Source: Escherichia phage slur07. From it: DNA of 64,000 nt. The position numbers and the translations under genes are program-made. The DNA lies in the sequence record NC_028780.1, one strand, 5' to 3'. This document shows, one piece after another, positions 1 through 64,000 of the stretch; within the stretch, counting starts at the first letter, position 1; the number at the start of each line of letters is the position of its first letter. The notes under the pieces are model-generated. The model was not told the origin of the DNA. It ran no database searches and worked only from the letters and a program-made list of their open reading frames with translations.

Positions 1-1
1 A

Positions 2-1126
2 GCGGACCTTGGATATCATCATGGCGAAAACTCTGCACAAGACGCAGGCGCTTTGATGGCTAATACTTGGAATAATAACTTTCCTTTGTTAGATGGTCAA
101 GGAAACTTCGGTTCTCGTACTGTCCAAAAGGCAGCAGCAAGTCGTTATATTTTTGCTCGTGTAAGTAAAAATTTCTATAACGTATATAAAGATACTGAAT
201 ATGCTCCGGTACATCAAGATAAAGAACACATTCCGCCTGCTTTCTATTTGCCTATTATTCCTACTGTTCTTCTTAATGGCGTTTCCGGTATTGCAACTGG
301 TTATGCAACTTACATTCTTCCTCATAGTGTTTCTTCTGTCAAGAAAGCTGTACTACAAGTTCTTCAAGGAAAGAAAGTAACTAAACCGAAGGTAGAATTC
401 CCAGAATTTCGTGGTGAAGTCGTTGAAATTGATGGGCAATATGAAATTCGTGGAACATATAAGTTTACTTCACGAACTCAAATGCACATCACTGAGATTC
501 CGTATAAGTATGATCGTGAAACTTATGTGAGTAAAATCTTAGACCCACTTGAAGATAAAGGCTTCATTACATGGGATGATGCTTGTGGTGAGCATGGTTT
601 TGGATTCAAAGTTAAATTCCGCAAAGAATATTCTTTGAGCGATAACGAAGAAGAACGCCATGCAAAAATTATGAAAGACTTCGGGTTGATTGAGCGTCGT
701 TCTCAGAATATTACGGTTATTAATGAGAAAGGAAAACTACAAGTTTACGATAACGTAGTTGATTTAATTAAAGACTTCGTTGAAGTTCGTAAAACTTATG
801 TCCAAAAACGAATTGATAACAAAATTAAAGAAACTGAATCAGCTTTTCGTTTAGCCTTTGCCAAGGCGCATTTCATTAAGAAAGTAATTTCAGGTGAAAT
901 TGTTGTACAGGGTAAAACTCGCAAAGAACTGACCGAAGAACTTTCTAAAATTGATATGTATTCTTCTTATGCTGATAAACTAGTTGGAATGAATATTTTT
1001 CATATGACTTCCGATGAAGCGAAGAAACTTGCTGAAGAAGCTAAAGCTAAGAAAGAAGAAAACGAATATTGGAAAACTACTGATGTAGTTACTGAATACA
1101 CTAAAGATTTAGAGGAAATCAAATGA
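2..1126 (+). CDS. 52: DNA topoisomerase II medium subunit gp52, 5'-truncated at window edge
   Basis: Open frame from position 2; GyrA-like LLDGQGNFGS motif; matches C-terminal part of T4 gp52; followed by motA as in T4. Confidence 0.9.
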   Translation, partial: ADLGYHHGENSAQDAGALMANTWNNNFPLLDGQGNFGSRTVQKAAASRYIFARVSKNFYNVYKDTEYAPVHQDKEHIPPAFYLPIIPTVLLNGVSGIATGYATYILPHSVSSVKKAVLQVLQGKKVTKPKVEFPEFRGEVVEIDGQYEIRGTYKFTSRTQMHITEIPYKYDRETYVSKILDPLEDKGFITWDDACGEHGFGFKVKFRKEYSLSDNEEERHAKIMKDFGLIERRSQNITVINEKGKLQVYDNVVDLIKDFVEVRKTYVQKRIDNKIKETESAFRLAFAKAHFIKKVISGEIVVQGKTRKELTEELSKIDMYSSYADKLVGMNIFHMTSDEAKKLAEEAKAKKEENEYWKTTDVVTEYTKDLEEIK

Positions 1127-1272
1127 GTCCATTCATTGGTATTACAAGCGCTGCATTAGTATCTGGTAGCATTTTACTAGCGGGGGTAGGTGTTGTTCCA
1201 GCCGTAGCAGGAGGTCTTCTTGCGTTCGGAATTCAACGTGTTATCATGACAGTTATCACAGTCATGCAGTAA
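1123..1272 (+). CDS. small hydrophobic membrane protein (49 aa), start overlaps gene 52 stop
   Basis: ATG at 1123 overlapping TGA of gene 52 (ATGA); translation MSPFIGITSAALVSGSILLAGVGVVPAVAGGLLAFGIQRVIMTVITVMQ is almost entirely one transmembrane helix; not in ORF track because under 60 aa. Confidence 0.45.
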   Translation: MSPFIGITSAALVSGSILLAGVGVVPAVAGGLLAFGIQRVIMTVITVMQ

Positions 1273-1277
1273 TTTTA

Positions 1278-1304
1278 GGGAGAGCCTCGGCTCTCCCTTT
1301 TTTA
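1278..1304 (+). terminator. intrinsic terminator (GC hairpin GGGAGAGCC/GGCTCTCCC plus T-run)
   Basis: Perfect inverted repeat followed by TTTTTTATTTT directly after the small ORF. Confidence 0.6.
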
Positions 1305-1328
1305 TTTTAAAAATTTTTTCACAAAACG

Positions 1329-1358
1329 GTTTACAACCAAAGCATACTGTGGTACTAT
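1329..1358 (+). promoter_or_regulatory. T4-type early (sigma70) promoter upstream of motA
   Basis: -35 GTTTACA at 1329-1335, 17-bp spacer, extended -10 TGgTACTAT at 1350-1358, A/T-rich upstream element; near-identical copy at 18519-18548. Confidence 0.55.
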
Positions 1359-1399
1359 ACAACTATCAACTACTGATACAGAATTACGGAGATTAGAAA

Positions 1400-2035
1400 A
1401 TGTCTAAAGTAACTTACATCATCAAAGCTTCTAACGATGTTCTGAATGAAAAAACTGCTGCGATTTTAATTACCATTGCTAAGAAAGATTTCATTACAGC
1501 CGCAGAAGTTCGTGAGGTGCATCCAGATTTAGGTAACGCAGTAGTTAATAGTAATATTGGGGTATTGATTAAAAAAGGCCTGGTGGAGAAATCTGGTGAT
1601 GGATTAATCATTACAGGTGAAGCTCAGGATATTATTTCAAATGCAGCAACTTTATACGCGCAGGAAAATGCTCCGGAACTGCTGAAAAAACGAGCAACTC
1701 GTAAAGCTCGTGAGATTACTTCCGATATGGAAGAAGATAAAGACCTCATGTTAAAACTTTTAGATGAAAATGGATTTGTTCTTAAAAAGGTTGAAACTTA
1801 TCGCAGTAACTATCTCGCTATTTTAGAAAAACGCACTCACGGAATTCGTAATTTTGAAATTAACAACAATGGAAATATGCGAATTTTTGGATATAAAATG
1901 ATGGAACATCATATTCAGAAATTTACTGACATCGGAATGTCATGTAAAATCGCTAAAAACGGTAATGTGTATCTTGACATTAAACGTTCGGCAGAAAACA
2001 TTGAAGCTGTAATCGCTGTAGCATCTGAACTGTGA
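1400..2035 (+). CDS. motA: MotA, middle-promoter transcription activator
   Basis: 211 aa, same length as T4 MotA and near-identical from MSKVTYIIKASNDVLNEK onward. Confidence 0.92.
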   Translation: MSKVTYIIKASNDVLNEKTAAILITIAKKDFITAAEVREVHPDLGNAVVNSNIGVLIKKGLVEKSGDGLIITGEAQDIISNAATLYAQENAPELLKKRATRKAREITSDMEEDKDLMLKLLDENGFVLKKVETYRSNYLAILEKRTHGIRNFEINNNGNMRIFGYKMMEHHIQKFTDIGMSCKIAKNGNVYLDIKRSAENIEAVIAVASEL

Positions 2036-2045
2036 GGAATAAATA

Positions 2046-2375
2046 ATGAACAAGTTAGAAATTGTTAATGAACTTCGTCGTTGCGCAGAACCTACTCAAG
2101 AGGGTTGGGACATCTGGTACCACGGAGCTTATCTTGGAACTATCGTAAAGATTAAGACCGGTAAATACATGATTATTCGTGAAAGTAAAGATGCTCCAGT
2201 AGGTATTCGCAATAATTTCATGGCAGCGATAAGTTCCTTTACAGATTCAGCTTACGAAATTTACCTTGCTGATTATAAAGAATTCCAGGAATCTCAACCA
2301 GTTATTCGTTCAATTGGTGTTAACAAAGCTCAACAGAAATCTTTGTGGCAGCGTATTAAAGGATGGTTTAAATGA
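2046..2375 (+). CDS. hypothetical protein (arn-motA variable region)
   Basis: 109-aa ORF, start 10 nt after motA stop, end overlaps next ORF start (ATGA). Confidence 0.6.
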
Positions 2376-2833
2376 ATCCATTTATTAATCGTTTAAAAAT
2401 GCTGAATGTTCCTTTATCTCGTGAAACTCCAGAAAGTCTTGTTGAAAAATTTAAAGCACATGGTTATAAATGCACAGAAGAAGATATTCTAAAAGAAGTT
2501 CCTGAAATCTGTTGGCAGACAGCATATTGGGATGAAAACCAAAAGTATCAACGACGAATTGTTTGCGCAGCCAACCGTTTTAAATTAAAAGATGGACGAA
2601 CTCTTGTTATTCCAGGTGCTCGTCATTATTCTAAAGATATGGCAGCAGTTTTAGATGTAGTTAAACCTCAATTAGTTACTCAGCAAGTTTGTGATGATGA
2701 CCAAGGGTTTATTGACCAATATAGTAATTATTGGACACGTGAAGAAGCAATGATTATTGCAACTTACGCTGGACAAGTACGTATTGAACGTGGTGGTAGT
2801 GAAAAAGAACTTTACTCTGAGGACCTTTACTAA
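2372..2833 (+). CDS. hypothetical protein (arn-motA variable region)
   Basis: 153-aa ORF translationally coupled to neighbours. Confidence 0.6.
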
Positions 2834-3129
2834 TGAATATTAAAAAGTTTCAAATTGATGGAATTACGAATCAAATCAAGGCGCTGGAATATGCCAATAA
2901 AATGATGTCAACCAAATGGGGAATTTATGCCAATGAACCGGCATTTCAGTTCTGTAATATGGAATTCACCAAAAAGCTCGTAGGAAAAGATTATGTATGT
3001 CCATTTAGTTCCCCAATAAATGGAATGCTAAAACCTGCTTTACGCGATCTTTATATTGCGATGAACGAAGAGATGATAAAAGAATTAAAACGTCAACTGA
3101 AGGTGATTCAATTTGGCCAGGGAAATTAA
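2833..3129 (+). CDS. hypothetical protein (arn-motA variable region)
   Basis: 98-aa ORF, start overlaps upstream stop. Confidence 0.55.
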   Translation: MNIKKFQIDGITNQIKALEYANKMMSTKWGIYANEPAFQFCNMEFTKKLVGKDYVCPFSSPINGMLKPALRDLYIAMNEEMIKELKRQLKVIQFGQGN

Positions 3130-3331
3130 TTCAAAATCTGATTATTTTAATTCTCTCAATGATAAAGATAAAAATCTAATACGGCATTTTATCGTTGAGA
3201 TGGGATATACTGATACACGTGATTTAAGAGAACATATATTTGAATGTGGTGTAGCTAAAAAGTTTTCATTCACATGCAAATGTTTGAGAGAGGTAATTCA
3301 GCACTATGAACAATTTAGTCGCAAAGCATAA
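3113..3331 (+). CDS. hypothetical protein
   Basis: 72-aa ORF overlapping upstream ORF by 17 nt; coding status uncertain. Confidence 0.4.
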   Translation: MAREINSKSDYFNSLNDKDKNLIRHFIVEMGYTDTRDLREHIFECGVAKKFSFTCKCLREVIQHYEQFSRKA

Positions 3332-3414
3332 TTTTAATAAAGCTTCTGTTCATAAAGATAAGAAGAAAGCGTTTAAAGAATCTAATCGCAAACAGAAACA
3401 TAAGGGGAAGGTCT

Positions 3415-3693
3415 ATGATTATTGATTCTCAGTCTGTGGTTCAATACACAATCAAAATTGATATTCTAGAAAAGCTATATAAGTTTCTACCAAATTTATA
3501 CCACTCAATTGTCAATGAATTAGTTGAAGAACTACATCTCGAGAATAATGATTTCTTGATTGGAACTTATAAAGACCTCTCAAAAGCAGGATATTTTTAC
3601 GTAATTCCAGCTCCAGGAAAAAGTATTGATGATGTATTAAAAACTATAATGATTTACGTCCATGATTATGAAATTGAAGATTATTTCGAATGA
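3415..3693 (+). CDS. arn: Arn, anti-restriction (McrBC inhibitor) protein
   Basis: 92 aa, same length and position (upstream of asiA) as T4 Arn; acidic C-terminus. Confidence 0.8.
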   Translation: MIIDSQSVVQYTIKIDILEKLYKFLPNLYHSIVNELVEELHLENNDFLIGTYKDLSKAGYFYVIPAPGKSIDDVLKTIMIYVHDYEIEDYFE

Positions 3694-3854
3694 GTCATAA
3701 TCTTGAAAAGGTAATCGAGCATAATGTAGCTCAGGAACGTAAGTCGTTCAAGGAATTCGTAGAAAAAATTTTTGAAGAAAATAACACAGACCAGTTTACA
3801 AATCAAGTGTCTGATGATATTATAATAAAGTCAACTAATTGAGTGGTATAGTTA

Positions 3855-4127
3855 ATGAATAAAAACATTGATACAGTTCGTGAAATTATTACTGTTGCGT
3901 CTATTTTGATTAAATTTTCCAGAGAAGATATTGTTGAGAATCGTGCTAATTTTATTGCATTTCTGAATGAGATTGGAGTAACGCATGAAGGTAGAAAGTT
4001 AAATCAGAATTCATTCCGTAAAATTGTTTCTGAATTAACCCAAGAAGATAAGAAAACCCTCATCGACGAATTCAACGAGGGTTTTGAGGGTGTATATCGA
4101 TATCTAGAGATGTATACGAACAAATAA
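3855..4127 (+). CDS. asiA: AsiA, anti-sigma70 factor
   Basis: 90 aa, essentially identical to T4 AsiA (MNKNIDTVREIITVASILIKFSREDIVENRANFIAFLNEIGVTHEGRKL...). Confidence 0.93.
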   Translation: MNKNIDTVREIITVASILIKFSREDIVENRANFIAFLNEIGVTHEGRKLNQNSFRKIVSELTQEDKKTLIDEFNEGFEGVYRYLEMYTNK

Positions 4128-4784
4128 TTATTTAGCCCTTCCTAATATTCTGGCCGCCTGAGCACATATTGATTCAAGGCGGTCATTACTTATATGATCA
4201 TTTCTATACCAGTACATGGTTATCGTTCCAGCATAGATATTATCCAAATTAAAATATGGACAACTGTACATATAGTTTATTTCGGGAGTAGGCTTTTTAG
4301 TTGGTAAAAAAGCAAATTTTGAGTTGGAATAATAATGACGTCCATTTAAATGAACTGTATATTCATCCATAGTTTTATCAACAGGATATCCTCCAAGTGA
4401 TTTTTCAGTTATTGTTGAAGGTAATCTTCCTTCATATGCTATAATATCAACAAAATAGTTTAAGTTTTTAGGGCGGAAAGAATACACCGCACTAAAGTCT
4501 GCCTCAGATGATATATGAACTATCTGGAGTTGTTCCAGGGCGACAGATTCAAAGCGTGCATTTCTTTCCTTTTCAATAATTTCACTGTATGTTTCATACT
4601 TTGATTGCTTATAGTACTCAAAGAAACTATCTCCCCTATACCAAACAATCGCCATCATAAATAAAAGAATTACGACAGCTACCCGGGAAGCAAGAACTTT
4701 CCCGGTAGCATTATCTTTGAACAAGCGATCTAGAACACCAAATAGAATATCAGAGGGCGAAAATGATATTCTAGGTGCTGCCAT
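4128..4784 (-). CDS. t: holin T
   Basis: 218 aa as in T4 holin; single N-proximal TMD with large periplasmic domain; convergent with asiA, stop codons abutting. Confidence 0.9.
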   Translation of the reverse strand: MAAPRISFSPSDILFGVLDRLFKDNATGKVLASRVAVVILLFMMAIVWYRGDSFFEYYKQSKYETYSEIIEKERNARFESVALEQLQIVHISSEADFSAVYSFRPKNLNYFVDIIAYEGRLPSTITEKSLGGYPVDKTMDEYTVHLNGRHYYSNSKFAFLPTKKPTPEINYMYSCPYFNLDNIYAGTITMYWYRNDHISNDRLESICAQAARILGRAK

Positions 4785-4816
4785 AGACCCTCCTTTTAAG
4801 GATATTTATTCAAAAA

Positions 4817-5608
4817 TTATACTCTTGAACCATATATTGTGCCAACTTTAGTCCAAGTTGGAGCGTTACCAGTAACAGCTTTACCAGCCGCACCGCCCGA
4901 GTGAACAGTTCCTCCAGTACCACCTTGAATATATGAAGACTTGCCAGCAGCTCCCAAATCTCCACCATTTCCTCCATAGTGAACCCCAGAAACAGTACCT
5001 TTACCAGGAGCAGAAATTGTACCAGCAGATGCTGCCGCCGCGCCACCTCCTGCTGCGCCAGCTGCGCCAAATGGACGACCGCCGCCGCCACCAAATATCA
5101 TATCCATTTGAGGGAAAGGATGGTATCTAGCGCCAGCGCCGCCACCGCCACCGCCACCAATAATACCATTATTGTTTATTCTTAAACGAGTTCCAATTCC
5201 GTTATTTATTGCAGTTCCTCCTGCTCCACCAGCAGAGTTACTTCCGCCATTTCCTCCCCGACCTAATACATGAACCCCACTATTAATATTTAAGGTAACA
5301 TATGCATTAGTTAATGAACTAGGAAAATCTAAGCAAGGTTGCCCAGCTGATGAAGAAACAATATTTCCTGTAATAGTAACAACAACAGGAGTACTACCTT
5401 GAGATTTGAGATAATTTATTAGCGTGTCTTTATTATATGAATTACTAGCGCCAATACTGTAATATACTTCTTTAGATTGCCCAGCCATTGAACTCATCCA
5501 ACCGGGAACTGAAACACGAACTGCTCTCATCGCAGCATCCATCCAACGTTGTCCAGTTTCATTCACGGCAGATTCGCCAATCCAGCCAGGAACACCTACA
5601 ATTGCCAT
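4817..5608 (-). CDS. 38: gp38 long-tail-fibre adhesin, T2/T6 type with glycine-rich motifs
   Basis: 263 aa; N-terminus MAIVGVPGWIG..AVNETGQRWM conserved with T2-type gp38; several poly-Gly tracts (GGGGGGGAG, GGGGGRPFG) separating variable segments; immediately downstream of gene 37. Confidence 0.85.
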   Translation of the reverse strand: MAIVGVPGWIGESAVNETGQRWMDAAMRAVRVSVPGWMSSMAGQSKEVYYSIGASNSYNKDTLINYLKSQGSTPVVVTITGNIVSSSAGQPCLDFPSSLTNAYVTLNINSGVHVLGRGGNGGSNSAGGAGGTAINNGIGTRLRINNNGIIGGGGGGGAGARYHPFPQMDMIFGGGGGRPFGAAGAAGGGAAAASAGTISAPGKGTVSGVHYGGNGGDLGAAGKSSYIQGGTGGTVHSGGAAGKAVTGNAPTWTKVGTIYGSRV

Positions 5609-5638
5609 TAAAAATCCTTAGAGGGCCGAAGCCCTCTT

Positions 5639-5938
5639 TTACATAAGTTTAGATTCAAGTTCTTTTACACGAGAAGAAAGTGTTTTCACAGCTTCAACCA
5701 GAAGAGCAATCTGGGATTGAGAAGAAACAGTGAGTATTTTATTACCCTTAATATCTTCAACTTCACGAACTGCTTCTGGTAAAACATCTTGCAGTGTTTG
5801 AGCCACAATACCCGCTTCAGTTTGAACAATTTCACCGCCTATATAGTCAGCTTTATCATAGATTAAACCATCAAGCTGTTCAACCTTTTCAAGAGCATTT
5901 TCAATAGGTCTGAAATTAGATTTCAAACGAATATCAGA
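5639..5938 (-). other. C-terminal intramolecular chaperone-like domain of gp37 (endosialidase-CTD type, predicted autocleavage)
   Basis: Last ~99 aa begin SDIRLKSNFRPIENALEKVEQLDGLIYDK, resembling the S-D-x-R-L-K start of self-cleaving tail-fibre chaperone domains; motif recalled from memory. Confidence 0.5.
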
Positions 5939-8900
5939 ACGAATATAAACGTTTGGGGCATTTATATTCATGTCAGAATAAGTGTCACCCGTTTGGAATC
6001 TCATTCGGCGTGCGGCATTAGTAATGATATCAAGAACTCCGTCAGCGGATTGTTTAATTCCGGTATCATTATCACCAAATGCTATACTATTTCCACCAAG
6101 TGCGTTATTGATATTAATACCAAATGAATTTGTTTGATTAATACCAGCTACAGTAGCATTATTTACTACAAAGCGGTTAGCTCCACCTGGAGTTTTTTCA
6201 AAGTAAGCAATATAGTTAGTTTCATCTGCAATTTCAATGCGGTTACCGCGAGAAGCATCACCAGCATGAAATATTCTCATATTTCTCGGGTTAGCACCAG
6301 ACTTATCAAAGTTAATACTTCCATTATTTTTGATGTTAAGGCCATTATAAAACTCTGATACCCCAGAAACGCTCATAGAGTTTGAAATAGTTACTTTACC
6401 TGAATCGATATTGATAGAAAAAGGTCTCAAGCTATTATAAGAACCGGAGGCTTTAGTTTTATCAGTATCGGTATTTTTATCTGTTAATAATATATGGAAC
6501 GTAGTACCATCATTATAAAACAGAGCAGCTGCAGAGCCACTTTCGTCGCCGTTAGATTTGTGACGGAATCCTATAGTAGTATTTGCCACAAAAGTTGCAT
6601 TTGTAGAAATATTAGAACTACCTGCATCAAAAACGCCTGAGCTATTATTAAGAAGTTTAAAAACACGACCTTTAACAGTATCTACAGGAAGCTCTTCTAC
6701 TGGTGATTGTGTAGGCCCATATAATCCATGAACTACTACTGAAGCGTTTTCTGAAGTGCTATATTCTAATGTAAGTCTATTTAAATAAGTGCCACAATTA
6801 ATATAAACATCATACTCATCGCCTGAGGTATTAATATACGCAATATCTTTAATAGCATCTGTTTCGCGTTGCCATAAAACACCATTAATTCCTTTAGGGC
6901 TGTTATTACCTGAACGCAATACAATTTCATTAATTGTTGCTTGTCTAAAAGTACCAACGTTAAATCCAGAACCACCAGTAATTTTAAATTGAACTGTAGC
7001 CACACCTTGAGGCATAGTTACTGTTGCCAATTTATACCAACCGCTATCGACAGAATAATTAATCCAGCCGGTAGTTACTTTACGGTCTAAAGTAGTGTTT
7101 AAGTTAGCAAAATTACCAGAACCGTTGGTAATATTACCGTCAGTTCCTAGTTGGGCATTTCCGACTTTAAGAGGTTTACTGATTGACACGAAATTATCGC
7201 TTATAACAAGACCGTGTCCATAAGATTGACTATAAAGCGATAAATCACTTCCAGCGCCACCAAGACCAACATACCACGATCTAATTCCAGCTTTAGAACC
7301 TTGTAAATAATTAGCAGAAGAAGATGAAGGAGAATCTAGAGTAAGCGCTGCATTACGTTCATTAATAGTTACTGGACATATCATTTTAATAGTTTTAAGA
7401 CTATTACTTACTTGTAATAATCCTGTACCAGATCCAGAATCTCCTAAATGAACATCATGCGACATTTTAACTGTGCCGGTGTTCAGTTCTATTATCAATG
7501 GTCTAAGATTACTTATACCACCTGATTCTCCAGCATCTTTAAGAGTTGGAATAATATAAAAGTTACTTTCAGAACGACGGAAAATTGCGCCGTATTCAGC
7601 ATTCCAAATTCTTAATGCGTCAGCTGTTCCACCAATTTTTACTTGGCCTGTAATAGAAGAACCACCTTGGACAAACAAACCGTTAGACATAGTAACATTG
7701 CCACCAAAAGAACCTGTACCGGAGGCACTTATATTACCAAGGCCTATGATATGGCCTGTTTCGACAGTTCCGTTAAATTTAAAGTTAACCGGACCTACTG
7801 TTTGACCTGACGCAGGATTAGTACGTTGAGCGTAGAAATAATAACCTTGTGAATCTGAAACTTCGAATACAGTTTCTCTATTACCCTTTTCAGCGTTAAA
7901 TGAATTACCCCATGCTTTAATGGTTACGGTATTTTTATTCTGACCATTACGAGTACCTGCATCCCAGTTAATGGTTTTGGTACCATCTACACCGGAAGGA
8001 GCTTTAAACGATAAAGCATTAGTATTATCATCACCATTTAAAAACAAGCCCGTACGCATAGAAATACGCTGGGTGGAGTTAATTGTTCCGTCTGCTCTAA
8101 TAGCAACGCTATTAGAACCGGTTTTAATATCTAAAATGCCAGGCTCAACAAGAAGCCCATCACCCATACTAACGGACATACGACCTGTACCACGGAAATA
8201 GTGATACATCTTAGCATTGCTGCTATATCCGATATGAGTCTGTCCATCGCCGTTATTATTACCATCAACATCGGTACGCGCAGTAAACATTGCTTGGTTA
8301 TTATTTGGGAAATCCCAAGTAGAACCGGAATCTCGACTATAACCAACCATCAATTTTTTAGTACTATTAATACCATTATTCAAAATGGTAGCAGATGAAA
8401 TACCGTTAGCCATCAGGTCATAAACGCCATCGCGGACCCATTTAATACCGGTATCGTTATCGCCAATCGCAATACCAATAGAAATTGCAGAATCTAAAGG
8501 ATAACGACCATTTGTACCACTATCAGGAAGACCTACAGAAATAGATTTACCTGCAGTAATACGTCCAGAGGTATCAAACGCCCACTGGAAAGACGAAGGT
8601 CCTACACCAGTCCACCAAGAAATTTCTTGCGGCTTACCTTTTCGACAATCAACAATTTCATGGAAAATACTTGATGCGCTTGATGCACGTAATTTACGCA
8701 AATAGTTCAATCCATTTGTAGTATTGTCGGAACCATCGGCCGGTGGGTTATAAACCCAGGTAGGTAAAGAAACAATGTCATAACCCGCGTCATTATTCGG
8801 GATAAAGGTTTTCGTGCTTATGTTAATATTTTTTGTGTTGACACGTGGCGCAGAAACTACCCCAGTAGCCGAATTAATATTACCAGAAGCAGAAATATTT

Positions 8901-9442
8901 CCATCTGTTACTGTCAAACTTCCTGTATCAACAACAAATCCACCATCTCTACGAAATGTCCAGTATTTTGAAGTTCCCGATTCATTGATATAATGAATTT
9001 TAAAACTTCCTTCGTTTACTAGCGTACCAACAGAAAAAGTCCCATCTTTATAACGCTGTTTAATTAGCGGATGGTATTCTGAAGTAGAAGTAGTTGAACT
9101 TAAATCTGTAAAAATAGGGGCTTTATTTAGGTGTTGATTTGCCCAAGCGCCATTACCTGCAGTTTTAGGTAAAAATTCAATATATTTTCCTGCATAAACA
9201 AACTGATTTCCATTGAGATTATATGTACCGTTCTGTAAATAATCTCCAGTTTGAGTGATATTTCCACTGATATTACCGCCAGTGGAAATGCTTAAATCAA
9301 TGATATTTCCTGAATCATCTTTAGTAAAAAGTGTTCTATCTTTTAAGTTTATAGCCAATTCACCTTCGGCTAATACTGAAGCAGCAGGACGTGCACCTGC
9401 GGTTTTGCTTCTTTTAAATTGTATTTGTTTTAAAGTAGCCAT
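5639..9442 (-). CDS. 37: gp37 long-tail-fibre distal subunit
   Basis: 1267 aa; N-terminus MATLKQIQFKRSKTAGARPAASVLAEGELAINLKDRTLFTKDDSGNIIDL matches T4/T2 gp37; C-terminus differs from T4 (no His-box tip). Confidence 0.92.
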   Translation of the reverse strand: MATLKQIQFKRSKTAGARPAASVLAEGELAINLKDRTLFTKDDSGNIIDLSISTGGNISGNITQTGDYLQNGTYNLNGNQFVYAGKYIEFLPKTAGNGAWANQHLNKAPIFTDLSSTTSTSEYHPLIKQRYKDGTFSVGTLVNEGSFKIHYINESGTSKYWTFRRDGGFVVDTGSLTVTDGNISASGNINSATGVVSAPRVNTKNINISTKTFIPNNDAGYDIVSLPTWVYNPPADGSDNTTNGLNYLRKLRASSASSIFHEIVDCRKGKPQEISWWTGVGPSSFQWAFDTSGRITAGKSISVGLPDSGTNGRYPLDSAISIGIAIGDNDTGIKWVRDGVYDLMANGISSATILNNGINSTKKLMVGYSRDSGSTWDFPNNNQAMFTARTDVDGNNNGDGQTHIGYSSNAKMYHYFRGTGRMSVSMGDGLLVEPGILDIKTGSNSVAIRADGTINSTQRISMRTGLFLNGDDNTNALSFKAPSGVDGTKTINWDAGTRNGQNKNTVTIKAWGNSFNAEKGNRETVFEVSDSQGYYFYAQRTNPASGQTVGPVNFKFNGTVETGHIIGLGNISASGTGSFGGNVTMSNGLFVQGGSSITGQVKIGGTADALRIWNAEYGAIFRRSESNFYIIPTLKDAGESGGISNLRPLIIELNTGTVKMSHDVHLGDSGSGTGLLQVSNSLKTIKMICPVTINERNAALTLDSPSSSSANYLQGSKAGIRSWYVGLGGAGSDLSLYSQSYGHGLVISDNFVSISKPLKVGNAQLGTDGNITNGSGNFANLNTTLDRKVTTGWINYSVDSGWYKLATVTMPQGVATVQFKITGGSGFNVGTFRQATINEIVLRSGNNSPKGINGVLWQRETDAIKDIAYINTSGDEYDVYINCGTYLNRLTLEYSTSENASVVVHGLYGPTQSPVEELPVDTVKGRVFKLLNNSSGVFDAGSSNISTNATFVANTTIGFRHKSNGDESGSAAALFYNDGTTFHILLTDKNTDTDKTKASGSYNSLRPFSINIDSGKVTISNSMSVSGVSEFYNGLNIKNNGSINFDKSGANPRNMRIFHAGDASRGNRIEIADETNYIAYFEKTPGGANRFVVNNATVAGINQTNSFGININNALGGNSIAFGDNDTGIKQSADGVLDIITNAARRMRFQTGDTYSDMNINAPNVYIRSDIRLKSNFRPIENALEKVEQLDGLIYDKADYIGGEIVQTEAGIVAQTLQDVLPEAVREVEDIKGNKILTVSSQSQIALLVEAVKTLSSRVKELESKLM

Positions 9443-9450
9443 AAGTCCTC

Positions 9451-10116
9451 TTAATAATAGCCGAAATCTTGAACAGAATCCTTAATTACGATTTGGTCAA
9501 ATCGTGGAACATGTGAAGGTTGAGATGCAGGATTCTGCGAGAAAAAGTTTGGTGCGGTTAAGTTTCCCGTCATAGTGTCACCAGATCGTAACACTCTAGA
9601 GTTTGCATTTGCTGTAACAGTATTTATTGCTCCATCAACATAGTCCTTTCTAGTAAGGTCATTCGCTGCTATAGGAGCAGCCGCATCACTTCTTACTTGA
9701 CCAGCTGCCGACACAACACCTTTTGTGCTAATATCACCATTGCGTGTATTAATTACTACAGTTCTACCGGCAGATCCTTGTGATGATTTAAATCCTACGC
9801 CATACCATGAAACAATATCAATATTTGCTGTAACAAAAGTAGCTGCATCTCCATTACCAGGATAAATACCACTTTGGTTTGTATTGTTTATAGCATATGG
9901 TACTTGAACACCAGCATTAAATGTTACCTTTGATGCATAAGTACCACCGTTAGCTTTAGAAACGAAATCGTTATCTGCAGCTTGTGGTTTGTTATATTCT
10001 GAATATATTTTAAATGATTTATAGAGTACATCGTCACCGGCCGGATTCAATGGAAAATTTCCTTGATGCCAAATGACAGAGCCTCCAGTTGTTGAACCTA
10101 CTTTTAAATCAGCCAT
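9451..10116 (-). CDS. 36: gp36 long-tail-fibre hinge connector
   Basis: 221 aa, near-identical to T4 gp36 (MADLKVGSTTGGSVIWHQGNFPLNPAGDDVLYKSF...). Confidence 0.92.
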   Translation of the reverse strand: MADLKVGSTTGGSVIWHQGNFPLNPAGDDVLYKSFKIYSEYNKPQAADNDFVSKANGGTYASKVTFNAGVQVPYAINNTNQSGIYPGNGDAATFVTANIDIVSWYGVGFKSSQGSAGRTVVINTRNGDISTKGVVSAAGQVRSDAAAPIAANDLTRKDYVDGAINTVTANANSRVLRSGDTMTGNLTAPNFFSQNPASQPSHVPRFDQIVIKDSVQDFGYY

Positions 10117-10178
10117 TGTATGCCCCTTTATTTTAATAGTATTTATAAAGAAAAAGGGAACCCGAAGGCTCCCTCAAT

Positions 10179-11294
10179 TTATACTTCTCTAAATTCTTGC
10201 CCAAACACTTTACCAGTTTTAGACGATGCTTGTGTAGGAAGTACCATTATATCCGGAGGTGAAGCAGATTCACAGATATAATTAACACGAATGCCGTTGA
10301 CGCCAAATTCAGCGGGTTTTGAAATTCCGCCATTTCTTGATACTTCAGAAAAGCTTAAATTTCGCATACCGCCTTGTCCCGCTTGAGCAGTTCTTTGTGC
10401 ATATATCGTAAATCCAACTGCATTTTCTGGAACAACTACATAATCTTCCTTTAATTCCCAAGACCCAGCTTGTCCAATAAACTCAGCTTGTGTCGAGGAA
10501 ATATATCCGTTAGATGCATTATAAAAACGGATAGATATATTTGTTGTTCCAAGAGCAAGTAAATCGGCATCAGCATATAACTGGGCTTTAAGATAAAGAA
10601 CGTCACCAGGAATTAAATTATAATCAGAGAGTTTACTTATAGCAGCTGAAGTTGGTAGACGCGCAATTTCGTTATTAGTTCCACCAACCGCTGACATGAA
10701 TTGCTCAACGCTTTCATACGTTCTTCTTGGAAACCCGGTAGCTCCGACGTCTTCTAAACTGTCAAATACAACATCTAAAATAGTTTGATAATCATCTGTG
10801 CTTTTTCTATTACTCAGTTTAACATGCTCTAATGCAATAGCTCTTTTAGAAGAAGTATAAAAAGCAGCATATGATACGTCGAATCTTGACAATATAGAGT
10901 CAGATGGAAAAGCAGACGTTCCGGCGATTCTTAACCAAGATACTACTTCAGGAGGAAAATTAACCTTTCCGTTAGTTAATATAGCAACAATTCGATTATT
11001 CGTCAAAGAATTCATGAAACTAACAAAGGCAGCTGATGTAGTATCATTTGAAGTCGAAAAAGCATATGATTTACTATCAACTAATGCTCCGGTGGAAGGG
11101 TCAAAAACTCTTAAATGAAGGCCTGCGCTAAATGTTTGACTTCCTACAGGATTATCCTGAAATTTAACGTATGGTCCTGCTGTAGAAAGCGGGCAAGAAC
11201 CCGCTATGCTTATTTTATATCTTACTGAATTGCTTTCCGATAAAAATGGCGTTTGGACATATCCTTGTCCAAACTCTGCCATAAATTTTTCCAT
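10179..11294 (-). CDS. 35: gp35 long-tail-fibre hinge protein
   Basis: 371 aa, matches T4 gp35 in sequence and position. Confidence 0.9.
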   Translation of the reverse strand: MEKFMAEFGQGYVQTPFLSESNSVRYKISIAGSCPLSTAGPYVKFQDNPVGSQTFSAGLHLRVFDPSTGALVDSKSYAFSTSNDTTSAAFVSFMNSLTNNRIVAILTNGKVNFPPEVVSWLRIAGTSAFPSDSILSRFDVSYAAFYTSSKRAIALEHVKLSNRKSTDDYQTILDVVFDSLEDVGATGFPRRTYESVEQFMSAVGGTNNEIARLPTSAAISKLSDYNLIPGDVLYLKAQLYADADLLALGTTNISIRFYNASNGYISSTQAEFIGQAGSWELKEDYVVVPENAVGFTIYAQRTAQAGQGGMRNLSFSEVSRNGGISKPAEFGVNGIRVNYICESASPPDIMVLPTQASSKTGKVFGQEFREV

Positions 11295-11302
11295 AATACC
11301 TC

Positions 11303-14300
11303 TTATTCAACCCATTCAAATTTAACAGTTTTATTCACTGGGTCAGGAATAATGCGAACATTACCAATTCGTAAGAAATCACGAATAGTAAGATTCCCCA
11401 TTGTAGCATTATCAGATGGTAAAGCACCGATATCAGATGGTTGAGGAGGGTTACCTCCGTCAAATACCTGAACAAAACTTGACCAAGAGTTTTTGGTTTT
11501 CTGCCATGTACGTGTCCAGCGAGTGGTACGCGCTTCTGGTGTCGTTGGATAAGTAATCCAATCTTGGTAAAGCGAATCAAGTGTGTTACCAAACTGTGTC
11601 AGTGTACCAGGAGATTTAACTTCTTCGCCACGTTCTAAGTATGGAAGCCCAGTCACTTCATTAGTTTTTTCAACCATTTTAAAATAACCTGGGAACTGGT
11701 TATAAGTGGCTGAATCGTTAATATCGATTGACCAGAATCCTACAGTATCAGATGTTGGCGCACGGGTATATAAATCAGATGTTTTAGTACCCTGAGAACG
11801 AATTCTCGAGTTAACAGTCAAACCACCTGAATTTATAGTAGCACCTTTGGCAATGATTAAGCTTTCACCAATTGTGACTTGACCGGATTGATTATTAATT
11901 GATAATGGACGTAATCCATTAAATCCACCGGTCTGATCACCAGATGCAGTAAGCATAAAATTCGTTACTGACCCATCATTGCGAACAATGAAACCATAAT
12001 TTCCGTTAATAGCACGGAAAGCATTTGCGTTTCGAGATATAATTTCACCAGTTGCTGTGACTGAACTACCGAATGTTGCTACACCATTCGCAGTCAATGT
12101 GCCTGAAGCATTCACATTTATCGGTGTTACTGTACCGTTGATATTAAATGTTATATTTCCAGCTTTATTGCGCTGGGAATAAAAATGACTAGACGTTTCA
12201 TCACCAACTTCAAATACAGTAGAACGTGTTGTATCTGAACCGCCGCCAAACTGATTTCCCCAAACTCTAATAGTCATCGTCTGTGCTGGGTTAGTTCCAG
12301 TTTGAGGTCCTTTCTCAAAAATCAGACGAGTTGCCGTTCCAGTATTAGAAATAGTTAATGTACTATTTGCCGAAACTGAACCACCAAACGCAGCAGTACT
12401 AGATGATACAAGAGGGGCACTCAGATTCGTTTGTTGGGTTAAGGTTAGTGAACCATTAACCGTCTGTGCAATATCCCTACGAATGAACTGAGATGAATCT
12501 AGACCATCCAATAAATTACTATCTACAGCTTTTGCTTTTAACGGCAAATAATTTGCTAATACACGGTTTAATTCATATGGTGATACTGCATAGCTATTTT
12601 TCTCATACAGTTCTAAATCTTGGGTAGAACCGACTGTATCATTACCAACGAATGTAATTGAACCAGATGAAGTTTTAACAAAACCTCTTATCGCAGTAGT
12701 AGCTGCCCAGGTAGGTTCACTCTGCACAATCCATTTTAAATTTTTTGGAGATACAGCAGTATTTGCTGACGTTCCAGTCACAGTTTCAGACTGAGTTGCA
12801 ACTTTAATAACACCTTCCTGTGATTCGGTAGATTTAGTACCTAAAAGCTTTTTAGGAGTTATTAAAACATTATCTAATGTTCCTGCAGCAGCTTCGACCT
12901 GTGTAGCTACACGAAGTGTACCACGCTGTGTCTCATTTGCTTCAAGAATATTAAGGGTATAATGGTCCCAGAGAGTTCCTGATTCAACTAATCCAGATAG
13001 AGCAACAACAGAAGTACGATCAGTACTATTAAATCTAGTTTTAATTTTTAATGGTGTAGAGATACGAGTATCGTCGACGCCTGCGTCGAATTCAACCTGT
13101 GTAGCAATTTCAGCTATACCACTTAAACCTTCAGTTGCTCTACGGTCATTTAAAGTTTTAGGAGTGACTGCACGAGTATAATCAGTTCCTGTATTAACTT
13201 CACTTTGCGTAGCAATTTCAATTAAACCAATTCTTGCATCAGTTGATGTCTTTTTGTGTAACGTTTCTGGCGTTACAACAGCATTTGCCCATCCTTCCTG
13301 ACTTTGTCCAGCAATTACTTCACTTTCAACTGCTAAAATTACCGCACCTTGCTGTGTTGGAGTAGCTTTATACTGATCCAAAGCTTTAGGTGAAACAACT
13401 AAATTATTAGTGTTTTTATTATAAACATTCGTACCATTTAATTCACGGCTAGAAGCTGGAGTAGCACCTGCAGTAGATACAAAAGTTACAATACCAGATA
13501 ATGATTCAGAACCTTGGCGAGCTTGAAGCTTTTTAGGAGTGATGATTGTAGTATCATCAGTACCTGTATTAGTTTCTTGCTGCGTAGCAATTTCAGCAAC
13601 ACCTCTACGAGTTTCTGTAGCAGTTCTTTCATTCAGCTTTTTAGGAGTAATGATAAGGTCATCTGCAAAAGAGAATGTGGTGTTCTGATTCACTTGAGCA
13701 GTAGTTGCTATTCTTGCAATACCTCTGCGAGTTTCAGTAGCAGTACGGTTAGCTAATGTTTCTGGAGTAATTGCTAATTCTTTTTGTGGAGAATTTTCTA
13801 AATCGACATTAGCTTGAGCTTGTGTAGCTAAAGCAATTACGCCTAATCTTGCTCTAGTAGAATCATTTAAAGAATCAACTCTTTCTACAGTTGGAACGTT
13901 TTGCTGTACAACCCAGTATTTTCCATCAGAATCTTCTATATAAGCAAGTTGTAAAACTGGAACATAATTAGTTTCACCGTTAAAAACTAATTCTTGAACT
14001 GTAACCCATTCAGCTTCAGGTGGATATTCTGAGCGTTTTGGGAATTGCAGTAATTGAACTGAAGAAGCAATTTTATCTTCGCCCGCAGCTTTGATTTTAA
14101 CTGTTTGTCCTTTTCTCATGTAATTCATGGAAATTTTAACAGTATCACCAACAGAAATATTAGTTGGAAGCTGAAGCTCAATTGTTTGAGTTGTTCCGTT
14201 ATTCGCACCAAATACCATGACTTCTTCGTTTGGACGAATATTAGAATTAGTCGTTATAATGCGTAAACGTGCTTTACTATCCCCGTCAAACAATCTCCAC

Positions 14301-15172
14301 AATTTCTCATTATCATCAAACATCAAGAAACCGTCAATTGATGTACGGCCTTCAATGGAATGAGTTCCAACTTCTTGTACTGAAGTCGTTTCATCGTATG
14401 TAGTAACAATTGTATGATAAAGTGGATTCAGTTTATCTAAATCAACGAAATTAATAATATCTCCATGATTAGCAAATCTTGGAAGTTTAATATTTATCGG
14501 TGCGGCAGAAGTAAATCTACGCACGATAAAATCGTTTGATTGCGCCTGATAGAGACTCGCAGGCGTTACAACTATAGCTTCTCTACTATAATCAGCAACA
14601 TACATTTGCCACAGACGATTACTAAAAATTAAAACTAGCTGTGACTTTGGATGAGTCATTAGTACTGAACGTACTTGTTCACCTCTAAAGTTTACAATAC
14701 TTTGTACTGGAGCTACAATTAAAACTTGGTTAACTCCAGGTTTTCCTCCAATATCTTGGAGAACGATAGTATCTCCATCAATTGGAGAAGATGGTAAAGT
14801 AAACGTGATGTCATTTCCAGTTGCAGTATTAACCGAAATAGCTTCACCGGATTTTAATTGATATGAACCAGATGAAACCGTAATCCAGTTTGCGTCTGTA
14901 CGTAATGCTCTCCAGCGCCCGCTATTAAAAGCTCCTGCCGGTTTTGGAATATCATTTATAGCAGCCCAAAAGCGGTTATCATAAATGATTACAAAATCTT
15001 TTAAATATCCACGAGTTGGATCATATTGTTGAACTGTGTTTTCTTGAATTAAGTAATCAACGTTAACACCGTCAGTTCCTACGGTACGATCAGCTAAAGC
15101 TACGTTGATTATTTTATCGCCACCTGCGTCCAGACCGTCTTCTGCTCTGAACTTTCTTTTAATCTCGGCCAT
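11303..15172 (-). CDS. 34: gp34 long-tail-fibre proximal subunit
   Basis: 1289 aa, same length as T4 gp34; N-terminus MAEIKRKFRAEDGLDAGGDKIINVALADR. Confidence 0.93.
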   Translation of the reverse strand: MAEIKRKFRAEDGLDAGGDKIINVALADRTVGTDGVNVDYLIQENTVQQYDPTRGYLKDFVIIYDNRFWAAINDIPKPAGAFNSGRWRALRTDANWITVSSGSYQLKSGEAISVNTATGNDITFTLPSSPIDGDTIVLQDIGGKPGVNQVLIVAPVQSIVNFRGEQVRSVLMTHPKSQLVLIFSNRLWQMYVADYSREAIVVTPASLYQAQSNDFIVRRFTSAAPINIKLPRFANHGDIINFVDLDKLNPLYHTIVTTYDETTSVQEVGTHSIEGRTSIDGFLMFDDNEKLWRLFDGDSKARLRIITTNSNIRPNEEVMVFGANNGTTQTIELQLPTNISVGDTVKISMNYMRKGQTVKIKAAGEDKIASSVQLLQFPKRSEYPPEAEWVTVQELVFNGETNYVPVLQLAYIEDSDGKYWVVQQNVPTVERVDSLNDSTRARLGVIALATQAQANVDLENSPQKELAITPETLANRTATETRRGIARIATTAQVNQNTTFSFADDLIITPKKLNERTATETRRGVAEIATQQETNTGTDDTTIITPKKLQARQGSESLSGIVTFVSTAGATPASSRELNGTNVYNKNTNNLVVSPKALDQYKATPTQQGAVILAVESEVIAGQSQEGWANAVVTPETLHKKTSTDARIGLIEIATQSEVNTGTDYTRAVTPKTLNDRRATEGLSGIAEIATQVEFDAGVDDTRISTPLKIKTRFNSTDRTSVVALSGLVESGTLWDHYTLNILEANETQRGTLRVATQVEAAAGTLDNVLITPKKLLGTKSTESQEGVIKVATQSETVTGTSANTAVSPKNLKWIVQSEPTWAATTAIRGFVKTSSGSITFVGNDTVGSTQDLELYEKNSYAVSPYELNRVLANYLPLKAKAVDSNLLDGLDSSQFIRRDIAQTVNGSLTLTQQTNLSAPLVSSSTAAFGGSVSANSTLTISNTGTATRLIFEKGPQTGTNPAQTMTIRVWGNQFGGGSDTTRSTVFEVGDETSSHFYSQRNKAGNITFNINGTVTPINVNASGTLTANGVATFGSSVTATGEIISRNANAFRAINGNYGFIVRNDGSVTNFMLTASGDQTGGFNGLRPLSINNQSGQVTIGESLIIAKGATINSGGLTVNSRIRSQGTKTSDLYTRAPTSDTVGFWSIDINDSATYNQFPGYFKMVEKTNEVTGLPYLERGEEVKSPGTLTQFGNTLDSLYQDWITYPTTPEARTTRWTRTWQKTKNSWSSFVQVFDGGNPPQPSDIGALPSDNATMGNLTIRDFLRIGNVRIIPDPVNKTVKFEWVE
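12805..13765 (-). repeat. in-frame tandem peptide repeats within gp34 (approximate bounds)
   Basis: At least six repeat units of type (I/V)TP(E/K)(T/K)L..R.ATE..G(I/V)..IAT in the translated protein. Confidence 0.45.
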
Positions 15173-15206
15173 TCTCCCGGGCTCCTATTGTGTTTTCAAT
15201 AATAAG

Positions 15207-15214
15207 TATTTATA
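15207..15214 (-). promoter_or_regulatory. late promoter (TATAAATA) for gene 34
   Basis: Plus-strand TATTTATA = minus-strand TATAAATA about 35 nt upstream of gene 34 start. Confidence 0.5.
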
Positions 15215-15217
15215 CTT

Positions 15218-15248
15218 GTTTACTTTAAGATTTGGATGGTATATAATA
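15218..15248 (+). promoter_or_regulatory. early promoter upstream of rnh
   Basis: -35 GTTTAC at 15218-15223, about 17-bp spacer, -10 TATAAT at 15243-15248. Confidence 0.45.
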
Positions 15249-15276
15249 GAAATCTCACTAATTGAACGAGGTTCAT

Positions 15277-16194
15277 ATGGATTTAGAAATGATGTTGGAT
15301 GAAGATTACAAAGAAGGAATTTGCTTTATTGACTTTAGTCAAATTGCGCTTTCAACTGCTTTAGTAAACTTCCCAGATAAAGAAAAAATTAATTTATCAA
15401 TGGTTCGTCATTTGATATTGAACTCAATTAAGTTTAATGTCAAAAAAGCAAAAACGCTTGGATACACTAAAATTGTACTGTGTATTGATAACGCGAAATC
15501 TGGATACTGGCGTCGTGATTTCGCTTATTATTATAAGAAAAACCGTGGAAAAGCACGAGAAGAATCTACTTGGGACTGGGAAGGTTATTTTGAATCCAGC
15601 CATAAAGTTATAGATGAATTGAAAGCTTATATGCCATACATTGTTATGGATATTGATAAGTATGAAGCAGATGACCATATTGCTGTTCTTGTTAAAAAGT
15701 TCTCTTTAGAAGGACATAAGATTTTAATCATTTCATCGGATGGTGACTTTACTCAACTCCATAAATACCCAAATGTTAAGCAATGGTCACCGATGCACAA
15801 GAAATGGGTTAAAATTAAAAGCGGTTCTGCTGAAATTGACTGTATGACTAAAATCCTTAAAGGTGACAAAAAGGATAACGTTGCTTCAGTTAAAGTACGA
15901 TCTGACTTTTGGTTTACCAGAGTTGAAGGTGAACGAACTCCTTCAATGAAAACCTCTATTGTTGAAGCTATTGCTAATGACCGCGAGCAAGCTAAGGTGC
16001 TTCTCACTGAATCTGAATATAATCGATATAAAGAAAATTTAGTTCTAATTGATTTTGATTATATTCCTGATAATATTGCTTCAAACATTGTGAATTACTA
16101 TAATTCATATAAATTACCACCGCGTGGCAAAATTTATTCATATTTTGTAAAAGCGGGTCTTTCTAAATTAACTAATAGCATTAATGAATTTTGA
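15277..16194 (+). CDS. rnh: RNase H (5'-3' exonuclease / flap endonuclease)
   Basis: 305 aa from ATG 15277 (MDLEMMLDEDYKEGI...) matching T4 RNase H; ORF-track start 15262 is a TTG; GAGG 8 nt upstream of 15277. Confidence 0.92.
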   Translation: MDLEMMLDEDYKEGICFIDFSQIALSTALVNFPDKEKINLSMVRHLILNSIKFNVKKAKTLGYTKIVLCIDNAKSGYWRRDFAYYYKKNRGKAREESTWDWEGYFESSHKVIDELKAYMPYIVMDIDKYEADDHIAVLVKKFSLEGHKILIISSDGDFTQLHKYPNVKQWSPMHKKWVKIKSGSAEIDCMTKILKGDKKDNVASVKVRSDFWFTRVEGERTPSMKTSIVEAIANDREQAKVLLTESEYNRYKENLVLIDFDYIPDNIASNIVNYYNSYKLPPRGKIYSYFVKAGLSKLTNSINEF

Positions 16195-16202
16195 GGTGAA
16201 TA

Positions 16203-16472
16203 ATGGCTAAAAAAGAAATGGTTGAATTTGATGAAGCTATCCATGGCGAAGACTTGGCTAAATTTATTAAAGAAGCATCTGATCATAAACTGAAAATTTC
16301 TGGTTATAATGAATTGATTAAAGATATTCGAATTCGTGCCAAAGATGAACTTGGCGTTGATGGCAAGATGTTTAATCGTCTGTTAGCTTTGTATCATAAA
16401 GATAACCGTGATGTGTTTGAAGCTGAAACTGAAGAGGTAGTTGAACTTTATGACACAGTTTTCTCTAAATGA
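16203..16472 (+). CDS. dsbA: DsbA double-stranded DNA-binding protein
   Basis: 89 aa matching T4 DsbA; between rnh and gene 33. Confidence 0.88.
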   Translation: MAKKEMVEFDEAIHGEDLAKFIKEASDHKLKISGYNELIKDIRIRAKDELGVDGKMFNRLLALYHKDNRDVFEAETEEVVELYDTVFSK

Positions 16473-16788
16473 TATTCGTCCGGTCGATGAGACCGGTCTT
16501 TCAGAAAAAGAACTTTCAATTAAGAAAGAAAAGGATGAAATTGCAAAGCTTCTTGACCGCCAAGAAAATGGATTTATTATTGAAAAAATGGTAGAAGAGT
16601 TTGGAATGAGTTATCTTGAAGCTACAACAGCATTCTTAGAAGAAAATTCTATTCCTGAAACTCAATTTGCTAAATTTATTCCTTCGGGTATAATTGAAAA
16701 AATTCAGTCAGAAGCTATTGACGAAAATCTTTTACGTCCTTCTGTTGTTCGTTGTGAAAAAACTAATACATTAGATTTTCTACTATGA
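16450..16788 (+). CDS. 33: gp33 late-transcription co-activator
   Basis: 112 aa from MTQFSLNDIRPVDETGL, matches T4 gp33; overlaps dsbA 3' end. Confidence 0.9.
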   Translation: MTQFSLNDIRPVDETGLSEKELSIKKEKDEIAKLLDRQENGFIIEKMVEEFGMSYLEATTAFLEENSIPETQFAKFIPSGIIEKIQSEAIDENLLRPSVVRCEKTNTLDFLL

Positions 16789-17438
16789 TTAAACTCCGCA
16801 TGCCTGCTGGTGGTGAAAGATACATTGATGGTAAATCAGTTTATAAATTATACTTAATGATAAAACAACATATGAATGGAAAGTATGATGTAATTAAGTA
16901 TAATTGGTGCATGCGGGTGTCTGATGCCGCTTATCAAAAGCGAAGGGATAAGTATTTTTTCCAGAAGTTATCAGAAAAATATAAATTAAAGGAACTTGCT
17001 TTAATCTTTATAAGCAATCTTGTTGCTAACCAAGATGCTTGGATTGGTGACATCTCTGACGCTGATGCACTTGTGTTTTATCGTGAATATATCGGACGCT
17101 TAAAGCAAATTAAATTTAAGTTTGAAGAAGATATTCGCAACATTTATTATTTTAGTAAAAAAGTTGAAGTTTCTGCTTTTAAAGAAATCTTTGAGTATAA
17201 TCCAAAGGTTCAATCAAGCTATATTTTTAAACTACTTCAATCGAATATAATTTCGTTTGAGACGTTTATCTTGCTTGATTCGTTTTTAAATATAATCGAT
17301 AAACATGATGAACAGACTGATAATTTAGTCTGGAATAATTATTCTATAAAGTTAAAGGCTTATAGAAAAATTTTAAATATTGATTCACAGGAAGCTAAAA
17401 AAGTTTTTATTGAAACTGTGAAATCTTGCAAGTATTAA
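16785..17438 (+). CDS. 59: gp59 helicase-loading protein
   Basis: 217 aa matching T4 gp59 (MIKLRMPAGGERYIDGKSVYKLYLMIKQHM...). Confidence 0.92.
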   Translation: MIKLRMPAGGERYIDGKSVYKLYLMIKQHMNGKYDVIKYNWCMRVSDAAYQKRRDKYFFQKLSEKYKLKELALIFISNLVANQDAWIGDISDADALVFYREYIGRLKQIKFKFEEDIRNIYYFSKKVEVSAFKEIFEYNPKVQSSYIFKLLQSNIISFETFILLDSFLNIIDKHDEQTDNLVWNNYSIKLKAYRKILNIDSQEAKKVFIETVKSCKY

Positions 17439-17469
17439 TTGCTTATTATAAATAGATTATAATTATCTC

Positions 17470-17537
17470 ACTGACCAGCTATGAGGTCATACATCGTCAT
17501 AGCACCAACTGTTAATTAAATTAAAAAGGAAATAAAA
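17470..17537 (+). promoter_or_regulatory. gene 32 translational operator region (leader with A/U-rich gp32-binding tract)
   Basis: Leader ...GTTAATTAAATTAAAAAGGAAATAAAAATG directly upstream of gene 32; in T4 this leader is the autoregulatory operator. Confidence 0.5.
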
Positions 17538-18446
17538 ATGTTTAAACGTAAATCTACTGCTGAACTCGCTGCACAAATGGCTAAACTGGCTGGAAATAAA
17601 GGTGGTTTTTCTTCTGAAGATAAAGGCGAGTGGAAACTGAAACTCGACAATGCGGGTAACGGTCAAGCAGTAATTCGTTTTCTTCCGTCTAAAAATGATG
17701 AACAAGCACCATTCGCAATTCTTGTAAATCACGGTTTCAAGAAAAATGGTAAATGGTATATTGAAAACTGTTCATCTACCCACGGTGATTACGATTCTTG
17801 CCCAGTATGTCAATACATTAGTAAAAATGATCTGTACAACACTGACAATAAAGAGTACAGTCTTGTTAAACGTAAAACTTCTTACTGGGCTAACATTCTT
17901 GTTGTAAAAGACCCAGCTGCTCCAGAAAATGAAGGTAAAGTATTTAAATATCGTTTCGGTAAGAAAATCTGGGATAAAATCAACGCGATGATTGCGGTTG
18001 ATGTTGAAATGGGTGAAACTCCAGTTGATGTAACTTGTCCGTGGGAAGGTGCTAACTTTGTACTGAAAGTTAAACAGGTTTCTGGATTTAGTAACTACGA
18101 CGAATCTAAATTCCTGAATCAATCTGCGATTCCAAACATTGATGATGAATCTTTCCAGAAAGAACTGTTCGAACAAATGGTTGACCTTTCTGAAATGACT
18201 TCTAAAGATAAATTCAAATCGTTTGAAGAACTGAGCACTAAATTTGGTCAAGTTATGGGAACTGCTGTGATGGGCGGTGCTGCTGCAACTGCTGCTAAGA
18301 AAGCTGATAAAGTTGCTGATGATTTGGATGCATTCAATGTTGATGACTTCAATACAAAAACTGAAGATGATTTTATGAGCTCAAGCTCTGGCAGTTCATC
18401 TAGTGCTGATGACACGGACCTGGATGACCTTTTGAATGACCTTTAA
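17538..18446 (+). CDS. 32: gp32 single-stranded DNA-binding protein
   Basis: 302 aa; near-identical to T4 gp32 including zinc-site Cys/His residues and acidic C-terminus [12 protein letters not shown]. Confidence 0.95.
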
Positions 18447-18468
18447 TAGATTATATTACTAATTAATT

Positions 18469-18494
18469 GGGGACCTCTAGGGTCCCCTTTTTTA
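18469..18494 (+). terminator. intrinsic terminator after gene 32
   Basis: GGGGACC-TCTAG-GGTCCCC hairpin followed by TTTTTTATTT. Confidence 0.65.
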
Positions 18495-18518
18495 TTTCAA
18501 AAATTTTTTCACAAAACG

Positions 18519-18548
18519 GTTTACATACTACAAGGACTGTGGTACTAT
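18519..18548 (+). promoter_or_regulatory. T4-type early promoter (second copy of the 1329-1358 element)
   Basis: -35 GTTTACA, -10 TGgTACTAT; about 70 bp near-identical to 1298-1367. Confidence 0.55.
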
Positions 18549-18591
18549 ACAACTATCGGCAATACTGCTGATGATTAAAGAGGAAAACAAT

Positions 18592-18819
18592 ATGGCTAAA
18601 GTTGATATTGACATCGTTGATTTTGAATATATTGAAGAAATTATTCGTAATCGTTATCCTGAACTTAGTATTACAAGCGTGCAAGATTCTAAGTTTTGGA
18701 GTATTCAAATCGTTATTGAAGGTCCTCTTGAAGACCTCACCCGCTTTATGGCTAATGAATATTGTGATGGCATGGATTCTGAAGACGCAGAATTTTACAT
18801 GGGGCTGATTGAGCAATAA
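18592..18819 (+). CDS. hypothetical protein (frd.3-like position)
   Basis: ORF with AGAGGA Shine-Dalgarno before ATG 18592 ([17 protein letters not shown]...); acidic small protein. Confidence 0.55.
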
Positions 18820-18865
18820 TTATCAAGGGGCTATTTGATAGCCCCGTTAAAATGAGGAAATCAAA

Positions 18866-19252
18866 ATGGAAGTTGGAAAAACTTATATCATTAACCCTTT
18901 ATTTAAAAATGACTTTGCTAACGAGTGCCGTTGCAATGTGATGATGCTAAATTTAATAGAGAAGCACGGACCTAGTTTTGTTGTAGATGAAATGGAAAGT
19001 GATGATTGTGCTGGTGAATGTGTGGTACGTGTAACTATGGAAGATGGCACTGAATACATGGCGGGTGGCCCACTTGAGACGTATTTTGAGATTTACTCTG
19101 AAGAATTCAAATACTTTACTGAGGTAACTTTAGAAAAGCCTCAATCCGCTAATGAAGGTATAGTTTCTGGCGTAACAAAAATTCACTGCATTGTTGACGA
19201 AAACAATGTAGATGAAATCATTGAACTTTTGCGAAAAACTTTCAAAAAGTAG
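18866..19252 (+). CDS. hypothetical protein (frd.2-like position)
   Basis: 128-aa ORF with SD GAGGA upstream; several Cys. Confidence 0.6.
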   Translation: MEVGKTYIINPLFKNDFANECRCNVMMLNLIEKHGPSFVVDEMESDDCAGECVVRVTMEDGTEYMAGGPLETYFEIYSEEFKYFTEVTLEKPQSANEGIVSGVTKIHCIVDENNVDEIIELLRKTFKK

Positions 19253-19307
19253 TTTACAACGGGCTATGGTAATGATACTATAGCCTTATCAACTTGAGGA
19301 GAATAAA

Positions 19308-19550
19308 ATGAGATTACAACGTCAGAGCATCAAAGATTCGGAAGTTAGAGGTAAATGGTATTTTAATATCATCGGTAAAGATTCTGAACTTGTTGAAAAA
19401 GCTGAACATCTTTTACGTGATATGGGATGGGAAGATGAATGCGATGGATGTCCTCTTTATGAAGACGGAGAAAGCGCAGGATTCTGGATTTACCATTCTG
19501 ACGTTGAACAGTTTAAAGCTGATTGGAAAATTGTGAAAAAGTCTGTTTAA
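19308..19550 (+). CDS. hypothetical protein (frd.1-like position)
   Basis: 80-aa ORF with SD GAGGAG upstream. Confidence 0.55.
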   Translation: MRLQRQSIKDSEVRGKWYFNIIGKDSELVEKAEHLLRDMGWEDECDGCPLYEDGESAGFWIYHSDVEQFKADWKIVKKSV

Positions 19551-19560
19551 GGAAAATAAT

Positions 19561-20387
<827 letters not shown>

Positions 20388-20406
20388 AATAACGCGTGGC
20401 GGAAAT

Positions 20407-20754
20407 ATGAATTTTAATTATTACCCTATTCTATTAGAAAAAGACACGAAACAACCAAAATGGCAGGGTCCTCAGTTTATTAAAGGTGTCTATCAATTAG
20501 TAGTTCCTAAAGATAAGATTTATAGTAGTTGTTTTACTGAATCCGCTTGCAGTATTTTCGGTAATAGTTCTCCGTATTGGAATTTTGACATAAAGTTGGA
20601 TAGAAATATCGATATTTGGTTGAAAGCTATGGATATTGGTAATATCACGTTTGATGAGAATAATTATCATATTATTGGTCGCTTTTCCAAACGCGGTAAA
20701 GAATTATATTTCACGCCTGAAATTGAGAGAAAATTTGATGCTAAACCGTATTGA
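20407..20754 (+). CDS. hypothetical protein inserted between frd and td
   Basis: 115-aa ORF with no counterpart I can place in T4, where frd and td abut. Confidence 0.55.
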   Translation: MNFNYYPILLEKDTKQPKWQGPQFIKGVYQLVVPKDKIYSSCFTESACSIFGNSSPYWNFDIKLDRNIDIWLKAMDIGNITFDENNYHIIGRFSKRGKELYFTPEIERKFDAKPY

Positions 20755-20799
20755 TTATTTAGCTTCATAAAATGTATTATAATTTATATAAGGTACTAA

Positions 20800-21660
20800 A
20801 TGAAACAATACCAAGATTTAATTAAAGACATTTTTGAAAATGGCTATGAAACCGATGACCGAACGGGCACAGGAACAATTGCTTTGTTCGGTACTAAATT
20901 ACGCTGGGATTTAAGTAAAGGTTTTCCTGCAGTAACAACTAAGAAGCTCGCCTGGAATGCATGCATTGCTGAGCTTTTATGGTTTATTTCCGGTTCTACC
21001 AATGTTAATGATTTACGTCTTCGCACTCATGGTAGTCTTATTCAAGGCAAAACTATTTGGGACGATAACTATGAAAACCAGGCTAAAGACCTAGGATATC
21101 ATAGTGGTGAACTTGGTCCTATATACGGTAAACAATGGCGTGATTTCGGTGGTGTGGATCAATTAGTTGAAACTATTGATCGTATTAAAAAATTACCAAC
21201 TGATCGACGTCAAATCGTTTCAGCATGGAATCCAGCTGAAATCAATCAAATGGCATTACCGCCCTGTCATATGTTCTATCAGTTTAATGTGCGTAATGGT
21301 TATCTTGATTTACAATGGTACCAAAGAAGTGTAGATGTTTTCTTGGGATTGCCATTCAACATTGCCTCGTACGCTGCCTTGACGCATATTGTGGCTAAGA
21401 TGTGTAATCTTATCCCAGGAGATTTGATATTTTCTGGTGGTAATACTCACATCTATATGAATCATACTGAGCAATGTAAAGAAATTTTACGTCGTGAGCC
21501 TAAAGAACTATGTGAACTTAAAATTGATTGGCCTATAGAGTTTGGAAATTGTGACACCGAAACACAGCTTTACTGGTTAACTGAATACATGAAACCGAAA
21601 GATTTTATCCTTGAAAATTATGAATCGCATCCAGCAATTAAAGGGAAAATGGCAATATGA
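20800..21660 (+). CDS. td: thymidylate synthase, intron-less
   Basis: 286 aa continuous ORF matching T4 Td exons joined; active-site region PPCHMFYQF present; no group I intron. Confidence 0.93.
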
Positions 21661-21920
21661 TTTTACGATTTAAAGATACTTCTGGCGTTGTTCTTTTTAC
21701 ACTTCCTAACCCAAGCGAGTTAGAAGTTCCAGGACCAGAACAGCCTATTATCATTTATGGTAAAAAATATTATACTCATAAAATGACTCGTGAGTATTTT
21801 GATAATAAAATTTCCACAGTTAAAACTTCTTCTGACTGTTACTACGATATTACTGTTTTAACGGAAAAACAATATGACGAATTATTCCAGCGTGGGCCGT
21901 CTATGCCGAGTAGTGAATAA
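21657..21920 (+). CDS. hypothetical protein
   Basis: 87-aa ORF overlapping td stop. Confidence 0.5.
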
Positions 21921-22200
21921 ATATAAATCCGACTTTGATGTTAATATTCACCGTGGTACATTTTGGGGAAATTACGTCGGTAAAGATGCTGGCAGCCGGG
22001 AGGCTGCCATTGAATTATTCAAAAAAGATTTTATACGTCGAATTAAATCCGGAGAAATAACTAAAGCACATTTAGAGCCTTTACGTGGAATGAGGCTAGG
22101 ATGCACATGTAAACCAAAGCCGTGTCATGGTGATATAATAGCTCATATAGTTAACCGAGTGTTTAAAGACGATTTTCAAGTTGAGGACTTATGCAATTAA
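21874..22200 (+). CDS. conserved small Cys/His-motif protein (DUF4326-like, nrdA.1 position)
   Basis: 108 aa with [14 protein letters not shown]...[14 protein letters not shown]; family name recalled from memory. Confidence 0.5.
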
Positions 22201-24455
22201 TTAATGTTATCAAAAGTAGTGGTGTTTCTCAGAGCTTTGACCCGCAAAAAATTATTAAAGTTTTATCTTGGGCAGCTGAAGGAACATCTGTAGATCCTTA
22301 TGAATTATATGAAAATATTAAATCATATCTCCGTGATGGAATGACCACTGATGACATTCAAACCATTGTAATTAAGGCTGCTGCGAATTCTATTTCAGTT
22401 GAAGAGCCTGATTACCAATATGTAGCTGCACGCTGTTTAATGTTCGCTCTTCGTAAGCATGTTTACGGGCAGTATGAACCACGTTCATTTATTGACCATA
22501 TTTCTTACTGTGTAAATGAAGGTAAATATGACCCTGAACTGTTGTCAAAATATTCTGCCGAAGAAATTACATTTTTAGAATCAAAAATTAAGCATGAGCG
22601 GGATATGGAATTTACTTATTCCGGGGCGATGCAATTAAAAGAAAAATATCTAGTTAAAGATAAAACCACTGGTCAAATTTATGAAACTCCACAGTTTGCA
22701 TTTATGACTATTGGAATGGCACTGCATCAAGATGAACCTGTTGATAGATTAAAACATGTTATTCGTTTTTATGAAGCAGTATCTACTCGACAGATTTCAT
22801 TGCCAACTCCTATTATGGCTGGTTGTCGTACTCCGACTCGACAGTTTAGTTCATGCGTTGTTATTGAGGCAGGTGATTCATTAAAGTCTATCAATAAGGC
22901 TTCCGCTTCAATTGTTGAATATATCTCTAAACGCGCTGGAATTGGTATTAACGTTGGTATGATTCGTGCCGAAGGTTCTAAGATTGGCATGGGTGAAGTA
23001 CGCCATACTGGTGTTATTCCTTTTTGGAAACATTTTCAGACTGCTGTTAAATCATGTTCACAGGGCGGAATTCGTGGTGGCGCTGCTACTGCTTATTATC
23101 CTATTTGGCATTTGGAAGTTGAAAATCTTCTCGTTTTGAAAAATAACAAAGGTGTAGAAGAAAACCGCATTCGTCATATGGATTATGGTGTTCAACTGAA
23201 TGATCTAATGATGGAACGTTTTGGAAAGAACGACTACATTACTTTGTTCAGTCCGCATGAAATGGGTGGCGAGCTTTATTATTCTTATTTTAAAGACCAA
23301 GACCGTTTCCGTGAATTATACGAAGCAGCAGAAAAAGACCCTAATATTCGTAAAAAGCGTATTAAAGCCCGTGAACTATTTGAATTGCTCATGACTGAAC
23401 GCTCAGGAACAGCAAGGATTTATGTACAGTTCATTGATAATACGAATAACTATACTCCGTTTATTCGTGAAAAGGCACCTATTCGTCAGAGTAACTTGTG
23501 CTGTGAAATTGCTATTCCAACAAATGATGTGAATAGCCCCGATGCTGAAATTGGATTGTGCACGTTATCTGCATTTGTGCTGGATAACTTCGATTGGCAA
23601 GACCAAGATAAAATTAATGAATTGGCAGAAGTCCAAGTTCGTGCTCTTGATAATCTTTTGGATTACCAAGGATATCCAGTTCCTGAAGCAGAAAAAGCTA
23701 AAAAGCGTCGTAACCTCGGTGTAGGTGTTACTAACTATGCAGCTTGGCTGGCAAGTAACTTTGCTTCTTATGAAGATGCTAACGATTTAACACATGAACT
23801 ATTTGAGAGATTACAGTATGGACTCATTAAAGCATCCATTAAGCTCGCCAAAGAAAAAGGACCTTGCGAATATTATTCAGACACTCGTTGGTCTCGAGGC
23901 GAATTACCTATCGACTGGTACAATAAAAAGATTGACCAAATCGCAGCTCCAAAATACGTTTGTGACTGGTCGGCGCTGCGGGAAGACCTTAAGCTCTTTG
24001 GCATCCGTAATAGCACATTATCAGCACTTATGCCATGTGAGTCATCTTCCCAAGTTTCTAACAGTACAAACGGTATCGAGCCTCCACGTGGACCAGTCTC
24101 TGTTAAAGAATCAAAAGAGGGCTCCTTTAATCAAGTCGTGCCCAATATTGAGCATAACATAGACCTCTATGATTATACATGGAAATTAGCTAAGAAAGGT
24201 AATAAACCTTATCTTACGCAGGTAGCTATTATGCTGAAATGGGTATGTCAATCAGCTTCAGCGAATACATATTATGACCCACAGATTTTTCCAAAAGGAA
24301 AGGTTCCAATGTCAATAATGATTGATGACCTTTTGTATTTTTGGTATTTTGGCGGAAAAAATTTCTATTATCATAATACCCGTGATGGTTCTGGTACTGA
24401 TGATTATGAAATAGAAACTCCAAAAGCTGAAGATTGTTCATCCTGTAAATTATGA
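22191..24455 (+). CDS. nrdA: aerobic ribonucleotide reductase large subunit
   Basis: 754 aa matching T4 NrdA. Confidence 0.95.
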   Translation: MQLINVIKSSGVSQSFDPQKIIKVLSWAAEGTSVDPYELYENIKSYLRDGMTTDDIQTIVIKAAANSISVEEPDYQYVAARCLMFALRKHVYGQYEPRSFIDHISYCVNEGKYDPELLSKYSAEEITFLESKIKHERDMEFTYSGAMQLKEKYLVKDKTTGQIYETPQFAFMTIGMALHQDEPVDRLKHVIRFYEAVSTRQISLPTPIMAGCRTPTRQFSSCVVIEAGDSLKSINKASASIVEYISKRAGIGINVGMIRAEGSKIGMGEVRHTGVIPFWKHFQTAVKSCSQGGIRGGAATAYYPIWHLEVENLLVLKNNKGVEENRIRHMDYGVQLNDLMMERFGKNDYITLFSPHEMGGELYYSYFKDQDRFRELYEAAEKDPNIRKKRIKARELFELLMTERSGTARIYVQFIDNTNNYTPFIREKAPIRQSNLCCEIAIPTNDVNSPDAEIGLCTLSAFVLDNFDWQDQDKINELAEVQVRALDNLLDYQGYPVPEAEKAKKRRNLGVGVTNYAAWLASNFASYEDANDLTHELFERLQYGLIKASIKLAKEKGPCEYYSDTRWSRGELPIDWYNKKIDQIAAPKYVCDWSALREDLKLFGIRNSTLSALMPCESSSQVSNSTNGIEPPRGPVSVKESKEGSFNQVVPNIEHNIDLYDYTWKLAKKGNKPYLTQVAIMLKWVCQSASANTYYDPQIFPKGKVPMSIMIDDLLYFWYFGGKNFYYHNTRDGSGTDDYEIETPKAEDCSSCKL

Positions 24456-24506
24456 TATAATTTGACTCATGGACGAGTCACTATCTATTAACTAAGTGGA
24501 AAATTT

Positions 24507-25685
24507 ATGAGCACAGTTTTTAATACAAATCCAGTTGATGTTTTAAAAGAACCTATGTTTTTTGGTTCAGGTCTTGGTATTGCGCGTTATGATATTCAAC
24601 GCCATAAAGTTTTTGAAGATTTAACCGAAAAGCAATTATCATTTTTCTGGCGTCCTGAAGAAGTAAACTTGATGATGGATGCTGCACAGTTTAATAAGCT
24701 TCCTCAGTATCAGCAAAATATTTTTACTAATAATCTGAAGTATCAATCACTTTTGGATAGCATTCAGGGTCGTGCGCCGTCTGCTGTACTTATGTCATTA
24801 ATTTCAGACCCAAGCCTTGATACATGGGTTGCTACGTGGACTTTTAGTGAAACTATTCACTCTCGTTCATATACACATATCATGCGAAATCTTTATACTG
24901 ATCCATCGAAGGTATTTGATGAGATTGTATTAGATGAAGCTATTATGAAACGTGCTGAATCCATTGGACGTTATTATGATGATGTTCTGACTAAAACTCG
25001 TTATTGGGAAAACGCTAAAGCTGATATCGAATACCAAAAAGAAATTAATGCAGACGAAGATGTTATTGAAGATGCTATTGAGCATGAGACATATTGGAAG
25101 CGTGAGCTAATGAAATCTCTTTACCTCTGTTTGCATGTAATCAACGCATTGGAAGCTATTCGTTTTTATGTATCTTTCGCATGTACCTTTAACTTCCATA
25201 AGAACATGGAAATCATGGAAGGTAATGCCAAGATTATGAAGTTCATTGCACGTGATGAGCAGCTTCACCTTAAAGGCACTCAATATATTATTCGTCAACT
25301 TCAACTTGGCACTGATGGCGATGAATGGGTTAAAATTGCTCAAGAGTGTGAACAAGAAGCAGTTGATATTTTCATGGAAGTTAACCGCCAAGAAAAAGAT
25401 TGGGCAGTTCATTTATTTAAAGATGGCGATGTTCCTGGATTAAATACAAATAGCATGTGGAGCTTTATTGATTACTTAACTGTATCTCGTATGAAACAGT
25501 GTGGTCTTCCATGCCCGATTACCGATGCTCCGGTTAAACATCCATATCCTTGGATTCGTGAATATCTTAATTCTGATAATGTTCAATCCGCGCCACAAGA
25601 AGTAGAACTGTCATCTTACCTTGTTGCACAGATTGATAATGATGTTGATGATAAAGTTATGATGAGTTTTAAAAAATACTTTTAA
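24507..25685 (+). CDS. nrdB: aerobic ribonucleotide reductase small subunit, intron-less
   Basis: 392 aa continuous ORF matching T4 NrdB; no intron or intron endonuclease. Confidence 0.93.
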   Translation: MSTVFNTNPVDVLKEPMFFGSGLGIARYDIQRHKVFEDLTEKQLSFFWRPEEVNLMMDAAQFNKLPQYQQNIFTNNLKYQSLLDSIQGRAPSAVLMSLISDPSLDTWVATWTFSETIHSRSYTHIMRNLYTDPSKVFDEIVLDEAIMKRAESIGRYYDDVLTKTRYWENAKADIEYQKEINADEDVIEDAIEHETYWKRELMKSLYLCLHVINALEAIRFYVSFACTFNFHKNMEIMEGNAKIMKFIARDEQLHLKGTQYIIRQLQLGTDGDEWVKIAQECEQEAVDIFMEVNRQEKDWAVHLFKDGDVPGLNTNSMWSFIDYLTVSRMKQCGLPCPITDAPVKHPYPWIREYLNSDNVQSAPQEVELSSYLVAQIDNDVDDKVMMSFKKYF

Positions 25686-25712
25686 GGAGTGGGCCGCAAG
25701 GCCCATTTTATT

Positions 25713-27300
<1,588 letters not shown>

Positions 27301-27303
27301 GTT

Positions 27304-27333
27304 GTTTACAAGTCCCTCGTGTTGTGTTATAGT
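27304..27333 (+). promoter_or_regulatory. early promoter (repeat family 2, copy A)
   Basis: -35 GTTTACA 27304-27310, 17-bp spacer, TGtTATAGT extended -10; 54 bp with one mismatch to 43120-43173. Confidence 0.5.
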
Positions 27334-27364
27334 AGTCTTACTAACATAACATGAGGACTTTATG

Positions 27365-27868
27365 ATGGATTTGCAGCTTATTACTACTGAAATGGTCGTT
27401 GAAGCATACGGTGATACTACAGATGGGATTTCTGTATTTAAAGGAAATCGGCGAGTTGGATATATCACCGATCTTAAGAAAGATTTAGCTAAGCAAGTCA
27501 AGCGGAAAACGACCATTAAAGAATATCGAAATCGTCGTCTTGAGCAAGCCCGTGATATGCTTCCTGATGCAGTTGAGGAGATGAAAGTCTTTTTAGAAAA
27601 TCAACTCGCTAAGTATGATTGTGAAGTGTTCATTAATCAGACTCAACCTAATGTTCATATCAATAGCTGTAAATGCTATATTATCGTTAATCCTTTAACG
27701 GGAAAACATCGTCTTGGAATTAGTAATCCAAATCGTAGCGCATCGGATATGGCAGAAGATGTTGCGGCATGCTTTAAAATTTCTAAATCTCCAGCTGAAC
27801 ATCATATTTTAATTAACGGTCTTTCTCAAGACGATATTATAGAGGTTATTAAAACTTTATGCAATTAA
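27365..27868 (+). CDS. alc: Alc-like protein (terminates transcription on cytosine DNA)
   Basis: 167 aa at the T4 alc position between gene 63 and pseT.3; call rests on position and length. Confidence 0.6.
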   Translation: MDLQLITTEMVVEAYGDTTDGISVFKGNRRVGYITDLKKDLAKQVKRKTTIKEYRNRRLEQARDMLPDAVEEMKVFLENQLAKYDCEVFINQTQPNVHINSCKCYIIVNPLTGKHRLGISNPNRSASDMAEDVAACFKISKSPAEHHILINGLSQDDIIEVIKTLCN

Positions 27869-28212
27869 GTAATACAACAGCTGGATTGCTATTACTTGTA
27901 ATAGCATTTGGCGGAACATCTATTATTTTAAAAAATAAGGTAGAAAGATTAGAAACATCAGTTACTGAAATTACAAAAACAGCCAATGAAAACGCCTTAG
28001 CATTAAATAATTTGCGAATTCAGTATAATTATATTGATGCGATGAATACTAAAAATCGTGAGGCAATTGCTGCTATTGAGCGTGAAAATGAAAAGCTGCG
28101 CAAAGACGCAAAGAAGGCGGATGTGGTGGCTCATAAGCCAGGATTGGTTGAAAAACAAATCAACAACTCCTTCAACAAGTTCGCAGAAGACATCCAGGAC
28201 CTTTCTAAATGA
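27859..28212 (+). CDS. pseT.3: i-spanin (inner-membrane spanin, PseT.3-like)
   Basis: 117 aa; N-terminal TMD LLLLVIAFGGTSIIL followed by a predicted coiled-coil periplasmic domain. Confidence 0.7.
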   Translation: MQLSNTTAGLLLLVIAFGGTSIILKNKVERLETSVTEITKTANENALALNNLRIQYNYIDAMNTKNREAIAAIERENEKLRKDAKKADVVAHKPGLVEKQINNSFNKFAEDIQDLSK

Positions 28213-28508
28213 TTAAACTATCAGCAGTAATATTATCTATTGGTCTTCTAGTTGGTTGTTCGACAAAGCCTCTAGAAGTAAAGAAAGAAACAGTTCATCC
28301 TAATTGGCCTGTGCAAATAAAGTCATATGACGAAGCTAAACTATCTTGGCAAGTTAAAGTTATCGATGGTAAAGCTTGGGTCGGTATGCCATTTGAAGAT
28401 TCTCAGGAATTTCGTATTTGGCTTAATGATGTAAAACGATATGTACATGACCAGAAAACTATGATATGTTATTATCGTCAAGAGTTAAAAGAGGATAAAT
28501 GTAAATGA
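28209..28508 (+). CDS. pseT.2: o-spanin (outer-membrane lipoprotein spanin, PseT.2-like)
   Basis: 99 aa; lipoprotein signal with lipobox LVGC (MIKLSAVILSIGLLVGCSTKP); C-terminal Cys; start overlaps i-spanin stop. Confidence 0.7.
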   Translation: MIKLSAVILSIGLLVGCSTKPLEVKKETVHPNWPVQIKSYDEAKLSWQVKVIDGKAWVGMPFEDSQEFRIWLNDVKRYVHDQKTMICYYRQELKEDKCK

Positions 28509-28731
28509 TTTCATGGCATCAATTTGAACATCTCAAAGGATTGATTTATGAATCAGAGATGGCAGCAATGATTTATGGACGTCAGATTCAACGATTAGAA
28601 TCTTTACCTCCAACTAATGATGTTTTATTAGCTCAATCACGTGCTAATCTTAAAAATGAATACCAAAATAAGTGGGGTAAAGCATCTAAAGACCTGCATG
28701 ATTATATTCAATCATTGGTTGAGAAAAATAA

Positions 28732-28735
<4 letters not shown>
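28505..28735 (+). CDS. hypothetical protein
   Basis: 76-aa ORF translationally coupled to neighbours. Confidence 0.5.
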
Positions 28736-29938
<1,203 letters not shown>

Positions 29939-29939
<1 letters not shown>

Positions 29940-30136
29940 TGGCGTGGCATCATGAAACTTGGTCTATTGTTATTGTAAATAGTGGTTTAGTTGGTACTAG
30001 TAATGGGCAATTTTGTGTATTCACTAGTGAAATAAGAGCTTGGGAGGAATGCCTTAAATTAAGAGAAAAGAATCCTGATATTGAACTAACAGTAAAGAAA
30101 ACTAAACTACCTTTACCATGGAAAACTTATGAATAA
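29939..30136 (+). CDS. hypothetical protein
   Basis: 65-aa ORF from ATG sharing one nt with pseT stop; ORF-track start further upstream lies inside pseT. Confidence 0.4.
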
Positions 30137-30329
30137 TATAGAAAAGATTTATCGTCTTTGTGATAAAATTGAAAAAGAAAAGAAATATCTATTTTGTTTA
30201 TGGCCTATTGTTGATGGAAGAGTAGGCTTAGATGTTCTTGATTATGAAACAGAAGACAAAGTAGATGGTTCAACTTTTGATAATGCGTTGGATGTTATTG
30301 ATTGGCTTGAAGAAAATTATGTGAGGTAA
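30129..30329 (+). CDS. hypothetical protein
   Basis: 66-aa ORF. Confidence 0.45.
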   Translation: MNNIEKIYRLCDKIEKEKKYLFCLWPIVDGRVGLDVLDYETEDKVDGSTFDNALDVIDWLEENYVR

Positions 30330-30331
30330 AT

Positions 30332-30607
30332 ATGTTTCCGACTTATTCTAAAATCGTAGAAGTAGTGTTTAGTCAAATTATCGCTAATAATATGTTTGAA
30401 AAGCTTGATAACGCAGCCGAACTTCGAATCCATGCTCAAGTGACTCATGTATTAAACACTTTGCTTCCAGACCAGGTGGATTCTGTTGCCATTACGCTGT
30501 ATCCAGGTTCCGCGCATATCATTGTCGTATTCGGTCTTGATGCTGAGTTAGTTATCAAAGGCGACATTCGCTTTGAATCTCAAACTGCGGAATTCAAAGC
30601 GATTTAA
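30332..30607 (+). CDS. hypothetical protein
   Basis: 91-aa ORF. Confidence 0.5.
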   Translation: MFPTYSKIVEVVFSQIIANNMFEKLDNAAELRIHAQVTHVLNTLLPDQVDSVAITLYPGSAHIIVVFGLDAELVIKGDIRFESQTAEFKAI

Positions 30608-30669
30608 TAGTTTACTTTACAGTAGAGTTGTGATATTATGGCTCTACCAAACAAATGAGGAAATTGAAA

Positions 30670-31197
30670 ATGAGCGAATGGTTTGAAGAAGATAAGGTTT
30701 ATCGCTTTAAAGCTGGATATAAAGATATTTTTAATGAAACTTGCGGGGCTAATAAACGAATTGCTCAGTTTATTGGGGAAAATTCATTTAAAGTAAAAAT
30801 TGATCCCGCGAAAAATGTTATTAGCATTAAACGTGAAATTGACGATTACTGGTATAAAGCTGTTGATGTAATGGGTGAATGCTATAAAGATAGCCCATTA
30901 TTTTCAATTACTTATATGTCAGAATATTATTTTTTCGAAGAAGTTCAAAAAGATGATTCTGTCAGTAAATTTGAAATTAAAACTGATAAAGAAATTAAAT
31001 GGAAAGTAGTAGGTATTACTGGTTGTATGTTTTATATCTATGCTCAAACTGATACGAAGGAAGAAGCTAAAAAGAAAGCTCTAGAATATCTTGAAGAGTA
31101 TGAAGAAGGCCCGGTAATGATTACTCAAGATGCTGAATTAGTTTCTGTCAAATTAGTTAAAAACGTTGAAAGTAAGGAGCTGGGATCAACATGCTAA
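30670..31197 (+). CDS. hypothetical protein
   Basis: ORF with GAGGA about 10 nt before ATG 30670 (MSEWFEEDKVYRF...). Confidence 0.55.
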   Translation: MSEWFEEDKVYRFKAGYKDIFNETCGANKRIAQFIGENSFKVKIDPAKNVISIKREIDDYWYKAVDVMGECYKDSPLFSITYMSEYYFFEEVQKDDSVSKFEIKTDKEIKWKVVGITGCMFYIYAQTDTKEEAKKKALEYLEEYEEGPVMITQDAELVSVKLVKNVESKELGSTC

Positions 31198-31427
31198 GTG
31201 AAAAACCGATTACTGTTAAAGAATTCCAAGAAAAAGTTAAACTATTTGCTCAGGAATTGGTAAATAAGGTTTCTGAACGATTTCCAGAAACATCGGTTCG
31301 CGTTATTACCGAAACTCCTCGTTCAGTATTAGTAATTGTGAATCCAGGTGATGGTGACCAAATAACACATCTCAAATTGGATTTTGATGGATTAGTTGAA
31401 GCACAAAGGGTGTATGGCGTACTATGA
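31191..31427 (+). CDS. hypothetical protein
   Basis: 78-aa ORF. Confidence 0.5.
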   Translation: MLSEKPITVKEFQEKVKLFAQELVNKVSERFPETSVRVITETPRSVLVIVNPGDGDQITHLKLDFDGLVEAQRVYGVL

Positions 31428-31762
31428 TGAATTTAACTGATATAATTGATAATTGTCTTGAAAATGATACTGGCGATCATAGAGCGCTTGACTCTGAAAC
31501 AGCACAGTTCATTAGAATAACTTTAATGAATGACACTCTAGTGAATAGTATTCATCCTTCTGTATATGATGCTATTATTGTGACGAAGTATCCAGTTGAG
31601 CTTCACAAAAAGATGGTTGGTGCAATTTTTATTGATAAGAAAAACCGCTTTAAAGACGGACAGAATATAATTAGTTCTGTTATTAAAAGTATAACTAAAC
31701 TTCGTCATGAAATTTATCGTGTTGAAACTGCTAAATCTGCTTATCTGGTGATTATGAAATGA
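31424..31762 (+). CDS. hypothetical protein
   Basis: 112-aa ORF ending at cd start. Confidence 0.5.
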   Translation: MMNLTDIIDNCLENDTGDHRALDSETAQFIRITLMNDTLVNSIHPSVYDAIIVTKYPVELHKKMVGAIFIDKKNRFKDGQNIISSVIKSITKLRHEIYRVETAKSAYLVIMK

Positions 31763-32340
31763 AAGCGAGTACAGTACTTCAAATTGCATATTTAGTATCA
31801 CAAGAATCAAAATGTTGCTCCTGGAAGGTAGGAGCAGTAATTGAAAAGAATGGACGTATTATTTCTACTGGGTATAATGGTTCACCCGCAGGAGGTGTGA
31901 ACTGTTGTGATTATGCTGCTGAGCAAGGTTGGTTGCTAAATAAACCTAAACATACTATCATCCAAGGTCATAAGCCCGAATGTGTATCATTTGGTTCAAC
32001 TGATCGTTTTGTTTTGGCGAAAGAACACCGTAGCGCTCACTCTGAATGGTCGTCTAAAAATGAAATTCATGCTGAACTAAATGCAATTTTGTTTGCTGCA
32101 CGAAATGGTTCTTCTATTGAAGGTGCTACTATGTATGTAACACTTTCTCCTTGCCCAGATTGTGCAAAAGCGATAGCTCAATCTGGTATTAAAAAGCTAG
32201 TTTATTGCGAAACATACGATAAAAATAAACCTGGCTGGGATGATATTCTGCGAAATGCAGGTATTGAAGTGTTTAATGTTCCTAAGAAAAACTTGAATAA
32301 GTTAAACTGGGAAAATATCAACGAATTCTGTGGTGAATAA
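31759..32340 (+). CDS. cd: dCMP deaminase
   Basis: 193 aa; zinc-deaminase motifs HAE and PCxxC; matches T4 Cd. Confidence 0.92.
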   Translation: MKASTVLQIAYLVSQESKCCSWKVGAVIEKNGRIISTGYNGSPAGGVNCCDYAAEQGWLLNKPKHTIIQGHKPECVSFGSTDRFVLAKEHRSAHSEWSSKNEIHAELNAILFAARNGSSIEGATMYVTLSPCPDCAKAIAQSGIKKLVYCETYDKNKPGWDDILRNAGIEVFNVPKKNLNKLNWENINEFCGE

Positions 32341-32576
32341 TGAAATTTCGTTTGGTAAAGCTCACAGCAATTAGTTCTTATTCTAACGAGAACATCTCAT
32401 TTGCTGTAGAGTATAAGAACTATTTTTTCTCTAAATGGAAACAGTATTATAAAACTGATTGGACTAGTATTGATAGACCATATAGTTGGAAATCTGATTT
32501 AGAAAAATGCCAAAAATTACTTTCCACCCTTAAAGAACGTGGAACAACTCATATTAAAACTGTGATAGGTAAATAA
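32340..32576 (+). CDS. hypothetical protein
   Basis: 78-aa ORF. Confidence 0.5.
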   Translation: MKFRLVKLTAISSYSNENISFAVEYKNYFFSKWKQYYKTDWTSIDRPYSWKSDLEKCQKLLSTLKERGTTHIKTVIGK

Positions 32577-32885
32577 ATGAAACTGACAACTGAGCAGAAA
32601 GTAGCAATTCGTGAAATTTTGAAAACTAAACTGTCCATGGGTGTTTCAAACGTAGTTTTTGAAAAGTCTGATGGTACTATTCGTACTATGAAAGGTACTC
32701 GTGATGCAGACTTTATGCCAACCATGCAAACTGGTAAATTGACTGAATCTACTCGGAAAGAATCTACTGACATGATTCCAGTATTTGATGTTGAACTTGG
32801 TGCATGGCGAGGTTTTTCTATTGACAAATTGATTTCCGTTAATGGTATGAAAGTTGAGCATTTACTCCAATTTATTGGTAAATAA
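32577..32885 (+). CDS. hypothetical protein
   Basis: 102-aa ORF. Confidence 0.5.
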   Translation: MKLTTEQKVAIREILKTKLSMGVSNVVFEKSDGTIRTMKGTRDADFMPTMQTGKLTESTRKESTDMIPVFDVELGAWRGFSIDKLISVNGMKVEHLLQFIGK

Positions 32886-32941
32886 ATGCTTTAAGAATTA
32901 TTTGTTATTATTAATTCATCTGTTAACAAAAAGGAAAAACG

Positions 32942-33277
32942 ATGTCTGAAGTACAACAGCTACCAATTCGTGCTGTCGGTGAATATGTTATTTTAGTTTC
33001 TGAACCTGCACAGGCTGGTGATGAAGAAGTTACAGAATCAGGACTTATTATCGGTAAACGTGTTCAAGGTGAAGTTCCTGAACTGTGTGTAGTTCACTCT
33101 GTTGGTCCTGATGTTCCTGAAGGTTTCTGCGAAGTTGGTGATTTGACTTCTCTTCCAGTTGGTCAAATTCGAAATGTTCCGCATCCTTTTGTAGCTCTGG
33201 GTCTTAAGCAGCCGAAAGAAATTAAACAAAAATTCGTTACTTGTCACTATAAAGCTATTCCGTGTCTTTATAAGTGA
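32942..33277 (+). CDS. 31: gp31 co-chaperonin (GroES analogue)
   Basis: 111 aa matching T4 gp31 ([40 protein letters not shown]...). Confidence 0.92.
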
Positions 33278-33403
33278 TATAAATAATAATATGAATTGAG
33301 TTTCAATTCTATGTGGTAGTCTACAACTGAGAGATCTGTCGAAAGAAGATGAAATTCAGAAGAACGTGACTACCGAGTTTTAATCTCTAACGAGAATTTT
33401 TAA

Positions 33404-33652
33404 ATGATTAAACAATTACAACACGCTCTTGAACTGCAACGAAACGCATGGAATAATGGTCACGAAAACTATGGCGCATCTATTGATGTTGAAGCCGAAG
33501 CTCTTGAAATCCTGCGTTATTTCAAACATCTGAATCCTGCTCAAACTGCATTAGCTGCTGAGCTTCAGGAAAAAGATGAACTTAAGTATGCTAAGCCTCT
33601 GGCTTCTGCTGCACGAAAAGCAGTTCGTCACTTTGTGGTAACATTGAAGTAA
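33404..33652 (+). CDS. rIII: RIII lysis-inhibition accessory protein
   Basis: 82 aa matching T4 RIII. Confidence 0.88.
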   Translation: MIKQLQHALELQRNAWNNGHENYGASIDVEAEALEILRYFKHLNPAQTALAAELQEKDELKYAKPLASAARKAVRHFVVTLK

Positions 33653-33940
33653 TTTATTGGAGATTCACTGCCTTAGTGTGAGCTAAATCGAGGAGCCGTC
33701 GAACTGTCTGATTAATGATTCGCAAATCATTATAGTTTTAAGACCCCGGCAGTTTTACGGTGTACCTCTTGAATGTTACTATCATGCGTCAGAAAAGTGT
33801 TATCTGTGTAAGTCTTGGTGGTATGATGACGAGGTTTATGGTTATCCTGTCGGTAAATATTCAAAACCTAAGTACCCCCTTGAGGGCTTGCGCAGGCAAT
33901 GCCAATAAGTCCTGCATTTTCATTTAAAAGAGAATTTATA

Positions 33941-34117
33941 ATGGCAAAACAAGTTAAAGCAAAGAAAGCAGTTGAAAAGAAAGTTGGTGATTCTAAACGC
34001 GCTGGCTACAAGCGTGGGTCGAACTCTCGTATCAATCAAACTGTTGAGAAGATCATGCGCCGAGCACGTGCGGTTCTTCGAGATGATGCTTCTCGTTTTG
34101 GTAAGCAGAAAGCATAA
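33941..34117 (+). CDS. small lysine/arginine-rich basic protein (58 aa)
   Basis: ATG 33941 (MAKQVKAKKAVEKKVGDSKRAGYKRGSNSR...), followed immediately by a strong terminator; the ORF-track start at 33899 is probably too far upstream. Confidence 0.45.
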   Translation: MAKQVKAKKAVEKKVGDSKRAGYKRGSNSRINQTVEKIMRRARAVLRDDASRFGKQKA

Positions 34118-34122
34118 GTTGA

Positions 34123-34147
34123 GGACTCCTTCGGGAGTCCTTTTTTA
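34123..34147 (+). terminator. intrinsic terminator with UUCG tetraloop
   Basis: GGACTCC-TTCG-GGAGTCC followed by TTTTTTATTTT. Confidence 0.7.
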
Positions 34148-34170
34148 TTTTCCAAAGATTGCATAAAGTT

Positions 34171-34204
34171 GTTTACAGTATAGCTCCTTTGTGATAGTAT
34201 TATC
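34171..34204 (+). promoter_or_regulatory. candidate early promoter
   Basis: -35 GTTTACA at 34171-34177 with downstream A/T-rich -10 candidates (TAGTAT/TATTAT). Confidence 0.4.
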
Positions 34205-34227
34205 TTACACAAACAAAGGAGAATAAA

Positions 34228-34560
34228 ATGAAAACGATTAATCTGAACGCTGCAGTTAAAACTAAATGCTTCAATGGTAAATATGATGAAACTATGTGGT
34301 TCTTAATGGCAGTTGAAGGTGATATTATTGAAGTAGAAACAACAGAAGGTATGGGAACAGATTTCACCTTTACAATTCAAGTTCATAATTTCTTTACTGG
34401 TTGGATTTATGAATTGAATACAGTAATCGTTGGAAAAATTGAACAAAATGAATTAGGCGAATGGCATTATGTTACAGCTCGCCAACGTGCAGAACGCTTA
34501 ATTGAGAAGATGAAAAAAGTTGGTAAACTTGACATGCAGCATTGGAAAGTAGTAAAATAA
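34228..34560 (+). CDS. hypothetical protein
   Basis: 110-aa ORF with SD AAGGAG upstream. Confidence 0.55.
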   Translation: MKTINLNAAVKTKCFNGKYDETMWFLMAVEGDIIEVETTEGMGTDFTFTIQVHNFFTGWIYELNTVIVGKIEQNELGEWHYVTARQRAERLIEKMKKVGKLDMQHWKVVK

Positions 34561-34562
34561 TT

Positions 34563-34603
34563 GTTTACTTTGGTACAGGATATGATATTATATACCTGTA
34601 CCG
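34563..34603 (+). promoter_or_regulatory. early promoter embedded in a stem-loop
   Basis: -35 GTTTAC at 34563-34568; 8-bp inverted repeat GGTACAGG (34572-34579) / CCTGTACC (34595-34602) with the A/T-rich -10 candidate TATTAT in the loop. Confidence 0.45.
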
Positions 34604-34627
34604 CAATTAAACATCTTGGAGAATAAA

Positions 34628-34993
34628 ATGAACTACATCAACTTTGAACGTAAATATGTTTCTAATGGTATTGCAGGTTCTATTGATACTATTTGCCTCT
34701 GGAAACATCAAAACGGATCAGTATGCGAAATTGAACAGTATATGACTCCTAACTACGTTTATATGCGATTTGAAAACGGTATCACGGTTTCAATCACGAT
34801 GGAAGGTTCCAACTTCAAAATCGCTCTGGATGATGATTTCCGTCAACGCGATTTAGGGACTCATCCTTGCTGGAATGGTGCTAATCGTAAACTCTTAGTT
34901 AAAACTTGGATTCGTCATATTCTGAGTAACAGAGCTAAACCTGAGCATCTTGAAGCAATCTTTGATGTAGTTCTTAACGAATTTGATATTTAA
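34628..34993 (+). CDS. hypothetical protein
   Basis: ORF with GGAG SD before ATG 34628 (MNYINFERKYVS...). Confidence 0.55.
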   Translation: MNYINFERKYVSNGIAGSIDTICLWKHQNGSVCEIEQYMTPNYVYMRFENGITVSITMEGSNFKIALDDDFRQRDLGTHPCWNGANRKLLVKTWIRHILSNRAKPEHLEAIFDVVLNEFDI

Positions 34994-35033
34994 AATAAAA
35001 TAAAGGGCTTCGGTCCCTATTGAGGAAAATATT

Positions 35034-35321
35034 ATGTTTATGACTACTTATTTTGATACCCGCAAAAATTTCTGTGAAGTTGTTTTCTCAAAGGCACCTA
35101 AAGACCTTCCTGCACATTTGCAACCTACTAGCGAATCGATTAAAAACTACGTTGATGTGGTTTGTCCTTTAGAATTCCGTACAGTAAATGGGCGTGATAC
35201 TTTAGCTATCACTAAACTCAATCGCGAAATTGACATTGACCCTTCAATTGCGCGTGAAATTAACATTTCTGATATTGGCGGCGGTAATGTTAAATCGCAC
35301 GGTTTTCAGATGAGGTTCTAA
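35034..35321 (+). CDS. hypothetical protein
   Basis: 95-aa ORF with SD GAGGA upstream. Confidence 0.5.
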   Translation: MFMTTYFDTRKNFCEVVFSKAPKDLPAHLQPTSESIKNYVDVVCPLEFRTVNGRDTLAITKLNREIDIDPSIAREINISDIGGGNVKSHGFQMRF

Positions 35322-35518
35322 TGAAATTCTTTTTAGGTCAAACTGTTGAATTAAAGGGAGTTGGTATACCTGGATTAATTTCTAAGGTTCTACCTCCATT
35401 TAAATGGAGTGGTATTCAAATAAAAGAGGCTTATATTGTTTCCTGGGTAGATGGAAATGAAGACCTTCGTATGGGTGATGAATTATCTCCTATCTACGGA
35501 TTAAAGGAATTAGTATGA
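35321..35518 (+). CDS. hypothetical protein
   Basis: 65-aa ORF. Confidence 0.45.
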   Translation: MKFFLGQTVELKGVGIPGLISKVLPPFKWSGIQIKEAYIVSWVDGNEDLRMGDELSPIYGLKELV

Positions 35519-35721
35519 ATATAATTAATAAGATTTTTGGAATTCAGTACATTAAGGTCACATATAAAGTAACAGATAAAAATCCGTATACTGATGAACA
35601 CGAAGAACCACAAGTTAAGTCTATTATATTAGAAAAGGACCCTAACTGGCCAGTTGAATTTCGTCTTCCTTGCTATGGTCATTGGGCTGATGTTGAAATT
35701 ATAAGCATTGAAAATGTCTGA
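35515..35721 (+). CDS. hypothetical protein
   Basis: 68-aa ORF. Confidence 0.45.
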   Translation: MNIINKIFGIQYIKVTYKVTDKNPYTDEHEEPQVKSIILEKDPNWPVEFRLPCYGHWADVEIISIENV

Positions 35722-36172
35722 GTTAGAGATTAGAAGTAATTTTAGATGGCCATCATGCGCATTAAGTAATTTTGCCCAATGGCCTTTCGTCATGGATGGT
35801 ATTCAATTCGGAGGTCTCGAAGGATTCCTCCAAGGATGTAAGGTGAAAAACGTTGAACAACAACGTCGTATATTTGGATTATCCGGGCTTGCCGCCCAAC
35901 AAGCTGGAAGGTCTTATGCTAGAGCTCAGGACCATGGGACCCTCTTCTGGCTTGGAGTTCCATTTTCAAGATACTCCCCGGCGTGGAAAGAATTATACAC
36001 AAATGCATATTTTGAAGCAGCGATCCAAAACAAGGGCTTTCGTGATGCATTACAAGCCTCGAAAGGAAAAGTTTTGAAGCACAGCATGGCTAGTGGTCTA
36101 ACAAAAGATGATACAATACTAACCGAAGCTGAATTTATTGATGTGTTAAACCTATTAAGAGACTCTCTATGA
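35708..36172 (+). CDS. NADAR/YbiA-like (DUF1768-type) protein
   Basis: 154 aa; segment ALSNFAQWPFVMDGIQFGGLEGFLQGCK aligns by eye with the E. coli YbiA core FSNFAAWPIKVDGKTWPTSEHYFQAQK; His of the EH pair replaced. Confidence 0.6.
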   Translation: MKMSELEIRSNFRWPSCALSNFAQWPFVMDGIQFGGLEGFLQGCKVKNVEQQRRIFGLSGLAAQQAGRSYARAQDHGTLFWLGVPFSRYSPAWKELYTNAYFEAAIQNKGFRDALQASKGKVLKHSMASGLTKDDTILTEAEFIDVLNLLRDSL

Positions 36173-37005
36173 AGCCTACTATTTTAACTGATATTGATGG
36201 AGTATGTTTAAGCTGGCAATCAGGCCTTCCTTATTTTGCTCAGAAATATAATCTTCCGTTAGAACATATTTTAAAAATGATCCAAGATGAGAAATTTATT
36301 TCTCCTGGTAAACTCTTTAACTGTGATGAAGAACTTGGCGTTAAGCTAATTGAAAAATACAATCGATCAGATTTTATTCGTTACTTGTCTCCATATAAAG
36401 ATGCTCTGTGTGTAATTAACAAATTAAAAGAAGATTATAATTTTGTAGCTGTTACAGCATTGGGTGATTCTATTGACGCTCTGTTGAATCGTCAATTTAA
36501 TTTGAATGCTCTTTTTCCTGGTGCCTTCTCAGAAGTAATGATGTGTGGTCATGATTCTTCAAAAGAAGAGTTGTTCAAAAAGGCAAAAGAGAAATATAAC
36601 GTAATTTGTTATATTGACGATCTCGCTCACCACTGCGATCATGCGAGTGAAATATTACGTGTTCCTGTGTATTGGATGGCTCGAGGAGAGCGTGACAGTA
36701 TTCCAAAAACTGCACAGCGAGTTTATACATGGAATGATGTAGAGAATAAGCTTTTTCCATTGAAGGAAAATAAAGAAAGTTTTGATCGTGAAAAAGCTAT
36801 AAAAGATACAATCGAGAAGATGATTAAAAATGATTCTTTTCGTTGGAACACTACCTGGAGAACTCCTGGATTTAATCCTTATAATCCATATCATCCATAT
36901 CAGACGCATCCGTTTCAGACATGGAACTATATTAAACCCGGTGGTATAGAGTATTTGTATAATAGACCTACTTGTGGTGATAATATTTTCCAAGGAGCAT
37001 TCTAA
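36169..37005 (+). CDS. HAD-superfamily phosphatase-like protein with Pro/aromatic-rich C-terminal tail
   Basis: 278 aa; N-terminal HAD motif I LTDIDGV; C-terminus FNPYNPYHPYQTHPFQTWNY. Confidence 0.6.
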   Translation: MKPTILTDIDGVCLSWQSGLPYFAQKYNLPLEHILKMIQDEKFISPGKLFNCDEELGVKLIEKYNRSDFIRYLSPYKDALCVINKLKEDYNFVAVTALGDSIDALLNRQFNLNALFPGAFSEVMMCGHDSSKEELFKKAKEKYNVICYIDDLAHHCDHASEILRVPVYWMARGERDSIPKTAQRVYTWNDVENKLFPLKENKESFDREKAIKDTIEKMIKNDSFRWNTTWRTPGFNPYNPYHPYQTHPFQTWNYIKPGGIEYLYNRPTCGDNIFQGAF

Positions 37006-37274
37006 TGTTTGTTGTTCACACTATTTATGAAAATGAAGGTAATACTACACGTGATTATGGTCACGTAAATCAATTTTTTAGATGCAATCCAGAATTCCGA
37101 GCTCAAAAAGACGAACGAATTTTTAAAAAATGTGTAGAGCAAGGTTTCATTTACGTCAAGCACTGGATGCAAGGAAATAAAGTTAGAACCACATATCATA
37201 GGTCTTTGACTGAGCTTAATGATGAATTGATTTATAATAGAGCTGTAAACCAAACTCTAAAGGATGAACAATGA
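37005..37274 (+). CDS. hypothetical protein
   Basis: 89-aa ORF between HAD gene and gene 30. Confidence 0.5.
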   Translation: MFVVHTIYENEGNTTRDYGHVNQFFRCNPEFRAQKDERIFKKCVEQGFIYVKHWMQGNKVRTTYHRSLTELNDELIYNRAVNQTLKDEQ

Positions 37275-38734
37275 TTCTTAAAATTCTGAACGAAATAGCA
37301 TCTATTGGTTCAACTAAGCAGAAGCAAGCAATTCTTGAAAAGAATAAAGATAATGAATTGCTTAAACGAGTATATCGTCTGACTTATTCTCGTGGGTTGC
37401 AGTATTATATCAAGAAATGGCCTAAACCTGGTATTGCTACCCAGAGTTTTGGAATGTTGACTCTTACCGATATGCTTGACTTCATTGAATTTACATTAGC
37501 TACTCGGAAATTGACTGGAAATGCGGCAATTGAGGAATTAGTAGGTTATATTACTGACGGTAAAAAAGATGATGTTGAAGTTTTGCGTCGAGTGATGATG
37601 CGAGACCTTGAATGTGGTGCTTCAGTATCTATTGCAAACAAAGTTTGGCCAGGTTTAATTCCTGAACAACCTCAAATGCTCGCAAGTTCTTATGATGAAA
37701 AAGGCATTAGTAAGAATATCAAATTTCCAGCCTTTGCACAATTAAAAGCAGATGGAGCTCGGTGTTTTGCTGAAGTTAGAGGTGATGAATTAGATGATGT
37801 CCGTCTTTTATCACGAGCTGGTAATGAATATCTAGGATTAGATCTTCTTAAGGAAGAGTTAATCAAAATGACCGCTGAAGCCCGCCAGATTCATCCAGAA
37901 GGTGTGTTAATTGATGGCGAATTGGTATACCATGAGCAAGTTAAAAAGGAGCCAGAAGGCCTAGATTTTCTTTTTGATGCTTATCCTGAAATTAGTAAAG
38001 CTAAAGAGTTTGCTGAAGTAGCTGAATCACGTACTACTTCTAATGGAATCGCTAATAAATCTTTAAAGGGAACTATTTCAGAAAAAGAAGCACAATGCAT
38101 GAAGTTTCAGGTCTGGGATTATGTTCCGTTGGTAGAAATATACGGTCTTCCTGCATTTCGTTTGAAATATGATGTACGTTTTTCTAAACTAGAACAAATG
38201 ACATCAGGCTATGATAAAGTAATTTTAATTGAAAACCAGGTAGTAAATAACCTAAATGAAGCTAAGGTAATTTATAAAAAATATATTGACCAAGGTCTTG
38301 AAGGTATTATTCTCAAAAATATCGATGGATTATGGGAAAATGCTCGTTCAAAAAATCTCTATAAATTTAAAGAAGTAATTGATGTTGATTTAAAAATTGT
38401 AGGAATTTATCCTCACCGTAAAGACCCTACTAAAGCGGGTGGATTTATTCTTGAGTCAGAGTGTGGAAAAATTAAAGTAAATGCTGGTTCAGGCTTAAAA
38501 GATAAAGCCGGCGTAAAATCGCATGAACTTGACCGTACTCGCATTATGGAAAACCAAAATTATTATATTGGAAAAATTCTAGAGTGCGAATGCAACGGTT
38601 GGTTAAAATCTGATGGCCGCACTGATTACGTTAAATTATTTCTTCCGATTGCGATTCGTTTGCGTGAAGATAAAACTAAAGCTAATACATTCGAGGATGT
38701 ATTTGGTGATTTTCATGAGGTAACTGGTTTATGA
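37271..38734 (+). CDS. 30: ATP-dependent DNA ligase (gp30)
   Basis: 487 aa, same length as T4 DNA ligase; adenylation motif KADGARC. Confidence 0.95.
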   Translation: MILKILNEIASIGSTKQKQAILEKNKDNELLKRVYRLTYSRGLQYYIKKWPKPGIATQSFGMLTLTDMLDFIEFTLATRKLTGNAAIEELVGYITDGKKDDVEVLRRVMMRDLECGASVSIANKVWPGLIPEQPQMLASSYDEKGISKNIKFPAFAQLKADGARCFAEVRGDELDDVRLLSRAGNEYLGLDLLKEELIKMTAEARQIHPEGVLIDGELVYHEQVKKEPEGLDFLFDAYPEISKAKEFAEVAESRTTSNGIANKSLKGTISEKEAQCMKFQVWDYVPLVEIYGLPAFRLKYDVRFSKLEQMTSGYDKVILIENQVVNNLNEAKVIYKKYIDQGLEGIILKNIDGLWENARSKNLYKFKEVIDVDLKIVGIYPHRKDPTKAGGFILESECGKIKVNAGSGLKDKAGVKSHELDRTRIMENQNYYIGKILECECNGWLKSDGRTDYVKLFLPIAIRLREDKTKANTFEDVFGDFHEVTGL

Positions 38735-38919
38735 AAGCTTACTTAGAAACAATTGTCGTGGCTCAAAAAGAAGGTGGAGATGTTTCTACTTCTGTATCAC
38801 AAATCATGATTGAATTTATAGATGCATATGCTTATAATAAATTCACAGAAACTTTTGATGCTTATGAAAAAGGTCCAAAGTTTGAAATATATCGTACTCT
38901 CTTACCAATAGATTATTAA
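38731..38919 (+). CDS. hypothetical protein
   Basis: 62-aa ORF overlapping gene 30 stop. Confidence 0.45.
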   Translation: MKAYLETIVVAQKEGGDVSTSVSQIMIEFIDAYAYNKFTETFDAYEKGPKFEIYRTLLPIDY

Positions 38920-38928
38920 AGGCCTTCG

Positions 38929-38952
38929 GGCCTTTAATTTTATAAATAGAAT
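38929..38952 (+). terminator. intrinsic terminator with UUCG tetraloop
   Basis: AAGGCC-TTCG-GGCCTT followed by TAATTTT. Confidence 0.55.
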
Positions 38953-38968
38953 AAACACTAGAGAGGAT

Positions 38969-41059
38969 ATGATGGAACTCATTACAGAATTATTTGACGA
39001 AGATACTACTCTTCCGATTACAAACTTAAATCCAAAGAAGAAAATACCACAAATTTTTTCAGTTCATGTTGATGATGCAATTGAACAACCAGGCTTTCGT
39101 TTATGTACCTATACATCTGGAGGTGATACTAATCGCGATTTAAAAATGGGCGATAAAATGATGCATATCGTTCCTTTTACATTAACTGCAAAGGGGTCAA
39201 TTGCTAAATTAAAGGGTCTTGGACCGAGTCCTATTAATTACATCAATTCAGTATTTACCGTAGCAATGCAAACAATGAAACAGTATAAAATTGATGCATG
39301 TATGCTACGCATTCTTAAGTCTAAAACCGCCGGTCAAGCTCGACAAATTCAACTTATTGCTGATAGACTTATCCGTAGTCGTTCAGGTGGCAGATACGTC
39401 CTTCTTAAGGAACTCTGGGATTACGATAAAAAGTATGCATATATTCTTATACATCGTAAAAACGTATCACTAGAAGACATTCCAGGAGTTCCAGAAATTA
39501 GTACTGAACTCTTTACTAAGGTTGAATCGAAGGTCGGTGATGTTTATATCAATAAAGATACTGGAGCCCAAGTAACTAAAAATGAGGCAATTGCAGCATC
39601 AATTGCACAAGAAAATGATAAACGTTCTGACCAAGCCGTAATCGTTAAAGTTAAAATTTCCCGTAGAGCAATTGCGCAAAGTCAATCATTGGAATCTTCT
39701 AGATTTGAAAGTGAATTATTCCAGAAGTATGAATCTACCGCAGCTAATTTCAATAAACCTGCTACCGCTCCTTTAATTCCCGAAGCAGAAGAAATGAAGC
39801 TTGGAATTAATTCATTAGCTTCTAAAACTAAGGCAGCAAAAATTATTGCTGAAGGAACTGCAGATGAACTTCATTATGACTATAAATTCTTTTCAAAAAG
39901 TGAGGTTAATGAAGTTTCTGAAAAAATTAAAGATGTAATTCTTAATGCGATTAAAAATGAACCAACTACTTCAATAAAATGTTTAGAGAAATACGCAGCA
40001 GCTGTTAATCAACTCTTTGAAGAATATAAAGATAATTGGCTTGATAAACATAATAAAACTCGTAAAGGGCAGCCAGATGAAGTCTGGGAAGAAATAACTA
40101 AAAATGCCTGGAATGCAGCAAAAACTAAATTCCTCAAAAGAATGATTTATAGTTTTTCTGGAATTGGTGCAGGTCCAATGATTGATATTACTATTGCCCG
40201 TGATGGTTCTAAATATACTCCATCACAAAAGCGCGGCATTAGAGAGTATTGTGGTTCAGGATATACTGACATCAATAATCTTCTTTTAGGTCGTTACAAT
40301 CCAGAACGATATGATGTAATGAGTGAAAAAGAAATTGAATCTGCTATAAATAATTTAGATTCAGCTTTTGAAAATGGTGACCGCATACCGGAAGGCATTA
40401 CAGTTTATCGTGCTCAAAGTATGACTGCTCCTATATACGAAGCGCTAGTTAAAAATAAAGTGTTCTATTTCAGAAATTTTGTATCTACTTCTTTAACTCC
40501 TATCATTTTTGGGCGTTTTGGAATTACACATGCTGGTATTGGTCTTTTAGAACCAGAAGCTCGTAATGAATTGACAGTTGATAAAAATGAAGAAGGAATA
40601 ACTATTAATCCAAACGAAATAAGAGCGTATAAAGAAAATCCTGAATACGTTAAAGTTCAAATAGGATGGGCAATTGATGGAGCTCATAAAGTTAATGTTG
40701 TATATCCAGGAAGTCTAGGAATAGCAACAGAAGCTGAAGTTATTCTACCGCGTGGATTGATGGTCAAAGTTAATAAAATAACTGATGCTTCTAATAATGA
40801 CGGAACCACGTCTAATAATACAAAACTCATTCAAGCTGAAGTTATGACCACCGAAGAACTCACCGAATCGGTAATCTATGACGGAGACCGTTTAATGGAA
40901 ACCGGCGAAGTAGTTGCAATGACAGGTGATATAGAAGATAGAGTTGACTTTGCATCATTTGTTTCATCAAATGTTAAACAGAAAGTAGAATCATCTCTTG
41001 GAATTATTGCGTCTTGCATAGATATTACAAACATGCCTTACAAGTTCGTTCAAGGATAA
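38969..41059 (+). CDS. alt: Alt ADP-ribosyltransferase (injected, modifies host RNA polymerase)
   Basis: 696 aa; N-terminus MELITELFDEDTTLPITNL matches T4 Alt; catalytic motifs YRAQS (Arg), FVSTS (STS), TEAEVILPRG (E-x-E). Confidence 0.9.
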   Translation: MMELITELFDEDTTLPITNLNPKKKIPQIFSVHVDDAIEQPGFRLCTYTSGGDTNRDLKMGDKMMHIVPFTLTAKGSIAKLKGLGPSPINYINSVFTVAMQTMKQYKIDACMLRILKSKTAGQARQIQLIADRLIRSRSGGRYVLLKELWDYDKKYAYILIHRKNVSLEDIPGVPEISTELFTKVESKVGDVYINKDTGAQVTKNEAIAASIAQENDKRSDQAVIVKVKISRRAIAQSQSLESSRFESELFQKYESTAANFNKPATAPLIPEAEEMKLGINSLASKTKAAKIIAEGTADELHYDYKFFSKSEVNEVSEKIKDVILNAIKNEPTTSIKCLEKYAAAVNQLFEEYKDNWLDKHNKTRKGQPDEVWEEITKNAWNAAKTKFLKRMIYSFSGIGAGPMIDITIARDGSKYTPSQKRGIREYCGSGYTDINNLLLGRYNPERYDVMSEKEIESAINNLDSAFENGDRIPEGITVYRAQSMTAPIYEALVKNKVFYFRNFVSTSLTPIIFGRFGITHAGIGLLEPEARNELTVDKNEEGITINPNEIRAYKENPEYVKVQIGWAIDGAHKVNVVYPGSLGIATEAEVILPRGLMVKVNKITDASNNDGTTSNNTKLIQAEVMTTEELTESVIYDGDRLMETGEVVAMTGDIEDRVDFASFVSSNVKQKVESSLGIIASCIDITNMPYKFVQG

Positions 41060-41062
41060 ATC

Positions 41063-43120
41063 ATGGAACTTATTACAGAATTATTTGACGGCGCTTCGGC
41101 GCCGGTTGTTAACTTAAATCCTAAGCATAAAATACCACAAATTTTTGCTATCCAAGCCGGCGAAGAAAGCGTGCTTCCTGGATTTAGATTTTGTACATAC
41201 ACCTCTGGTGGTGATACAAATAAAAACGTTAAGCCAGGCGATAAAATGATGCATATCGTAATGATAGGTGTCAATGAGAAACTATCATTAGTTAAGCTTA
41301 AAAACTTGGGTGGAAATCCAATTGGTGTCATTAATGCCGTTTTTGATACTGCTCTTCAAACAATGAAACAGTATAAAATCGACGCATGCCTATTCCGCGT
41401 ACTAAAGAGTAAAACAAATGGCGCAGCTCGTCAAATGCAAGTTATTGCTGACCGTTTAGTACGTACTAAAGGAGCAGGTCGATATGTTCTCTTAAAGGAA
41501 ATCTGGGACTATGATAAGAAATATGCATATATTATGGTTTACCGTAAAAATGCCAATTTAGAAGACATTCCAGGTGTACCTCCTATTTCAACTGAGTTAT
41601 TCACAAAAGTTGAATCAAAGGTTGGTGATGTTTATGTAGACGTTAAAACAGGTAATGCTGTTCCTAAAGCTGTCGCTGTTGCTGCTTCTATTGCTTTAGA
41701 AAATGATAAGCGCACTGATCAAGCTGTTATTCAGAAAACTAAAATTAGTCGTCGATTAGCAGCACAAGCTCAATATTCTACTGTTGATGCTTCACTTCAG
41801 GGTGATAGCTTCGCTGCCAAGAAATATCAAGAGTTTGAATCTAAAGTTCCGGTATATAAAGCAGAAGGACCAATGAACTCTGGCGTTATCCAGATTGGTT
41901 CAAACTTCAGCAAAGGAGCTATCGGTGGTATGAGAAGTGCTTCTCGTTTTAAATCTAATGATTATGAACTAGAAAGTTTCCGAAATCATATTGCATTGAC
42001 CCATGCACGTTTACGCGATCCATCTATCAAGCTGCAGAGCGATATAACATATCAAGGTTCTCAAGAATATTTAAAGAATAAAGAATTCTTTGATTATAAA
42101 ACTGATAAAATTTTAAGCGATCTTGCTGACATTAATATTTCTAATAGCTTTGATGTTATTAAGAAAATTATCAATGATTTAGTTAAAGATTCTAAAGCTA
42201 CATCAGATGAAAAGACAGCTATTATTCAATTTGTAATGAATGGCATTTATAAATTGATTAATGAATCTGCTGCTCAGGCATATGAATACGCAAGCACCGA
42301 AGTAACTCCAAAAGGACTGACTCAGGCTGAATCTGATGTAATTGAAGATTATTGTGCAGATTCATATGTTGAAATGAACTCGTTCCTTTTGGGTAAACCA
42401 GATTCTACCCGTGAAGAATACATGGAAAGAGCTATTAATCACATCGAGACGTTAGATTCTGCCTTTGCCAAAGGATCAGTTCTTCCTCCAGGAACTACAC
42501 TTTACCGTGGACAAGAAGTTACCTTTAAAACTTTGCGTCATAACATTGAAAACAAAATGTTCTATTTCAAGAACTTCGTATCGACATCACTTAAACCAAA
42601 TATCTTCGGTGAGCATGGTAAAAACTATATGGCTCTAGATGATTCCGGCGCAGTATTTTCTGGCGAAGGAGAAGGTTCCGTTGATGCAGAAGATTTAATG
42701 CATATGGGTAGTCATTCTACATATGCCAATGAAGATGCTGAAACTAGCGTAGGTATGGTAATTAAAGGGGCTGAGCGAATCAAAGTTATCGTTCCAGGTC
42801 ATTTATCAGGATTTCCATCAGAAGCTGAAGTTATTCTACCACGTGGAATTTTACTGAAGATTAATAAAGTAAGTACGTACTTTATGAAAGAAACTGCTTA
42901 TAACAAGTATCTAATCGAAGGTACAATCGTTCCTCCTTCTGAACAATTAGAGGAATCGGTATATGATGGCGACCATTTAATGGAAACTGGTGAAGTTCGT
43001 CCAATGGCTGGATTTAATCAATTCCTTGTAGAAGAATCAAAAGAAGAGGAAAACGAAGTTTCTCAAATCTTGGCTTCTTTGGTTAACATCAACGGAATGT
43101 CTAAAAAGTTCAAAATGTAG
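41063..43120 (+). CDS. Alt paralogue (second ADP-ribosyltransferase)
   Basis: 685 aa; same fold signature with YRGQ, FVSTS, SEAEVILPRG; conserved N-terminal third, divergent central region. Confidence 0.85.
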   Translation: MELITELFDGASAPVVNLNPKHKIPQIFAIQAGEESVLPGFRFCTYTSGGDTNKNVKPGDKMMHIVMIGVNEKLSLVKLKNLGGNPIGVINAVFDTALQTMKQYKIDACLFRVLKSKTNGAARQMQVIADRLVRTKGAGRYVLLKEIWDYDKKYAYIMVYRKNANLEDIPGVPPISTELFTKVESKVGDVYVDVKTGNAVPKAVAVAASIALENDKRTDQAVIQKTKISRRLAAQAQYSTVDASLQGDSFAAKKYQEFESKVPVYKAEGPMNSGVIQIGSNFSKGAIGGMRSASRFKSNDYELESFRNHIALTHARLRDPSIKLQSDITYQGSQEYLKNKEFFDYKTDKILSDLADINISNSFDVIKKIINDLVKDSKATSDEKTAIIQFVMNGIYKLINESAAQAYEYASTEVTPKGLTQAESDVIEDYCADSYVEMNSFLLGKPDSTREEYMERAINHIETLDSAFAKGSVLPPGTTLYRGQEVTFKTLRHNIENKMFYFKNFVSTSLKPNIFGEHGKNYMALDDSGAVFSGEGEGSVDAEDLMHMGSHSTYANEDAETSVGMVIKGAERIKVIVPGHLSGFPSEAEVILPRGILLKINKVSTYFMKETAYNKYLIEGTIVPPSEQLEESVYDGDHLMETGEVRPMAGFNQFLVEESKEEENEVSQILASLVNINGMSKKFKM

Positions 43121-43149
43121 TTTACAAGTCCCTCGTGTTGTGTTATAGT
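43120..43149 (+). promoter_or_regulatory. early promoter (repeat family 2, copy B)
   Basis: 54-bp near-identical copy of 27304-27357; -35 GTTTACA overlaps the TAG stop of the alt paralogue. Confidence 0.5.
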
Positions 43150-43180
43150 AGTCTTACTGACATAACATGAGGAACACAAA

Positions 43181-43471
43181 ATGAAATCTTCTTTACGCTT
43201 TTTAGGTCAAGAACTTGTAGTTGAAGGCGTTATTCCTGTTGATAATGCTTTTAATGAAGCAGTTTACGATGAATTTATTAAAATTTTTGGAACAGATAAA
43301 AAGTTCGGAATTTTTCCTTCTGAAAATTTTTCAAAGCCAGAACAGACTGAAAGTATTTTTCAGGGTGTAGTAACAGGTAAATTTGAGTCAGAAGCTCCGG
43401 TAAAAATTGAAGTTTATATTGAAGACAGTTTAGTTGCTTCAGTTTCTGCTTTCATTTCATTCCGTAAATAA
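43181..43471 (+). CDS. hypothetical protein
   Basis: 96-aa ORF with SD GAGGAA upstream. Confidence 0.5.
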   Translation: MKSSLRFLGQELVVEGVIPVDNAFNEAVYDEFIKIFGTDKKFGIFPSENFSKPEQTESIFQGVVTGKFESEAPVKIEVYIEDSLVASVSAFISFRK

Positions 43472-43477
43472 AAATAT

Positions 43478-43495
43478 GGGGACCGAAAGGTCCCC
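43478..43495 (-). terminator. hairpin terminator downstream of gene 54 (palindromic)
   Basis: GGGGACC-GAAA-GGTCCCC; U-rich tract on the minus-strand 3' side. Confidence 0.55.
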
Positions 43496-43499
43496 ATTG

Positions 43500-44465
43500 T
43501 TATATTGCTCCTAATATTTTACTCTGCGAATTAACAATTCCTGTCATAGTATTAATGTTTGAAATGCTTCCAGCAGTCCCTCCTAATCTACTAAGTCGTG
43601 AAAGCGAATTAGATAGTCCAGTAACACCTCCACTATTTCCGAGAACGCTTTGAATACCATTTATAGCAGCAGATTCAAGCCATTCAAGCGCAGCTTGCCT
43701 ATCAACTGCTCCAGCCTGCATCACTCTATACGCAAAAGTAACATCAAATGTAGTTATTTGGTTATCTCCATCATATGATAACTCAGGAGCGCTCACTGAT
43801 ATTGGAATGCATCCAGTGAACATCACCGCAGTATGAGGCAATCCATTACGAGAATGAAGATTAACCTGAATATCTGCCTCGACATCCTGTGGCAAAGCGC
43901 GTAATCCAGTTACTGGGTCTTGAACGGAGTTAACCCAGTCTTGCATTGCACGATAGTTACAAGCTTCTGAATCCATTCTAAATGAAATAACCAAAGGGTC
44001 TAATTCTCTCCCGGTTATGCGAATATTAGGAGAATTGTAGTTCCAGTCAGTTTCATAGGATAATCTATTCTCTGGCATTTTTACAGAGTATATCATCAAT
44101 CCAGATGAGTTATATGCCATGTTAAAGAAGTCAATTAAATATGTACCAACTGTAAATGAGCCTAATAAACTTTGAACTGTACGTTGACTCATGGCACCAA
44201 TAAGATATTTACTAACCCCTGATTTTCTTATCAGTTTTTGTGTGCCAGCAGTAATTAGCGTGGTAATTCCCTGATTAATATCACCTTGAGTCAATCCTAA
44301 CCAATCTGAATTTAGGCCCAAGTTATTATAAGAAAAGTTGCTAATTGAACTTATCAACGAAGAGCTTTTAGTTGATGGAGTTGTCGCAAAAACGCAGCTA
44401 AACATATTATTACGTTGGAAATCTGCGTTTATTGCTTGATTATTAAATTCCTCTAAAGAATACAT
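43500..44465 (-). CDS. 54: gp54 baseplate tail-tube initiator
   Basis: 321 aa matching T4 gp54 in position and sequence. Confidence 0.9.
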   Translation of the reverse strand: MYSLEEFNNQAINADFQRNNMFSCVFATTPSTKSSSLISSISNFSYNNLGLNSDWLGLTQGDINQGITTLITAGTQKLIRKSGVSKYLIGAMSQRTVQSLLGSFTVGTYLIDFFNMAYNSSGLMIYSVKMPENRLSYETDWNYNSPNIRITGRELDPLVISFRMDSEACNYRAMQDWVNSVQDPVTGLRALPQDVEADIQVNLHSRNGLPHTAVMFTGCIPISVSAPELSYDGDNQITTFDVTFAYRVMQAGAVDRQAALEWLESAAINGIQSVLGNSGGVTGLSNSLSRLSRLGGTAGSISNINTMTGIVNSQSKILGAI

Positions 44466-45559
44466 TAAAAAGTCCCCGCATATAAAGAAGCACGGTTTAA
44501 CGTGATAATTTCTCTCATAGTAATCTCAAGAGTAAATGTACTAGGGAGGTTTGGAGCAATAGCTAATCCGTTAAAGTTACCATTAGGTGTTTTATCAAAT
44601 CTGATGCTTTGTATTTGGCATGGGCCAAATATTTCCGTTTTTCCATCAAACTTAGATGTTGCACCAAAGTTTTTCACCATCCAAATTGTCGGGTTTGAAA
44701 CTACTAGAACGTTAGTTAAACTCGATGTCATTTTCTCAAATAGTGTTTTATTTTTAGCTGCGTCTTCCGGAGATAAAGGTTCAATTAACGTAGAACGATA
44801 CCAATCATCTAAATACCCCTTTATTTCAGCAGCATATTGAGATTTACCAGTTTCACCATAAGAAAAATAGTTAAAATATTGATAGATATTAATAATAGCC
44901 ATTAAATCTTCTGTTGAACGTGGAGTCAAATCCCAAGTAAACACTTTAGTTCTATTTTCAGCACCACCATACATACTTCGAGCCGTAGTGTATATTTGTT
45001 CATTATTATCAGCCATTATACCTTGTGTTATACTTTCCAGTGCTCCAAATACTGCAGTTGAAGCAATATTACTTAGCACACCAGTAGCAGTACCTCCGCC
45101 TCTGCTGATAAGACTTTCTTGAACATCATTAAATCTATGTGATGATGTATCAACATCGGATTTAGATCTTGGTAAAAGAATATTTGCAACAGGGGCTTTA
45201 CTTATTGTTCCTGAATTATTATCTGATATTAATCCATTTGACAGTTTTGATACTGTATTACTGATAGTGTTTCTGGCTGTACGTAAAATACTCGAAGATG
45301 AAGAAGAGTAGTTAGATCTCATCGATCTAAGACTTCCAGAATCCCTAGATGACATATTGTATGCAGTAAATAATAATCCATTCTTATATAGATCTGTTAC
45401 CTGGAAGTCCCCTGTAGTGTCATTACCACTAGCACGCCCAGTTGGAAACTGGGCTGTGTATGTTTTAGTTCCTACTTCTGATTTAGTACTCTGTCCGGCT
45501 GAAATTTTCTCACCGGACTTTTTAATTAAATCAGCAGTTATTTCTTTAACAATTGCCAT
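44465..45559 (-). CDS. 48: gp48 baseplate tail-tube junction protein
   Basis: 364 aa, same length as T4 gp48. Confidence 0.9.
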   Translation of the reverse strand: MAIVKEITADLIKKSGEKISAGQSTKSEVGTKTYTAQFPTGRASGNDTTGDFQVTDLYKNGLLFTAYNMSSRDSGSLRSMRSNYSSSSSSILRTARNTISNTVSKLSNGLISDNNSGTISKAPVANILLPRSKSDVDTSSHRFNDVQESLISRGGGTATGVLSNIASTAVFGALESITQGIMADNNEQIYTTARSMYGGAENRTKVFTWDLTPRSTEDLMAIINIYQYFNYFSYGETGKSQYAAEIKGYLDDWYRSTLIEPLSPEDAAKNKTLFEKMTSSLTNVLVVSNPTIWMVKNFGATSKFDGKTEIFGPCQIQSIRFDKTPNGNFNGLAIAPNLPSTFTLEITMREIITLNRASLYAGTF

Positions 45560-45567
45560 ATTATTCC

Positions 45568-47340
45568 TTAATTAACCCCAGTCGCATCAAATACACCAGG
45601 AGCAGTTGTGCTTGTGACAGGTGTCATATTATGAACGACAGTATTTTTCTTAATAACATTATTAGTATTGTTGATTGAAGGAGATGCTTGTTGAACAGGA
45701 GCTTGCTGTGCTTTGTTCTTTTCTATTACCTGGACTTGTTTTGCTTCTGGCGATTTAGCAGAAGTTTCAGGTTTGGCATTAGGCTGATTTTTCTTGAGCT
45801 CTTGATAAGTAGCATCAATTTTAGAAAATCTAGCAGCAAGTTCTTTTTTAACTGCCGGTGAATTATTTAAATCCGGGTCATCCATCCGTTTTTTAAGGTC
45901 TTCATAGGCAGATTCAACAGATTTAACCGTTGAGTCTTTACTCATATCAGCTGAATCAGCATATTTTTCAAAGCGAATCATTGCGGCACGGGCTTCATTA
46001 GCCTTCATTAAAGCATTTTTTCTTTCTTCAGGTGAAAGTTGCTTTAATTTTTCTTCTTCTGCTGCACGTTCTTCGTCGGTAGTTAGTGCTTCTTTATTAT
46101 CAACCCCACGAATCCAATTAGATGCACGAGTTTTCCAATTAGCAATTTTATCTAATCCTTTTGCTATCGGACCAAGGTCTCCGTTCATTCGTTTATCTTG
46201 ATAATTTGCAACTTTTTCCTGGTCTTCTTTATTGAGAGATGCTCCAGTAGAATTTTGGAAATTTTCTAATGCTCTTCCTTCTACTTCATCAGCAGTATCC
46301 TTCATACCAGGAATGACTCGAAGAATTGCTGCAGATAATTTAGCCATACCTAATTGAATAAGTTCACCTAAATTAAAAAGAACACTTCCGAGTCCTTCAA
46401 CAATAGCTGCTGTCAATCCACCCCAATCTCCCGCTTCCCAAAGTTGTTTAATTTTATCAATAGAATCAAAGATGCTCTGTAATAAAGGACCCCATGTTCC
46501 GGTTTCGCTAGAGAATTTAGTAAAGTCAGTATTAAATAAATCCCAGGCTTTTGAAAATTTATCTGACCAGTATTTAAAATGAACCATCAACAGGTCTATT
46601 CCAACAACAACAGCCAATATCATTGCAGTCATTTTAGCAGCTTCAATAGCAGCACTGATGGTGTACTTAAATAACATGCTTGATATTTTATCAGTAATTG
46701 AAATGGATTTTTTAAATCCAAAATCAACAGTCTTCGTTAATTTATCTAAAGCTTGAGATAATTTTAAGTTAAATGCTTCTTTTTTCTGTTTTTCTTCTGG
46801 CGATTCTTGTTTGGGTTCAACTGGCTGAGGGGTAGGGAAAAAATCAGCGTCAGGATCATTATTAACTGCTTCAGGGGCCGGTAATAAAGGACCCACAGAT
46901 TCAGCTGTATCATCCTCAACGACTTTAACAGGAATAGCGCTTTCAACTGTGGCTAAACTAGTTCCAGTCTGTTGAATTCCAGCTGTCTGAATTTTTTGCT
47001 CTAGTAAACTTGTTAATTTATCTAATTTACTTCCGAGTGATTCACCGATTTCTTTATTAATATTGTTGCCAATTTCGACAGTTTCAGCAATTAACTCAGA
47101 ACCGGCAGTAGTATCACTCACTGCGCTTTCTACGTTACCAATTGCTCCAACTATTTCATTCGATTTTTCTTCGACAGTTTGAGCTATTAATTCAGAAGCA
47201 GCTTGAGCATCATCCAATTTCGTAGATATATCATTAAGTCCAGATAAAGTGTTGGAAGCGGATTTAGCCGCTTCCTGTGTTGGTTTATTATCTGAAATAA
47301 CTTTTCTACGCATCGTTTGCATTTCTTGTGGCTTTTTCAT
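45568..47340 (-). CDS. 29: gp29 baseplate hub / tail-length determinator
   Basis: 590 aa, same length as T4 gp29. Confidence 0.9.
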   Translation of the reverse strand: MKKPQEMQTMRRKVISDNKPTQEAAKSASNTLSGLNDISTKLDDAQAASELIAQTVEEKSNEIVGAIGNVESAVSDTTAGSELIAETVEIGNNINKEIGESLGSKLDKLTSLLEQKIQTAGIQQTGTSLATVESAIPVKVVEDDTAESVGPLLPAPEAVNNDPDADFFPTPQPVEPKQESPEEKQKKEAFNLKLSQALDKLTKTVDFGFKKSISITDKISSMLFKYTISAAIEAAKMTAMILAVVVGIDLLMVHFKYWSDKFSKAWDLFNTDFTKFSSETGTWGPLLQSIFDSIDKIKQLWEAGDWGGLTAAIVEGLGSVLFNLGELIQLGMAKLSAAILRVIPGMKDTADEVEGRALENFQNSTGASLNKEDQEKVANYQDKRMNGDLGPIAKGLDKIANWKTRASNWIRGVDNKEALTTDEERAAEEEKLKQLSPEERKNALMKANEARAAMIRFEKYADSADMSKDSTVKSVESAYEDLKKRMDDPDLNNSPAVKKELAARFSKIDATYQELKKNQPNAKPETSAKSPEAKQVQVIEKNKAQQAPVQQASPSINNTNNVIKKNTVVHNMTPVTSTTAPGVFDATGVN

Positions 47341-47870
47341 TCAAATAATCCAATAATATTGCCAATTCCAGTTATTGGACCATTAGGGCCAGGAATTGCT
47401 AAAGTTGTAAAAATATCATTTGCCCATTTTAAAACGAATGCTGGCATCTCAAGAAAATTAATTTCTTTAACTTCATCATTGACCTTAAGCAAGCATTTAG
47501 ATAACATATCGCTCACCGTTAAAAATTGTTCAAATTTTCCAGGAGGTCTAAAATAAAATGTATTTCCTTGGTATTGAAATTCTAATCTTTGGCATACATA
47601 AACATCATTAATGTCATAAGTATAGCCATCTATTTCTTTACGAGATTTAATCTTTCCATTAAATTCCAATAAATGAATAGAAACGAAATCAACTTCTGCC
47701 GGTGATAAATTCGGACAAATAGAATCAATAAGAAGTTTTAAATTTTCATCAGGGCCTTTAACATCTTTTAAAATGTTATAATGTTTAAGACCCATTTTAG
47801 GAATAGAAACTTCTTTATTACTTATTGGAAGAACTACTTTCTTCAGTGGTAGTATCAGATTTAAATTCAT
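47337..47870 (-). CDS. 28: gp28 baseplate hub distal subunit
   Basis: 177 aa, same length and position as T4 gp28. Confidence 0.85.
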
Positions 47871-48990
47871 TTTTAACCTTAACTGGGTCTATTGTTTCCA
47901 GTTTCGTTGCATTAGTGAACATATATAGATGAGTTACTGAATTATTATTGGATAATTCATGGATAACTTCATCAACGTAAAATTCTGTTTTAAATTGGTT
48001 TTTACTATCATTAAAAATAATTTTAACACCAGGAGTCAAGTTAAAATTACCGACAGTAGAACATTTAGCATAGCCGTCATATTGTGCCATAGTTTGAAGA
48101 CGAATAGCTTCTTCATATCCATTCCTATAAGTCATTTCAGAATAAGCACCTGACCTTGACACTACAATAGAGTTTTCGCCCTTTCCTGTAGTAATCATTG
48201 GCAGTGAAGAATCTAAAAATGAATGAGCATAGATAGTAGCATTTTTCATTGGGTCACGTTTGTGAGGATTCGATTTAGTCAACCAAACAAAATCATATGC
48301 TAATGGGTATTTTAATTCTTGGACAAATTGACCTATTAAAGATGGCTCACCGACAATCATTGGATATGGTTCTTGATTTATCATCATATCATAGTCCATC
48401 ATGTTAACTCCCATGATGTCTTGCCATACAAATACAAATTTGTCGCTTCCTACAGCTAGAGCAACTTCTCTTACATATGACAAATAGTTTTCAAATGTGC
48501 TAGTCCATGGAATATCAGGAACATAAGCATTTATAGCATTTATTGCTGGAGTTAATAATGTGCGATCCTGATAAATGACACCAAGCATTTCTTTTATAGA
48601 TTCACCTGCATCAGGGAAAAATGGTCTACCAAATTTAAGATTTTCTATAGAATGAATAGTTCCCAATTCAATAGCAATGATGTTATCACCTTTTGAATCT
48701 ACTGACACTGAAAAATGCTTACATCCATAAATTCGTGTTTTAACATTATTAATATCGTTTGCATTAGCTACAGAAATCTGAATTATTTCATTTCCATCCA
48801 TTTTTGTATGGATGTTTTTAGAATCATAAAACTGCAGCATTCCTTCATTTCGGCCATAAAGAGAATCCCGCATAGTTAATGTGGTAATAGTAGCAGCTAA
48901 TTCAACAAATCTATTATTACTCCAAGCGTCGTAGCTATCAAATAATTTAACGCTGAGATTTGGATATCCTGGGCGTTGCAACATACTCAT
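47818..48990 (-). CDS. 27: gp27 baseplate hub subunit
   Basis: 390 aa matching T4 gp27; 3' end overlaps gene 28 start. Confidence 0.9.
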
Positions 48991-49739
48991 TATTGTTTAT
49001 CCTTCTCAATCAGTTTTAATACGAATCCGCGCTCAGCAGGAATCATTTTCATTATTGAATTTAAGCTATAATTACTTTTTACGAGCGTGTGATTGATTTG
49101 ATAAAAAGTAAATATTTCATCTGGGTTAACTAATAGCTTAAACACATCTACTATATCAGTGTATTTTTTTACATACTTATTACAACATGACATATGCAAT
49201 GTTAAATTAATAGGATTCATTGCATCGAGAATTTTTTCTAATGTTTCTATCTCGATGGCATCAACAAGTTCTATTTGACTCGATTCGCTAATTTCCTTCC
49301 AATCATACCACATTTCATCTACTTGAACAGAATGAATATTTTCAGTAATCATCTTTGCTTTATTTTCATAAAACTCAGAAGGAAACTTTAATTTAATTTT
49401 AACATTAGCTACATCAAAAACAGGTTCCTTTAATTCTTTTTGATATATTTCAAATGGAACTGTCTTTTCTTTTTTGCATTTTGGACACACAAATGTGACC
49501 GGTACTTTAGTTTTACCTATTGACCCTACAAATACCTGCAAAAATATAAATGGTTGCCAAGTCTTCGGATAGTCTCCAAAATAATCAGCAATTAAATCAG
49601 CAATTATTTCTTTTTGTTCTTGTGGTGACCGATGTTCTATATCGTTTCGAACTAACAAAAAATCTCGATAATCTTCTACCGTAAATGGTTTAAAACGATG
49701 AACACCATCTGGTAATTTACAACGAATAATGTTTGCCAT
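48990..49739 (-). CDS. 51: gp51 baseplate hub assembly catalyst
   Basis: 249 aa, same length and position as T4 gp51. Confidence 0.88.
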
Positions 49740-49789
49740 AGATGCTCCTTTTATTCTATTTATAAATATGATAAATAAAGGAGCTAAAT

Positions 49790-50416
49790 ATGTATGAATA
49801 CAAATTTGATGTGAGAGTTGGTTCTAAAATAATCAACTGTCGCGCATTTACTCTTAAAGAATATCTAGAACTTATTACTGCTAAAAAGAACGGTTCAGTA
49901 GAAGAGATCGTTAAAAAGCTAATCAAAGAATGCACAAATGCAAAAGATTTAAACCGCCAAGAATCAGAACTACTGCTGATTCATTTATGGGCACATTCTC
50001 TTGGAGAAGTTAATCACGAAAACTCCTGGAAGTGCACCTGTGGAACTGAAATACCAACCCATATAAATCTATTACATACACAAATAGATGCACCAGAAGA
50101 CCTCTGGTATACACTGGGTGACATTAAAATTAAGTTCCATTACCCTAAAATTTTTGATGATAAAAATATAGCCCACATGATAGTATCATGCATAGAAACG
50201 ATTCACGCTAACGGGGAAAGCATTCCAGTTGAAGACTTAAATGAAAAAGAACTGGAAGATTTATACTCTATCATCACAGAGTCAGATATTGTAGCTATAA
50301 AAGATATGCTTTTAAAGCCTACTGTTTATTTGGCTGTTCCAATTAAGTGTCCAGAGTGTGGAAAAACTCACGCTCATGTAATAAGAGGACTCAAAGAATT
50401 CTTTGAGCTATTGTAA
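49790..50416 (+). CDS. 26: gp26 baseplate hub subunit
   Basis: 208 aa, same length as T4 gp26; divergent from gene 51. Confidence 0.88.
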
Positions 50417-50814
50417 TGGCAAATATTAATAAGCTTTATTCTGACATTGACCCAGAAATGAAAATGGATTGGGACAAAGACGTTTCTAGATCCCTTGGAT
50501 TAAGGTCAATTAAAAATAGCCTTTTGGGAATTATTACAACCAGAAAAGGGTCAAGGCCATTTGACCCAGAATTTGGATGCGATTTATCTGATCAGCTTTT
50601 TGAGAATATGACTCCTCTTACTGCTGATACTGTTGAGCGTAACATTGAAAGCGCAGTAAGAAACTACGAGCCACGTATTGATAAATTAGCAGTTAATGTA
50701 ATACCAGTTTATGATGATTATACTCTGATAGTAGAAATACGCTTTTCGGTCATCGATAATCCTGATGATATTGAGCAGATAAAACTGCAACTGGCTTCCA
50801 GTAATAGAGTATAA
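50416..50814 (+). CDS. 25: gp25 baseplate wedge protein
   Basis: 132 aa matching T4 gp25. Confidence 0.9.
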   Translation: MANINKLYSDIDPEMKMDWDKDVSRSLGLRSIKNSLLGIITTRKGSRPFDPEFGCDLSDQLFENMTPLTADTVERNIESAVRNYEPRIDKLAVNVIPVYDDYTLIVEIRFSVIDNPDDIEQIKLQLASSNRV

Positions 50815-50840
50815 TGCTTCACGTATAAACGTGGTATAAT
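50814..50840 (+). promoter_or_regulatory. MotA-dependent middle promoter of uvsY (oriF region)
   Basis: MotA box aTGCTTcA at 50814-50821, 13-bp gap, -10 TATAAT at 50835-50840. Confidence 0.6.
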
Positions 50841-50880
50841 GAATCTAAGTCCATCCAATAACAATTGAATAGAGAACAAT

Positions 50881-51294
50881 ATGAAATTAGAAGATCTTCA
50901 AGAAGAATTGAAGAAAGATGTGTTTATAGATTCGACTAAATTACAGTATGAAGCAGCTAATAATGTGATGTTATATAGTAAATGGCTTAATAAGCATTCA
51001 AGTATTAAAAAGGAAATGCTTAGAATTGATGCACAGAAAAAAGTTGCTCTTAAAGCTAAATTAGACTACTACTCGGGACGAGGAGATGGTGATGAATTTA
51101 GTATGGATCGTTACGAGAAATCAGAAATGAAGACAGTTCTATCGGCTGATAAGGATGTTTTAAAGGTTGATACCTCGTTGCAGTATTGGGGGATTTTATT
51201 GGATTTCTGTAGCGGAGCTCTTGATGCTATTAAATCACGTGGATTTGCTATTAAGCATATTCAAGACATGCGAGCATTTGAGGCTGGAAAATAA
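50881..51294 (+). CDS. uvsY: UvsY recombination mediator
   Basis: 137 aa matching T4 UvsY. Confidence 0.93.
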   Translation: MKLEDLQEELKKDVFIDSTKLQYEAANNVMLYSKWLNKHSSIKKEMLRIDAQKKVALKAKLDYYSGRGDGDEFSMDRYEKSEMKTVLSADKDVLKVDTSLQYWGILLDFCSGALDAIKSRGFAIKHIQDMRAFEAGK

Positions 51295-51518
51295 TGAGAT
51301 ATAGCATTGATGATGCTTTTAATTATGAAGAAGAATTTGAAACTGAGATTCAATTCTTAATGAAAAAGTATAATCTTAAGCGTCAGGATATTCGTATCCT
51401 GGCCGACCACCCGTGTGGTGAAGATGTCCTTTATATTAAAGGAAAATTTGCTGGATATCTTGATGAATATTTTTATTCTAAAGATATGGGCATTGATATG
51501 CATATGAGAGTTGTATAA
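51294..51518 (+). CDS. hypothetical protein (uvsY.-1 position)
   Basis: 74-aa ORF overlapping uvsY stop. Confidence 0.5.
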   Translation: MRYSIDDAFNYEEEFETEIQFLMKKYNLKRQDIRILADHPCGEDVLYIKGKFAGYLDEYFYSKDMGIDMHMRVV

Positions 51519-51546
51519 ATAGATATATAATTCAGAGGAGACAATC

Positions 51547-51714
51547 ATGTCAGATAAGATTTGTGTTGTCTGTAAAACTCCAATCGATTCTGCATTGGTT
51601 GTTGAAACAGACAAAGGTCCTGTACATCCTGGGCCTTGCTATAATTACATTAAAGAACTACCAGTTTCAGAAAGTTCGGAAGAACAATTAAATGAAACAC
51701 AACTTTTGCTATAG
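51547..51714 (+). CDS. small Cys-containing protein (uvsY.-2 position)
   Basis: 55-aa ORF MSDKICVVCKTPIDS...PGPCYNY with CxxC plus distal Cys; SD GAGGAG upstream; under 60 aa so absent from ORF track. Confidence 0.45.
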   Translation: MSDKICVVCKTPIDSALVVETDKGPVHPGPCYNYIKELPVSESSEEQLNETQLLL

Positions 51715-51737
51715 TGTGACCTTTAGTCTATAGTTTT

Positions 51738-51766
51738 GGCCCTTCCTTTTTGGTTGGGCCTTTTTT
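51738..51766 (+). terminator. candidate terminator between convergent uvsY and uvsW operons
   Basis: GGCCC...GGGCC stem with long loop followed by TTTTTTAATTT; weak hairpin. Confidence 0.35.
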
Positions 51767-51769
51767 AAT

Positions 51770-52012
51770 TTAAAAGCTTTCTTCTACTTCATCGTCTGAA
51801 TCTTCTAATTCAGCTCTTTTTCCTGCCAAAGCATCTCTCACAGAGATGTCATCAGTATCTTTTAATTCAGTTTCTTTGACTCTTTTCTTATAATAAGCTT
51901 CAAGTTCTTCTAAACCTTCTAATGTTTGACAAGAGGCAATTTTACCCATAAATTCATCAATAGAAGCTTCATAAAGAAATTGTTTAAATTCTAGTAACAT
52001 CTTTTTCTCCAA
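51770..52012 (-). CDS. uvsW.1: UvsW.1
   Basis: 80-aa acidic ORF immediately downstream of uvsW. Confidence 0.6.
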   Translation of the reverse strand: MEKKMLLEFKQFLYEASIDEFMGKIASCQTLEGLEELEAYYKKRVKETELKDTDDISVRDALAGKRAELEDSDDEVEESF

Positions 52013-52025
52013 AGGGCCGAAGCCC

Positions 52026-53534
52026 TTATAAATTAACTGTTTTCATTACGTAATTAAATTTTTCATCTGCGTAGCGCTGAATACGATCAATGCCGTGTTT
52101 TAAAAGATAGTTCAAATGAACATATTTCTTTTTAGTATTAGCAGATTTTGGCTTAACACCACAATCATCTATGAGGTCCCAGACTATTGCTATTGTCTTA
52201 GAACCATGCTTACGTAATACACGACCGATTGTTTGTAATACAATGATTTTTGATTTAACACCGTGCGCTAAAACAACGTGATGCAGATTTTTAACTGAAA
52301 TACCAGTAGAAAATACACCATAACTAGCTACTATAATTATTCCTTTACCATTTTCAGCTAAGGTTTTCATTATATTGCGGGTTTCGGTATCAACTTCCCC
52401 TGATACGTAATAAACTTTATCGTATTCATTTTTAATTAAATCGAAAATAGCTTTACCATGTGATACATGTTTAAACATGACAAAAGCGTTTTCATCTTTT
52501 TGCGCAAGCTTAATAGCTAATTTAGCGATCCATTTATTTCTTTTACTAAGCCCAGTAATAATTTTTATTTCTTCTTGATAAGTTTTTCCCTTTAATTTAG
52601 TAGTGAACTCATCTGGATAGCGAAGAAAAATACTATTAATTTTTAGCTCAGTTACTTGTCCATCTTCCATTAATTTAGAAGTCGTTACTGGCTTAAATAT
52701 TTCACCAAACATTCCAACATACTGCATGATATTAGCTTTGCCATCACGTAATGAACCTGATAGACCAAATTTAAACATACAGTTATTTAATCCTGATATG
52801 ATAGATGAAATACTTTTTCCTGTAGCAAGATGGCATTCATCATTCATCATCATTCCAAACTGTGAGAACCATTCTTTTGGTTGTTTTACTACAGTTTGCC
52901 ATGTACCAACAACGACTGGTGCATCATTTTTATATTTATCATCTTTTGATGCTCCGCCACCAATTTTCTTTATCATTGCATGGCTGAATAAACGATAGTC
53001 AACGAAGTCATCAGCCATCTGAGTTGTCAGAGCAGTTGTTGGAACAATGATAAGAATTTTACCTTCATAATTTTCCAAATAATACCGAGCAAGCAAAGCT
53101 TGAATTAACGATTTACCAGCGGATGTTGGAAGATTAAGAATTCTACGACGATTAACTAATCCTTCGAACACTGCATCTTTTTGATACCAGTGTGGTTCAA
53201 TTCTTTTATTTCCTGAATAGATTTCTAATTTAGAAAGCCATTCATCAAAATCTTTTCTTGATAATTCTTCTTTTTCGTTAATTTGTGGGTCAATCCAGGC
53301 TTTATAGCCAAAGTTATCACAGAACTTTTTAATTTGCCCGACTAAGCCGAATGGAAGAAGACGATTATAATCTAAAAGACGGATTCGTCCATCCCAGTTG
53401 CCATATCTGAAGCGAGGGTTAAATCTATATCCATCGGCCTCAAACGAAAAGAAATCTCTTAATTCGTGGAACGTGCTCTCTTCACAATCGATGCGTACAT
53501 GACTGAAGTCGTGAAAATGTACTTTAATATCCAT
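52026..53534 (-). CDS. uvsW: UvsW helicase (SF2)
   Basis: 502 aa; Walker A SAGKS and DECH box; matches T4 UvsW. Confidence 0.93.
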   Translation of the reverse strand: MDIKVHFHDFSHVRIDCEESTFHELRDFFSFEADGYRFNPRFRYGNWDGRIRLLDYNRLLPFGLVGQIKKFCDNFGYKAWIDPQINEKEELSRKDFDEWLSKLEIYSGNKRIEPHWYQKDAVFEGLVNRRRILNLPTSAGKSLIQALLARYYLENYEGKILIIVPTTALTTQMADDFVDYRLFSHAMIKKIGGGASKDDKYKNDAPVVVGTWQTVVKQPKEWFSQFGMMMNDECHLATGKSISSIISGLNNCMFKFGLSGSLRDGKANIMQYVGMFGEIFKPVTTSKLMEDGQVTELKINSIFLRYPDEFTTKLKGKTYQEEIKIITGLSKRNKWIAKLAIKLAQKDENAFVMFKHVSHGKAIFDLIKNEYDKVYYVSGEVDTETRNIMKTLAENGKGIIIVASYGVFSTGISVKNLHHVVLAHGVKSKIIVLQTIGRVLRKHGSKTIAIVWDLIDDCGVKPKSANTKKKYVHLNYLLKHGIDRIQRYADEKFNYVMKTVNL

Positions 53535-53536
53535 AA

Positions 53537-54154
53537 TTATGCCTTACTAAATTTGCCTTTAGAATCTCTTTTCATGAGACGACCTTTAATAAATCCGTCG
53601 GGAATAATACCGTCTGGTTGTATTAATTTATTTATTGCACCATTATTGACCCAAAAAGTTCCTGTGGTAGTCGGTTTGACTTTACATCCTTTTCTGGACT
53701 TTCTATTAGGATGAACCATCCCTTTTACAAATCCTTCTGGAACAAGTTCTCCAGGTTTAATAAAAATATTTTTAGTTCCATTAGTGTAACAAGTTGTACC
53801 TAATACCGTGCCCGGTGAGTTTTCAAATCTCTTAGCGGAAGATTCTTTCATCTTTGCTATAACCTCTGTAGTCATAACAATTCCACCAATTCCACCAGGT
53901 TTCATATTATAATAATTTTTGCTTTTTATTATTTCAGGAGTTATAATTTCTTCTTCATACATGTACGCTTCTTCGGAAGTTTTAAACTCTTTTAGTATTG
54001 TTCTAGAGAAATTGTTTTCACCATATTTCTTTATAGCCTGCTGAATTGCCTTACCGGAACCAAGGTAACCATCATTCAAGTCATCAGTAGAGTGTTTTCC
54101 TATATACTTTTTACCATTTATTAGATTTGTTGTTTCATATACAAAGTGGTACAT
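53537..54154 (-). CDS. segE: free-standing GIY-YIG homing endonuclease, SegE-like
   Basis: 205 aa; N-terminal GIY-YIG module HFVYETTNLINGKKYIGKH; located between uvsW and inh/hoc. Confidence 0.8.
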   Translation of the reverse strand: MYHFVYETTNLINGKKYIGKHSTDDLNDGYLGSGKAIQQAIKKYGENNFSRTILKEFKTSEEAYMYEEEIITPEIIKSKNYYNMKPGGIGGIVMTTEVIAKMKESSAKRFENSPGTVLGTTCYTNGTKNIFIKPGELVPEGFVKGMVHPNRKSRKGCKVKPTTTGTFWVNNGAINKLIQPDGIIPDGFIKGRLMKRDSKGKFSKA

Positions 54155-54181
54155 ACTATTTTCCGAGTAATAAATATATCT

Positions 54182-54189
54182 ATATTTAT
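54182..54189 (-). promoter_or_regulatory. candidate late promoter (TATAAATA) upstream of segE
   Basis: Minus-strand TATAAATA about 28 nt upstream of segE start. Confidence 0.35.
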
Positions 54190-54203
54190 ACTGAGGAAAT
54201 ATT

Positions 54204-54884
54204 ATGATAGATAAAGATTATATTGCAGAGCTGAAGGCTCTTGATGATAATAAAGAAGCTAAAGCTAAACTAGCTGAATATGCTGAACAGTTTGGTATAA
54301 AGGTCAAAAAGAATAAATCTTTTGATAATATCGTTGTTGATATTGAAGAAGCCCTCCAGAAGCTCGCTAGTGAACCTATGCCAGAGACTGATGGGTTATC
54401 TATTAAAGACTTAATTGATGCTGCTGATGCCGCAGAGGGATTAAAATATGACGATGAAGAAGTCAATCCAGAAGCAGCACTTCTGATTGATTCTCCAGTT
54501 AAATCTGACATTAAAATTGAAGTAGTAGAAACGGATAAAATTCCTGAAAATACCGATGTTTTGATTGAAGATACTCCTTTTGTTGAAGAAAAATTCGAAC
54601 AAGCTGTAGCTGAGATTATTGAATCTGAAAAGCCGTCTGTATTTACTCTTCCGGAAAACTTTAGCCCGAATCTTCAGTTGATTGGAAAAAATCCAGGATT
54701 CTGCACTGTTCCTTGGTGGATTTATCAATGGATTGCTGAAACTCCGGATTGGAAATCTCACCCAACAAGTTTTGAGCATGCGTCAGCACACCAAACTTTA
54801 TTTAGCTTAATTTATTACATTAACCGTGACGGATCAGTTTTAATTCGTGAAACACGCAATTCTTCTTTCGTAACATTAAAATAA
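54204..54884 (+). CDS. inh: Inh-like protein (inhibitor of prohead protease), acidic
   Basis: 226 aa directly upstream of hoc as in T4; call rests mainly on position and length. Confidence 0.55.
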   Translation: MIDKDYIAELKALDDNKEAKAKLAEYAEQFGIKVKKNKSFDNIVVDIEEALQKLASEPMPETDGLSIKDLIDAADAAEGLKYDDEEVNPEAALLIDSPVKSDIKIEVVETDKIPENTDVLIEDTPFVEEKFEQAVAEIIESEKPSVFTLPENFSPNLQLIGKNPGFCTVPWWIYQWIAETPDWKSHPTSFEHASAHQTLFSLIYYINRDGSVLIRETRNSSFVTLK

Positions 54885-54893
54885 GGATAACTT

Positions 54894-56024
54894 ATGGCTT
54901 TTACAGTTGATATAACTCCTAAAACACCTACTGGAGTTATAGATCAGACTCAGCAGTTTACTGCTACACCCAGTGGTCAAACTGGAGATGGACCTATTAC
55001 ATATGCTTGGACTGTTGATGATGCACCACAGGAAGAAACGTCAGCAACTTTTAGTTATGTACTAAAAGGACCTGCCGGTCAAAAAACTATTAAAGTAGTT
55101 GCAACCAATCAAGTTGCCGATAGTAGTCCCGAAACAGCTGAAATTAGTACAACTATCACAGTTCAAAATAAGACACAAACAACTACCTTGGCAATAACTC
55201 CTGGTAGCCCTGATGCTGGAGTAATCGGAACAGCTGTTGAATTTACCGCTGCTTTAGATTCACAGCCACCAAGTGTATCTGCTACGTATCAGTGGTATGT
55301 AGATGATTCTCCTGTTAGTGAAGCAACTTCCGCTACATTTAGCTATACTCCAACTACAAGTGGAGTAAAAAGAATTAAATGCGTAGCCCAAGTAACAGCG
55401 ACAGATTATGATGCAAAGGAAGTTACTTCTAATGAAGTGTCATTGACAGTTAATAAGAAAACAATGAATCCACAGGTTACATTGACTCCTCCTTCTATTA
55501 ACGTCCAGCAAGATGCTTCGGCTACATTTACGGCTAATGTTACGGATGCTCCAGAAGAAGCACAAATCGAATATTCATGGAAGAAAGATTCTTCTCCTGT
55601 AGAAGGGTCAACTAATGTATACACCGTTGATACATCATCTATTGGAAGTCAAACCATTGAAGTTACTGCAACTGTTACCGCCGCTGATTATGATAGCAAA
55701 ACTATTACAGCAGAAGGCCAAGTTCAAGTGACTGATAAAGTTGCTCCGGAACCAGAAGGTGAATTACCTTATGTTCATCCTCTTCCACATCGTACTTCAG
55801 CTTATATCTGGTGCGGTTGGTGGGTTATGGATGAAATCCAAAAAATGACTGAAGAAGGTAAAGATTGGAAAACTGACGACCCAGATAGTAAGTACTACTT
55901 GCATCGTTACACTCTTCAGAAGATGATGAAAGACTATCCAGAAGTTGATGTTCAAGAATCACGTAATGGATACATCATTCACAAAACTGCTTTAGAAACT
56001 GGTATCATCTATACCTATCCATAA
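54894..56024 (+). CDS. hoc: Hoc, highly immunogenic outer capsid protein (Ig-like domains)
   Basis: 376 aa matching T4 Hoc, with repeated Ig-like modules and capsid-binding C-terminus. Confidence 0.92.
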   Translation: MAFTVDITPKTPTGVIDQTQQFTATPSGQTGDGPITYAWTVDDAPQEETSATFSYVLKGPAGQKTIKVVATNQVADSSPETAEISTTITVQNKTQTTTLAITPGSPDAGVIGTAVEFTAALDSQPPSVSATYQWYVDDSPVSEATSATFSYTPTTSGVKRIKCVAQVTATDYDAKEVTSNEVSLTVNKKTMNPQVTLTPPSINVQQDASATFTANVTDAPEEAQIEYSWKKDSSPVEGSTNVYTVDTSSIGSQTIEVTATVTAADYDSKTITAEGQVQVTDKVAPEPEGELPYVHPLPHRTSAYIWCGWWVMDEIQKMTEEGKDWKTDDPDSKYYLHRYTLQKMMKDYPEVDVQESRNGYIIHKTALETGIIYTYP

Positions 56025-56030
56025 TCGTAA

Positions 56031-56055
56031 GGGGCTTCGGCCCCCTTTCTTCATT
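56031..56055 (+). terminator. intrinsic terminator after hoc (UUCG tetraloop)
   Basis: GGGGC-TTCG-GCCCC followed by CTTTCTTCATTTT. Confidence 0.6.
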
Positions 56056-56114
56056 TTGAAAGCACGCAAAACACAATCAGAAAATGATGTATATAATGGC
56101 ACCAACTCGATAAC

Positions 56115-56330
56115 ATGAGATTGATTATGAGAACTGAGGTTGTGGTGTTTACTCTTCATGAGTCTGGAAAGTCATTCATTGAAATTGCTCGTGAATTGAA
56201 CTTACAGGCAAAAGAAGTGGCTGTATTATGGGCTCGAGCTATGACTGCTAAAAATAAATTTGAAACTCGAGAAAAAGTTGTCTATAGAAAAAGACATATC
56301 AATAAAAAGGTGAAAAATGGAACAGTATGA
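56115..56330 (+). CDS. hypothetical protein (24.3-like position)
   Basis: 71-aa ORF. Confidence 0.5.
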   Translation: MRLIMRTEVVVFTLHESGKSFIEIARELNLQAKEVAVLWARAMTAKNKFETREKVVYRKRHINKKVKNGTV

Positions 56331-56595
56331 TCTTTATGAAAATGAATCTTTTGCTAATCAATTACGCGAAAAAGCATTCAAAAGTAAACAGTTTAATCTA
56401 GAGTGTTTTATTAAAGATTTTTCTGAACTTGCTAATAAAGCAGCTGAACAAGGTAAAACACATTTTAATTATTATTGTATTGCTCGTGATAAATTGATTA
56501 CTGAAGAAATTGGTGATTGGCTGAGAAAAGAAGGATTTAGCTTTAAAGTCAATAGTGATCAGCGTGATGGTGATTGGTTAGAAATTACATTTTGA
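56317..56595 (+). CDS. hypothetical protein (24.2-like position)
   Basis: 92-aa ORF. Confidence 0.5.
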   Translation: MEQYDLYENESFANQLREKAFKSKQFNLECFIKDFSELANKAAEQGKTHFNYYCIARDKLITEEIGDWLRKEGFSFKVNSDQRDGDWLEITF

Positions 56596-56604
56596 GGATT
56601 AATT

Positions 56605-57609
56605 ATGTTTAAAAAGTATAGCAGTCTTGAAAATCATTACAACTCTAAATTTATTGAAAAACTTTACAGTTTAGGATTGACTGGCGGCGAATGGGTAGCT
56701 CGTGAAAAGATTCATGGTACAAATTTCTCGTTGATTATTGAGCGTGATAAAGTAACTTGTGCTAAACGTACTGGACCGATTCTTCCTGCTGAAGATTTCT
56801 TTGGGTATGAAATTATTTTGAAGAATTACGCTGATTCCATTAAAGCAGTACAAGATATTATGGAAACCTCAGCGGTTGTATCTTATCAAGTCTTTGGCGA
56901 ATTCGCTGGACCTGGCATTCAGAAGAATGTTGATTATGGCGATAAAGATTTTTATGTATTTGACATTATTGTTACTACAGAAAGTGGTGATGTGACTTAT
57001 GTCGATGATTATATGATGGAATCATTCTGTAATACGTTTAAATTTAAAATGGCTCCACTTTTAGGTCGCGGTAAATTTGAAGAACTTATTAAATTGCCAA
57101 ATGATTTAGATTCTGTCGTCCAAGATTATAATTTTACAGTAGACCATGCTGGATTAGTTGATGCAAATAAATGCGTTTGGAATGCCGAAGCAAAAGGCGA
57201 AGTATTTACCGCTGAAGGATATGTATTGAAACCTTGTTATCCTTCTTGGCTGCCTAATCGCAATCGTGTAGCGATTAAATGCAAGAATTCCAAATTTAGT
57301 GAAAAGAAAAAGTCTGATAAGCCTATTAAAGCTAAAGTTGAACTATCAGAAGCTGATAACAAATTGGTGGGAATTTTAGCTTGTTACGTTACACTGAACC
57401 GGGTAAATAACGTTATTTCTAAAATTGGCGAAATTGGTCCAAAGGATTTTGGAAAGGTGATGGGGCTAACTGTTCAAGATATTTTGGAAGAAACTTCTCG
57501 TGAAGGTATTACTTTAACTCAAGCAGATAATCCTTCTTTGATTAAAAAGGAATTAGTTAAAATGGTGCAAGATGTACTTCGTCCAGCTTGGATTGAGTTG
57601 GTGAGCTAA
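56605..57609 (+). CDS. rnlB: RNA ligase 2
   Basis: 334 aa; adenylation motif KIHGTN; matches T4 Rnl2. Confidence 0.92.
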
Positions 57610-57616
57610 ATAAAAA

Positions 57617-57640
57617 GGGACCGAAAGGTCCCTTTGTTTT
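57617..57640. terminator. bidirectional terminator between convergent rnlB and gene 24
   Basis: Palindromic GGGACC-GAAA-GGTCCC with T-runs on both sides. Confidence 0.6.
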
Positions 57641-58922
57641 ATTCATCAACGATAATTTTTGGTAGCTTAACACCTAATAAAACAGACAAATCTGAACGAC
57701 CCGCCATTTTATCCATGTCTCCACCATCAATTACTCTTGCTTCTTTTTCATCTTTTGCTACGGTGTAAGGATTTGCTGATAAAGCATATCTAACTAATAA
57801 ACCGATAGATGGCTGCAAACTTTCTGGGTCAACTACAACTTTAAATGCACCTACATGTTCAGGGTCATCTAAGTCGAGACCTTCTGTATACGGAGCATAG
57901 AAAATTGAACCAACAATTTCTTTTTCACCGATATTTTCTACTACCCCCACGATTACATAGTCTAATGGGCTGTTAGTATCGCAATAAAGCGGTAAACCAT
58001 TAGCTAAGAACCCGTAGGCATTTTGTGAAAGATATTTATCATCTTCCGGTTTATGTTTTAACCAACCTGATGCAGCAAGAATCGCAGCAGCACGAGCTGA
58101 AGCTACACAAAATGTTGCTGTATAAGTTGATTCTTTTTGGATATGTGAAACCATTTCACATACCATTCGATATAATGAACGACCAGCTTCAGGTGCAGAT
58201 GCATAACTCAAATCGATGAATCCATTATCAGTAATTCCTGTAACTTTATAGCGTTTTGACACTGTAATCAAAGACTGCAGAATATCTTTATTGATTTCAT
58301 CTGCCATTTCAGTTGCAAGCAAATCTTCCAAGAAATTAGGAGCATCGAATCCATTTGCTTCTAAATCTTGCGCTAATTCAACTGTGATGCCAGTTTTAAG
58401 TTTACGAGATTTAACTGCGGTTTGCCATTTATTAATCTGGAATCTAGCATCCGCAATTTCACTATCAGAGCTTTCAAATTTGCTTGTTGACGCTGCGTCA
58501 GAAAATAGACGAACCTTTAAAAGAACAATTGCAATCTGAAGAGCTAACTCTAAGTCGCTTTCTTCAATATCAGCAAATGGAGTATCTTCTAATACTTTAT
58601 AAACGATATTATTATATTTGAATAAATCGCCTTTATTGAGAGTTAATTTAGACTCTTCTGTTAATTCTGTGATTTGTTCTCGGTCTACATATCCAGCTTC
58701 GCCAGCGTAAGTAGCACCAGTTTTAAATGTAAATTCATTGTCTGGGTTAAGGTATTTGATACCATAAAAAGCAGCAACAGGTTGATTAGTTCTTTGCGTT
58801 GCTACAATGTCAGAATATATTAATTTAGTGGTAGCGCGAGTCAAAGCAACGAGATTTGGGCGACCGATTGAGTTGCTATTCGTTGTGGTTGATTCGCGCA
58901 GAAGTTCGTTGATTTTAGCCAT
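57639..58922 (-). CDS. 24: gp24 capsid vertex protein
   Basis: 427 aa matching T4 gp24. Confidence 0.93.
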   Translation of the reverse strand: MAKINELLRESTTTNSNSIGRPNLVALTRATTKLIYSDIVATQRTNQPVAAFYGIKYLNPDNEFTFKTGATYAGEAGYVDREQITELTEESKLTLNKGDLFKYNNIVYKVLEDTPFADIEESDLELALQIAIVLLKVRLFSDAASTSKFESSDSEIADARFQINKWQTAVKSRKLKTGITVELAQDLEANGFDAPNFLEDLLATEMADEINKDILQSLITVSKRYKVTGITDNGFIDLSYASAPEAGRSLYRMVCEMVSHIQKESTYTATFCVASARAAAILAASGWLKHKPEDDKYLSQNAYGFLANGLPLYCDTNSPLDYVIVGVVENIGEKEIVGSIFYAPYTEGLDLDDPEHVGAFKVVVDPESLQPSIGLLVRYALSANPYTVAKDEKEARVIDGGDMDKMAGRSDLSVLLGVKLPKIIVDE

Positions 58923-58949
58923 TGCGCTTTCCTTTCAGTTTATATGATT

Positions 58950-58957
58950 TATTTATA
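58950..58957 (-). promoter_or_regulatory. late promoter (TATAAATA) for gene 24
   Basis: Minus-strand TATAAATA about 28 nt upstream of gene 24 start. Confidence 0.5.
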
Positions 58958-58974
58958 CCATAAAAACAACTAAA

Positions 58975-58990
58975 GGGACCCGAAGGTCCC
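58975..58990 (-). terminator. terminator hairpin downstream of gene 23 (UUCG loop)
   Basis: Minus strand reads GGGACC-UUCG-GGUCCC followed by a U-rich tract. Confidence 0.6.
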
Positions 58991-59005
58991 TTAAATCGTC
59001 AAAGA

Positions 59006-60571
59006 TTAGATACCTTTAACATATACACGGCGGAAGTAAGCGTTCTTACCAAGGCTGTTCAGGATAGAAGGCATACCACTCTGAATGCGAGAAGCCGGAG
59101 CCTGAGCAGCGGATTCTGCAAATGGGTTGATACCGATACCGTAACGAGTTTTGAATCCCATTACTGGTTGGAAGTTCTTCGGATCGGAACCACGCAGCGG
59201 AGTCAGAGCTACATATGGAGCATAGTAAATACCAGCATCCATTTCGTTCGGACCTTTATAACCTACAGTGAAATAATCCTGTTTAGCATACTGGTCGATG
59301 TATACGCGGTATTTACCACCAAGTACACCGGCAAATACAGACTTAGTAGTGTCGGTATTAAAACCGGAAGCCAGACCCTGTGCAGCGTAAGAAATACCAG
59401 TATCAACAGAAGCCAGTACGTTAACTACGTTACGGGAAGCGATAATGAAGTTACCTTCGCCGCGACCAGTCTGACGAGCAATTTCAACTGCTTCTTTATC
59501 AATCTGGAACAACAGAGATTTAAAGCTTTCACCGGCCCAACGAGCACCACGGATATCAATCGGGTCCTGGAAGTCAAATACACCAGCTTTAGAACCCGGA
59601 GTCAGGGTCATACCAGATTTACCAACCTGTGCAGAGTAGTTAATCCAATCAACAACTTCACGGTTGATTTCCAGCATGATTTCGGTAGCCAGAATACCAG
59701 ACAGTTCAGCATCAGCATCCATACCGTGAACAGCGCGGAGGTCTTGTGCTAATTCAATAGAGTAAGCAGCTTTCAGCTGACGAGATTTAGCTTCGATAAC
59801 TTGCTTATCGATACGGAAGCCCATTTCATTCCATGGGTTATCGGTAGAACCATTGAAACCTTCCTGAAGTTCAGCGATAGAAGTAGCCATACCTTCAGCG
59901 ATTTCTACCAGTGCACCAGCTTCCATTTGTTTCTTAATTTCAGCATCTAATTTAGCAGCATCAGTCGCACCAGCATCGATTGTTACTTGAACAGAAGCTT
60001 GCAGATACACAGTACCAGTGTCCTGGAAGAAGTGAGTATAGATATCACCTACTGTGGTTTGTGTGCTAGCAGCCAGAGCTGGGAATTTCTTAGCAGCACC
60101 CTGACCAGAGAACATTGCATCTGGACCATACATTGGGTGGAATGCTTCTTTAGCATCGGCAGCGATTGGGTCTTTACCGTATACAGCGCGCAGTGCGAAT
60201 ACCTGACCAGTCGGGCTGTTCATCGGCTGAACACCGCAAATATCGAAAGCAATCAGGTTAGGAATAGCACGACGTACCATACCCATAACAGCTGGGCCAA
60301 TCTGAGTTACTGCGCCAGAAGTCTGACCTGCAGCGATGTTGGTAGCATTGTAACCGTGGTCACCACCGATTTCAGCTTCTGTTAAGAAAGAACCGAATGC
60401 CTGAGCAATTTTTTCGTCTTTATATTCCGGAGCTGTCTGGAAATCTTTTTCCTGGTTTTCAAAGATTTTAGCGATAATCGCTTGTTTGCTATTAGCAATT
60501 TCCGGTAAACCTTCACCTTCCAGTAATGGCTTCCATTTGTTCAAAAGTTCAGCTTTAGTTTTGATAGTCAT
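59006..60571 (-). CDS. 23: gp23 major capsid protein precursor
   Basis: 521 aa, near-identical to T4 gp23. Confidence 0.95.
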   Translation of the reverse strand: MTIKTKAELLNKWKPLLEGEGLPEIANSKQAIIAKIFENQEKDFQTAPEYKDEKIAQAFGSFLTEAEIGGDHGYNATNIAAGQTSGAVTQIGPAVMGMVRRAIPNLIAFDICGVQPMNSPTGQVFALRAVYGKDPIAADAKEAFHPMYGPDAMFSGQGAAKKFPALAASTQTTVGDIYTHFFQDTGTVYLQASVQVTIDAGATDAAKLDAEIKKQMEAGALVEIAEGMATSIAELQEGFNGSTDNPWNEMGFRIDKQVIEAKSRQLKAAYSIELAQDLRAVHGMDADAELSGILATEIMLEINREVVDWINYSAQVGKSGMTLTPGSKAGVFDFQDPIDIRGARWAGESFKSLLFQIDKEAVEIARQTGRGEGNFIIASRNVVNVLASVDTGISYAAQGLASGFNTDTTKSVFAGVLGGKYRVYIDQYAKQDYFTVGYKGPNEMDAGIYYAPYVALTPLRGSDPKNFQPVMGFKTRYGIGINPFAESAAQAPASRIQSGMPSILNSLGKNAYFRRVYVKGI

Positions 60572-60589
60572 TTGTGTTAACCTTTAAAA

Positions 60590-61399
60590 TTAGAAACGAG
60601 ATGCGACTTTCGCATATACACTTACAATATCTTCTGCACCAGGTGCAGCTTTATCTTCTACAGCTTCAGTGACGAAATTCAGTCCGGCTGCTTCAGTATC
60701 AGGAGTATTTATACTCTCAGTAATAGTGCTTTCATCTTTATTAGATTTCTTCACCATTTCTACGATTGCACTCAATTTACTTGAGAATGCATCTGAATAA
60801 TCCATACCTTCGACCAGAGCAGAGACTTTTTCTTTTTGAGACTCAGTCAGATCTTTAGTACTTTCGCTCAATGCCACTTCACGCTGCACATAATTGATAT
60901 ATGCGTCACGCTTATTGAGTTCTTCGAACAGACGAGCTGATTCTTCTTTATGTTCTTGCAGCTCTTCTTCCATTTCAGCTACAACATCAACTGATTCTTC
61001 TGGAACAACAACGTTGTGTTCAACAAAGAGCTCTTTTAATCCACCAAGCATGGATTCAAACAGTTCGGCTTTGATGCCTTTATCAACTGCTAATTTATTT
61101 TCAGCGAGCCATTCTTTTGCAAGATGGTCAATGAATTTAGAAGCTTGCTCAGCGATTTTCTTCTCAGCTTTTTCTTCGGCTTCTTCTTTATTTTTTTCTA
61201 CTTCTTCTTCTGCTTTTTCAGCAATTTTAGCGATATGAGATTCAGCTAATTTAACGGCGTGCTGCTTGACGGTAGCTTCGAATACAGTGCCGAAAGTTTC
61301 TTTTGCTTCCGGAGAAATATTAACTGATTCGAAAATACTATCAAGAGCAACGGAAGCATCAATTTTCTGCGCTTCAGCAATCAGTTGTTCTTTAAGCAT
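60590..61399 (-). CDS. 22: gp22 prohead core scaffold protein
   Basis: 269 aa, acidic coiled-coil protein matching T4 gp22. Confidence 0.9.
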   Translation of the reverse strand: MLKEQLIAEAQKIDASVALDSIFESVNISPEAKETFGTVFEATVKQHAVKLAESHIAKIAEKAEEEVEKNKEEAEEKAEKKIAEQASKFIDHLAKEWLAENKLAVDKGIKAELFESMLGGLKELFVEHNVVVPEESVDVVAEMEEELQEHKEESARLFEELNKRDAYINYVQREVALSESTKDLTESQKEKVSALVEGMDYSDAFSSKLSAIVEMVKKSNKDESTITESINTPDTEAAGLNFVTEAVEDKAAPGAEDIVSVYAKVASRF

Positions 61400-61429
61400 T
61401 TTGTAGTCCTGTTGTTTAGATAATAATAT

Positions 61430-62068
61430 TTATAACGCTTTTTTCATGGCCTCTGCGAGAGCCATATAGGCGTCATCGGCACTTGTATCGGCTTCCGCCG
61501 TCTGTGATTCGGTAATTTCCTTAGGAGTTACCCATGCATCTGGAGCACTTGGACCCCATACTGCATCAACACCTACAGTTAATTTGAATCCTTCGTTTAC
61601 GATACGATAACCTTTATTTGTGTCAGTCAATGAACCTAATCCACGAGAAGAAACTCCTGGAATCCATCCGGCACGAATATTAGCTGCTAATTTATCTCCA
61701 GGACCATGGTCACCTTCAATAACACGAGCTCGTCCGTATACGTCATTTCCTTTCCACCACATATCTTCTATAATGATAGCGGCTTGCATCGGGTCAACAT
61801 TAGCGCGTGGAGGATGATTTAATTCTCCGAGAGCTTGTTTAGTTAAAACTTGCTCATTAATATAGTCTTTTACCGCTTTTTCTAATATACGTTTTGGATA
61901 AAGACGTTTATTTCTATTGACGACTTCCGCTTGCATGAATATTCCTTCGATGTATAAACCCGGTTTTAAACCTAAGTCTTTTCCATCGTGAGATTCAAGC
62001 ATTGGCACGCCATCAATAATTTCGCCAGGTTGACCCCAAGTTTCAATTAGTAATTGGGGTTCATTCAT
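61430..62068 (-). CDS. 21: gp21 prohead core protease
   Basis: 212 aa matching T4 gp21. Confidence 0.92.
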   Translation of the reverse strand: MNEPQLLIETWGQPGEIIDGVPMLESHDGKDLGLKPGLYIEGIFMQAEVVNRNKRLYPKRILEKAVKDYINEQVLTKQALGELNHPPRANVDPMQAAIIIEDMWWKGNDVYGRARVIEGDHGPGDKLAANIRAGWIPGVSSRGLGSLTDTNKGYRIVNEGFKLTVGVDAVWGPSAPDAWVTPKEITESQTAEADTSADDAYMALAEAMKKAL

Positions 62069-62493
62069 TAGCTTAATCCTAATGCTTTACGGCGTTTAAG
62101 AGCTTTTTTACGCTTACGCTGAGCACGAGATTGACCTGCTGGATTGGCAATCTTCGTTTTGGTAGCTTTACGAGCAATTTGTCTACGTTTTGCTTTAGAC
62201 AGCCCAGTGGTTTGAAATGCATTACGTTCACGCGTTTTGCGGTCTTTAGTGCGAGTAATTTCACCACGGGCGGAAACATGTTTAACGATAAATTCATTTA
62301 ACGGCATATTTTCATTAATAGAAGCTAATGCAACCGCTAAATCAGTTTCATCATCAAGCATATTCTCGACAATTGTATTTATATCGTCTTTATTTAAAGC
62401 AGAAGACAATTCGTCAAAGCGACCCTGTGCTTCAGGAATAAGTGCTTCGACATTCTCGAGAACTAATTCATGAGTTTCAGGGATCAGAAGCAT
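62068..62493 (-). CDS. 68: gp68 prohead core protein
   Basis: 141 aa, same length and position as T4 gp68. Confidence 0.8.
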
Positions 62494-62740
62494 TATTCAT
62501 CATCCTCGTCTTCGTCATCTTCATCAGAGTCTTTGTCTTTTTTGTCGTCTTTATCATCACTATCTTCGTCTTCGTCATCATCCTCGTCATCAGGTTCTTC
62601 ACCTTCGATTAAGAAATTACGAGCGATAGCGATTTTTTCTTCTTTAATTAAATCAATCGTTCTTGCAGCCATGGCTTCAGCAAATAATTTACGAGCGGCT
62701 ACGAGGTCGTTTGATTTAATAGCTTCAATTAAACCTTCCA

Positions 62741-62741
<1 letters not shown>
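62493..62741 (-). CDS. 67: gp67 prohead core protein with poly-acidic tail
   Basis: 82 aa; C-terminal [35 protein letters not shown]. Confidence 0.8.

Positions 62742-64000
<1,259 letters not shown>

What the first reader, a model, noticed from the sequence alone, without database searches (positions are those of the whole stretch)
21874..22200. Small protein with C-x-C-x4-C-H cluster upstream of nrdA
The 108-aa product has a conserved-looking N-terminal W-G-N motif and a C-terminal [14 protein letters not shown] cluster, which looks like a metal-binding or catalytic domain of a widespread phage family of unknown function. Its position in the nucleotide-metabolism operon suggests a nucleotide-related role.
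Basis: partly seen in the sequence, partly recalled or inferred. Interest (0 to 1): 0.35.

Follow-up and report, generated by a model that had tools for sequence, protein, structure and literature searches.

The report
T4 NrdA.1, a DUF4326 enzyme-like protein
This small gene is the well-known but uncharacterised T4 gene nrdA.1, a stand-alone copy of the widespread DUF4326 domain whose invariant Cys/His loop looks like an active or metal site; published T4 transposon data show it is dispensable and not needed for the neighbouring nucleotide-synthesis enzymes.

Summary
Window 21874-22200 (+) is a 108-aa ORF, the orthologue of T4 nrdA.1; the window is 100% identical to Shigella phage JK38, a Tequatrovirus.

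The Cys/His cluster is almost universally conserved. Among 155 domains from the best 150 of 10,278 family representatives, C77 and C84 are 155/155, C79 153, H85 154, P81 153, N33 154 and R27 149.

AlphaFold gives a confident small alpha/beta domain (pLDDT 87.9). The cluster forms the loop between the last core strand and a helix. No solved structure resembles it.

The operon-based interpretation is not supported:
- Outside T4-like phages there is no recurrent link to RNR or thymidylate synthase.
- In published T4 Tn-seq, nrdA.1 insertions are neutral in LB, M9 and with DarTG1, while nrdA, nrdB and td insertions are costly.

The domain's recurrent partners are SLOG, NADAR, Macro, TIR and DUF488, which handle nucleotides and ADP-ribose. 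T4 encodes NADAR (AdfN, also in this window) and Macro (AdfM) separately.

Best reading: an accessory Cys- or metal-dependent enzyme acting on a ribose-phosphate, nucleotide or ADP-ribose-derived substrate, probably in phage-host conflict. The family is already known and its function is untested.

The parts
21874..22200 (+). nrdA.1 coding sequence (108 aa, ATG start, TAA stop at 22198-22200); a stand-alone DUF4326 domain
   Evidence: ORF list and sequence. Pfam PF14216 E 5.5e-22 over residues 11-90. Same CDS annotated in JK38 and in T4D (46513-46839). AF2 pLDDT 87.9, pTM 0.80.
21863..21865 (+). weak Shine-Dalgarno-like GGA, 8 nt before the ATG (inferred)
   Evidence: Read directly from the sequence. 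No experimental support. Homologues in other T4-like genera start about 10 codons later, at M-K-x-C-R-V-V-N.
21874..21920 (+). 47-nt overlap, in another frame, with the 3' end of nrdA.2 (DUF5496, 21657..21920)
   Evidence: The same overlap is annotated in JK38 and T4D.
21904..21918 (+). first core strand C11-R-V-V-N15; V14 and N15 are family-wide conserved, C11 only within T4-like phages
   Evidence: AF2 strand 12-15. N15 is 141/155 and V14 140/155; at C11 the family has T 63 and C 27.
21937..21972 (+). D22 ... R27-G28 ...
   Evidence: D22 143/155, R27 149, W31 117 (with F 26 and Y 10), G32 146, N33 154. Invariant in the 32 T4-like homologues.
21997..21999 (+). R42 at the start of the long helix 42-59
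   Evidence: 127/155 conserved. Helix 42-59 in the model.
22099..22134 (+). G76-C77-T-C79-K-P81-K-P-C84-H85-G86-D87: end of core strand 3, the loop, and the first turn of helix 85-96; the putative active or metal site
   Evidence: C77 155/155, C79 153, P81 153, C84 155, H85 154, G86 145, D87 144. Strand 74-77, loop 78-84, helix 85-96, with pLDDT 93-94 in this stretch. A degenerate DNA pattern for this motif retrieved 120 viral stretches (117 DUF4326-matching ORFs) and 120 cellular stretches (120 such ORFs).
22183..22200 (+). 3' end of nrdA.1, carrying the nrdA ribosome-binding site GAGGA (22183-22187) and the nrdA ATG (22191); a 10-nt overlap that suggests translational coupling (inferred)
   Evidence: Sequence and ORF list. 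No terminator-like site on the + strand between td and the end of nrdA; the first follows nrdA at 24463-24480.

Best explanation
The ORF is the T-even phage gene nrdA.1. It encodes a single DUF4326 domain.

Shown here:
- It is a small alpha/beta domain with element order strand, strand, helices, strand, loop, helix.
- The near-invariant residues fall into two groups. One group follows the first two strands: N15, D22, R27, G32-N33 and R42. The other is the loop C77-x-C79-x-P81-x-x-C84-H85-G86-D87, which links the last core strand to the next helix.
- In Rossmann-like enzymes this is where active sites lie.

Inferred:
- The domain is an enzyme, and the Cys/His loop is either the catalytic centre (a Cys nucleophile with His and Asp) or a catalytic or organising metal site.
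- Its substrate is a ribose-phosphate-containing molecule derived from a nucleotide or from NAD/ADP-ribose, or such a group attached to a nucleic-acid end.
- The reason is that the domain is repeatedly fused to, or encoded next to, SLOG, NADAR, Macro, TIR and DUF488 domains.

In T-even phages it is made as a separate early or middle protein. It is probably co-transcribed, and translationally coupled, with td, nrdA.2 and nrdA. It is dispensable in laboratory hosts and is not needed for RNR or thymidylate synthase function. Its most likely role is therefore accessory: clean-up or counter-defence against a host system absent from E. coli K-12.
For: Identity: Pfam DUF4326 E 5.5e-22. DNA is 100% identical to Tequatrovirus JK38 and is annotated NrdA.1 in phage NR1.

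Conservation: 32 T4-like homologues, 155 diverse domains and 85 stand-alone representatives.

Fold: AF2 pLDDT 87.9. The only structural matches are DUF4326 proteins of phages, haloarchaeal viruses and giant viruses, 17 of them at E<=1e-3.

Fusions among 49 long representatives:
- mSLOG 7, YAcAr 6, DprA-like 4
- NADAR 5-6, in both orders
- Macro 1, TIR 1
- HD, RNase H, T7-type RNA polymerase, and one insertion between the exonuclease and polymerase domains of a family-A DNA polymerase.

Cellular neighbourhoods:
- 26 of 120 loci are a tight operon of DUF488-N3a followed by an mSLOG-DUF4326 fusion, with gaps of -3 to +10 nt in 24 and a 75-nt overlap in 2.
- 16 further neighbours are YAcAr SLOG.

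Possible relatedness to DUF488:
- Active DUF488 carries C-x-E-x-[KE]-P-x-x-C-H-R at the same strand-loop-helix position.
- 15/85 DUF4326 proteins give sub-threshold hits to Pfam 'Active DUF488-N3 subclade' and to no other recurrent family.
- The YeaO model has the same order of secondary-structure elements.

Same genome: gp30.3 (window 35708-36172) is NADAR-like, with hhalign probability 95.6% and E 1e-8 against the NADAR parts of DUF4326 fusions. It is the characterised anti-DarTG1 enzyme AdfN (PMC11257639). T4 Tk.4 is the Macro-domain AdfM (bioRxiv 10.1101/2025.11.20.689424).

Literature: Iyer, Burroughs and Aravind predict that DUF4326 is a divergent rhodanese-phosphatase clade that processes terminal phosphates on ribose in ADP-ribose derivatives (PMC9503650; PMC7824862).

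Dispensability: 29 of 31 TA sites hit, called 'Non-essential'.
Against: - No biochemical or genetic phenotype exists for any DUF4326 protein in the papers I could search.
- Foldseek against the PDB found nothing (best E 2.5). Placement in the rhodanese-phosphatase superfamily is therefore not confirmed here.
- The links to DUF488 are individually non-significant: hhalign E 0.0015-0.11 with probability 0.5-16%, and Foldseek E 0.2-5.
- The loop has no Arg of a C-X5-R phosphate-binding loop, and it has an invariant proline. Three invariant Cys plus a His in 9 residues is equally typical of a structural zinc site.
- T-even phages lack an adjacent SLOG or DUF488 partner.
- nrdA.1 insertions showed no fitness change with DarTG1 (log2FC -0.00, p 0.99). 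DarTG2 gave a single hit, tk.4. No counter-defence role has been seen so far.
- In some T4-like phages the gene is frameshifted or truncated.
Confidence: 0.5

Rival explanations
1. Accessory factor of nucleotide synthesis. NrdA.1 would work with ribonucleotide reductase or thymidylate synthase, for example as a thiol redox partner that uses its three cysteines, or as a component of the T4 dNTP-synthesising complex.
For: - The gene order td - (nrdA.2) - DUF4326 - nrdA is conserved in Escherichia and Acinetobacter T4-like phages.
- The gene overlaps the nrdA start and carries the nrdA ribosome-binding site.
- In Klebsiella phages it lies next to nrdB.
- In an unrelated phage it sits after a PolA-like gene and 3 genes before ThyX.
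- dCMP deaminase (2) and RNR (1) occur among 136 viral neighbours.
Against: T4 Tn-seq, read counts per site:
- nrdA.1 291.7 vs 290.7 in control vs DarTG1, where nrdA is 0.3-0.4 and nrdB 0.0-0.1.
- nrdA.1 264.5 vs 258.4 in LB vs M9, where nrdA is 0.9-4.3, nrdB 0.4-3.4 and td 38.9-107.5.

Losing NrdA.1 therefore costs nothing where losing RNR or TS does.

Other points:
- An Aeromonas-type T4-like locus has td-DUF4326 but no nrdA next to it.
- No RNR or TS family recurs in the wider neighbourhoods.
- There are no fusions to RNR, TS, thioredoxin or glutaredoxin.
- There is no CxxC motif.
Confidence: 0.1
2. Non-enzymatic zinc (or iron-sulfur) module. C77, C79, C84 and H85 would bind a structural metal, and the protein would act by binding a nucleotide, nucleic acid or partner protein, as a sensor, adaptor or inhibitor.
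For: - Three Cys plus one His are invariant within 9 residues, a pattern typical of structural metal sites.
- The protein is very small.
- The loop lacks the Arg of phosphatase P-loops.
- No enzyme fold was recognised in the PDB.
Against: - Six further polar residues outside the cluster are near-invariant (N15, D22, R27, N33, R42, D87). That suits a substrate pocket better than a scaffold.
- The domain is fused to enzymes as one module among several catalytic ones.
- The probable relatives in DUF488 have Glu in place of C79. A whole 'inactive' subclade (YeaO) has lost both cysteines yet is predicted to fold the same way.
Confidence: 0.2
3. Nucleic-acid end or adduct processing enzyme of replication and repair. 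The domain would act on DNA or RNA termini, or on base or backbone adducts. Examples are a 3'- or 5'-phosphate or a ribosyl-phosphate remnant left after NADAR or Macro enzymes remove ADP-ribose, rather than soluble small molecules.
For: - Fusions to family-A DNA polymerase (inserted between the exonuclease and polymerase domains), RNase H, T7-like RNA polymerase and HD.
- Neighbours include PIF1 helicase, 5'-3' exonuclease, Pol III alpha, RtcB, DNA methylase, DpdA and ParB.
- It lies in the early DNA-metabolism region of T4-like genomes.
- AdfN is reported to work fully only during T-even infection, and its authors raise 'another factor' as one explanation (PMC11257639).
- The Burroughs and Aravind 2023 abstract, as I recall it, predicts DNA-end processing for part of this clade (title confirmed; paper not readable here).
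Against: - nrdA.1 insertions are neutral in the presence of DarTG1, and DarTG2 selects only tk.4. It is therefore not required to complete AdfN or AdfM repair in T4.
- The polymerase-type fusions are single cases, against 17 SLOG and 5-6 NADAR fusions in the same sample.
Confidence: 0.2

Closest known systems
Pfam DUF4326 (PF14216), including T4 NrdA.1 itself
   Same: Full-length match above the curated threshold. Same motifs, same size, same predicted fold as viral DUF4326 models.
   Different: Nothing essential. The T-even subgroup has a 10-residue N-terminal extension of low confidence. It also has Y34 instead of the family's Pro, H26 for Gly, N24 for Tyr, and a lineage-specific C11.
DUF488 (PF04343; 'active' N3a subclade and 'inactive' YeaO-type N3i subclade)
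   Same: - Similar size and the same order of secondary-structure elements.
- Active members carry C-x-E-x-[KE]-P-x-x-C-H-R at the equivalent strand-loop-helix position.
- Encoded immediately upstream of mSLOG-DUF4326 in 26 of 120 cellular loci.
- The only family recurrently hit at sub-threshold level by DUF4326 sequences.
   Different: - Statistical support for homology is weak: hhalign E 0.0015-0.11, Foldseek E 0.2-5.
- The loop is one residue longer, with Glu or His where DUF4326 has C79 and Arg-Arg where DUF4326 has Gly-Asp.
- The N-terminal motifs differ.
- DUF488 is also functionally uncharacterised.
Cys-based phosphatases and rhodaneses (C-X5-R loop), the superfamily proposed by Burroughs and Aravind
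   Same: A cysteine at the end of a core strand, followed by a short loop and a helix. C79-X5-H85 has the spacing of C-X5-R. The proposed substrates are phosphate esters (PMC9503650).
   Different: - No Arg in the loop.
- An invariant proline lies within it.
- There are two additional invariant cysteines.
- No significant sequence or structure match to any solved phosphatase, rhodanese or RapZ.
- Phosphatases appear only at E>2 in the YeaO search.
T4 AdfN (gp30.3, NADAR) and AdfM (Tk.4, Macro), the stand-alone ADP-ribose-removing counter-defence enzymes of T-even phages
   Same: Small, non-essential, early single-domain proteins of the same genomes. Their domain families are the ones found fused to DUF4326 in other viruses.
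   Different: Unrelated folds. AdfN and AdfM have demonstrated phenotypes against DarTG1 and DarTG2. nrdA.1 shows none in those screens.

Membership tests
DUF4326 (PF14216) | Match to the family HMM above the curated gathering score | tested here: met
   78.7 bits against a cut-off of 25, E 5.5e-22, profile positions 1-81 of 82.
DUF4326 (PF14216) | C-terminal signature L-G-C-x-C-x-P-x-x-C-H-G-D | tested here: met
   Present at residues 75-87. Each position is conserved in 144-155 of 155 family domains.
DUF4326 (PF14216) | N-terminal signature V-V-N ... D-V-x-I-G-R-G-x-x-W-G-N-P | tested here: met
   V13-V14-N15, D22, I25, R27-G28 and W31-G32-N33 are present. Three non-catalytic-looking positions deviate: N24 for Y, H26 for G, Y34 for P.
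DUF4326 (PF14216) | Predicted fold shared with other family members | tested here: met
   Foldseek against BFVD: 17 hits at E<=1e-3, those with names are almost all DUF4326-labelled proteins, TM up to 0.86.
Rhodanese-phosphatase superfamily (RapZ-C / DUF488 / DUF4326 clade of Burroughs and Aravind) | Core strand ending in a conserved Cys, followed by an active-site loop and a helix | tested here: met
   AF2 model: strand 74-77 ending at C77, loop 78-84, helix 85-96, pLDDT 93-94. This is a topological resemblance only.
Rhodanese-phosphatase superfamily (RapZ-C / DUF488 / DUF4326 clade of Burroughs and Aravind) | C-X(4-5)-R phosphate- or sulfur-binding loop | tested here: not met
   The loop is C-T-C-K-P-K-P-C-H. 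There is no Arg, and His occupies the position six residues after C79.
Rhodanese-phosphatase superfamily (RapZ-C / DUF488 / DUF4326 clade of Burroughs and Aravind) | Detectable structural similarity to solved members (PTP, rhodanese, RapZ C-terminal domain) | tested here: not met
   Foldseek against 350,542 PDB chains: best E 2.5, no phosphatase, rhodanese or RapZ among the hits. Sequence profile against the PDB: nothing relevant.
Rhodanese-phosphatase superfamily (RapZ-C / DUF488 / DUF4326 clade of Burroughs and Aravind) | Homology to DUF488 | tested here: inconclusive
   - hhalign E 0.11 (YeaO), 0.0015 (2 viral DUF488) and 0.005 (29 DUF488-N3a), with probability 0.5-16%.
- 15/85 members hit Pfam DUF488-N3a sub-threshold, best E 0.0029.
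- Reciprocal Foldseek hits at E 0.2-5.
- The motif and the order of secondary-structure elements agree.
Structural zinc-binding module (Cys3His) | Four ligands arranged tetrahedrally around a metal | not testable with these tools
   Model coordinates are not exposed and no metal-aware prediction is available. Only the sequence pattern C-x-C-x4-C-H is known.
Thioredoxin / glutaredoxin-type RNR reductants | CxxC active site in a thioredoxin fold | tested here: not met
   No CxxC in the sequence. No thioredoxin-fold or Pfam match.
NADAR / Macro / SLOG (ADP-ribose and nucleotide-processing domains) | Match to the family profiles | tested here: not met
   Pfam reports only DUF4326 at E<=1. These families are fusion partners, not homologues.
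Known anti-defence or defence proteins (PADLOC, NCBIfam names) | Match to a curated model | tested here: not met
   No hit in PADLOC-DB or NCBIfam at E<=1.

The most novel reading that the evidence does not exclude
NrdA.1 would be a third, still unassigned member of the T-even toolkit against NAD/ADP-ribose-based immunity, alongside AdfN (NADAR) and AdfM (Macro). It would be a Cys-dependent enzyme of a fold with no solved structure. It would remove or convert a phospho-ribosyl group, either a soluble immune signal or toxin derived from NAD or a nucleotide, or a remnant on nucleic acid. It would neutralise a host defence that E. coli K-12 lacks. The bacterial operon DUF488-N3a followed by mSLOG-DUF4326 would be the cellular version of the same chemistry.
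Probability: 0.25. Interest if true: 0.65.

Novelty: already known. Interest (0 to 1): 0.3.

Why it matters
As a finding it adds nothing new. The gene is annotated in T4 and in hundreds of relatives, the family is in Pfam, and a computational prediction of its role has been published.

What remains open is the biochemistry of a very large family with an almost invariant Cys/His site and no solved structure or assay. The exhaustive search returned more than 10,000 cluster representatives, and about 4% of sequenced phage records carry the domain. It also occurs in giant viruses, archaeal viruses and many bacteria.

T4 offers the simplest genetic handle on this family. There it is a stand-alone, dispensable copy, in a phage where the two domains most often fused to it elsewhere (NADAR and Macro) have just been shown to be counter-defence enzymes.

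Tried and rejected
- Chance ORF or mis-called start: rejected. The shorter 95-aa annotation in phage NR1 starts at GTG 21913. It would delete the conserved first strand C-R-V-V-N, so it is probably wrong.
- Solved-structure relatives: sequence and profile searches of the PDB and Foldseek against the PDB gave only noise.
- NCBIfam and PADLOC: no hits.
- Conserved operon partner in viruses: 136 immediate neighbours from about 100 loci gave no family more than twice. BLAST-level clustering of 569 neighbours gave no large cluster.
- The search for related loci with the broad alignment failed because no stretch was conserved enough. It was replaced by a degenerate DNA pattern of the Cys loop, which worked.
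- 'NrdA.1 is the missing co-factor of AdfN' (a Rosetta-stone inference from NADAR-DUF4326 fusions): tested against published T4 Tn-seq and rejected for DarTG1 (log2FC -0.00, p 0.99). DarTG2 also selects only tk.4.
- Paralogues or SLOG, NADAR or Macro partners in the window: only gp30.3 (NADAR-like) was found.
- Promoter and terminator scan: not above shuffled controls.
- The Burroughs and Aravind 2023 paper on the rhodanese-phosphatase superfamily could not be retrieved. Only its title is confirmed. What I say of its content is from memory.
Full report
**What is there**

The window is a T4-like (Tequatrovirus) genome. The 701 bases around the finding are 100% identical to Shigella phage JK38 and 95-99% identical to about 500 other T-even phages.

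JK38 annotates it identically. So does the T4D genome used in a recent transposon study, where it is nrdA.1 at 46513-46839.

The gene's layout is as follows:
- It overlaps the 3' end of nrdA.2 (a DUF5496 protein) by 47 nt.
- Its last 10 nt overlap the start of nrdA.
- The nrdA ribosome-binding site GAGGA lies inside it.
- No terminator-like site lies on the + strand between td and the end of nrdA, so co-transcription is likely. The promoter and terminator scan as a whole was not above shuffled controls.

**Family and conservation**

The protein matches Pfam DUF4326 at 78.7 bits against a threshold of 25, and PHROG 464, 'unknown function'. NCBIfam and PADLOC have nothing.

A word-indexed search found 72 clusters, all from T4-like phages of Escherichia, Serratia, Pectobacterium, Acinetobacter, Providencia, Yersinia and Aeromonas. 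In 32 of them C77, C79, P81, C84, H85, G86, N15, D22, R27, G28, G32, N33 and R74 are invariant.

An exhaustive profile search of 1.84 billion cluster representatives returned 10,278 proteins at E<=1e-3. I aligned 155 domains from the best 150. The counts, out of 155, are:

| Residue | Conserved |
|---|---|
| C77 | 155 |
| C84 | 155 |
| H85 | 154 |
| N33 | 154 |
| C79 | 153 |
| P81 | 153 |
| R27 | 149 |
| G32 | 146 |
| G86 | 145 |
| D87 | 144 |
| D22 | 143 |
| N15 | 141 |
| R42 | 127 |
| W31 | 117 (otherwise F or Y) |

C11 is not part of the cluster. It is Thr in most relatives. The T-even proteins are slightly atypical, with WGNY where the family has WGNP.

These 150 are the best-scoring members, so conservation in the most remote part of the family was not examined.

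**Structure**

AlphaFold2 with the 32-sequence alignment gives pLDDT 87.9 and pTM 0.80. The elements are strand 12-15, a short strand 23-24, helices 36-39, 42-59 and 64-70, strand 74-77, loop 78-84, and helices 85-96 and 103-107.

The Cys/His cluster is thus the connection between the last core strand and the following helix. The other conserved residues follow the first two strands. This is the usual location of active sites in Rossmann-like domains.

Comparisons with known structures gave the following:
- Foldseek found no similar solved structure (best E 2.5).
- Sequence and profile searches of the PDB found nothing.
- Against predicted viral structures, the named hits at E<=1e-3 were almost all DUF4326-labelled proteins. 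They came from phages, haloarchaeal viruses, pandoraviruses, pithoviruses and marseilleviruses.

I could not check whether the four side chains converge on a metal position.

**What the domain keeps company with**

I scanned 49 multi-domain representatives against Pfam:
- 17 carry a SLOG-type domain (mSLOG 7, YAcAr 6, DprA-like 4).
- 5-6 carry NADAR, in both orders.
- One carries Macro and one carries TIR.
- Single cases carry HD, RNase H and a T7-type RNA polymerase.
- In one case DUF4326 is inserted between the exonuclease and polymerase domains of a family-A DNA polymerase.

A degenerate DNA pattern for the Cys loop retrieved 120 viral and 120 cellular loci. Almost every one encodes a DUF4326 ORF.

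In viruses, the 136 immediate neighbours showed no family more than twice. The mix was replication and nucleotide-metabolism genes, with RNR once, dCMP deaminase twice and DUF488 twice.

In bacteria and archaea the picture is sharper:
- 26 of 120 loci are a tight operon of a 146-aa 'active' DUF488 followed by a 200-aa mSLOG-DUF4326 fusion. Gaps are -3 to +10 nt in 24 of them; the other two overlap by 75 nt.
- 16 further neighbours are YAcAr SLOG proteins.

This independently reproduces what Iyer, Burroughs and Aravind reported. They describe fusions to SLOG, Macro and NADAR. They predict a divergent rhodanese-phosphatase enzyme that processes terminal phosphates on the ribose of ADP-ribose derivatives (PMC9503650; PMC7824862).

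**Relation to DUF488 and phosphatases**

The active DUF488 proteins carry C-L-L-C-S-E-H-[KE]-P-H-x-C-H-R-R at the equivalent strand-loop-helix position. NrdA.1 has [13 protein letters not shown].

Statistically the link is weak:
- hhalign gives E 0.11, 0.0015 and 0.005, with probabilities of 0.5-16%.
- 15 of 85 DUF4326 proteins hit the Pfam model 'Active DUF488-N3 subclade' below threshold. No other family recurs.
- An AlphaFold model of the YeaO-type DUF488 (pLDDT 88.3) has the same order of elements.
- In Foldseek, that model lists about 18 DUF4326 proteins just after its own family, but at E 0.2-5.

I regard homology with DUF488 as likely but not demonstrated here. Membership of the rhodanese-phosphatase superfamily is untested beyond topology. 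The C-X5-R signature is absent, and no solved phosphatase, rhodanese or RapZ structure is matched.

**The operon hypothesis**

The order td - DUF4326 - nrdA holds in Escherichia and Acinetobacter T4-like phages. In an Aeromonas-type relative the gene follows td but precedes an unknown ORF and RNA ligase 1. In an unrelated phage it follows a PolA-like gene.

Published T4 transposon-insertion sequencing is decisive for laboratory conditions (HIDEN-SEQ, bioRxiv 10.1101/2025.11.20.689424). nrdA.1 has insertions at 29 of 31 TA sites and is called non-essential. Mean read counts per site are:

| Comparison | nrdA.1 | nrdA | nrdB | td |
|---|---|---|---|---|
| Between two independent libraries | 248 vs 253 | 24.8 vs 24.0 | 27.4 vs 25.1 | not read |
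| Control vs DarTG1 | 291.7 vs 290.7 (log2FC -0.00, p 0.99) | 0.3 vs 0.4 | 0.0 vs 0.1 | 45.0 vs 47.0 |
| LB vs M9 | 264.5 vs 258.4 (p 0.95) | 0.9 vs 4.3 | 0.4 vs 3.4 | 38.9 vs 107.5 |

So NrdA.1 is not needed for RNR or thymidylate synthase function. Insertions in it are also not polar on nrdA.

**The ADP-ribose connection in T4 itself**

The fusion partners of DUF4326 led me to search the window for them. The ORF at 35708..36172 is T4 gp30.3 (Pfam Phage_30_3). Its family aligns with the NADAR halves of NADAR-DUF4326 fusions at hhalign probability 95.6%, E 1e-8.

gp30.3 is AdfN, a NADAR enzyme that removes ADP-ribose from DNA and defeats DarTG1. Its discoverers note that it works fully only during T-even infection. 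They raise 'another factor' as one possible reason, though they favour a preference for modified DNA (PMC11257639). T4 Tk.4 is the Macro-domain AdfM, which acts against DarTG2.

T-even phages therefore encode, as three separate small proteins, three domains that other viruses fuse. That made NrdA.1 a candidate co-factor. The Tn-seq data argue against this: there is no depletion with DarTG1, and DarTG2 yields a single significant gene, tk.4. If NrdA.1 is a counter-defence enzyme, its target is something else.

**Verdict**

- The family guess (DUF4326) is correct.
- 'Metal-binding or catalytic' remains an open alternative.
- The inference from operon position is not supported.

The most likely mechanism, at about 0.5, is an accessory Cys- or metal-dependent enzyme. 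Its substrate would be a ribose-phosphate-containing molecule derived from a nucleotide or from ADP-ribose, or such a group on a nucleic-acid end.

The main rivals are a non-enzymatic zinc module (0.2), a nucleic-acid end-processing role as a distinct substrate class (0.2), and an RNR or dNTP accessory (0.1).

The gene and its family are already known, so novelty is nil. Interest is modest. It rests on the size of the family, the near-absolute conservation of the site, the lack of any structure or assay, and the tractability of T4.

Noticed in passing
window 35708-36172 (+): This is T4 gp30.3, recently characterised as AdfN, a NADAR DNA ADP-ribosylglycohydrolase that counters DarTG1. Pfam calls it only Phage_30_3. 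Its family aligns to NADAR domains at hhalign probability 95.6%. The ORF list starts it at a TTG. The published T4 protein starts two codons later, at M-S-E-L-E (ATG at 35714).
   Followed up: yes
window 20800-21660 (td), 24507-25685 (nrdB), 24455-24507 (nrdA-nrdB spacer): td and nrdB are each a single uninterrupted ORF here, and nrdA is followed directly by nrdB. T4 has the I-TevI and I-TevIII introns and mobE/nrdB.1 at these places. Phage NR1 has a putative methylase gene between nrdA and nrdB. This region is a hotspot of mobile insertions that this phage lacks.
   Followed up: partly
window 20407-20754 (+): A 115-aa ORF lies between frd and td with no Pfam match. It is annotated only as hypothetical in JK38 and NR1. 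It is absent from the T4D gene list, where frd abuts td.
   Followed up: partly
window 21935-22060 (+1 frame inside nrdA.1), around the T4-G4-A3 run at 21961-21971: Some database clusters (P0028, P0046, P0072 from phage HY03) are frameshift hybrids between nrdA.1 and this internal +1-frame ORF. Several T4-like phages carry 57-87-aa truncated versions. Either the gene is decaying in some lineages, or the homopolymer run causes sequencing errors.
   Followed up: partly
L001 12314-12601 (phage vB_Eco_NR1), equivalent to window 21913-22200: NR1 annotates NrdA.1 from an internal GTG (95 aa). That would remove the conserved first strand C-R-V-V-N, so it is probably a start-codon mis-annotation.
   Followed up: yes
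loci L131-L245 (for example L142 2825-3876, L164 1970-3016, L205 3622-4672): Bacterial genomes (Pseudomonas, Vibrio, Raoultella, Alteromonas, Psychromonas, Haemophilus and others) hold a conserved two-gene operon. A DUF488-N3a gene (about 146 aa, motif CLLCSEHxPHxCHRR) is followed, at -3 to +10 nt in most loci, by an mSLOG-DUF4326 fusion (about 200 aa). It occurs in 26 of 120 loci sampled.
   Followed up: partly
loci L145, L176, L178, L193, L196, L198, L200, L203, L204, L209, L220, L243: A nearly identical 124-aa DUF4326 gene (METTVVNLNDY...) lies next to a 319-aa protein with a C-terminal YAcAr SLOG domain. The pair occurs in several copies in the uncultured-bacterium chromosome OZ241875.1 and also in other MAGs. 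It looks like a repeated, possibly mobile, cassette.
   Followed up: partly
P0207 (764 aa) and L005 74-2698: In one protein a DUF4326 domain is inserted between the 3'-5' exonuclease and polymerase domains of a family-A DNA polymerase. In an unrelated phage contig a stand-alone DUF4326 gene follows the PolA-like gene by 4 nt.
   Followed up: no
T4 Tn-seq supplement (bioRxiv 10.1101/2025.11.20.689424, Data S6 and S8): pseT.2 and pseT.3, annotated as hypothetical proteins, have almost no insertions in these competitions (0.0-1.3 reads per site). In the same sheets nrdA.2 behaves as neutral, like nrdA.1.
   Followed up: no

Follow-up and report, generated by a model that had tools for sequence, protein, structure and literature searches.

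The intergenic regions that precede alc (inhibitor of host transcription) and alt.-3 (conserved hypothetical protein) in Escherichia phage slur07 carry nearly the same 54-bp element, which we interpret as a self-contained early promoter nested in a hairpin that buries the Shine-Dalgarno (SD) sequence of the downstream gene. In this interpretation, to which we give a probability of about 0.6, the element would act as a gate that permits translation only from transcripts of its own promoter, would be ancestral at alc, and would have been transplanted to alt.-3. All positions are those of the window, i.e., the whole stretch of 64,000 nucleotides that was analysed (NC_028780.1). The window belongs to Tequatrovirus, its closest relatives being Shigella phage JK38 and phage TB37.

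Two copies of a 54-bp repeat

By exact pattern search, the 54-mer GTTTACAAGTCCCTCGTGTTGTGTTATAGTAGTCTTACT(A/G)ACATAACATGAGGA was found at only two places in the window, both on the + strand (Table 1), and it was absent from 100 shuffles of the window. The two copies are identical at 53 of the 54 positions, the sole difference being position 40 (A in copy 1, G in copy 2); repeat-finding extended the repeat to 57 nt with 96% identity. Copy 1 starts 4 nt past the TAA stop codon of rnlA (27298-27300) and ends 4 nt short of the alc ATG (27362). Copy 2 starts at the last base of the TAG stop codon of the second alt paralogue (43118-43120) and ends 7 nt short of the alt.-3 ATG (43181). The two 60-nt intergenic regions consist almost wholly of the repeat, and the identity of the two copies falls to chance level directly beyond it on both sides. 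At the 38 positions outside the promoter consensus the copies are 97% identical, whereas all the remaining pairs of early promoters in the window average 34% (sd 13%); the likeness of the two copies far exceeds the common promoter consensus. The Rfam search (18 kb, E <= 1) gave no match at either copy.

The leader of each copy includes an AUG (inside CAUGAGGA), which opens a mini-ORF of 4 or 5 codons (MRTL* and MRNTK*, at 27351-27365 and 43167-43184). The UGA stop of the mini-ORF overlaps the downstream start codon (AUGA) at both copies despite differing post-SD sequences, an overlap that may be a coincidence.

Table 1. Features of the two repeat copies and their neighbouring genes (window positions)
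Feature	Position	Strand	Remarks
Copy 1 (GTTTACA…GAGGA)	27304-27357	+	rnlA-alc intergenic regulatory element
Copy 1, -35 hexamer TTTACA	27305-27310	+	preceding G gives T4 early GTTTACA
Copy 1, extended -10, TGT + TATAGT	27325-27333 (hexamer 27328-27333)	+	within hairpin 5' arm
Copy 1, predicted transcription start, A	27340	+	7 nt past -10; from promoter geometry
Copy 1, read-through RNA hairpin	27311-27359	+	predicted fold, -23 to -23.9 kcal/mol, z -6.4 to -6.8
Copy 1, hairpin parts	5' arm 27311-27334; loop 27335-27338; 3' arm 27339-27359	+	5' arm, spacer and -10; 3' arm, leader and SD
alc SD, GAGGA	27353-27357	+	paired with CCCTC of promoter spacer in hairpin
rnlA (gene 63, RNA ligase 1)	26176-27300	+	gene preceding copy 1, from which read-through RNA comes
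alc (inhibitor of host transcription)	27362-27868	+	ATGs at 27362 and 27365; T4 annotation uses the second, 27365
Copy 2 (GTTTACA…GAGGA)	43120-43173	+	alt paralogue-alt.-3 intergenic regulatory element
Copy 2, -35 hexamer TTTACA	43121-43126	+	
Copy 2, extended -10, TGT + TATAGT	43141-43149 (hexamer 43144-43149)	+	
Copy 2, predicted transcription start, A	43156	+	from promoter geometry
Copy 2, read-through RNA hairpin	43128-43175	+	predicted fold, -23.0 kcal/mol, z -5.7 to -5.9, SD paired
alt.-3 SD, GAGGA	43169-43173	+	paired in copy 2 hairpin
Second Alt-like ADP-ribosyltransferase paralogue	41063-43120	+	upstream gene of copy 2
alt.-3 homologue (96 aa, conserved hypothetical)	43181-43471	+	downstream gene of copy 2, predicted to be driven by it
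Bidirectional terminator hairpin	43476-43497	.	closes alt.-3 unit, faces gene 54; terminator scan

An early promoter within the repeat

Both copies read G TTTACA, 17 nt, TGT TATAGT, and thereby show every element of a T4-type early promoter (-35 GTTTAC(A/T), spacer of 17 +/- 1 nt, TGn, TAnnnT), which is followed in the repeat by a leader of roughly 25 nt and the SD sequence. A generic sigma-70 scan of the window detected 68 sites against 71.3 in shuffles, showing no enrichment, and therefore only the T4-specific pattern was taken as informative; the promoter of the copies (TTTACA-17-TATAGT, with upstream TG) nevertheless ranked among the top-scoring sites of this independent scan. The T4-specific pattern (G TTTAC[A/T], 16-18 nt, TAnnnT) detected about eleven early-promoter candidates in the window, all on the + strand. 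Both copies are located on the strand of all the other candidates and directly upstream of early-class genes: in the T4 omics classification (PMC9697503 supplement), alc and alt.-3 are of the early RNA/early protein class, and rnlA, located upstream, is of the early RNA/late protein class.

The canonical T4 early promoters (Pe; Hinton 2010, PMC2988021) are alike in the GTTTACA -35, the 17-nt spacer, the TGn and the TAnnnT-type -10, and further in the A-rich upstream DNA and a conserved CTTAC-like start region. Unlike typical early-promoter pairs, the two copies are nearly identical off the consensus as well and carry an anti-SD sequence in the spacer. A search of the literature for the promoter names Pe136 and Pe123 and for the sequence itself, with the older T4 promoter literature outside its scope, gave no match.

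A predicted hairpin enclosing the promoter and the SD sequence

The element was folded as RNA from just past the -35 to the ATG. A hairpin of about 21 bp was predicted, and none of 300 shuffles was as stable. All four core bases of the SD sequence are paired with bases upstream of any possible start from the embedded promoter. The -10-proximal part alone (27320-27357) forms a modest hairpin with z about -2, the strong signal being obtained only when the whole segment from spacer to ATG is folded. The leaders folded from the predicted start are unstructured, with z +1.1 for copy 1 (27340 to 27400) and z +0.4 for copy 2. Since the -10 hexamer lies within the 5' arm, transcripts of the embedded promoter cannot contain this arm, whereas read-through RNA does. 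Read-through RNA is to be expected, because neither the rnlA-alc nor the alt-alt.-3 interval contains a terminator predicted by the scan. The hairpin includes three G.U pairs, G16.U49, G21.U44 and U25.G40 (element numbering), indicating a structure of the + strand RNA rather than of the DNA.

The 54-bp cassette with one mismatch and its sigma70-type promoter, as described in the original prediction, were thus both confirmed, the former by exact pattern search and the latter by the T4-specific pattern together with the independent scan. The imperfect inverted repeat that it had noticed around the -10 region is also real, and turned out on RNA folding to be far larger than stated, taking in the SD sequence. 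Two other candidate roles of the hairpin were rejected: a terminator, since no U-tract follows the hairpin in copy 2 or in other genera, and a target of RegB (GGAG), since the SD sequence is GAGGA and no GGAG is present.

Proposed translational gating of alc and alt.-3

In T4, the SD sequences of e (lysozyme), soc, 49 and I-TevI are buried in long read-through transcripts, which are translated poorly, while RNA begun at the embedded promoter is without the 5' strand and does undergo translation (Uzan and Miller 2010, PMC3014915). By analogy with these genes, we infer translational gating of alc and alt.-3. RNA reading through from rnlA or from the alt paralogue would fold into the hairpin and bury the SD sequence, and RNA begun at the embedded promoter would start past the -10, lack the 5' arm and leave the SD sequence free. 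Alc and Alt.-3 would then be translated only from their own early-promoter transcripts, and hence only while early promoters are active. The early RNA/early protein class of alc and alt.-3, as against the early RNA/late protein class of rnlA, is consistent with this proposal.

As in the four T4 genes, the SD sequence lies here in a stable helix, of which the 5' strand is upstream of or within the promoter; the promoter is located in the DNA of the 5' strand, and the structure is conserved in relatives, except for Mosigvirus and the Tegunavirus-type elements. In contrast, the promoter embedded in e, soc, 49 and I-TevI is a late promoter and expression is delayed, while here an early sigma-70 promoter is embedded, and translation is predicted to be confined to the early period. 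The review of these cases (PMC3014915) mentions neither alc nor a case of this kind for alt.-3 or for an early promoter, the older T4 literature being outside the scope of this comparison.

Conservation and covariation of the hairpin at alc

At the rnlA-alc junction of other genera, an early promoter is present at the same position, and its spacer pairs with the leader and SD sequence in Dhakavirus JS10 (z -4.7), Marfavirus (z -6.5) and Karamvirus (z -7.3). The sequences of the arms differ, being UCUCCUCAU/AUGAGGAGA in Dhakavirus JS10, CCUCGUUUGUU/AACAAACGAGG in Marfavirus and UCUCCAUUUGGUU/AACCAAAUGGAGA in Karamvirus. From 41 IMG/VR loci encoding Alc relatives, 30 distinct alc elements were taken, most of which fold at z -3.4 to -7.9. 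With no folding program involved, an exact complement of the SD sequence was detected within 8 nt past GTTTACA (<=8 nt) in 21 of the 30 elements.

Alignment of the 30 raw elements by MAFFT followed by RNAalifold gave no consensus structure, because the 3' arms are out of register in a sequence-only alignment; a landmark-anchored pairing test and an ungapped alignment of the arms were used in its place. In the landmark-anchored test, the 8 positions directly behind the anti-SD sequence and the 8 positions preceding the SD sequence were paired at 84.5% within the same sequence but at 58.8% between sequences (0 of 10,000 permutations). In the arm alignment 87.3% of positions were paired, compared with 69.0 +/- 2.2% in shuffles and 40-56% in slid-partner controls. 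The covariation score of the arms was 0.488 against 0.18 in shuffles (0 of 500), with 9 of the 12 pairs changed on both sides, although four outer pairs are selected by construction and sequence kinship inflates such tests.

In the Tegunavirus-type alc elements and in L064, the hairpin spans the -10 and stops before the SD sequence, and no hairpin was found for Mosigvirus alc. SD occlusion is missing in these lineages, and the gate would therefore be dispensable. Judged from these comparisons, the SD-occluding hairpin appears to be ancestral at alc and to have been kept with compensatory changes across many T4-like genera.

The hairpin could instead serve RNA processing or stability, for instance through RNase III-type cleavage between the rnlA and alc messages or as a 3' protective stem-loop for the upstream mRNA. 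A nearly continuous helix of about 21 bp has roughly the size of an RNase III substrate, a conserved hairpin without the SD sequence is found in the Tegunavirus-type and some other elements, and dyads over the -10 but not the SD sequence are present at other early promoters (19253, 30611 and 34564). We nevertheless regard this role as rather unlikely, since the exact anti-SD sequence stands right behind the -35 in those 21 of 30 alc elements and most lineages have the whole SD sequence paired, a feature that processing by itself would not call for.

Origin of the alt.-3 copy

At the alt-alt.-3 junction of Dhaka-, Mosig-, Marfa- and Karamvirus, an early promoter is present at the same position but with a different interior (ACACCACAAGGATGTGG TACTAT and variants), and these native alt.-3 promoters show no significant structure (z -2.2 to +0.4). 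When alc and alt.-3 elements were matched by contig, giving 16 distinct genome pairs, the same element was found at both loci only in Tequatrovirus (identity 0.81-0.89, both folded). In the 12 pairs from outside Tequatrovirus, the alt.-3 element is unfolded (z -2.3 to +0.8) and the alc element is folded in 11 of the 12 (z -3.6 to -7.4), the identity between the two being 0.57-0.84 compared with a background of 0.59 +/- 0.06 for unrelated early promoters. The Tequatrovirus element is closest to the Dhakavirus alc element (77-79%). Read parsimoniously, these comparisons point to a replacement of the native alt.-3 promoter by the alc element in the ancestor of Tequatrovirus. Ectopic recombination probably brought about the transfer, with the GTTTACA and ...ATGAGGA ends common to both elements as anchors.

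In a Dhakavirus-like genome, IMGVR_UViG_2706795356 (L062 for alc, L087 for alt.-3), the 29 nt CCTTACACAAACATGAGGAGAACATTATG up to and including the ATG are identical at both loci, while the 5' halves with the promoter spacers differ between the loci and the alc hairpin is retained. It appears that the alc and alt.-3 loci exchanged part of their sequence here in a separate event. In Mosigvirus, alt.-3-type promoters, 80% identical, are present at both loci. Taken together, the two cases suggest that the alc and alt.-3 loci may exchange repeatedly.

Two further sequence resemblances were noticed. In Mosigvirus L031 (JS09), at 575-660, and L032 (LF82-4), the -10-to-ATG part of the alt.-3 copy is located upstream of an unrelated gene, ndd.1, the stretch including 10 nt past the SD sequence (TATAGTAGTCCTACTGAAACATGAGGAACACAAAATG). 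Within the window, the N-terminal coding region of alt.-3 (43198-43231) resembles that of a gp30.5-like ORF at 35321-35518 (35329-35362), with 71% identity over 34 nt; the two may possibly form a small paralogous family.

Distribution and variation within Tequatrovirus

A 60-nt query matched 995 places in 498 records, i.e., two per genome, T4 being among them, and no matching record was found outside Tequatrovirus; with a longer query from copy 2, other genera gave only partial matches of lower identity. Scanning IMG/VR with the exact pattern, and both IMG/VR and metagenomes with a degenerate one, added few genomes, the degenerate pattern being ascertainment-biased. The two sites are the same two junctions in every genome directly examined. 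In T4 (NC_000866), the copies are located at 136,280-136,339, upstream of alc, and at about 123,033-123,090, upstream of alt.-3, and the A/G difference at position 40 is swapped between the loci relative to the window.

Among 17 haplotypes from 12 isolates and several contigs, there were zero fixed differences between the two loci. Paralogous differences (per 54 nt) were 2.75 within genomes and 2.95 between genomes, equal to the orthologous differences of 2.55-3.27. Copies within one genome are no more alike than copies between genomes (permutation p = 0.35), and thus frequent recent gene conversion is not needed. Five variants recur at the two loci (hypergeometric P between 0.006 and 0.09, according to how many sites are taken as free), an excess that is marginal with constrained sites left out (P = 0.03-0.09), and the ESh36 alc haplotype and the T2 alt.-3 haplotype have 4 variants in common.

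Most of the variants are neutral with respect to the structure, including C-to-U opposite G (positions 11, 12 and 15), G-to-A opposite U (16 and 40), A-to-G opposite U (54), and changes in the loop or bulge (13, 27 and 32-34). Four variants break pairs without compensation, at positions 18, 19 (twice) and 29 (G18A, T19A/C and G29A). The inner stem is retained in most Tequatrovirus haplotypes, and the leader with the 3' arm (positions 35-53) is invariant except for position 40. A constraint on structure and promoter that acts on both loci accounts for the conservation as well as for the variants in common; gene conversion may be going on, but it need not be invoked.

The lack of fixed locus differences, the equality of paralogous and orthologous divergence, the five variants at both loci and the 4 variants common to the ESh36 and T2 haplotypes also speak for a simpler explanation. 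The repeat would then be merely a duplicated strong promoter and ribosome-binding site, kept by purifying selection on promoter strength and/or by occasional gene conversion, its dyad being incidental and without a role in RNA structure. We give this explanation only a small chance, because it leaves unexplained the arm covariation across genera at alc and the folding z of about -6. In addition, the copies within genomes are not closer to each other, so that frequent recent conversion is not indicated, and the shared variants are mostly structure-neutral, as a common structural constraint predicts. A DNA-level cruciform or a protein operator overlapping the promoter, for joint shut-off of the two early promoters, would suit the dyad symmetry centred near the -10 and the identical sequence at two co-expressed genes, but is very unlikely, since the three G.U pairs are C.A mismatches on the other strand, the C-to-T and G-to-A polymorphisms preserve wobble pairs of RNA only, and the arm sequences vary freely between genera, unlike a sequence-specific operator.

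Other early promoters and repeats in the window

Several other early promoters of the window are associated with dyads, terminators or variable genes. For the promoters at 19253, 30611 and 34564, a dyad puts the -10 in or near the hairpin loop (z -4.3, -2.5 and -3.5, respectively) without involvement of the SD sequence; the Tegunavirus alc and Mosigvirus ndd.1 promoters likewise have the -10 in or beside a hairpin loop, without the SD sequence. A dyad over the -10 may be common to T4-type early promoters in general.

The promoter at 30611 directly precedes an ORF (30655-31197, 180 aa) that is present in teqdroes, phiD1, Sf21 and PP01 and absent from T4, T2, UFV-AREG1, JK38, ESh36, P8 and SHFML-11. 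Within 34121-34628, the order is a terminator hairpin (34121-34142), an early promoter (34172), a gene 30.8-like ORF (34228-34560) and another early promoter (34564); this ORF is missing in T2 and is replaced in JK38 and teqdroes. The spacer of the 34172 promoter is paired with the SD sequence (-14.6 kcal/mol, z -4.35), and this promoter is, as far as the predicted fold goes, a second example of the promoter-in-hairpin architecture.

Two early-promoter regions at 1295-1367 and 18485-18557 form a pair of 73 nt with 88% identity, each with a terminator T-run, an upstream element rich in A/T, and GTTTACA...TACTAT; with its terminator tail plus promoter, this pair looks more PeSL-like than the repeat upstream of alc and alt.-3. 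The tandem alt paralogues (38969-43120; 696 and 685 aa) contain direct repeats of five families at a spacing of about 2.09 kb. About 1.7 kb of the second paralogue (window about 41411-43100) is missing from T4 and ESh36, which leaves alt.-1/alt.-2; the blastn alignments on the two sides of the deletion share 9 nt of T4 sequence. A cluster of short direct repeats of the TCATC/GTCTTC type is located at 62497-62603, presumably encoding an acidic low-complexity stretch on the other strand.

Comparison with PeSL cassettes

Promoter-early stem-loop (PeSL) cassettes of T4-type phages combine a strong early promoter with a stem-loop terminator that directly precedes it; many copies are dispersed over hyperplastic regions, where they adjoin indels or replacements (Arbiol 2010, PMC2839356; Comeau 2014, PMC4122927). 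The original prediction had compared the repeat to such cassettes, as a possible mark of the recombination boundaries of imported modules. Both copies do have a strong sigma-70-like early promoter with the SD sequence and ATG at the 3' end, and the repeat is likewise a short intergenic unit of early promoter, stem-loop, SD sequence and ATG, exchangeable as a regulatory unit by recombination. Its identity over 54-57 bp exceeds the roughly 50 bp that T4 recombination needs (PMC2839356), and the cassette itself has apparently been exchanged between loci. Other early promoters of the window do flank ORFs of variable presence (30655-31197 and 34228-34560), in addition to the unit of terminator and promoter at 34121-34200 and the 73-nt promoter pair at 1295/18485.

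Unlike in PeSLs, however, the stem-loop of the repeat encloses the promoter and the SD sequence in place of forming an upstream terminator, and the element exists in two copies only, both at conserved gene junctions. The 64 nt upstream of each copy show no more folding stability than shuffles (z -0.5 and -0.2), no terminator-like site was predicted upstream of either copy by the terminator scan, and the stop codon of the upstream gene abuts the -35. In a breakpoint map of 11 relatives (T4, T2, UFV-AREG1, JK38, ESh36, teqdroes, phiD1, P8, Sf21, PP01 and SHFML-11), no breakpoint was detected at either junction, the nearest event being the T4/ESh36 deletion within the second alt paralogue, whose end at 43101 lies 19 bp before copy 2. 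Conservation across genera was seen for the neighbouring genes, namely rnlA, alc, alt, alt.-3 and gene 54. Moreover, recombination between the direct copies would remove 15.8 kb including genes 30 and 31. A PeSL-type mobile promoter/terminator cassette marking the boundaries of imported modules is thus a highly improbable explanation of the repeat.

Two of the checks that the original prediction had proposed agree with this view: the search for further copies gave none beyond two per genome, and comparison of gene content detected no variable block at either junction. These are the very outcomes it had named as speaking against module boundaries, and that idea therefore fails. What remains of its proposal of modular shuffling is a regulatory unit that appears to have moved between loci, and not the shuffling of gene modules. 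PeSL-like behaviour exists elsewhere in the genome but not at this cassette, and the combination of promoter and stem-loop is insufficient for the annotation of a PeSL.

Implications for the control of early gene expression

A wider proposal can be offered tentatively: the element could be a portable gate, dependent on its own promoter and confining Alc synthesis to the period of early-promoter activity, which was conserved by compensatory evolution, is present also at gene 30.8, and was repeatedly exchanged between alc and alt.-3, as the whole element in Tequatrovirus, as the leader half in the Dhakavirus-like genome and possibly in the reverse direction in Mosigvirus. If this is true, Alc and the uncharacterised Alt.-3 would be under selection for joint regulation, and a functional link between the two proteins is suggested. 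It would also mean that an entire intergenic regulatory unit can pass from one conserved gene to another, a process distinct from the PeSL-mediated shuffling of ORFs.

T4 is the reference system for how phages time the expression of their genes. Its known promoter-in-hairpin switches, those of e, soc, 49 and I-TevI, all hold translation back until the late promoters become active, and the early version proposed here would be their mirror image. The mechanism of early shut-off is not completely understood (PMC3014915). If the proposed gate operates, translation of the host-shutoff protein would stop once the early promoters are silenced, despite the continuing presence of read-through RNA, and a post-transcriptional layer would be added to the shut-off of early gene expression.

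What the first reader, a model, noticed from the sequence alone, without database searches (positions are those of the whole stretch)
33653..34147. About 290-bp non-coding stretch with a perfect palindrome, followed by a small basic protein gene and a strong terminator
After rIII there is no convincing ORF for about 290 bp. The stretch contains the perfect palindrome TAATGATT-cgca-AATCATTA near 33711-33730 and an extended -10-like TGgTATGAT near 33822. It is followed by a 58-aa Lys/Arg-rich protein and a UUCG-loop terminator. It could be a structured leader, a small RNA or a protein-binding site.
Basis: seen in the sequence. Interest (0 to 1): 0.35.

Follow-up and report, generated by a model that had tools for sequence, protein, structure and literature searches.

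The report
Modular structured RNA spacer before T4 gene 30.9
The 288-base gap between the phage T4-type genes rIII and 30.9 is not junk or a hidden gene but a chain of conserved RNA hairpins and one pseudoknot, and that pseudoknot also turns up in unrelated phages, so it looks like an undescribed phage RNA element whose job is still unknown.

Summary
The window is a T-even phage. rIII ends at 33652 and a 288-bp gap without a conserved ORF follows. The palindrome is at 33713-33732, 2 nt off. Then come gene 30.9 (33941-34117), a UUCG-loop terminator and an early promoter.

T4 has the same gap (244 bp) with nothing annotated in it. Comparison of about 60 distinct T4-like spacers (120-416 nt) shows a mosaic of RNA modules on the + strand that differ in presence and order between phages.

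The window holds these modules:
- a small hairpin;
- an H-type pseudoknot (33828-33871), present once in 63 of 65 T4-like loci;
- two small hairpins;
- a weak hairpin that pairs the 30.9 ribosome-binding site.

Compensatory changes and U·G pairs support the long stem-loop, the TGgTATGAT hairpin and the pseudoknot. The pseudoknot has no Rfam match. It also occurs in uncultured non-T4 phages, including inside a tRNA cluster. It resembles the P1/pseudoknot half of pistol ribozymes but lacks their catalytic core.

Function is inferred, not shown. Most likely the spacer is a cis-acting structured leader or processing region for 30.9. A processed stable RNA is the main rival. The promoter reading is weak. 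gp30.9 remains of unknown function.

The parts
33404..33652 (+). rIII gene (upstream neighbour; stop codon 33650-33652)
   Evidence: 100% identical protein to T4 RIII
33665..33681 (+). Module H: small hairpin TCAC-TGCCTTAGT-GTGA with a conserved loop
   Evidence: Variants in other phages keep the stem by changes on both sides (TCGC..GCGG, TTGC..GCAG) and keep the UACCNNAGU-type loop. Seen by inspection; not formally counted.
33690..33768 (+). Module C: 79-nt extended stem-loop. Helices: GAGG 33690-93 / CCTC 33765-68; CCGT 33696-99 / ACGG 33757-60; AACTGTC 33702-08 / GGCAGTT 33748-54. The tip is the palindrome.
   Evidence: Alignment A6: 98.2% of cells paired, 5 pairs with changes on both sides (1 of 500 shuffles reach this), covariation 0.123 against 0.076 (0 of 500). 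11 sequences have a U·G pair at 33707/33749.
33713..33732 (+).
   Evidence: Compensatory variants are TATCGATT/AATCGATA (L090) and TATCGATT/AATCGGTA with a U·G pair (L066). The loop is UGCG or UACG in relatives. The hairpin is deleted in L007 and L028.
33778..33822 (+). Module D: hairpin with outer stem ACTATCATG/CTTGGTGGT and inner stem CAGA 33790-93 / TCTG 33803-06.
   Evidence: Alignment A7: 96.2% paired, 4 pairs changed on both sides (0 of 500), two columns of U·G pairs. T4 lacks this module through a 44-bp deletion.
33828..33871 (+). Module A: H-type pseudoknot. H1 is GAC-G-AGG 33828-34 with CCT-GTC 33846-51. L1 is UU 33835-36. H2 is TATGGTT 33837-43 with AACCTAA 33865-71. The A-rich loop GGTAAATATTCAA is 33852-64. 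The covariance-model match spans 33820-33877.
   Evidence: Alignment A5 (37 distinct sequences): 82.3% paired against 69.3% shuffled (0 of 500); covariation 0.347 against 0.142 (0 of 500); slid controls 0.04-0.15; 4 compensatory pairs in each helix. Model R1 scores 72 bits here and finds nothing else in the window. There is one copy upstream of 30.9 in 63 of 65 T4-like loci. In T-evens, including this window, H2 is reduced to GGTT/AACC plus one pair.
33872..33890 (+). Module E: mini-hairpin GTACCCCC-TTGA-GGGCTTG
   Evidence: The stem varies as CCC/GGG, CCTC/GAGG and GCC/GGC in relatives, and the loop is often UUCG or CUUG. In some phages the module sits directly after the rIII stop codon (by inspection).
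33892..33915 (+). Module F: hairpin GCAGG-CAATGCCAATAAGT-CCTGC, followed by the U-rich ATTTTCATTT
   Evidence: L028 and L032 have GAACTGG...CCAGTTC around the same loop YRRTGYCAATAAGW. L062 has a G·U pair. Only two stem types exist, so support is modest. More distant phages carry other hairpins here.
33916..33935 (+). Module G: weak hairpin ATTTTC / GAGAAT that pairs the 30.9 Shine-Dalgarno sequence (GAGA 33930-33)
   Evidence: In most of the 30 distinct spacer tails the minimum-energy fold pairs the purine-rich SD with an upstream pyrimidine tract (UCUCC/GGAAGA, CCUC/GAGG, AUUCU/AGAAU). The energies are only -0.1 to -5.4 kcal/mol and the mean z is -0.75.
33941..34117 (+). Gene 30.9: 58-aa basic protein of unknown function
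   Evidence: The MAKQ start is conserved, and the upstream in-frame ATG at 33899 is not. PHROG 1427 'unknown function', no Pfam family. AlphaFold2 from the single sequence gives two helices (2-22 and 30-57), pLDDT 79.6. No PDB match by sequence or by fold.
34121..34148 (+). Intrinsic terminator: 9-bp stem, UUCG loop, T-run
   Evidence: Identical in T4 and G28, and annotated as a terminator in G28 and NBG2.
34172..34200 (+). Early promoter for 30.8 (TTTACA-N17-TAGTAT with an upstream TG). Together with the terminator it forms a PeSL-type cassette.
   Evidence: PeSL definition for the T4/PST pair: stem-loop AGNA-loop-TCNT plus TTTACW-N17-TAYWAT (PMC4122927).

Best explanation
The rIII-30.9 gap is transcribed on the + strand as part of the rIII/30.9 message. 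It works at the RNA level as a composite, modular structured spacer made of a chain of independently folding elements: hairpin H, long stem-loop C with the palindrome at its tip, hairpin D, pseudoknot A, and hairpins E, F and G. These elements have been swapped, lost and gained as cassettes among T4-like phages.

Shown:
- the absence of any conserved ORF;
- the folds of A, C and D, supported by compensatory changes;
- the strand, from U·G pairs;
- the near-universal presence of pseudoknot A upstream of 30.9;
- a stable hairpin plus an SD-pairing mini-hairpin next to the 30.9 start in most spacer variants examined.

Inferred: the array acts in cis. The stable structures would punctuate and protect the polycistronic transcript, that is, separate the fate of rIII mRNA from that of 30.9 mRNA and block nucleases. 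The proximal hairpins would damp or gate translation of 30.9, as known for T4 genes e, soc, 49 and I-TevI. Pseudoknot A, with its invariant loops, would be the recognition site for a protein or for a tertiary contact.
For: Identity of the locus and absence of annotation in T4.

No conserved ORF; frame-breaking indels; MAKQ start conserved.

Pseudoknot A: 82% of cells paired, covariation 0.347 against 0.142, 0 of 500 shuffles, slid controls 0.15 or less. One copy in 63 of 65 T4-like loci, always on the + strand upstream of 30.9.

Stem-loop C: 98% paired, 5 compensatory pairs. Hairpin D: 96% paired, 4 compensatory pairs.

U·G pairs in C and D would be C·A mismatches on the other strand. The + strand folds at -78.2 kcal/mol with z = -2.06, against z = -0.83 for the - strand.

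The SD is paired in the minimum-energy fold of most distinct tails, using different complementary sequences.

T4 precedents for SD-sequestering hairpins and for a leader pseudoknot 67 nt upstream of gene 32: PMC3014915.
Against: No expression or probing data were available, so the function is inferred only.

The distance from pseudoknot A to the 30.9 start varies from about 64 to about 280 nt, with other modules in between. That is unusual for a translational operator.

The same pseudoknot occurs in other phages with no 30.9 next to it: between two tRNA genes, and in a 780-nt non-coding stretch. This argues for an autonomous function.

The SD hairpin is energetically weak.

In T-evens, including this window, helix H2 of the pseudoknot is reduced to about 5 pairs.

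Modules C and D are dispensable in natural isolates such as RB32 and T4.

The sequences are related, so the shuffle controls overstate significance.
Confidence: 0.5

Rival explanations
1. The modules, above all pseudoknot A, are stable small RNAs cut out of the transcript. They would resemble the tRNAs and the RNAs C and D of the T4 tRNA cluster, and would act on their own, for example as a decoy or ligand for a host or phage protein or nuclease. The position next to 30.9 would then be a matter of co-transcription only.
For: In L099 the pseudoknot fills the 58-nt slot between tRNA-Asp and tRNA-Pro, and its 3' end abuts the tRNA 5' end, so RNase P would release it. In L187 it lies about 75 nt upstream of tRNA-Pro and tRNA-Leu. 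In L227 it lies about 220 nt after tRNA-Ile. Phage phi92 carries the whole T4-type gap directly upstream of tRNA-Gln. The distance to 30.9 is variable. The loops are invariant.
Against: In T4-likes the element is always linked to 30.9 (63 of 65 loci) and never found elsewhere in the window or in the T4 tRNA region. No processing sites or stable species are documented. Reviews state that no small regulatory RNA of T4 has been characterised apart from RNAs C and D (PMC3014915).
Confidence: 0.25
2. The pseudoknot is part of a self-cleaving ribozyme related to pistol and cuts the rIII-30.9 transcript.
For: The element has the same layout as the 5' half of pistol: a P1 hairpin, whose loop pairs with a downstream strand, followed by the linker ACGUUAAAUA. 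Compare env25 CGUGG-UUAGGG-CCACG-UUAAAUAG... (PMC6101554) with L221 GUCGUGG-UUAGUGUUUAU-CCAGAC-GUUAAAUAAAC. Pistol RNAs are phage-associated (PMC4604425).
Against: There is no Rfam Pistol match at E up to 10 in the window, nor at E up to 5 in four other loci. No P2/P3 pair, no 2-nt G-U junction and no conserved purine-32, G40 or G42 equivalents are present. What follows the pseudoknot differs between phages, and in L099 it is a tRNA.
Confidence: 0.05
3. The features act on DNA. TGGTATGAT would be an extended -10 promoter for 30.9, and the palindrome a binding site for a dimeric protein or a recombination signal.
For: TGnTATGAT is a 5 of 6 match to the -10 consensus with an upstream TG. The TATGAT/TATGTT sequence upstream of the pseudoknot is conserved in many relatives. 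The region is a hotspot of indels and module exchange, as PeSL cassettes are.
Against: No -35 box is present and the promoter scan does not call the site. The TG is missing in T4 and in most distant relatives, and TATGAT is absent from L029, L031 and L067. The palindrome is absent from several phages. L066 keeps its hairpin through a U·G pair, which makes sense only in RNA.
Confidence: 0.08
4. The gap is non-functional debris, that is, remnants of decayed genes or of mobile DNA tolerated in a plastic region.
For: Modules C, D, H and B are present or absent in natural isolates without obvious consequence, and gap length ranges from 120 to 416 nt. A piece of the gap has been moved into phi92 by illegitimate recombination.
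Against: Compensatory changes maintain the helices. The last 68 nt are identical in 11 of the fetched loci, T4 and phi92 among them. Pseudoknot A is retained in phages whose RIII proteins are only 64-77% identical.
Confidence: 0.07
5. A small protein is encoded in the gap, or 30.9 starts at the upstream ATG 33899 as annotated in RB32, NBG2 and others.
For: GenBank records annotate 62-72-aa ORFs here. The ATG at 33899 is in frame with 30.9 and no stop codon intervenes in T-evens.
Against: In distant relatives the upstream extension contains stop codons and is not conserved as protein, whereas MAKQ is. The 55-aa and 44-aa ORFs have no PHROG family and are frame-shifted in T4.
Confidence: 0.03

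Closest known systems
Pistol self-cleaving ribozyme (Rfam Pistol; env25, PDB 5K7C)
   Same: Both have a hairpin whose loop pairs with a downstream strand to form a 6-7 bp pseudoknot. In both, the near-identical linker ACGUUAAAUA follows the hairpin. Both are associated with phages.
   Different: There is no P2 or P3, no G-U cleavage junction and no catalytic purine-32, G40 or G42. The hairpin loop is 11 nt rather than 6. The Rfam model does not match. The resemblance therefore concerns the fold of one half only, and self-cleavage is not expected.
Gene 32 mRNA leader pseudoknot of T4, T2 and RB69 (autoregulatory operator)
   Same: It is an H-type pseudoknot in the 5' leader of a T4-type gene. 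In this window it lies 69 nt from the AUG, against 67 nt for gene 32, and A/U-rich sequence follows (coordinates).
   Different: The sequence is unrelated. The distance to the start codon varies 64-280 nt among relatives. Structured hairpins, not an unstructured tract, lie between the pseudoknot and the ribosome-binding site. No binding protein is known. The element also occurs away from any 30.9 gene.
SD-sequestering hairpins at T4 translation initiation regions (genes e, soc, 49, I-TevI)
   Same: The Shine-Dalgarno sequence of 30.9 can pair with an upstream pyrimidine tract, and this pairing is kept through different sequences in most variants.
   Different: The hairpin is weak (about -2.4 kcal/mol in the T-even tails). 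No late promoter inside it (TATAAATA) provides an unmasked transcript, which is how the known cases work.
PeSL cassettes (promoter-early stem-loop) of T4-type phages
   Same: The terminator at 34121-34142 plus the early promoter at 34172-34200 fit the T4/PST PeSL description. The whole neighbourhood shows the cassette-like shuffling ascribed to PeSLs.
   Different: The modules inside the rIII-30.9 gap carry no early promoter. They are conserved as RNA folds, not as promoter-terminator pairs.
T4 stable RNAs C and D and phage tRNA clusters
   Same: These are non-coding, structured, co-transcribed RNAs of unknown function. In other phages pseudoknot A sits inside or beside tRNA clusters.
   Different: There is no sequence or model similarity to rnaC, rnaD or any tRNA. 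No evidence exists that the T4-type spacer is processed.

Membership tests
Pistol ribozyme | P1 hairpin whose loop forms a pseudoknot with a downstream strand | tested here: met
   H1 and H2 are supported by covariation. The layout and the linker match env25.
Pistol ribozyme | Stems P2 and P3 around an internal loop, with the pseudoknot strand on the left shoulder | tested here: not met
   No conserved P2 or P3 exists. The sequence after H2 differs between phages and is a tRNA in L099.
Pistol ribozyme | Strictly 2-nt G-U junction (cleavage site) and about 10 conserved core nucleotides (purine-32, G33, G40, G42) | tested here: not met
   No equivalents are seen in alignment A5 or its flanks.
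Pistol ribozyme | Match to the Rfam covariance model | tested here: not met
   No Pistol match at E up to 10 in the window, nor at E up to 5 in L221, L099, L187 and L227.
Gene 32-type autoregulatory leader pseudoknot | H-type pseudoknot at a fixed distance upstream of the regulated start codon, followed by an unstructured A+U-rich tract | tested here: inconclusive
   The pseudoknot is present, and lies 69 nt from the AUG here. The distance is 64-280 nt in relatives, and hairpins intervene.
Gene 32-type autoregulatory leader pseudoknot | Binding of the encoded protein to its own leader | not testable with these tools
   Needs gel-shift assays or footprinting with gp30.9.
Intrinsic (Rho-independent) terminator | G+C-rich hairpin followed by a T-run | tested here: met
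   34121-34142: 9 pairs, UUCG loop, TTTTTATTTTC.
PeSL cassette | Stem-loop AGNA-loop-TCNT next to an early promoter TTTACW-N17-TAYWAT | tested here: met
   AGGACTCC..GGAGTCCT plus TTTACA-N17-TAGTAT; the -10 box matches 5 of 6. This applies to 34121-34200, not to the gap.
Sigma-70 extended -10 promoter | TGnTATAAT-like element, conserved and followed by a transcript start | tested here: inconclusive
   TGGTATGAT is present. There is no -35 box and the scan does not call it. The TG is not conserved in T4 or in distant relatives. Transcript starts cannot be tested here.
tRNA or tRNA-like gene | Cloverleaf detected by ARAGORN or the Rfam tRNA model | tested here: not met
   No tRNA in 33000-34600 or in L004, L006 and L007.
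preQ1-I riboswitch | Small H-type pseudoknot with an A-rich 3' tail that matches the Rfam model | tested here: not met
   The topology is similar, but there is no Rfam match and H2 is 7 bp rather than 3-4.
DUF2815 RNA (Rfam RF03084) | Match above the gathering score | tested here: not met
   14.5 bits against a gathering score of 41.2 over 33883-33943. Nothing was found in L028 and L032.
SD-sequestering initiation-region hairpin (T4 e, soc, 49, I-TevI type) | SD or AUG held in a helix; an alternative transcript starting inside the helix relieves it | tested here: inconclusive
   The SD is paired in most variants, but weakly. No late promoter lies inside the hairpin.

The most novel reading that the evidence does not exclude
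Pseudoknot A would be a new, autonomous class of phage RNA element, evolutionarily related to the P1/pseudoknot domain of pistol ribozymes. It would be spread across unrelated phages in tRNA clusters and long non-coding arrays, and would act as a processed RNA, for example as a specific ligand or decoy for a host or phage RNA-binding protein or nuclease, or as one half of a split ribozyme. The rIII-30.9 spacer of T4-like phages would then be a second 'RNA gene cassette' locus besides the tRNA region. In many relatives this locus also houses a 140-nt multi-helix RNA (module B).
Probability: 0.2. Interest if true: 0.75.

Novelty: new member of a known kind. Interest (0 to 1): 0.5.

Why it matters
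T4 is the reference phage for RNA biology, yet a 2010 review (PMC3014915) stated that no riboswitch or small regulatory RNA of T4 had been functionally characterised, and that the gene 32 pseudoknot was then the only known viral pseudoknot used in autoregulation of translation.

A spacer left blank in the reference annotation turns out to hold a pseudoknot retained in essentially all T4-like phages examined. The same pseudoknot is present in unrelated, uncultured phages next to tRNA genes. That gives a concrete, cheap experimental target in a tractable system: deletion and compensatory mutants, Northern blots, gel shifts with gp30.9.

It may also give a handle on the function of the orphan gene 30.9, and on how non-coding modules are exchanged between phages.

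Tried and rejected
Rfam scans (2 kb around the finding, the 131-nt core, the NBG2 version, four non-T4 loci, and L028/L032): nothing above threshold. The only near hits were a terminator look-alike (Atu_C8, 31 bits) and DUF2815 RNA (14.5 bits).

tRNA or tmRNA remnant, suggested by TGGAGAT matching the phi92 tRNA-Gln acceptor stem and by a T-arm-like string on the minus strand of module B: ARAGORN found none.

Similarity to T4 rnaC or rnaD: none by eye or with model R1.

Dispersed repeat or mobile element within the genome: blastn and the covariance model found a single copy in the 64-kb window.

Bacterial occurrence: none of the 80 genome pattern hits that were fetched (of at least 120) is a real copy.

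A pistol permuted so that P3 forms between GUAUGAUG and the A-rich loop: the pairing is not kept across relatives (inspection).

Long-range closing helix between 33654-33662 and the loop of hairpin F, predicted by the minimum-energy fold: rejected as a conserved feature. Phages with the same F loop but another 5' end (L057-L064, RB32) cannot form it.

Alternative hairpin GGCTTGC-GCAG-GCAATGCC instead of F: the variants neither support nor exclude it.

Literature: no paper in the held library describes this spacer. Miller et al. 2003 (PMC150520) and Driukas & Nivinskas 2003 were not available.

Cultured relatives of the L221-type contigs: no match in GenBank phages.
Full report
**What the locus is.** The window is a T-even phage (Tequatrovirus). 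A 1-kb query around the finding matches 955 phage records, the best at 99% identity. On the + strand the genes run 31 (32942-33277), rIII (33404-33652), a gap, 30.9 (33941-34117) and 30.8 (34228-34560), as in T4. T4 itself has the same gap, 244 bp long. Neither NC_000866 nor AF158101 annotates anything in it.

**Check of the observation.**
- The gap is 288 bp.
- The palindrome TAATGATT-CGCA-AATCATTA is perfect, but lies at 33713-33732, 2 nt off.
- TGGTATGAT is at 33819-33827.
- The 58-aa basic protein is gp30.9.
- The UUCG-loop terminator is at 34121-34142.

Taken alone, the palindrome is only mildly unusual. 2.1% of dinucleotide shuffles of the gap give one, and the window holds 29 such 8-bp hairpins.

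**No gene in the gap.** I collected the rIII-30.9 interval from GenBank records and from 25 + 40 IMG/VR and 17 metagenome loci found with the gp30.9 protein. This gave about 60 distinct spacers of 120-416 nt. Four observations argue against a gene:
- Among close relatives the spacer differs by indels of 1, 44, about 110 and about 170 nt. T4 lacks 33778-33821. RB32 lacks the whole 5' 170 nt. NBG2 has about 140 nt in place of the 44.
- The mechanical ORFs have no PHROG family.
- The in-frame ATG at 33899, which several records use to annotate a 72-aa product, is preceded and followed by stop codons in distant relatives.
- The MAKQ start is conserved everywhere.

**A mosaic of RNA modules.** The spacers consist of a limited set of short conserved blocks. 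Their presence and order differ between phages. The window contains the following.

*Hairpin H (33665-33681).* Relatives keep the stem by changes on both sides and keep the loop (inspection only).

On 18 distinct sequences:
- 98.2% of cells pair.
- 5 pairs change on both sides (1 of 500 shuffles reach this). Examples are CCGT/ACGG to CCAT/ATGG, AACTGTC/GGCAGTT to AACTGTT/AACAGTT and AATTGTC/GACAATT, and the palindrome itself to TATCGATT/AATCGATA.
- The covariation score is 0.123 against 0.076 (0 of 500).
- Slid controls pair at 23-63%.

teqskov and an STML-198-like phage lack the distal part, so the palindrome is optional.

*Hairpin D (33778-33822).* Six sequences give 96% pairing and 4 compensatory pairs.

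*Pseudoknot A (33828-33871).* See the next section.

*Mini-hairpin E (33872-33890) and hairpin F (33892-33915).* F is GCAGG-CAATGCCAATAAGT-CCTGC. In two distant phages it becomes GAACTGG-...-CCAGTTC around the same loop.

*Hairpin G (33916-33935).* This weak hairpin pairs the 30.9 Shine-Dalgarno sequence. The pairing recurs with different sequences in most of the 30 distinct spacer tails (UCUCC/GGAAGA, CCUC/GAGG, AUUCU/AGAAU). It is worth only -0.1 to -5.4 kcal/mol, with mean z -0.75.

*Strand.* Many of the conserved pairs are U·G, for example 11 sequences at 33707/33749 and two columns in D. They would be C·A mismatches on the other strand. The + strand of the gap folds at -78.2 kcal/mol (z = -2.06), against z = -0.83 for the - strand. 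The structures therefore belong to the + strand RNA, the sense of rIII and 30.9.

**The pseudoknot.** Module A is the only block found in essentially every spacer.

*Structure.* On 37 distinct sequences (alignment A5) I tested an H-type pseudoknot:
- H1 is GAC-G-AGG with CCT-GTC.
- H2 is the 7 nt in the loop of H1, paired with the 7 nt that follow an A-rich linker.
- The loops are invariant or nearly so: UU, AU and CGUUAAAUAUCCAAAAC.

*Support.*
- 82.3% of cells pair, against 69.3% in shuffles (0 of 500).
- The covariation score is 0.347 against 0.142 (0 of 500).
- Sliding the partners by 1-3 columns gives 0.04-0.15.
- Each helix has four pairs with changes on both sides. H1 examples are GAC/GTC, GTC/GAC, GTG/CAC and GGC/GCC. 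H2 examples are GTTG/CAAC, AGTA/TACT, GTGA/TCAC and CAAG/CTTG.
- In T-evens, this window included, H2 is reduced to GGTT/AACC plus one pair.

*Distribution among T4-like phages.* A covariance model built from A5 (R1):
- scores 72 bits at 33820-33877 and finds nothing else in the 64-kb window;
- finds exactly one copy, always on the + strand upstream of 30.9, in 63 of 65 T4-like loci; the two misses are a truncated locus and one with a different gene order;
- finds none in the T4 tRNA region.

*Outside T4-like phages.* Pattern scans of IMG/VR followed by the model found the same pseudoknot in other contexts.
- In L099 it fills the slot between tRNA-Asp and tRNA-Pro of a 12-tRNA cluster, and its 3' end abuts the tRNA.
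- In L187 it lies about 75 nt upstream of tRNA-Pro and tRNA-Leu.
- In L227 it lies about 220 nt after tRNA-Ile.
- In L221, L226, L252, L230 and L251 the surrounding sequence is nearly identical. For L221 the ORF list shows a 780-nt stretch without a credible ORF, upstream of a homing-endonuclease-like ORF and an ORF with a terminase-like ATPase motif (named by eye, not searched).
- These contigs have no cultured relative.
- None of the 80 bacterial-genome pattern hits that were fetched is a true copy.
- Phage phi92, which is not T4-like, carries the whole T4-type gap directly 5' of its tRNA-Gln.

**Comparison with known families.**

*Rfam.* Rfam 15 has no family for any part of the gap.

*Pistol ribozyme.* The closest resemblance I could find is to the 5' half of pistol. 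env25 reads CGUGG-UUAGGG-CCACG-UUAAAUAG-UUGC-UUAAG-CCCUAA-GCG... (sequence from PMC6101554). The L221 version of module A reads GUCGUGG-UUAGUGUUUAU-CCAGAC-GUUAAAUAAAC..AAACAU. Both have the same hairpin, the same loop-to-downstream pseudoknot and the same ACGUUAAAUA linker. The features that define pistol are absent, however: P2 and P3, the strictly 2-nt G-U junction, and the catalytic purine-32, G40 and G42 (PMC4604425 and PMC6154101). What follows the pseudoknot differs from phage to phage. It is therefore not a member of that family. The resemblance concerns the fold of one domain only.

*T4 gene 32 leader.* This is the nearest functional analogue: a pseudoknot 67 nt upstream of the AUG that nucleates repressor binding (PMC3014915). 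Here the distance is 69 nt, but it varies from 64 to 280 nt in relatives.

*PeSL cassette.* The terminator plus early promoter downstream of 30.9 fit the PeSL cassette described for T4-type phages (PMC4122927).

**The promoter idea.** TGGTATGAT has no -35 partner and the scan does not call it. The TG is lost in T4 through the 44-bp deletion and is absent from most distant relatives. Some relatives lack TATGAT altogether. The sequence is better explained as the junction between the 3' arm of hairpin D and the conserved 5' flank of the pseudoknot. A weak promoter cannot be excluded without 5'-end mapping.

**gp30.9.**
- It belongs to PHROG 1427, 'unknown function', and has no Pfam family.
- An AlphaFold2 model from the single sequence shows two helices (2-22 and 30-57), pLDDT 79.6.
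- No PDB match was found by sequence (best E 0.42) or by fold.
- That it binds nucleic acid, possibly its own leader, is a reasonable guess from its charge only.

**Most likely mechanism.**

*Shown:* a + strand, non-coding, multi-module structured RNA; a nearly universal pseudoknot; a stable hairpin plus an SD-pairing element next to the 30.9 start.

*Inferred (confidence about 0.5):* the array acts in cis on the rIII-30.9 transcript. It would separate and stabilise the segments of the message and damp or gate translation of 30.9. The pseudoknot would serve as the recognition element.

*Main rival (about 0.25):* the modules, above all the pseudoknot, are processed stable RNAs with a function of their own. 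The tRNA-cluster contexts and the variable distance to 30.9 suggest this.

*Less likely:* a ribozyme, DNA-level signals, debris, or a hidden ORF. The reasons are given under each rival.

**Limits.**
- The sequences are related, so the shuffle controls overstate significance. The slid controls and the number of independent pair types are the more reliable indicators.
- The alignments for modules C and D are small and shallow.
- Hairpins H, E and F rest on inspection.
- No expression, processing or binding data could be consulted.

**Verdict.** The finding is real, and it is more than an empty intergenic region. The terminator and gene 30.9 are already known. The new element is a conserved pseudoknot within a cassette-like array of RNA structures, which is absent from Rfam and from the literature held here. 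I rate interest at 0.5 and novelty as a new member of a known kind (a structured phage RNA motif or leader).

Noticed in passing
L005 (phage phi92, FR775895.2) 2501-2845: A phage that is not T4-like carries the 244-bp T4-type gap inside its tRNA cluster, in circularly permuted order: TTTATTGGAGATT + gap + ATGG joined to the last 27 codons of rIII + TTTATTGGAGATT + the rest of tRNA-Gln. The 13-nt direct repeat includes the tRNA acceptor stem, and the inner junction is a GG(C/A)AAAA microhomology. This looks like integration of a circle or tandem duplication of T4 DNA. The annotated gp113 'putative rIII' is a chimeric ORF.
   Followed up: partly
L004 (phage NBG2) about 833-972; also L014-L033, L062, L064, L069-L090: In NBG2, and in several other phages with T-even-type spacers, a 139-nt element (module B, ACGGCAAGTGCATGC...CAACAGATAAGAG) occupies the place of the window's 44-nt module D; many more distant T4-likes carry it at other positions in the spacer. 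RNAalifold predicts 40 pairs, 19 of them with compensatory changes, including a GAAA-loop hairpin and possible pseudoknots. No Rfam match. It is a candidate new structured RNA, absent from this window.
   Followed up: partly
L099 6794-6852 (-); L187 9135-9192 (-); L227 1357-1415 (+); L221 2788-2845 (+): Copies of the module A pseudoknot occur in uncultured phage contigs that are not T4-like: between tRNA-Asp and tRNA-Pro, near tRNA-Pro/Leu, after tRNA-Ile, and in a 780-nt non-coding stretch upstream of a homing-endonuclease-like ORF and an ORF with a terminase-like ATPase motif (named by eye). Group I introns lie a few kb away in L099, L187 and L221.
   Followed up: partly
window 33899-33940: An in-frame ATG 42 nt upstream of the true 30.9 start leads several GenBank records (RB32, NBG2, KMB23) to annotate a 72-aa product. 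The extension is not conserved as protein in distant relatives.
   Followed up: yes
window 33654-33662 and 33902-33910: ATTTATTGG, directly after the rIII stop codon, is complementary to CCAATAAGT in the loop of hairpin F (9 pairs, one of them U·G). The minimum-energy fold uses this to close the whole gap. Phages with the same loop but another 5' end cannot form it, so it is probably fortuitous.
   Followed up: partly
window 33659-33662 and 33692-33695: Two GGAG motifs, the RegB endoribonuclease target sequence, lie in the spacer just downstream of rIII. RIII protein has been reported to inhibit S1-dependent activation of RegB (PMC9409239). No test was made.
   Followed up: no
window 33278-33285: TATAAATA, the T4 late-promoter consensus, begins one base after the gene 31 stop codon (33275-33277), upstream of rIII. 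This agrees with reported late expression of rIII.
   Followed up: no
window 33883-33943: Sub-threshold similarity (14.5 bits; gathering score 41.2) of hairpin F plus the SD and AUG region to the Rfam DUF2815 RNA, a hairpin-plus-start-codon motif. It was not reproduced in L028 and L032.
   Followed up: yes
GenBank records ON210139, OR352952 (H9, H17) and OR525702 (L003): Evident annotation errors in public records of this region: '1,4-alpha-glucan branching enzyme' for one of the small genes under the match (30.9 or 30.8), and 'tail fiber protein' for 31.1 and 31.2.
   Followed up: no

Follow-up and report, generated by a model that had tools for sequence, protein, structure and literature searches.

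The putative early promoter of gene 30.7 in Escherichia phage slur07 contains a perfect 8 bp inverted repeat whose loop holds the -10 element. On balance we favor the view that this repeat has been selected as a boundary hairpin that acts at the RNA level on read-through transcripts, packed together with the sigma-70 early promoter of 30.7, and that the whole is a variant of the published promoter-early stem-loop (PeSL) in which the stem-loop lies over the -10. The promoter and repeat are conserved across phage genera, the same placement of a repeat recurs, with covarying arms, among candidate early promoters of T4 and RB69, and breakpoints between related phages fall at the site. These features are observed directly, whereas the firing of the promoter, its start site, action of the structure at the level of RNA and not of DNA, and the role of the hairpin are inferred.

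The DNA analyzed, referred to below as the window, is one strand of 64,000 nt from slur07 (NC_028780.1), and the site occupies positions 34563-34603. The phage is a T4-type myovirus, and the + strand of the window is the T4 early strand. A 1.5 kb stretch around the site shares 98.6% identity with T4 and 99.8% with phage vB_Eco_CP, and at the promoter and repeat themselves T4 and the window do not differ. The site falls within the 67 bp gap between gene 30.8 and gene 30.7, in the 30.x cluster of small ORFs, with the -35 GTTTAC 3 nt past the 30.8 stop codon and the promoter 60 nt ahead of the 30.7 ATG (Table 1). The terminator hairpin behind gene 30.9 is also present in T2.

Table 1. Features of the 30.9-30.7 region, in positions of the window.
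Feature	Position	Strand	Sequence or description	Basis or remark
Intrinsic terminator behind gene 30.9	34121-34152	+	GAGGACTCC-TTCG-GGAGTCCTT, then T-run	Terminator scan
Early promoter of 30.8	34172-34200	+	TTTACA-N17-TAGTAT	Nearest upstream source of read-through RNA
Gene 30.8	34228-34560	+	110 aa; stop TAA at 34558-34560	Pfam PF06019, E = 2.4e-58; T4 annotation
Promoter-like site	34529-34558	+	TTGACA-N18-TAAAAT	Promoter scan; inside the end of 30.8
A/T-rich, UP-element-like region	34540-34562	+	..GGAAAGTAGTAAAATAATT	Read directly
Outer imperfect repeat	34562-34613	+	TGTTTACTT / AATTAAACA	Repeat finder and fold; lengthens the hairpin in read-through RNA
-35 element	34563-34569	+	GTTTACT; sigma-70 hexamer TTTACT at 34564-34569	Sequence reading and promoter scan
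5' arm of the repeat	34572-34579	+	GGTACAGG	Repeat finder; in the promoter spacer, about -26 to -19
Extended -10	34583-34591	+	TGa (34583-34585) and TATTAT (34586-34591), in the loop	Reading and promoter scan
3' arm of the repeat	34595-34602	+	CCTGTACC	Repeat finder; about -3 to +5
Shine-Dalgarno of 30.7	34618-34621	+	GGAG; RegB-type cleavage motif	Read directly; 15 nt beyond the hairpin
Gene 30.7	34628-34993	+	121 aa; ATG at 34628	Pfam PF06919, E = 8.1e-53

The identification of the site as a putative sigma-70 early promoter of gene 30.7 is well supported. T4 early promoters have been described as UP/-35/TGn/-10 promoters (PMC2988021), and the 30.7 site carries the corresponding elements: GTTTACT, a 16 nt spacer (with the -35 read as TTTACT), TGa, TATTAT, and AAAATAATT upstream. 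The -35 and -10 also agree with those of the T4/PST PeSL consensus, TTTACW-N17-TAYWAT (PMC4122927); from these two sources we took as the T4-type signature GTTTAC(A/T), a spacer of 16-18 nt, TGn, TAnnAT and A/T-rich DNA upstream. The promoter is oriented along the early strand and lies directly ahead of early gene 30.7. An earlier, sequence-only reading of this DNA had proposed an early promoter here, and the full T4 signature, the intergenic context and conservation across genera all uphold it. At the usual distance of 7 nt past the -10, the predicted start would be G34598 or A34600, inside the 3' arm of the repeat and near 129,883 in T4 coordinates; a literature search for T4 start-site or end maps covering the 30.7/30.8 promoter found none. 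In published RNA-seq data, 30.7 RNA is as abundant as 30.8 RNA 5 min after infection, and loss of dksA changes 30.8 by log2 -1.02 and 30.7 by log2 +0.51; these opposite responses are consistent with separate control of the two genes. A MotA-dependent middle promoter was set aside, as the site has no TGCTT box.

Direct reading and a repeat finder agree that the two arms are 100% complementary over 8 bp, with 15 nt between them. GTTTAC at 34563-34568, the perfect 8 bp repeat and the A/T-rich -10 in its loop are thus all present in the letters as the earlier reading had given them, and structure prediction bears out the hairpin, the sequence folding better than its shuffled versions both as RNA (z = -3.3) and as DNA (z = -4.6). 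In the predicted RNA fold the stem reaches 13 pairs with one bulge through additional A-U and G-U pairs. The outer imperfect repeat is confined to T4-type sequences and is not kept in RB69- or VR25-type orthologs. An Rfam search over the hairpin returned no family, and one sub-threshold, microRNA-like match (E = 0.31) was taken as chance.

A bare repeat of this length is unremarkable, since chance alone would give about 26 perfect repeats of 8 bp or more in a window of this size. With loops of 3-20 nt, the window contains 59 distinct repeats of at least 8 bp against 25.6 +/- 5.4 in first-order Markov simulations, and the subset in which each arm has 5 or more G/C is over-represented (10 against 0.7 expected). 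The chance that repeat arms flank the -10 of an early-promoter match is about 0.6% per promoter under a null in which pairs are crossed between promoters. What is distinctive about the 30.7 site is the placement of the repeat across the -10 and not the repeat itself.

Orthologs gathered from IMG/VR and GenBank phages gave 16 aligned sequences upstream of 30.7, and TTTAC is invariant in 16/16. The 30.7 promoter is carried by 13 distinct orthologous sequences, including representatives of Tequatrovirus (T4-type), Mosigvirus (RB69) and Gaprivervirus (VR25). Among these 13, TTTAC-TTTGGTACAGG and CCTGTACC are invariant except for a single C to T change in the 3' arm, which preserves pairing as G.U in the sense RNA; five positions of the loop vary, and both flanks diverge strongly. 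In the RB69- and VR25-type orthologs the repeat is extended to 11-12 bp (TTTGGTACAGGT / ACCTGTACCAAA), with pairs added on both sides. No compensatory change was found in the core 8 bp among the aligned orthologs, and selection for pairing at the 30.7 site is therefore argued from this conservation together with the behavior of the class of promoters described below.

The site is also a recombination junction. Around the conserved core, four types of upstream sequence and four types of leader occur in six combinations, JK1 being one of the phages with mosaic flanks, and for many phages the alignment to the window begins exactly at the -35. T2 lacks 30.8; there a repeated GGAGAATAAAATG forms the junction that joins the promoter and leader of 30.8 to the 30.7 ORF. 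In Mosigvirus G2285 the promoter is chimeric, its 5' half resembling that of denV in T4 and its 3' half being the 30.7-type arm. The crossover falls at the -10 and the repeat has been lost. A promoter-like site remains, which indicates that the repeat is not required for the promoter to exist. Karamvirus KMB20 has a different promoter ahead of 30.7, the spacer of which pairs with the 30.7 Shine-Dalgarno over 11 bp.

The same architecture does occur elsewhere. Scanning the early strand of T4 for TT[TG]ACN-N16-18-TANNNT with a Shine-Dalgarno and ATG behind it gave 38 candidate early promoters, these and the RB69 set below being motif matches and not mapped promoters. A perfect repeat of at least 8 bp spans the -10 in 8 of the 38, and one of at least 6 bp in 16. 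When each spacer was re-paired with the downstream region of another promoter, the expected number at 8 bp or more was about 0.45, an enrichment of about 18-fold, and the observed 8 was reached in 0/5000 permutations. The tendency extends to RNA duplex energy between each T4 spacer and its own leader, which averages -11.0 kcal/mol against -7.1 for permuted pairs and reaches -12 kcal/mol or better in 14/38 candidates. Controls at the same threshold gave 2/73 for the motif elsewhere, 0/38 for DNA upstream of the -35 paired with the leader, and 1/38 for spacer paired with coding sequence. The excess was replicated in RB69, where the scan covered the early-gene regions alone (1-78 kb and 122-167.5 kb) and yielded 39 candidates, with a spacer-leader energy of -9.35 against -6.68 kcal/mol when permuted (0/5000 permutations). 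Orthologous T4 and RB69 promoters retain the pairing with different sequences.

With the register held fixed, 12 of the 75 TTTAC[AT]-N17-TANNNT sites of T4 and RB69 together have at least 5 contiguous Watson-Crick pairs, against 0.85 expected. The covariation score of the stem in this set is 0.564, compared with 0.293 for shuffled arms and 0.10-0.22 when the register is slid, with the qualification that pairing at the inner five positions was the criterion for entering the set and is therefore built in. Arm sequences differ among the promoters whose repeats enclose the -10. Many early promoters are paralogous cassettes, and part of the shared register derives from descent. Recurrence at T4-type early promoters and the recombination junction are two points that the sequence-only reading did not contain.

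Pairing between spacer and leader takes two forms. Members of one class, among them regB, denV and the neighboring 30.8 promoter, have a 3' arm that covers the Shine-Dalgarno. In the other, to which the 30.7 promoter belongs and which makes up about a quarter of the T4 candidates, the 3' arm begins 0-3 nt past the -10, so that the -10 lies in the loop and the ribosome-binding site is left free. For the first class, opening the ribosome-binding site is predicted to be costlier on read-through RNA than on RNA begun at the promoter by 3 kcal/mol or more, typically by 8-18 kcal/mol, in 13/38 T4 candidates, and the reverse holds in 0/38; gene 49, included as a positive control, was recovered at +12.6. 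At 30.8, the promoter spacer is complementary to the Shine-Dalgarno (duplex energy -13.8 kcal/mol), and opening the ribosome-binding site costs 0.3 kcal/mol in its own transcript versus 12.2 in read-through RNA. Of 21 strong cases, 15 pair better as sense RNA than as antisense RNA, a bias that comes mainly from the first class. In the class enclosing the -10, G.U exceeded A.C beside Watson-Crick runs by 11 to 6 (null fractions 0.20 and 0.12), which is not significant. A canonical terminator within 110 nt upstream was called at 0/9 of the T4 promoters enclosing the -10 and at 9/29 of the others (one-sided p about 0.06).

For 30.7 itself, opening the stretch between -15 and +3 relative to the AUG is computed to cost 1.7 kcal/mol in the window, whether the RNA starts at the promoter or reads through from upstream; in the T4 ortholog the cost is 2.4 in its own transcript versus 1.0 in read-through RNA. 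Occlusion of the 30.7 ribosome-binding site by the hairpin was set aside, as the computed opening energy does not rise on read-through RNA.

It is possible, and we suggest it tentatively, that a general rule holds for T4-like early promoters, whereby the spacer encodes the 5' strand of a helix and the leader its 3' strand, with the result that read-through RNA folds differently from RNA begun at the promoter. We found no statement of such a design rule in the literature compared. The paper that defined PeSLs says nothing of translation (PMC2839356), and a review of post-transcriptional control in T4 gives only late-promoter cases of a promoter within a hairpin (PMC3014915). The class that pairs the spacer with the Shine-Dalgarno may thus be under-described, the older T4 literature lying outside this comparison.

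In the mechanism we propose for 30.7, RNA begun at the 30.7 promoter cannot form the hairpin because the 5' arm precedes the predicted start. Both arms would be carried only by read-through RNA such as that begun at the 30.8 promoter, 390 nt upstream, and in that RNA the hairpin would stand just past the 30.8 stop codon and 15 nt ahead of the 30.7 Shine-Dalgarno. It may mark where the 30.8 cistron ends, either attenuating transcription or blocking 3' exonucleases, and it would tell two mRNA populations apart. A weak hint in favor of such a boundary is that canonical terminators were not called upstream of the T4 promoters enclosing the -10 (0/9 against 9/29). RegB cuts GGAG within early Shine-Dalgarno sequences (PMC3014915), and the boundary hairpin would stand upstream of a GGAG that matches this cleavage motif. 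The core of promoter plus hairpin may also double as a patch of homology for the recombination of gene modules in T4-like phages.

Among the explanations that compete with a boundary hairpin, the one we take most seriously, while judging it rather unlikely, is that the repeat has no function at 30.7, having been inherited with the cassette or being made of bases that matter to RNA polymerase and are complementary only incidentally. The core 8 bp show no compensatory change among orthologs, some 26 repeats of this length are expected by chance in the window, G2285 retains a promoter-like site without the repeat, and the mosaic flanks raise the prospect that the sampled orthologs are linked by recent recombination and not by long independent descent. 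Sigma-70 spacer bases are normally free of sequence constraint, however, and here -26 to -19 is invariant while loop bases vary. An incidental complementarity also fits poorly with the roughly 18-fold enrichment of repeats spanning the -10 in T4 and the renewed excess in RB69, with class arms that differ in sequence and covary, and with relatives that extend this same repeat to 11-12 bp by pairs on both sides. We regard as improbable a DNA cruciform, extruded under negative supercoiling with the -10 in its single-stranded loops, that would modulate or shut off the promoter or be a target for junction-cleaving or recombination enzymes. The sequence-only reading had raised a cruciform. The repeat is perfect and folds better as DNA than its shuffled versions (z = -4.6), but an 8 bp stem with a 15 nt loop is a poor cruciform former. 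The strict register of the class relative to the -10 would suit a cruciform, yet it is equally explained by the smallest loop able to hold TGn and the -10. The comparison of G.U with A.C does not favor RNA for the class enclosing the -10, and crossovers fall in the loop or -10 region both in G2285 here and in published cassettes (PMC2839356), but homologous recombination within a conserved 40 bp patch needs no cruciform. A role in shut-off would find room in the mechanism by which T4 early promoters are silenced, which is still incompletely understood (PMC2988021, PMC3014915).

The remaining alternatives are considerably weaker. A Rho-independent terminator ending transcripts from the 30.8 promoter, which the earlier reading had suggested for read-through from upstream, is very unlikely. 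The hairpin starts 12 nt past the 30.8 stop codon (2 nt counting the outer imperfect repeat), a stem-loop from an RB49 PeSL cut downstream lacZ expression as much as rrnB T1 did (PMC2839356), and canonical upstream terminators are missing from the T4 promoters enclosing the -10 (0/9 vs 9/29, p about 0.06). On the other side, the nucleotides directly 3' of the stem are GCAATTAAAC in T4-type phages and AACAAA or AAATAA in relatives, none of which is a U-tract; the nominal loop is 15 nt; and the terminator scan missed this hairpin while calling a canonical terminator 450 nt upstream. The equal abundance of 30.7 and 30.8 RNA at 5 min also argues against termination, in a comparison confounded by the promoter that 30.7 has of its own. 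An intrinsic terminator, in the strict sense, is rejected on the tail GCAATTAA, which has no U-tract, and on the 15 nt loop. Termination of read-through is how such stem-loops were read when they were published (PMC2839356); at 30.7 what survives of the suggestion is at most an attenuator or boundary hairpin in read-through RNA. Similarly slim is the chance that the hairpin is the 5' stabilizing stem-loop of a transcript from a second promoter in the end of 30.8, with a start near 34565. That promoter-like site matches 11 of 12 sigma-70 consensus positions, the best match in 10 kb, and would put the 5' arm about 7 nt from the 5' end of its transcript, but it lies in coding sequence, has an 18 nt spacer and not the GTTTAC form of -35 typical of T4 early promoters, and is represented in orthologs that keep the repeat by TTGATA..TGAAAT or by nothing. 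Least probable of all is a palindromic operator through which a dimeric DNA-binding protein would regulate the 30.7 promoter. Perfect dyad symmetry centered on the -10 is a classical operator position, but the inverted repeat GGTACAGG...CCTGTACC is found only here in the window and in T4, its half-sites are 15 variable bases apart, and the arms differ from promoter to promoter and covary, which is the signature of a nucleic-acid structure and not of a shared protein site. The uniqueness of the palindrome and the variation among class arms accordingly disfavor the protein-binding site proposed in the earlier reading.

A boundary hairpin of the kind we favor has its closest relatives in the PeSLs, which were defined in RB49 and phi1 as strong sigma-70-type early promoters with a stem-loop, most often placed in the interval from the -35 to the -10 or across the -10, and whose stem-loops were proposed to attenuate upstream transcription (Arbiol et al. 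2010, PMC2839356). The same paper showed that PeSL cassettes undergo recombination, the crossovers falling either in the loop or in the stretch that separates the Shine-Dalgarno from the -10 box. Comeau et al. (2014, PMC4122927) later added the T4/PST pair to the family and drew its stem-loops immediately ahead of the promoter. Judged by its sequence features, the 30.7 site is a PeSL-type cassette. It comprises an early promoter and a stable predicted stem-loop overlapping the -10. It is intergenic, extending from the 30.8 stop at 34558-60 to the Shine-Dalgarno at 34618-21 and ATG at 34628 of a small ORF in a variable region; deletion, replacement and chimera breakpoints between relatives fall on it (T2, G2285, JK1 and the alignments starting at the -35); and similar copies are many per genome, the promoter frame being found in 38 T4 and 39 RB69 candidates. 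As in other PeSLs, A/T-rich upstream DNA and a stem-loop come ahead of a small, functionally uncharacterized gene with its Shine-Dalgarno and ATG. It departs from the T4/PST examples, in which the stem-loop is upstream of the promoter, by holding the -10 in the loop; from the G-run/C-run stem of RB49 by a stem of GGTACAGG; and from the 17 nt PeSL spacer by a spacer of 16 nt. Only a single RB49 stem-loop has been shown to act as a terminator, and such activity is doubtful at 30.7 because a U-tract is missing. With intrinsic terminators the site shares a G+C-containing hairpin directly 3' of a stop codon; unlike them it has no U-tract, has a long A/T-rich loop, and overlaps an active-looking promoter.

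A second parallel is provided by T4 genes e, soc, 49 and I-TevI, in which a promoter inside a hairpin serves translational control (PMC3014915). As in those genes, the promoter occupies the DNA for the 5' strand of the helix, here at -26 to -19 from the predicted start; long transcripts coming from upstream can fold, and proximal transcripts lack that strand. Those promoters are late and their helices cover the Shine-Dalgarno or AUG, whereas the 30.7 promoter is early and its helix ends 15 nt ahead of the Shine-Dalgarno, and by computed opening energy no sequestration of the e/soc/49/I-TevI type is predicted; it is the neighboring 30.8 promoter that behaves like this group. The early promoters of phage N4, too, have a short DNA inverted repeat in the promoter region. 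They are transcribed by a phage RNA polymerase carried in the virion, which recognizes an extruded small hairpin with a 3 nt loop, whereas the 30.7 promoter has all the sigma-70 elements, and a hairpin would destroy and not create them.

Taken alone, the 30.7 site is an ordinary one, a T4 early promoter of a composite type already described. It is also a clean, conserved example of a promoter and an RNA/DNA structure packed into 40 bp, useful for asking what stem-loops without a U-tract do and how conserved cassettes serve as the crossover points at which small genes are shuffled. The genome-wide pattern of strand-specific, covarying pairing between spacer and leader, which in many cases masks the ribosome-binding site on read-through RNA alone, is perhaps worth more than the site itself. 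It suggests, as a testable hypothesis, that early gene expression is insulated one promoter at a time, and it offers a rule by which T4-like early promoters could be annotated or engineered. If the rule is true, the translation or mRNA fate of each immediate-early gene would be tied to its own promoter, and this could contribute to the sharp and still unexplained fall in early protein synthesis.

In its geometry the gene 30.8 early promoter resembles the arrangement known from e, soc and 49 of T4, with the difference that this promoter is an early one. Its spacer, GCTCCTTTGTG, is complementary to AACAAAGGAGA, a segment of its own leader that includes the Shine-Dalgarno sequence of 30.8. By computation, the 30.8 ribosome-binding site takes 12.2 kcal/mol to open on read-through RNA, which comes from an upstream promoter and carries the spacer, versus 0.3 kcal/mol on RNA begun at the gene's own promoter. 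Two almost identical early-promoter cassettes 15.8 kb apart are built alike: in both, the spacer is complementary to the downstream Shine-Dalgarno region (duplex of about -21 to -22 kcal/mol), and opening the ribosome-binding site is computed to cost about 18-19 kcal/mol on read-through RNA versus about 2-3 kcal/mol on the own transcript.

Positions of the features discussed, in the window or, for related phages, within the compared stretch of the accession
Feature	Position	Sequence
30.8 early promoter and leader	34172-34230	TTTACA-N17-TAGTAT
Early-promoter cassettes	27305-27364; 43121-43183	TTTACA AGTCCCTCGTGTTGTGT TATAGT AGTCTTACT..
Promoter-like site, final codons of 30.8	34529-34558	TTGACA-N18-TAAAAT
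Shine-Dalgarno GGAG of 30.7; of 30.8	34618-34621; 34217-34220	GGAGAATAAAATG
Further copies of CCTGTACC	7422; 7713; 8184	CCTGTACC
Rfam Atu_C8 sRNA match	34073-34156	
T2 (PV648363)	about 480-612	GGAGAATAAAATG
G2285 (MK327933)	about 600-681	AGACTTGTACCA
Enterobacter phage KMB20 (OL828291)	about 540-611	CTCCGTTGTAT/ATACAACGGAG

Complementarity between a spacer and its own leader is found in about one third of the candidate early promoters picked out by motif scan in the T4 genome and RB69. In orthologous promoters of these two phages the pairing is kept while the sequences differ, as at regB, where CCTCTTGACTG/CAGTTAAGAGG in T4 corresponds to TCTCCTCTAGTTG/CAACTAGAGGAGA in RB69; the pairing at denV is similarly preserved. 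A large family of RB69 promoters has the form TAGGACT-atgt-TATAGT-AGTCCTA.

The promoter-like site at the end of 30.8 shares 11 of 12 positions with the sigma-70 consensus, which makes it the top match in the 10 kb scanned. Judged from its sequence, its predicted transcript would begin near 34565, with the entire stem-loop of the 30.7 promoter repeat at its 5′ end; the site is not conserved among orthologs. A 760-bp stretch holds three further copies of CCTGTACC; none of them has an inverted partner close by, and they are probably a repeated coding motif. The Atu_C8 match is sub-threshold (E = 0.0011; 31 bits, where the gathering score is 50) and covers the 30.9 terminator hairpin; most likely it reflects no more than that hairpin and its T-run.

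Upstream of 30.7, related phages carry other arrangements. KMB20 has a different early-type promoter ahead of its 30.7 homolog, whose spacer is a perfect 11-bp complement of a segment containing the Shine-Dalgarno sequence. The G2285 promoter is a chimera in which a -35 and spacer like those of the T4 denV promoter are joined at the -10 to a 30.7-type downstream arm, destroying the inverted repeat. The GGAG motifs of 30.7 and 30.8 lie inside the same string, and T4 RegB endoribonuclease cleaves GGAG in early Shine-Dalgarno sequences (review, PMC3014915). T2 lacks gene 30.8, and the 30.8 promoter and leader are fused to the 30.7 ORF at a junction inside that repeated string; the deletion is exact and runs from one regulatory repeat to the other.
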